NCBI GenBank assembly: GCA_043819555.1
Contig: JBDREQ010000016.1
Location: forward strand, 1-17,275
From: Candidatus Zixiibacteriota bacterium
GTDB taxonomy: Bacteria; Zixibacteria; MSB-5A5; GN15; JAAZOE01
Direction of reading: 5' to 3'
Length of the DNA: 17,275 bases
The notes beneath the pieces were generated by a model. It searched no databases, had not been told where the DNA came from, and saw only the letters and a program-made list of their open reading frames with translations. The first letter of the stretch is position 1. Each line of letters starts with the position of its first letter. Below are positions 1-17,275 of this stretch, piece after piece. Both the position numbers and the translations under genes were made by a program.

Positions 1-25
1 CGAAACCACGGGGATTTCGACCGAC
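1..25 (-). repeat. REP-like palindrome copy, truncated by the window edge
   Basis: Minus strand reads GTCG-GTCGAAATCCCCGTGGTTTCG, 22/25 identical to GTAG-GTCGAAATCCTCGCGGTTTCG at 3119-3143. Confidence 0.65.
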
Positions 26-276
26 AATTCTGGATACCCGCAAAAGCCCTTTCAGATCTTGCTCGGGTATGAAAATTTGAATGGCGGTTTGGTTTCGTAA
101 TCACCACCGAGTTGATATGACCGAAAACGTTAATCTGAGGAAACAAACCCATTTTGTTTTTTGCAGATCGGTGTTCCGAGGGCGACAGCCCGAAAAACCC
201 AACAGATTCCCCCCCCATTAGTGACATGTCGTGTTAATATAGAATTTTGTGGCTGAACATTGAAAGGAGTTCAGTC

Positions 277-426
277 ATGCGATGTGGTAAATGGGATTCG
301 AAAATGAAAGCCAGGATCGTTCTGGAAGGATTGGCGGGTCGTTCAGTATAAAAGATTTGAGGTGAGTACTAGGTTGGTCCGACGCAGTTTTATCGATGGC
401 GCGATCAAATCTTGAACAAGGCTTAT
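277..426 (+). pseudogene. Degenerate IS3-family transposase OrfA (HTH) remnant
   Basis: Not in the ORF track. SD AAAGGAG (263-269) precedes ATG at 277. Translation MRCGKWDSKMKARIVLEGLAGRSV*KI*GEY*VGPTQFYRWRDQILNKAY matches the IS3 OrfA pattern K..IVLEGL.G......C.EY......Y.WRDQ, with stops TAA349, TGA358 and TAG370. No OrfB follows. Confidence 0.75.
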
Positions 427-750
427 TTGGAACGAGGTTTGAACCATAAATTTCCGAATGGTGTCCGGGGTCACAAACTGCATCTGATGTGGACAAAGGT
501 AGCCAGACGACGTTGCTAAGATTCATGAATGCCTGTTCCAGCCGCAAAGTTCATCAGGCGTTTAACGGCTATAATAATCCCCAAAAGCAATGCCGAGACG
601 GAGCGGATGAGGTGGACAATAATGTAAAATGTATTTGGTATCGTGATGAAAAAAGGCCTAATCTTCTTTGCCTTTTGGCGGGAATTATTATATTTTGGTG
701 GAACCATACGGATAGATTGGCAAAATCCTTAATTTGGCGATTTTCATTTA

Positions 751-1443
751 TTGGGGAGGTTTGTTATCGCACCGCTCAGTCATGACCCGCAGTTTCGTTC
801 GGAAATTAAACTTTTGATTGCCGACGAAAGAAAACTCTTCAGGCAGGGGCTTATTGCCCTTTTTACCAAGGAACCCGGAATTCTTGTCGTTGGCGATAGC
901 GGCGATGGTGTTGAAACCTTCGAACTCGTTATGAACAAAAACCCAGATGTAGTGCTTCTGAACATACGTTTGCCTCTTTTGGATGGACTGGGAGTCGCAC
1001 GGCGCTTAAGAAAAAAGACTGAAACTCCTGAATTCATATTTATGGCGAACTCTCATAACGAACAGATGATGCGAGAGGTCTTTGCTCTCGGTGGACGAGC
1101 TTACCTATTGCAGGATTGCGACTTTCGAGAAATGGTTTTTGCGATCAAGAAAGCTTCGATGGGTGATTTTTACCTGACAGGCCCCGCCGGACGCGAAATG
1201 GTCGACGAATACCTTAGCCCAACATTGGGCGAAGATGTTGAATACGGGAAAATATCACACCGTGAAAAAGAACTGGCAGTTTTACTCGCCGATGGCTATT
1301 CAACAAAAGAAGCCGCCGGATACCTAAATATCAGTATAAAAACCGCCGAAAATCACCGGGCAGCAATTATGAAAAAGATAAAGGCTAAAAACGTCACGGA
1401 TATTGTAAAATTCTGTATTCGAAATAATCTGATTAAAATATAG
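751..1443 (+). CDS. NarL/FixJ-family response regulator (atypical receiver + LuxR-type HTH); start codon uncertain
   Basis: N-terminal IKLLIADE...PDVVLLNIRLPLLDGL receiver fold; C-terminal ISHREKELAVLLADGYSTKEAAGYLNISIKTAENHRAAIMKK is a GerE/LuxR HTH. Confidence 0.93.
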   Translation: MGRFVIAPLSHDPQFRSEIKLLIADERKLFRQGLIALFTKEPGILVVGDSGDGVETFELVMNKNPDVVLLNIRLPLLDGLGVARRLRKKTETPEFIFMANSHNEQMMREVFALGGRAYLLQDCDFREMVFAIKKASMGDFYLTGPAGREMVDEYLSPTLGEDVEYGKISHREKELAVLLADGYSTKEAAGYLNISIKTAENHRAAIMKKIKAKNVTDIVKFCIRNNLIKI

Positions 1444-1449
1444 AGTATT

Positions 1450-1479
1450 TTGACCACACTTAGGTATAATTATTATAAA
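1450..1479 (+). promoter_or_regulatory. Candidate sigma70 promoter for gdhA
   Basis: TTGACC (1450-1455), 18 nt spacer, TATAAA (1474-1479). The region is AT-rich, so a chance match is possible. Confidence 0.35.
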
Positions 1480-1519
1480 ATATAGGGATAATATTTTGCG
1501 CAATAGTTGTTATTGGCTA

Positions 1520-1537
1520 TTGTGAAAATTTTCACTA
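1520..1537. promoter_or_regulatory. Putative Rex operator (alternatively a CRP/FNR-family site) upstream of gdhA
   Basis: TTGTGAA-AATT-TTCACTA matches the Rex consensus TTGTGAA-N4-TTCACAA at 13/14 defined positions; it also fits TGTGA-N6-TCACA with one mismatch. Confidence 0.6.
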
Positions 1538-1680
1538 ATTGTATATTCATGAGTTATTTTGGAAACCGTGCGGCCGCTTTTGCACAGAGTCGAGCAGGGC
1601 AGAGTATTATGCCGCCCGGGCAAGGAGAAATAATACAGCAGTTTTCACGTGAGTCTGTAAATTAACTAAGGAGAAAAACA

Positions 1681-3045
1681 ATGTCTGATTATGTTGCTGA
1701 TTTTATGGCCAGGCTTAAGGCCAAGAATCCGGCTGAACCCGAATTTCATCAAGCCGTTCAGGAAGTCATTGAATCGGTTTCGCTGGTTCTGGATAAACAC
1801 CCCGAATATCGCAATGCCAAAATTATGGAACGTATTGCTGAGCCGGAAAGAGTTATTATGTTCCGCGTGCCGTGGATGGACGACCAGGGCAATTATCAAG
1901 TCAATCGCGGCTTTCGTATTGAAATGAATAGCGCCATTGGGCCATACAAAGGGGGGCTGCGTTTTCATCCTTCAGTCAACCTCGGTATCCTGAAGTTTTT
2001 GGCCTATGAACAAGTTTTCAAAAACAGCCTGACAACTCTGCCGATGGGCGGAGGCAAGGGCGGATCCGATTTTGATCCCAAGGGCAAAAGCGATAATGAA
2101 GTTATGCGTTTCTGCACCAGCTTCATGATGGAACTGTTCCGTCATATCGGGCCGAATACAGACGTTCCGGCTGGTGACATTGGCGTTGGCGGCCGTGAAA
2201 TTGGTTTTCTCTTTGGGACCTACAAGAAAATCCGTGATGAGTTCACCGGCATATTAACCGGTAAGGGTATCAACTGGGGCGGTTCTTTGATTCGCCCGGA
2301 AGCGACCGGTTATGGCGCGGTTTATTTTGCGGCCGAAATGCTGGCTACTCGCGGCGAAACTCTCGAAGGCAAAACCTGTTTGGTTTCAGGTTCCGGAAAT
2401 GTCTTCCAGTATACTGCTGAAAAGATTCTTGATCTCGGCGGCAAAGTTATCACCGCTTCTGATTCAGGCGGTTATATTTATGATCCGGATGGTATTGATC
2501 GCAAAAAACTGGCCTGGATTATGGATCTCAAGAATGTTCGCCGCGGCCGCATCAAAGAATATAGCGACCAATTCAAATCCGCTACTTATACTCCGGTTGA
2601 TCCTAAGCTTGATCATAATCCACTCTGGGATCACAAAGCCAATTGCGCTTTCCCGTCAGCGACGCAGAATGAAATCAATGCCGTCGATGCTCAAAATCTG
2701 ATCAACAACGGCGTTTATGTTGTTTCCGAAGGCGCCAATATGCCGACCGTTCCGGAAGGTGTGGATATTTATCTGAAAAACAAGATTCTCTATGGTCCGG
2801 GCAAAGCCGCCAACGCCGGCGGTGTCGCGGTTTCCGGTCTTGAAATGTCGCAGAACAGCATGCGCTACAGCTGGACTCGCGAAGAAGTTGACAGTAAGTT
2901 GCATGGCATCATGAAGAGCATTCACAAAACCTGTATTGAAGCGGCCGATGCATATGGCCAAAGCGGCAATTATGTCGTTGGCGCCAACATTGGCGGTTTT
3001 GTCAAGGTTGCCAATTCGATGCTTGACCAGGGTATCTTCGGATAA
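1681..3045 (+). CDS. gdhA: Glutamate dehydrogenase, GdhA (NADP-type clade)
   Basis: GPYKGGLRFH, MGGGKGGSDFDPK, DVPAGDIGVG, RPEATGYG, EGANMP and KAANAGGV motifs; SD AAGGAG upstream. Confidence 0.97.
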   Translation: MSDYVADFMARLKAKNPAEPEFHQAVQEVIESVSLVLDKHPEYRNAKIMERIAEPERVIMFRVPWMDDQGNYQVNRGFRIEMNSAIGPYKGGLRFHPSVNLGILKFLAYEQVFKNSLTTLPMGGGKGGSDFDPKGKSDNEVMRFCTSFMMELFRHIGPNTDVPAGDIGVGGREIGFLFGTYKKIRDEFTGILTGKGINWGGSLIRPEATGYGAVYFAAEMLATRGETLEGKTCLVSGSGNVFQYTAEKILDLGGKVITASDSGGYIYDPDGIDRKKLAWIMDLKNVRRGRIKEYSDQFKSATYTPVDPKLDHNPLWDHKANCAFPSATQNEINAVDAQNLINNGVYVVSEGANMPTVPEGVDIYLKNKILYGPGKAANAGGVAVSGLEMSQNSMRYSWTREEVDSKLHGIMKSIHKTCIEAADAYGQSGNYVVGANIGGFVKVANSMLDQGIFG

Positions 3046-3082
3046 GCAACCCACATCGTTAGTTATTTTTTACTGCTATATA

Positions 3083-3112
3083 AAAAGCGGGGAGAATTTT
3101 CTTCCCGCTTTT
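3083..3112 (+). terminator. Intrinsic terminator after gdhA (possibly bidirectional)
   Basis: AAAAGCGGGGAGAA-TT-TTCTTCCCGCTTTT hairpin followed by a T-rich tail, about 40 nt after the stop codon. Confidence 0.8.
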
Positions 3113-3118
3113 ATTTAT

Positions 3119-3145
3119 GTAGGTCGAAATCCTCGCGGTTTCGAC
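3119..3145 (+). repeat. GTAG-type REP-like palindrome
   Basis: GTAG followed by GTCGAAA-TCCTCGCGG-TTTCGAC; a second copy lies at 1-25. Confidence 0.7.
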
Positions 3146-3185
3146 AAAAATATATTAAGCCTGTGTCAAATGCTCAAAGCGGGAA

Positions 3186-3345
3186 CCCACCTCAAAAAAA
3201 CGCTGCGCTTTTTTTAAGATGGGCCACGTGTCCAAAAAGAAAATCATCAAACCAAAAAGAAAAAGGAAACGTTCTTGATATTAATAAAAAAAAAGTGTTA
3301 CCCATGTGCCAGGTCTATTTTGTTACCCGGGTATGGGTCTGTTCA
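3186..3345 (+). mobile_element. Possible remnant right end of an IS481-like element
   Basis: Two tandem ~25-nt units, TGTTACCCATGTGCCAGGTCTATTT (3296-3320) and TGTTACCCGGGTATGGGTCTGTTCA (3321-3345), follow an A-run. An upstream hairpin (3186-3223) has a CGCTGCGC loop. This resembles IS481 right ends as I recall them; no transposase is present. Confidence 0.5.
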
Positions 3346-3387
3346 AGCACACGAGGTGTAGTTGACGCCTGCCGCCCACCCAATAAT

Positions 3388-3430
3388 GTCGGGTTTCTCA
3401 TTCATTTCATTCGTTTGGAACCCGACCTAC
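3388..3430 (-). repeat. GTAG-type REP-like palindrome (second type)
   Basis: Minus strand reads GTAG-GTCGGGTTCC-AAACGAATGAAATGAATGA-GAAACCCGAC and shares its GTAGGTCG start with 3119-3145. Confidence 0.65.
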
Positions 3431-3465
3431 CGGATTATTCTTCTGGCGATACGCATAAAATTTAA

Positions 3466-4062
3466 TCATCCCTCTATCTCATCCGCTGTCTTCAAATCAA
3501 TTGGTGTGCCTCGTTTGCGGAGGTTCTCGATAAGAGAAAGCTTGTAGCCTTCCGGTTTGTCAGTTGGGAGTTTGACTTTGATAGTAACGTCATCCGCGTC
3601 GATGCGAAATACGGCAGTTATCAAAAGTATTTTATCATATTCTTTTTCACCCGAGGTAATCGGGAGAAAGTTGCCTTCGGGTTGATATTTCTCCATCAAT
3701 TTCTGGAGAGCGAAACATCTTGCGTTTTTGTCATTGACAATTCCCGCCCGCCCTTTGATTAATACTGATTTAAACAAATGCGTTGCTCCTCCCGCATTAT
3801 TATCGGACAGCCAGTAAGAAGGTATGATCGAAAGAGGAATATCAACGCTGAACGTTACCCTTGGAGTGAGTACCAATAAATCATATTTTTCGCCTTCGAC
3901 CGCTCCATGAAAGTAAATAACGCGGTCGATTGAGATAAAATTCACCGGAATGACGCGTGGATAGCCATCCTTAGTCATAATTCCCAGATACCCGACGTCG
4001 GCTTCGGATGCGATTTGATCGAACACCGCCATATCTTTTGATTCAAGTTTCTTCCGTCTCAT
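3466..4062 (-). CDS. Pyridoxamine 5'-phosphate oxidase-like (NimA-type) flavin-binding protein
   Basis: MRRK N-terminus, GYLG...DGYPRVIPVNF, IYFHGAVEGEK, PRVTFSV, FKSVLIKG and ALQKLMEKY motifs; SD AAAGGA. Confidence 0.88.
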   Translation of the reverse strand: MRRKKLESKDMAVFDQIASEADVGYLGIMTKDGYPRVIPVNFISIDRVIYFHGAVEGEKYDLLVLTPRVTFSVDIPLSIIPSYWLSDNNAGGATHLFKSVLIKGRAGIVNDKNARCFALQKLMEKYQPEGNFLPITSGEKEYDKILLITAVFRIDADDVTIKVKLPTDKPEGYKLSLIENLRKRGTPIDLKTADEIEG

Positions 4063-4207
4063 ATTTCAGTCCTTTCGGTTTACCAAAAACCTATCGTATT
4101 ATAATGAGATTCTATCCGCAGTTCAATCTGGATTTTCTCCCGTTCCCTGCGTATTATCCCGTATATCTTTATTACGTTAGACCGATGACCTGAATGAGCC
4201 AAATATT

Positions 4208-7180
4208 TTGAGAGATTATGATTTAAATGATCTGGAGCATGGGCGCGGGAGCCGGTTTGTCCGTTTTCAGGATTTGATGAAATTTCGGATAAACAATGTG
4301 CTTTTGGTCTCAAGCCTGTACGACTCATTTATTCTCGGAGAAGACGGGCAATTATACGAAATGCTCGTCAGCGAATATATCGGTTTGAATCTGTCGCAGC
4401 CGCCCGGACTGACTCGAGTTTCCAGCGGCAGGGAAGCTTTGGAACAACTTCATGAAGGCATTAAGTATGATTTAATTATAACGACCCTGCGCCTGGATGA
4501 TATGCATGTTCTGGAGTTTGCCAAACAATTCCGCAATTCCGGAAATGACACGCCTCTGGTTTTATTGACATACGATAATCGCGAACTCAACGAATTGACT
4601 TCCCGTCCCGAGATTAAGCACTTTAATAAAATCTTTATGTGGCAGGGGAATTTTAATATTCTTCTGGGGATTATCAAGTGTATCGAAGATCTCGCTAATG
4701 TCGAACATGACACTAATCTGATCGGCGTCCAATCGATTATTTTAGTCGAGGATAATGTCAAATTTTATTCCTCATATCTGCCAATAATATATGCCGAACT
4801 TCTGCGGCAGTCTCAACATGTAATATCAGAGGGCATCAATCTCGCTCATAAACTGCTTCGCATGCGCGCCCGTCCTAAAATTCTACTATGTACCGATTAT
4901 GAGGAAGCCTGGGATTATTATGTCAAGTATCATGAATCGATTTTGGGGATAATCTCCGACGTTCAATTTCCACGACAAGGGAAGTTCGATCCGAAAGCCG
5001 GCGTGACTTTTGCGAAGGAAATCATAAAATATCATCCTGATATCCCGATTTTATTACAATCATTTGACCCGCAAAGGGAATTAGAGGCGCATGAGATCGG
5101 TGCTTCGTTTCTTCTTAAAAATTCGCCAACACTGCTTCAGGAATTAAGCCGTTTTATGAAAGAATATTTTAGCTTTGGTGATTTCGTTTTCCGGTTTCCG
5201 AACGGCAATGTCGTCGGACGGGCTTCGGACCTCCGGGAAATGCGCGATAAACTGAAGACCATTCCAGAGGAAAGCTTACTATTTCATGCCGAGCGAAACC
5301 ATTTTTCCAACTGGCTCAAAGCGCGGACCGAGTTTTTATTGGCATATAAAATACGTCCCCAAAAGGTATCTGATTTTAAATCGATTGATGAGGTTCGGCA
5401 GTACCTGATTTCACGTTTGCAGGAATACCGGGTTTCTCAGCAGCGCGGCGCCATCATTGATTTTGATCCCGAGACTTTTGATCCCGAGGCGACCTTTGCC
5501 CGTATCGGTGGCGGTTCGCTGGGTGGTAAAGGCCGCGGTTTGGCATTTGCCGGGACATTGATTAATTCTTATGATACAACTTACAAATTTAATGGCGTTA
5601 GGATTTTTGTCCCACCGTCGGTGATTCTTGCAACCGATGTTTTTGACCGTTTCATGGAATTAAATGATCTCAGCGATTTTGCCATCCGTGAGACTGATGA
5701 AGAAACAATCGTTAACCGTTTCCTAAAAGCCGAATTGCCAGGCGATGTTAAAATCTGGCTTCGCGCTTACCTGGAGCAAGTCGATTATCCGATCGCGATT
5801 CGGTCATCAAGCATTCTTGAGGATTCGCAGTATCAGCCGTTTGCGGGGGTTTATCAGACCATTATGCTGCCCAACAATCACAATGATATGGAAATTCGTT
5901 TGCGGCATTTAATCTCATCGATAAAAAGAGTTTATGCCTCGACTTATTCGCGGTATGCCAAAGCCTATATCAAAGCGACGCCGTATCGCCTCGAAGAAGA
6001 AAAAATGGCCGTTATTCTGCAAAAGCTGGTCGGCAGTACCCACGATAAATATTTCTATCCCGATTTTTCAGGAGTGTTACGGTCGCATAACTTTTATCCG
6101 GTATCGCCCATGAAATCAGATGACGGCATCGCTTCCGTTGCGCTTGGACTGGGGCAGATGGTTGTTGAAGGCGGCAATACTATCAGATTCTGTCCGGTTT
6201 ACCCGCGGCATGCCATACAATTTGCAACCATTGAAGATACACTCAATTATTCACAGCGGGAATTTTATGCGGTTGAAATAACCGCCAAAGACGCAGTCTA
6301 TGATCCGGAAGAGAAAACCGATTCGATTAAGCTCAGTATGAGTGTTGCCGAGCATGACGGTGTTTTGGGTCCGGTCGGATCAACGTACAGTCATGAAAAC
6401 AATGTCATTTACGATGGTATCTCCCGCCCCGGGATGCGATTGGTAACTTTCGCAGGTATCCTCAAGAGCGGTATTTTTCCACTGGCCGATATAATGACCG
6501 AGATTATGAATTTGGGCCGGAAAGGTATGAGCGCTCCGGTTGAAATTGAATTCTCAGTAAATCTGAACGTACCGCCCAAAGAACCCAAAGAATTCTGTAT
6601 GCTTCAGATGCGGCCAATAGTTCTCAGGCATGAGCGGGAAGATCTCGATATCGGCGGCACACCAAACGAAGGCCTGATATGCCGAAGTTCGCAGGTTATG
6701 GGGAACGGGTTGATTGATACTATTCATGATATCATCGTCATCAATCAAGATAAGTTTGACCGCTCCAAAAGCGTTTCCGTCGCGCAGCAAATCGGAATAT
6801 TTAACAGGCAATTTCAGGCGGAAAGCCGCCAATACATTTTGATAGGTGTGGGACGATGGGGCTCGGCCGATCCCTGGCTTGGTATTCCTGTTACCTGGGA
6901 CGATATATCCGGGGCCAGCGTGATAGTCGAATCCGATTTTAATGATATGCGGGTCACGCCGTCGCAGGGAACGCATTTCTTTCATAATTTGAATGCCTTC
7001 AAAATAGGATATTTTACAATCGGCGGCGAACGGTCAGATGATTTCGTGGACTGGGGCTGGCTGATGTCCCAAAAGCCGATTTCAAACCGAGGATTGATCA
7101 GACATCTTCATTTTGAATCACCGCTGACGATTAAGATGGACGGCCACAATAACAATGGCGTGATCATCAAGCCGGAATAA
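4208..7180 (+). CDS. Receiver-domain / PPDK-PEP-synthase-type ATP-grasp fusion protein; start uncertain
   Basis: Two REC-like domains (DLIITT degenerate; LVED...IISD...LQS...LLK intact), then PPDK_N motifs LGGKGRGL, AIRSSSILED...FAGVYQT, MAVILQKLV, EIEF and LQMRP. C-terminal SQGTHFFHNL. No PEP/pyruvate TIM barrel. Confidence 0.88.
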   Translation: MRDYDLNDLEHGRGSRFVRFQDLMKFRINNVLLVSSLYDSFILGEDGQLYEMLVSEYIGLNLSQPPGLTRVSSGREALEQLHEGIKYDLIITTLRLDDMHVLEFAKQFRNSGNDTPLVLLTYDNRELNELTSRPEIKHFNKIFMWQGNFNILLGIIKCIEDLANVEHDTNLIGVQSIILVEDNVKFYSSYLPIIYAELLRQSQHVISEGINLAHKLLRMRARPKILLCTDYEEAWDYYVKYHESILGIISDVQFPRQGKFDPKAGVTFAKEIIKYHPDIPILLQSFDPQRELEAHEIGASFLLKNSPTLLQELSRFMKEYFSFGDFVFRFPNGNVVGRASDLREMRDKLKTIPEESLLFHAERNHFSNWLKARTEFLLAYKIRPQKVSDFKSIDEVRQYLISRLQEYRVSQQRGAIIDFDPETFDPEATFARIGGGSLGGKGRGLAFAGTLINSYDTTYKFNGVRIFVPPSVILATDVFDRFMELNDLSDFAIRETDEETIVNRFLKAELPGDVKIWLRAYLEQVDYPIAIRSSSILEDSQYQPFAGVYQTIMLPNNHNDMEIRLRHLISSIKRVYASTYSRYAKAYIKATPYRLEEEKMAVILQKLVGSTHDKYFYPDFSGVLRSHNFYPVSPMKSDDGIASVALGLGQMVVEGGNTIRFCPVYPRHAIQFATIEDTLNYSQREFYAVEITAKDAVYDPEEKTDSIKLSMSVAEHDGVLGPVGSTYSHENNVIYDGISRPGMRLVTFAGILKSGIFPLADIMTEIMNLGRKGMSAPVEIEFSVNLNVPPKEPKEFCMLQMRPIVLRHEREDLDIGGTPNEGLICRSSQVMGNGLIDTIHDIIVINQDKFDRSKSVSVAQQIGIFNRQFQAESRQYILIGVGRWGSADPWLGIPVTWDDISGASVIVESDFNDMRVTPSQGTHFFHNLNAFKIGYFTIGGERSDDFVDWGWLMSQKPISNRGLIRHLHFESPLTIKMDGHNNNGVIIKPE

Positions 7181-7508
7181 GTGCCTATAGTTACATCACG
7201 TTAATGCTCGTCGAATATTCTGGCAGGCGCACAAGAGCGAACGCCACCGTATTATAGACAGATATTCGGATTTTTTAAATTCCCTTGCGAGAATGGTTGA
7301 TAATCTAATTTCTATATCGAACCTCACTGTACATTATTGGATTAAGTGTGTACTTAAGGGTACGATGTATTTCATTCTATGCAGCATTTACCCTTATATG
7401 TTGCTGTCCCGCATTGATAAATTGAAAGATGATTTACCGGCATGGTAATTGCGTTTGACAATTTGTATTTTGATTTCTGGGGGTAGAGAAAGGTAGTTAG
7501 GGATTACA

Positions 7509-8048
7509 ATGCAAGATAACAAACAATCAAGATTAGCGTTTTTAATTATCCTGGGATTAATGATCATATCATTAAGCGTTTTGCCAACGCTTTCCGGGTG
7601 TGGGGGTGACAAGCCTACCAATACCCCCGATAAAATAATACCTCAGATTGAATTAACAAATTTATCAGAATGCAAGGATTCTTTTGATGAGAACGATTTA
7701 ACCGCAAGCGGTTCTGGTCAAATTTGTGTAGAGTTTATATATGATATCGCCGGAGTACTGTTCTTAAGGCACACAGATATGACCGCCAATTGTTGTGCCG
7801 ATAGTTTTTCGGTAGAGATAGATGTTGAAAATGGAATTATCACAATTGTTGAAAAAGAGATATTTTTGGTATCACCCTGTCATTGTGTTTGCCCTTACGA
7901 TATTGAAATGGAAATTAGGGATTTAGCTCCGGGAACTTATACAATCTCGATTATCGAACCTTATCAGCATCCCGGCTCTCCTGCGCTGGAATTTGGCATA
8001 ACCCTTGAAGTACCGGTTAGCGGACAATTTTGCATTTTTCGGGAATAG
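7509..8048 (+). CDS. Hypothetical Cys-rich lipoprotein
   Basis: Hydrophobic N-terminus ending in lipobox LSG-C31; acidic beta-rich domain with NCC and CHCVCPYD. Confidence 0.8.
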   Translation: MQDNKQSRLAFLIILGLMIISLSVLPTLSGCGGDKPTNTPDKIIPQIELTNLSECKDSFDENDLTASGSGQICVEFIYDIAGVLFLRHTDMTANCCADSFSVEIDVENGIITIVEKEIFLVSPCHCVCPYDIEMEIRDLAPGTYTISIIEPYQHPGSPALEFGITLEVPVSGQFCIFRE

Positions 8049-8094
8049 GCCGTTGAACGGATTTTTACTATTAGGTAACGACAGTGGCTCGGAT

Positions 8095-8925
8095 CTATAA
8101 TTTTACAAAATATTGTTCGGAGTGGATTTGCCCGTTGGGATTTTTGCGTGAGTGTTTTTCAAAGCCCTCACTTTTCAAAATTCCGGTAATTTCCTCAATC
8201 ATATAAGGATTTCCGCAAAGGAAAATATGAGTATTTTCCAGCGTCGGCTTCATTCCCCATTCTTTTTCAAGAATGCCATCAATCCATAATTTCTGGACGA
8301 ATCCTTTATGCCCGTTCCATGGAGTTTTTTCTTCATGGGCGTGCGATAGAGTTGGAAGATAAGAGAAATTTTCGCATACCGCGGACAAGGCCGAAAGTTC
8401 CGAATGATAGCCAAGATCGATTGAGTGATAAGCGCCATGAAAGACAGCGAAACGCCGTTTGAGGCCGCTTGACAATTCGGTGCGGATCATGCTCATGTAA
8501 GGTGCGACGCCGGTTCCGGTTGCGATTAAGACAGCGTTGAACTCGGGGGGGACTTCCTGCAGAGTAAACATTCCCCGAAAGGTCGTGGACATCCAGATTC
8601 TGTCATTGGGTTTTAATTCAATAAGGCGCGGGGAGAGAGAGCCGGTGTAAACCATTCCGATATATAATTCAAGATATTCTCTGGCAATTGAAGATGAGGC
8701 TATTGAATAAGCGCGCATGATTACTCGATCCGGATTTTTTGGCGAGCGTTCTTCGATATCGGCTCGTTCACAGCGGGGTGATGTCCCTGCCATACCCAGC
8801 GTTACATATTGGCCCGGCCTAAATTCGGAAAGTTCCCATCCATCAGGAACGATGCGCAGCTTGATTAAATCTTTGGTGATTTCAATTCTCTGGGTAATTA
8901 TCGCGTTCGGTTCTTTGTCCGACAT
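8095..8925 (-). CDS. fpr: Ferredoxin/flavodoxin--NADP+ reductase (bacterial FPR family)
   Basis: FRPGQY, RAYSIAS, GSLSPRL, ATGTGVAPY, FLCGNP and C-terminal EQYF motifs. Confidence 0.9.
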   Translation of the reverse strand: MSDKEPNAIITQRIEITKDLIKLRIVPDGWELSEFRPGQYVTLGMAGTSPRCERADIEERSPKNPDRVIMRAYSIASSSIAREYLELYIGMVYTGSLSPRLIELKPNDRIWMSTTFRGMFTLQEVPPEFNAVLIATGTGVAPYMSMIRTELSSGLKRRFAVFHGAYHSIDLGYHSELSALSAVCENFSYLPTLSHAHEEKTPWNGHKGFVQKLWIDGILEKEWGMKPTLENTHIFLCGNPYMIEEITGILKSEGFEKHSRKNPNGQIHSEQYFVKL

Positions 8926-9061
8926 TTATTCATGCCTTTTATTTATATTATTCGCGTTTTAAAAGTTGTTTTTCCATTTGGAAGCCTAATTTATAAAAGG
9001 GAGGAGAGTTTGTCCACAAATTATAGGGTGAAAATTTTGGGCAGGGTGAAAAACTCATTAG

Positions 9062-9095
9062 TCAGACAGGAGCCGGAATATCGGCTCCTGTTTGA
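9062..9095 (-). terminator. Strong hairpin downstream of the 9112-9951 gene, probable terminator
   Basis: TCAGACAGGAGCCG-GAATAT-CGGCTCCTGTTTGA, 14-bp stem with one non-Watson-Crick pair, 16 nt past the stop codon; U-tract is weak. Confidence 0.65.
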
Positions 9096-9111
9096 AAGCT
9101 ATCAAAGTTTA

Positions 9112-9951
9112 TTAATCGATTGCCTCACCGGAAACACTGTTGGGATCTATATTTGTTGGAGATGAATTAATTACTGTTCCATATGAAGTGGGATAAAAAG
9201 TCGCTAGTATATGAGTCCTATTTATACTTCCCGTAATACCGTTACCGCAATCAGCATTAAGATACCATTTATGGGTTCCTGCAGTTACGGATTGGGCTTT
9301 GACTATTGACATTGTATTGGTATATGATCCATCGGGGGCTGAATCCATACGCCAATATGCAAAATTATCAAAATCTATACCGGTAGCGGAGGAGCTAATG
9401 GATGCCCGCATATAGTCATCAGAGGTGGCATTTTTACTCATTTGGAAAAAACCCTGCGCGTGTACCACAACATATCCGTTTGATGGGACTGTTATGGAAA
9501 TTGAATCGACCGGTCTGAGTGTATTATTTAAATTGAAACCGGAATATCTAAATGCATGTGCAATTCCCGGAACCATTTGTGTTCTTAAGGCGTAGGGCGC
9601 TGAAGTCATAAGCTGGCGTGGTGACATTTCGGCGTCAGTTCCGGCTTTGATACCAATAAAACGCTGAGCGCCATTAAAAATGCCTGCATCCACGGGGCCG
9701 AGTTCGGCGGTAAAGAGACCGTTGGCATCAGGCGTTATATCTATCGTATCGGCAAAAAGATCGGTGCCGAGAGTTGCGGCATCGTAGATGGTGAAAATGA
9801 CCTGGGTGGTTGCCGTGATTGGAGCGCCGTCGGTATCGGTCAGCCGCCCTTGATACATAATAGTATTGGGTGCCTGAGCAATAGCAACCGGCGCAATAAC
9901 AAATAATATGGCAAAAAGAATCAAAATCCGAGAAAGTTTGATATGTCTCAT
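9112..9951 (-). CDS. Secreted protein with YQGRL...SAPYA N-terminal domain (fibre/adhesin-type)
   Basis: Start moved from 9990 to ATG 9951, which has SD AAGGAG. Signal peptide ends VAIA-QAP; then IMYQGRLTD...FTIYDA...GLFTAELG...EMSPRQLMTSAPYAL and a beta-rich C-terminal domain. Confidence 0.8.
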   Translation of the reverse strand: MRHIKLSRILILFAILFVIAPVAIAQAPNTIMYQGRLTDTDGAPITATTQVIFTIYDAATLGTDLFADTIDITPDANGLFTAELGPVDAGIFNGAQRFIGIKAGTDAEMSPRQLMTSAPYALRTQMVPGIAHAFRYSGFNLNNTLRPVDSISITVPSNGYVVVHAQGFFQMSKNATSDDYMRASISSSATGIDFDNFAYWRMDSAPDGSYTNTMSIVKAQSVTAGTHKWYLNADCGNGITGSINRTHILATFYPTSYGTVINSSPTNIDPNSVSGEAID

Positions 9952-10281
9952 TTTGTCTCCTTTATAAATTGCTAGTTTTTTGCCTCCCAAAAATCAAGCA
10001 GAAAAACGCGGTTTTTACTTGTACCCGGATTAATATTCAAAAATACTCAACAAGAATTCAACAAAAAAGTACGAAGAATTTTGAGGGCGGGTTTGAATTC
10101 GGAAGGAATTTGAAAACTTGAAATGCTCATTAAGAGACATCCGGAACTGGCATATTTGTGGGTCCATTATTTGAACATTACTGGTGGAAATGGAGGGAAA
10201 ATGTCTAAAAAAGTGACAATTGGCGAATATTGGCCGAAAATAGAAGTATATAGTCTGAATTTGAAAATGTGGGAGAATAAT

Positions 10282-11412
10282 ATGTCAGTTTTTATGGAAA
10301 TTATCGAGTGGATGGATCCTTCGGGCGAGGAAATGATTCATCGGATTCCTCAGGAAGGTTCGGCCGATTTTAAGCTGGGGGCGCAGCTTATTGTACGCGA
10401 CAGCCAGATGGCCATATTTTTCAAAAACGGCCATGCCGCCGATTCATTTACGACTGGACGGCATACGTTATCAACTCTCAATGTGCCGATCCTGACTCGA
10501 TTACTGGCTTTTCCTTATGGATTTGACTCGCCTTTCAGGGCGGAAGTGTATTTTGTAAATCTTAAAACGTTCACTAATTTGAAATGGGGCACCAGGCATC
10601 CGGTGACTTTCAGAGATTCCGGATTGGGTTTGATTCGTCTGCGCTGTCATGGCGCCTTTACGATGAAGATTACTGAGCCGGCTCTGTTTTTGAATTCAAT
10701 TGTCGGCCGTCAATCGCGGTATTCTACTGAAGAAATTCAGGATTATCTGCGCGATGTGATTATCGCGCGGATGAATGATATGCTTGGTGAAAAGCTTGAT
10801 TCAATTCTTGATCTGCCCGCGATTTATACCGAATTGGCCGAGGATTTCAAGGGAATCGTGTCTGATGAATTTGGTAAGTATGGCTTGGAATTGGTTGATT
10901 TCTATATATCATCGATCACCCCCCCGGAAGACGTTTCGAAAATGATCGACCAGCGATCCGGAATGGAAGCAGTGGGCGATCTTGATAAATTCCTGAAATT
11001 CGAAATAGCCAAGGGCCTGGGGACATCCGGCGGTCCGGCCGGGGCCGGGGCCGGCATTGGGATGGGAGCCGGGGTCGGTTTGATGGTACCCGGGATGATG
11101 CAAAAAGTGTTTTCTCCGGAACAGACCGAACTTCGCCGCGAACCGGTTCTGACGGTGACCTGCCCTGCCTGCCATACCGATACGCCGGAACAGTCGCGTT
11201 TTTGCTATCGGTGCGGTCATGCCATGATAAGGCTAAATATGTGTCCCAGTTGCGGTAACGAACTCCCTACTGAGGCGAGTTTTTGCATGAGCTGCGGACA
11301 TAAATTAAATGTCAATCCGAGCTGTCCTCATTGTTTGAAGGAGATAATTCCGGGTTCAAAGTACTGCGGCGAATGCGGTAAAAAGGTCATCGGAGATGAA
11401 GCAGCCAATTAG
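10282..11412 (+). CDS. SPFH/band-7 (YdjI-like) protein with C-terminal zinc ribbons
   Basis: Start moved from 10123 to ATG 10282, which has [42 protein letters not shown] and LKWGT motifs; Gly-rich [11 protein letters not shown]; six CxxC motifs. Confidence 0.9.
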
Positions 11413-12883
11413 AAAAACCGGATTTTATATAGGCGTCTCCTGTCCCGGATGCGGGGCGGATCTGGAATTGCAGAATGATTTTTTCTCAATTGAATGCTCC
11501 TTTTGCGGTTCAGTATTAAGATTGGAGATGCCAGAAACGTTTCCGATCTATTATGTCCCGATGAAAATGAAAAAGCGCGAGCTTCGATTTCAGGCTGATC
11601 GCTATCTCAGAAATGCCGGTTTGCCTTTGACCGGTGCGGATTTATCTTTTAGAGTCATTTATTATCCATACTGGAAAATCGACGCGGTTAAATTGCAGAT
11701 TAAAGCCAGGGAGACTGAATATTATTCCGGGAATTCAAACTCCAATATAATGACCACTCAACTTGATTATCATGGTGTCTTCGTTACCGGACGTGTTATT
11801 GGAAATTCATTAACAGCAAAACTATCGATTCCGGATGAAAAAAAATTAGTAGCGCATTTTTCGCCATATTCGACAACACGCATGGCGGCGAAGGAGATAT
11901 CCGGAATACCGTCATCTCTGGGTCAGCGCACCGATTATATAAAAATGTATCCGAAATCAGCCGAAGGTCATGATGATTCGGCTCAGTATTATCCGATTGA
12001 GAATTCCTGGGAGATGATAGAAAAACAATTCAGTGGTTCAGCAGGTATGAAAAAACATACCTGCGAGTTGGGAATGTTCCCTGAAACAAAACTTCTGTTT
12101 CCCGAAGGATCGATTGTATATTTTCCTTTCGCGATTTTTGAGCATACATCTCATGGGGATCGCCAAAGAATAGTCTGCGATGGAGTCGTTGGCAGGGTCC
12201 TGGCGATCATTAATCCCTCAGACGAGTTAACCAGCGAACATCAGGGTCAGACATCATTAATTGATTATGGTCAGGTTTTGATTAAAATGCATCGATGTAA
12301 GAATTGCGGAGCTGATCTTCCAGCGAACAGTTCCTCGGTTTATATATGCCGCAATTGTCGGATCGCGGTTTCTTTCGATAGTAATTTGACATTGAATGAA
12401 GGGATATTTCAGGTCAAAGAGCCAAACCCCGGCAAAAACAGGAATTTTCAATTGTTTCCCTTCTGGTCATTCCGGGGGCCCGGGGGATTAATAAATAATT
12501 TTGTGAAATCATATAATCAAAATGAAAATTGTGAAAACATTATTGTCCCGGCTTTTACTTTTTCCAACTTTGACGCTATGCGGCGTCTGACTAAAAGAGT
12601 CACAGCTTCAGGACAAACGTTGAACGTCGAAACGGTCAATGAATTGGATCGGCGTTTTTTGCCGGCAACAGTAGGCTTGCAGAAGGCGCATCGGATGGCC
12701 GAGATAACTCTATATTGTTCCCATGCAGCCGACAAACCAAATCTATCAATCGAAGATTTTACATTTGCGATAGAGGATTCACGGTTGATATATATTCCCT
12801 TCAGCTGTGAAAATTATTTCTACGTTTCGACAGTAAACAACGCGATTACTTTTGAAAAGGGCGCTTATCGCTCCCTATCATAG
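11396..12883 (+). CDS. Hypothetical zinc-ribbon protein (YdjG-like partner of the SPFH gene)
   Basis: Overlaps the upstream gene by 17 nt; CPGCGAD...CSFCGS and CKNCGAD...CRNC ribbons; YYPYW and LFPFW motifs. Confidence 0.8.
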
Positions 12884-12990
12884 ATACTTTCCATTTGTTG
12901 ACTTTTTAATGGCTATGGATTAATTTCTCACAGGCCGTAATTACAAATAATTATTTTGAAAAGATATCTTTCCAACAGAGGATTAAATAT

Positions 12991-14997
12991 ATGTCAAAGA
13001 GAAAAATACGCCGTAAAATCGAGGCGGCTGAATTATTTAATATTGAACTTTTAACTTCAGCCAAAATATCACCTGATGAAAAGAGAATCGCGTATACAAC
13101 TGAAACCATGTCTGAAGATCGGCGCGAATACTATTCGAGGATTCATGTCGTTGATGTTGCATCCGGCAAATCCCGACAATATACTTTTGGAGAAATATAT
13201 GATCAAGGGGTAGCGTGGTCGCATGATGGAAAGACGTTGTCCTTTGTTTCTACCCGGAATAAAAAAACAGGTATATATTTGATGCCTGTTGAAGGAGGAG
13301 GCGAACAAAAACTTATTGAGCTGGATGGCGCTTTTTCGAATCTGAATTGGACGCCCGATGATAAAGAAATAGTTTTCCAGTTTCGTCTCAATGACTCACA
13401 TGACATTGAGGATGAAAAGAAAAAGAAAGAAGCGCCGGTTTTTCGACGCATTACACGATTATACTATCGATTAAACGGAACCGGATTTATTCCCCGTGAT
13501 AGATATCATATCTGGAAAATTAATATTGAAACCGGAAAAATGATTCAATTGACGAAAGGCAAGTATGATGACACAGGACCAGCGCTATCGCCCGACGGCA
13601 AAATGATTGCATTTGTATCAAATCGGTCAGGAAATCCTGATGTTGATATGCTGCGCGATGATATTTTTGTTATCCCGGTAAATGGAGGCAGTTTGAAGAA
13701 AATTCAAACCCCGGCTGGTCCCAAAACGGAATTGTCATTTTCGCCTGACGGTAAGAAATTGGCGTATGCGGGCCATACCAATCCGGATGATCCGTGGGGG
13801 GTAACTAATTTTCATTTGTGGACGGTGGGAGTTAACGAGAGGTCAAGGGCCAGGGATTTAATCCCCAAATTTGATCGTCAGGTAATGGATTCCACTATTG
13901 GGGATATGGGTGAGGCTTTTATGGTACCAATCCCGGTCTGGTCGCCAGATGGGAAGCGGATTTATTTTGCATCATCGGATACCGGCCAAACCAGTGTTTT
14001 TTATGTATCGGCCAAAGGCGGGCTGCCAACCCGGGTTACAAAAAAGAAATGCCATATAAAGGAATATTCATTCGGAAAAAGCTGCAAACAATTTGCGGCT
14101 GTATATTCAGATCAGAAGATCCCCGGTGAATTGCACATTATTCCCGCTGTTTATAATGGCGACAGCAGGTCAAGAACGTTAGCGGCTCCATCTCGGAGAC
14201 TCATGGCTGAATTAAAGGCGCCGGCCATCAAGGAAATTTGGTTTAAGGCTCAGGATGGAACCAGACTGCAGGGGTGGCTGGTGACACCACCCGAGTTAAA
14301 AAAACATCGGAAATATCCTGCCATTTTGGAGATACACGGCGGCCCCAGAACTCAGTATGGCTATACGTATTATTTTGAAATGCTTTATTTGGCGTCGCAG
14401 GGTTATGTTGTTTTTTATACCAATCCCCGAGGAGGAGCCGGCCGGGGAGAGACATTCGCCGGTACAATTGTCGGCGATTGGGGCTCGATTGATTACACGG
14501 ATTGTATGGCCGCGGCCGATTACCTTGCGAGTTTGCCATATGTGAACGCAAAAAAGATGGGGGTAACGGGCGGGTCATACGGCGGTTATATGACGAATTG
14601 GATAATCGGACAAACAAGCAGATTTCGGGCGGCCGTAACGCAAAGATCGGTAGTTGATTTAGGGAGTTTTTTTGGTACCTCGGATATGGGATACAGCCTT
14701 GACCGAGAGTTTCTTGGCACGCCGTGGACAGCCGAAGAAAACTATAAAAAATGTTCGCCTTTAACTTATGTCAGCAACATAAGGACACCTCTATTGATAA
14801 TTCATTCCGAGCAGGATCTGCGGTGTTCTATTGAACAAGCGGAACAATTGTTCGTAACCATGAAAATGATGAAGAAAACGGTTGAGTTTATTCGTTTTCC
14901 GGAAGAGTCTCATGGTTTATCGCGGCATGGCCGCCCCGACAGGCGAATCGCTCGCATGGAGTTGATTAGGAATTGGTTTGATAAATACTTAAAATGA
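12991..14997 (+). CDS. S9-family (S9C, acylaminoacyl/dipeptidyl aminopeptidase-like) peptidase
   Basis: Repeated (W/L/F)SPDGK beta-propeller motifs; IHGGP, nucleophile GGSYGG, EQDLRC and EESHGL; SD GAGG; no signal peptide. Confidence 0.95.
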   Translation: MSKRKIRRKIEAAELFNIELLTSAKISPDEKRIAYTTETMSEDRREYYSRIHVVDVASGKSRQYTFGEIYDQGVAWSHDGKTLSFVSTRNKKTGIYLMPVEGGGEQKLIELDGAFSNLNWTPDDKEIVFQFRLNDSHDIEDEKKKKEAPVFRRITRLYYRLNGTGFIPRDRYHIWKINIETGKMIQLTKGKYDDTGPALSPDGKMIAFVSNRSGNPDVDMLRDDIFVIPVNGGSLKKIQTPAGPKTELSFSPDGKKLAYAGHTNPDDPWGVTNFHLWTVGVNERSRARDLIPKFDRQVMDSTIGDMGEAFMVPIPVWSPDGKRIYFASSDTGQTSVFYVSAKGGLPTRVTKKKCHIKEYSFGKSCKQFAAVYSDQKIPGELHIIPAVYNGDSRSRTLAAPSRRLMAELKAPAIKEIWFKAQDGTRLQGWLVTPPELKKHRKYPAILEIHGGPRTQYGYTYYFEMLYLASQGYVVFYTNPRGGAGRGETFAGTIVGDWGSIDYTDCMAAADYLASLPYVNAKKMGVTGGSYGGYMTNWIIGQTSRFRAAVTQRSVVDLGSFFGTSDMGYSLDREFLGTPWTAEENYKKCSPLTYVSNIRTPLLIIHSEQDLRCSIEQAEQLFVTMKMMKKTVEFIRFPEESHGLSRHGRPDRRIARMELIRNWFDKYLK

Positions 14998-15001
14998 AAA
15001 T

Positions 15002-15390
15002 CTAAAAGCCGTGCTCAAGCAGTATTTTTTCAGCTTCTTCGCGAGTTTTTACAGTCTTGCTTATGGTTTTGGTTTCGCCCGCAGAGAACATTTTCTTCAA
15101 TTGAATTCTGGTAACGGGGTTGTCGATTACATAGATTGCCAGAGTGTTGCCATTTTTTTTGACCAGCGCATATGGTCTCCGATAATTCTATTTATGTCGG
15201 GGTATGAAGGTTTCCAGTTGGACAAATTGACGATTTTGGCCCATTTTTTACCAACCAGAGGAGCCGCCTCCTTAATATAATCTTCATGGTAATGCAAGGC
15301 CGTTTCTCGTTTCCAAACACCGTATATTTTCGAGACTACAATTCGGCGTTCAATATCAGCATCAATAACAAAATTCATGGAAAAAGACAT
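15002..15390 (-). pseudogene. Small STAS/SpoIIAA-like protein, frameshifted at an A8 run (129 aa if repaired)
   Basis: Frame 0 stops at 15127. Adding one A at 15153-15160 continues ...WSKKNGNTLAIYVIDNPVTRIQLKKMFSAGETKTISKTVKTREEAEKILLEHGF* to TAG at 15002. SD GGAG precedes ATG 15390. Confidence 0.75.
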
Positions 15391-15689
15391 TTATTTACTC
15401 CGCAATTCTATTTTTATTCAAATTGAGTGTTTTCACATTTATAATTTCAGGCAAGGGTGAGGAAAATTATTGCCTGATTACTTCCTCTAATGCCAGTCGA
15501 AAAGTCATATCTATTTATCGAGTTAGCCAGTTCGCGGGCGAAATCTCAAAAAATCTGTTGATTCCAAAGAGATAAATGGAATCAATCCACCAGTAATTTA
15601 TACGTAATTGAAAAAAAATCAATGAAAAAAGAATTAATTATGTTAAATAGATATAGTCTCACTTGTGAAAATCAACAGGTTATATTAGG

Positions 15690-15724
15690 AAAAAACGCCG
15701 TGCCGGGTCAATCCGGCACGGCGT
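15690..15724 (-). terminator. Intrinsic terminator of the dockerin-protein gene
   Basis: Minus strand ACGCCGTGCCGG-ATTGAC-CCGGCACGGCGT followed by TTTTT. Confidence 0.9.
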
Positions 15725-15782
15725 CTATCTTTCAAAGCTCAACTTATCCGGGGGAAATCAGATAATTGTTTCGCTTTTCTTT

Positions 15783-17275
15783 TTAGTCAATTTGACCGCA
15801 CTGAGGTGGCGGACCGCCTTTAAAGACAGCGGCAATGGAATAGACCGCGTCACCAACGTTGACCGCATTGTCATGGTTGGCGTCAGCCGCCGACTTACAT
15901 ACTGCCGCCGGACCGCCCTTAAAGACTGTGGCAATGGTAAAGACAGCGTCACCAACATTGAAACTGCCATCATTATTGGCGTCACCAGCAGTCACACAAC
16001 AGGTTGTTACAATTAAACCTTTCGCTGCCGCCCAGGCATAAGCCTTGTCAACTTCAGCCAGGAAATCGGTCTCACCGGTACGGCCGGTGATCATCGCAAA
16101 TGCAATCTCAATGGGTTCAGTCTCGGAAAGATTGAACTCACCAAAAGTGGCCAGCATGCACAGGTCAACGTAGATCGAATCCGGAGAGCCGGATGCCGCT
16201 ACCCAGGGAACCATACCTTCGGTCGTCAGCATCAGGTCATAAGTCGGACCGGTCGGTAATACGTCTGGCCAAGGACCGTTGCCCCACAGCCAAGTGTAAA
16301 CATCTAGTGTCATAGCGTTCTTGAAAGAAGGGTTGGTTTCGGTCGGCATGAAGCGAACACCGCCAAAACGGTCATCCTCCTGCTGCGCAACACCACACTC
16401 GGCCAGAGACTCGGCCTCACCATCATCGTCACTCTCCAGGCCCACCATATACATTAAGTTACGAGCCTCATTGGCGAAAGATGTGTTCAAGGCACCGCTG
16501 TCACCGGGAATGTCCCAGTCCCAAATATAACCGAGAGCGACATTGTTCTTGGCGCCCGAAGCGCTGGTAACATAAAGTTTCTGAATCGCAAATTCACAAG
16601 CGGTATCACCCTGAGGAATGTAATATTCCACGGTACCGTTGATAGTCGAATCAAAGGTTGTGAAATCGCCCGTGGCCATGATATAATCAGGATCACTTGT
16701 ATCATCTATGACAAGTTCGCCCATGGCGCGAGCGGTGCGCTCTTCAAAAGGGTCATTGGTAAAGATGTCAGTACACATCTGGACTTCGCCATCATCCCAG
16801 GCAAATACAATTGAACCTCCATAAAAGTAAGAATTTGCGGCAATGTTACTATTGAAAGTATCGCATTCGTCGATATAGTCGAGAGAACAGTCAAGAGCAC
16901 CATTTCCGACGGTGCGACCGGTATTCCATACTCTCAACTGCTTACAGGTGGTCGCGATTGTAGCGGTATCGGGAAGATAGAATTCAGAGGCTATCGTAAA
17001 GCAAACGGGAATTATTCGCGGACTATCATCAGAATCATGAGAAATAATGATAGTTCCTTCAATCGTTGCCGGATCGCCGACATCAGTCGGAGCTGTGAAA
17101 GTAAACTCGATATCCAGAGTATCGGCACGGCCGCCGGTAATTGTTCCCGATGAAGGATCGGCTGTAATCCAACCGTCACCCTGGTCATAAGTGGCAGTGA
17201 CATTAAAGTTGTTGTCCAATAAACCGGGATTGATACAGGTAATTGTTTCAGTAGTACTTTCACCCGGAGACGCGA
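15783..17275 (-). CDS. Large acidic, probably extracellular protein with a C-terminal dockerin-like domain (5' end outside the window)
   Basis: The frame stays open upstream of 17219 to the window edge (...ASPGESTTETITCINPGLLDNNF). Ig/BACON-like segment GWITADPSSGTI; C-terminal duplicated GDANNDGSFNVGDAV...FKGGP / ADANHDNAVNVGDAV...FKGGP. Confidence 0.9.
   Translation of the reverse strand, partial: ASPGESTTETITCINPGLLDNNFNVTATYDQGDGWITADPSSGTITGGRADTLDIEFTFTAPTDVGDPATIEGTIIISHDSDDSPRIIPVCFTIASEFYLPDTATIATTCKQLRVWNTGRTVGNGALDCSLDYIDECDTFNSNIAANSYFYGGSIVFAWDDGEVQMCTDIFTNDPFEERTARAMGELVIDDTSDPDYIMATGDFTTFDSTINGTVEYYIPQGDTACEFAIQKLYVTSASGAKNNVALGYIWDWDIPGDSGALNTSFANEARNLMYMVGLESDDDGEAESLAECGVAQQEDDRFGGVRFMPTETNPSFKNAMTLDVYTWLWGNGPWPDVLPTGPTYDLMLTTEGMVPWVAASGSPDSIYVDLCMLATFGEFNLSETEPIEIAFAMITGRTGETDFLAEVDKAYAWAAAKGLIVTTCCVTAGDANNDGSFNVGDAVFTIATVFKGGPAAVCKSAADANHDNAVNVGDAVYSIAAVFKGGPPPQCGQID

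Follow-up and report, generated by a model that had tools for sequence, protein, structure and literature searches.

A receiver-bearing, dikinase-like protein family that accompanies glutamate dehydrogenase, probably as its dedicated regulator

The protein K990, which is encoded near gdhA in the window (the whole 17,275-nucleotide stretch of DNA analyzed), belongs to a family that is a real, widespread and uncharacterized system. On balance, K990 is probably a phosphohistidine-dependent regulator that acts at the protein level and is dedicated to a cognate GdhA-type glutamate dehydrogenase (GDH). Literature searches, with most subscription journals outside their coverage, found no paper on the family and no characterized member, in agreement with an earlier reading of the DNA from its letters only (the sequence-only reading), which knew of none. 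The genes around K990 are arranged as follows.

751 to 1443, forward strand: NarL/LuxR-type regulator, a lineage-limited neighbor of gdhA, whose phospho-Asp and Lys sites hold Asn71 and Gln, respectively.
1520 to 1547, forward strand: putative Sigma70-like promoter of gdhA, TATTG-N-TATATT, aligned across related gdhA loci.
1681 to 3045, forward strand: gdhA, NADP-specific-type GDH, the presumed partner of K990 (PRK09414, 738.9 bits against a cut-off of 536).
3466 to 4062, reverse strand: Nim/pyridoxamine-5'-phosphate-oxidase-like gene, between gdhA and K990.
4208 to 7180, forward strand: K990, GDH-associated dikinase-like protein, an open reading frame of 990 aa.

Two start codons are candidates for K990, TTG at 4208 and Met24, the latter being invariant in all 82 GDH-adjacent members of the family. 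The named close relatives come from Zixibacteria and other FCB-group bacteria. In the window, gdhA and K990 are not adjacent, as the Nim-like gene intervenes on the opposite strand. Because this gene and a 13-pair hairpin 3' of gdhA lie between them, co-transcription of the two is unlikely here. The Nim-like gene was found near K990 in one other of 20 loci examined, and a role for it was ruled out because it is not conserved. Further along the window, an SPFH/double-zinc-ribbon gene, a zinc-ribbon gene and an S9 peptidase gene are consecutive (10123-14997), a trio also present near K990 in locus L012. Two other genes encode secreted-looking proteins, one at the contig end (15783-17219) with weak dockerin and BACON matches and one (9112-9990) with no Pfam match.

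The AlphaFold model of K990, with a mean pLDDT of 82.2, consists of five domains.

4289 to 4723, forward strand: pseudo-receiver, about residues 28-172, with Thr93 at the phospho-Asp site and a Response_reg match.
4727 to 5185, forward strand: intact receiver with a helical insert, residues 174-326, with E181-D182, D251 (codon 4958-4960), S285 and K304.
5186 to 5443, forward strand: small hairpin-plus-helical domain, residues 327-412, with a weak DUF5752 match and an invariant Trp369.
5447 to 6637, forward strand: PPDK/PEPS-type ATP-grasp domain, residues 414-810, with a PPDK_N match and the nucleotide-site residues kept.
6659 to 7177, forward strand: predicted divergent swivelling beta/beta/alpha domain, residues 818-990, with His923 (codon 6974-6976) and the family motif GRWGSxDPWLGIPV.

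The Pfam matches are PPDK_N at residues 437-811 (E 2.6e-36) and Response_reg at 68-124 (E 1.2e-7), while the DUF5752 match at 338-408 falls below the Pfam cut-off. The pseudo-receiver, the receiver and the PPDK-type ATP-grasp domain named in the sequence-only reading are confirmed, as are its C-terminal domain and the positions it gave for Thr93, Asp251, His923 and the motif SQGTHFFHNL (residues 919-928); the helical domain at about 327-412 had been missed. One family member of 1557 aa (P0184) carries a long N-terminal extension ahead of the receiver, DUF5752 and PPDK_N.

The second receiver possesses the features of a phosphorylatable receiver, namely the acidic pair, the Asp, the Ser, the Lys and the receiver fold, whereas the first lacks the Asp. 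Residues 174-326 superpose on canonical receivers with Z scores of 12-15 (4mld, Z 14.7, rmsd 2.4 A over 127 aligned residues) and include a long helical insert (helices 184-207 and 212-220). In the first receiver, Asp is absent from position 93 in 115 of 115 close relatives, and Trp145, which by inspection lies near the usual position of the receiver Lys, is invariant. Conservation was followed further in a set of 44 full-length members with 34-52% identity, comprising the query and those 43 of 150 matches that were 930-1030 aa long. D251 is kept in all 115 close relatives, in all 82 GDH-adjacent members and in 39 of the 44 diverse members, the other five being distant members in which it is replaced or missing. 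K304 is kept in 42 and S285 in 40 of the 44. Among the 82 GDH-adjacent members, E181, K304 and H923 are likewise invariant.

The catalytic half is more uniformly conserved. All 44 members share His923, K441, R532, E779, E781 and Q800, and 43 share R802; the roles of the nucleotide-site residues are presumably those they have in PEP synthase and PPDK. In a single superposition, residues 415-990 of the model match both the ATP-grasp and the His domains of PEP synthase (2ols, Z 25.9, 354 aligned, rmsd 5.2), RPH (5hv3, Z 25.6, 376 aligned, rmsd 6.7) and PPDK (1dik, Z 19.0, 338 aligned, rmsd 6.1). Together, sequence and model show that K990 contains an intact dikinase ATP-grasp domain and a swivel domain whose His is invariant, the two docked as in PEPS, PPDK and RPH.

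The C-terminal domain folded alone has a pLDDT of 95. Against 48,161 chains, its top fold match is a DRTGG domain (Z 6.5), and ranks 2-5 are His-carrier swivel domains (PPDK, RPH and pyruvate-kinase, Z 6.0-6.3). The domain is swivel-like by this structure comparison, as had been anticipated from sequence, but a Z of about 6 is middling and counts against the reading of K990 as a GDH regulator. Foldseek with this domain returned nothing at E<=0.001, its profile gave chance matches only among PDB sequences, and a search of the ESM Atlas gave unnamed clusters and one PPDK_N cluster. With hhalign, the probability against swivel domains was 0.6-0.65%, which is not significant, and two or three rows of the template were in the wrong frame. 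The same non-significant alignment pairs the K990 His with the swivel His and keeps the order of the strands on either side, and the register of His923 rests on this alignment together with secondary structure. Overall, the models lead us to conclude that the C-terminal domain is most likely a strongly remodelled swivel domain.

Databases label K990 as a PEP synthase, and were it a true PEP synthase or PPDK its proximity to GDH would be incidental. This is extremely improbable, because K990 has no barrel: no PEP-utilizers or pyruvate-barrel match was found by Pfam, the swivel domain is the last in the protein, and domains other than a barrel account for all 990 residues. Its NCBIfam scores for PEP synthase, RPH, PigC and RedH are all far under the cut-offs (35.9 against 739.75 bits for PEP synthase). 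Moreover, separate PPDK-like and PEPS-like genes, labelled by inspection, are present elsewhere in the source genome. The sequence-only view that the protein is no PEP synthase is therefore upheld.

Comparison with known systems shows both shared chemistry and distinct architecture. PEP synthase (2ols) and PPDK (1dik) possess the same nucleotide-site residues and an equal arrangement, with the swivel directly after the ATP-grasp domain. However, they have the PEP/pyruvate barrel that K990 lacks, and their GGxTSH motif is SQG[ST]HFF in K990. The nearest ATP-grasp structures are those of RPH (5hv1/5hv3; Z 26.2 for 5hv1) and HpeI (9goj), which have a C-terminal swivel His domain in common with K990; these enzymes possess a small-molecule binding domain or subunit, while K990 has receivers instead. 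Hybrid GHKL histidine kinases also hold a His and a receiver Asp in one chain, and PleD-type enzymes, among which PleD is a Foldseek match, have a tandem pseudo-receiver/receiver pair. In contrast to both, the output of K990 is a dikinase core; Pfam found no HisKA/DHp or HATPase_c domain, and the regions concerned are assigned to other domains. The closest precedent in the accessible literature is VadK (Rv1127c), a PPDK-derived histidine kinase described as autophosphorylating His422, co-precipitating PrpC and PrpD (rv1130-1131) and tuning their flux without transcriptional control (PMC13400623). As described there, VadK also consists of an ATP-grasp and a His domain without a pyruvate barrel, but it is an actinobacterial protein of about 50 kDa with two domains only, set apart from K990 in a comparison of size and domain content. 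K990 differs from this description by its two receivers, its GDH partner, its helical domain and a swivel that has diverged much further (SxG[ST]HFF). By analogy, K990 may work like VadK or RPH in its chemistry, as a member of neither family.

The same likeness would allow K990 to be an RPH/HpeHI-like small-molecule dikinase, which would act on a metabolite at the 2-oxoglutarate/glutamate node with a substrate site provided by the N-terminal domains or by GDH. Its top structural and HMM matches (RPH, HpeI, PEPS, PigC and RedH) agree with such an activity, and in the published part of the cofitness data described below, the pattern of the BT1972 mutant is closer to korAB than to gdh. Nevertheless, this is a rather unlikely explanation, since the ATP-grasp domain ends near residue 810 of the model and the swivel begins near 818, with no substrate-binding domain between them. 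One K copy per GdhA paralogue, moreover, is hard to square with a diffusible product.

The link to GDH itself comes from gene neighborhoods. In a sample of GTDB loci that spans many phyla (the best 80 of the 607 that were confirmed), a GDH gene lies within 6 kb of K990 in 54 loci, and in 30 of the 38 with full flanks. We estimate the chance expectation at about 1%, assuming that a genome of 3-4 Mb holds two or three GDH genes, so the neighborhood proposed from sequence is strongly enriched. Other neighbor families each occur in at most eight of these best 80 of 607, and there is no third conserved gene. The other 26 of the 80 show no GDH in the available flank, including members from Desulfobacterales and Thermoplasmatota (L079, L080, L082, L085, L087 and L097), and these loci count against K990 as a GDH regulator.

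Genome surveys, all of whose counts are inflated by kinship because kin are not independent, give a similar association. Across 151 genomes of the same phylum, a GdhA-type gene is present in all 47 K990 carriers, classed by open-frame length and identity, and lies within 10 kb in 41 of them, compared with 54 of the 104 other genomes, which include two ambiguous fragments. Because these 54 have a GdhA-type gene, GdhA does not need K990 everywhere. In Bacteroidia, 104 of 201 genomes match the C-terminal domain. A GdhA-type gene is present in 79 of 80 tested carriers (from 87) and, at E<=1e-120, in none of 80 tested genomes without a C-domain match (from 97). Hand counting, in which some partial frames were included, gives K and GdhA the same copy number in 76 of 80 genomes (51 at 1:1 and 25 at 2:2). 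The 17 genomes with two copies show a consistent pairing, each K clade being the neighbor of a GdhA clade of its own. In midpoint-rooted FastTree trees, K groups by host lineage and GdhA by type, which suggests that K was duplicated twice and serves two older GdhA types.

Convergent specificity residues in the twice-duplicated paralogues numbered four sites, versus five in a control pairing, and inter-protein mutual information between K and GdhA over 82 pairs gave no interpretable signal. GdhA Glu42 (window 1804-1806) occurs in 79 of 82 K990-adjacent proteins versus 12 of 40 from genomes lacking K990; this contrast is not significant after phylogenetic control, with six independent pairs only, so the possible association is a lead only. 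Prediction of a complex between GdhA and K990 residues 15-415, a fragment without the catalytic half, scored 0.00 both times and bears on neither side.

In this lineage, a LuxR gene without a companion kinase lies ahead of gdhA, together with a conserved promoter that contains palindromes, and K990 could stand in for the histidine kinase and control transcription through that regulator. In the window, no kinase gene lies beside the regulator (751-1443), and a perfect palindrome, GTGAAAATTTTCAC, is found at 1522-1535, with near-copies in the related loci L175 and L012. AGG-Nx-CC(C/T) repeats also occur upstream of gdhA in several related loci (window region 1460-1547), making the region 1460-1547 a candidate operator. 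Transcriptional control by K990 is nonetheless very unlikely. The regulator in the window has Asn at its phospho site, and LuxR genes, mostly Asp-bearing, are present in five of the best 80 of 607 cross-phylum loci; in four of these five a PAS protein adjoins, and a protein of this kind was recognized as a PAS histidine kinase in locus L225. Close relatives of the window's regulator encoded upstream of gdhA mostly have Asn or Glu at this site, and a few have Asp.

Receiver-less paralogues provide further evidence on which parts of K990 are essential to the system. The K990-type C-terminal domain is also found in a protein of about 585 aa, which is the core only, and in one of about 1060 aa; neither has a receiver, and the two are often in tandem and sometimes fused. 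The pair directly follows a GDH of about 428 aa (archaeal/GudB-like type) in 11 of 13 pair loci examined, and the longer paralogue directly follows a GDH gene in 15 of 20 further loci. All 15 of the shorter and all 40 of the longer proteins examined retain the His motif. Because they keep both the His motif and the GDH neighbor, the conserved unit appears to consist of GDH and the dikinase core, to which different N-terminal modules can be attached, and the receivers would be an input or feedback part rather than a necessary acceptor. A relay from His923 to the protein's own Asp251, which the sequence-only reading had proposed, is weakened as the core function of the family by these paralogues and by the loss of Asp251 in 5 of 44 members.

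The N-terminal domain of the 1060-aa paralogue is shared with a 576-aa kinase-like gene of the source genome (G000:C19:20793-26000), which precedes a regulator of the receiver/sigma-54 type and NuoE-like genes, all labelled by inspection. Nucleotidylation was rejected as the core mechanism, since a nucleotidyltransferase domain ends only part of the 1060-aa subfamily. In locus L002 (11151-16942), the 428-aa GDH is accompanied by the 585-aa core and by a 1060-aa protein that bears a nucleotidyltransferase of the Pol-beta type, with a metallophosphoesterase gene in convergent orientation. The metallophosphoesterase was found in 13 of 20 loci examined, and the module is a possible writer/eraser set.

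The family extends to Bacteroides, in which GDH is described as a main ammonia-assimilation route (PMC4539542). K990 also occurs in named gut Bacteroidales (40-41% identity), with none of the key residues lost. The order in Phocaeicola massiliensis is malic enzyme, GDH, four genes, K990 (convergent) and a second GDH. In named gut Bacteroidales loci a single K lies between two GDHs, and one Prevotella K locus has no GDH within 9 kb; both arrangements count against a regulator with one K per GdhA. In Bacteroides thetaiotaomicron, the published order is BT1969 malic enzyme, BT1970 GDH, BT1971 catalase, BT1972 'PEP synthase' and BT1973 GDH (PMC4595636; PMC12596196). Given this shared synteny, BT1972 is very probably the K990 of this species, an assignment made by gene order and not by sequence. 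In RB-TnSeq data from 523 experiments, the table covering cofitness of at least 0.8 and rank up to 10 gives korB (0.824) and korA (0.817) as the only listed partners of BT1972, and BT1970 is not among them; korAB and BT1970 are in turn cofit with genes of amino-acid biosynthesis (PMC8121099, Table S3). At this threshold, the absence of BT1970 argues against BT1972 as an obligatory activator of the BT1970 GDH. Together with the korAB cofitness in the table, it indicates that loss of BT1972 resembles a shortage at the 2-oxoglutarate/glutamate node and not loss of BT1970.

GDH could also be the input rather than the target. K990 would then read the ligand state of GDH and signal through Asp251 to another target, such as KorAB or a transcription factor. 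Such trigger-enzyme logic is known from RocG-GltC of B. subtilis. The K/GdhA pairing data carry no direction, the listed BT1972 cofitness points to korAB, and Asp251 is invariant among GDH-adjacent members (82 of 82). Even so, this explanation is unlikely, as the best 80 of 607 loci offer no third conserved gene and paralogues without a receiver exist.

In the preferred reading, that of a protein-level regulator dedicated to GdhA, ATP would phosphorylate His923 in the manner of dikinases with release of AMP, as expected from the chemistry of the family and from VadK. The genomics suggest that the output would be GdhA itself, with one K990 per GdhA paralogue. The receivers would serve as an input or feedback module, for which the paralogues swap in another N-terminal domain. 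Our guesses for the next step are, in falling order, that phosphate might pass to a residue of GdhA, to Asp251 so as to gate GdhA binding, or to a ligand in the K990-GdhA complex. The net effect would most likely be to favor glutamate synthesis, although the direction is a guess.

This reading can be compared with an older observation. For Bacteroides gdhA, Baggio and Morrison reportedly found in 1996 that activity in E. coli depended on some 3 kb of DNA located downstream, with no change in transcription; the title of their paper speaks of trans-acting gene(s), then unidentified, that lie downstream of gdhA and influence its activity. BT1972 is a candidate for this gene; the DNA concerned may instead hold the catalase gene. 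In a bolder form, which we hold only tentatively, K990 would be a complete His-Asp phosphorelay in its own right, with a dikinase in place of the GHKL kinase and phosphate moving from ATP to His923 and on to Asp251 or GdhA; it would switch GdhA on and be the 1996 trans-acting factor. It would then represent a new post-translational control of nitrogen metabolism across FCB-group bacteria and other anaerobes, including gut Bacteroidales.

In conclusion, thousands of proteins labelled PEP synthase, histidine kinase or CheY-like receive a corrected annotation, as 8000 of 8000 scored candidates passed. If the proposed function is true, K990 would be the second dikinase turned regulatory kinase after VadK, and we know of no earlier dikinase-derived regulatory kinase wired to receiver domains. 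BT1972 provides a concrete candidate in a tractable gut commensal with an existing mutant phenotype, which makes the old question of 1996 directly testable. The K990 family accompanies GDH across many bacteria, where it probably controls this central ammonia-assimilating enzyme directly.
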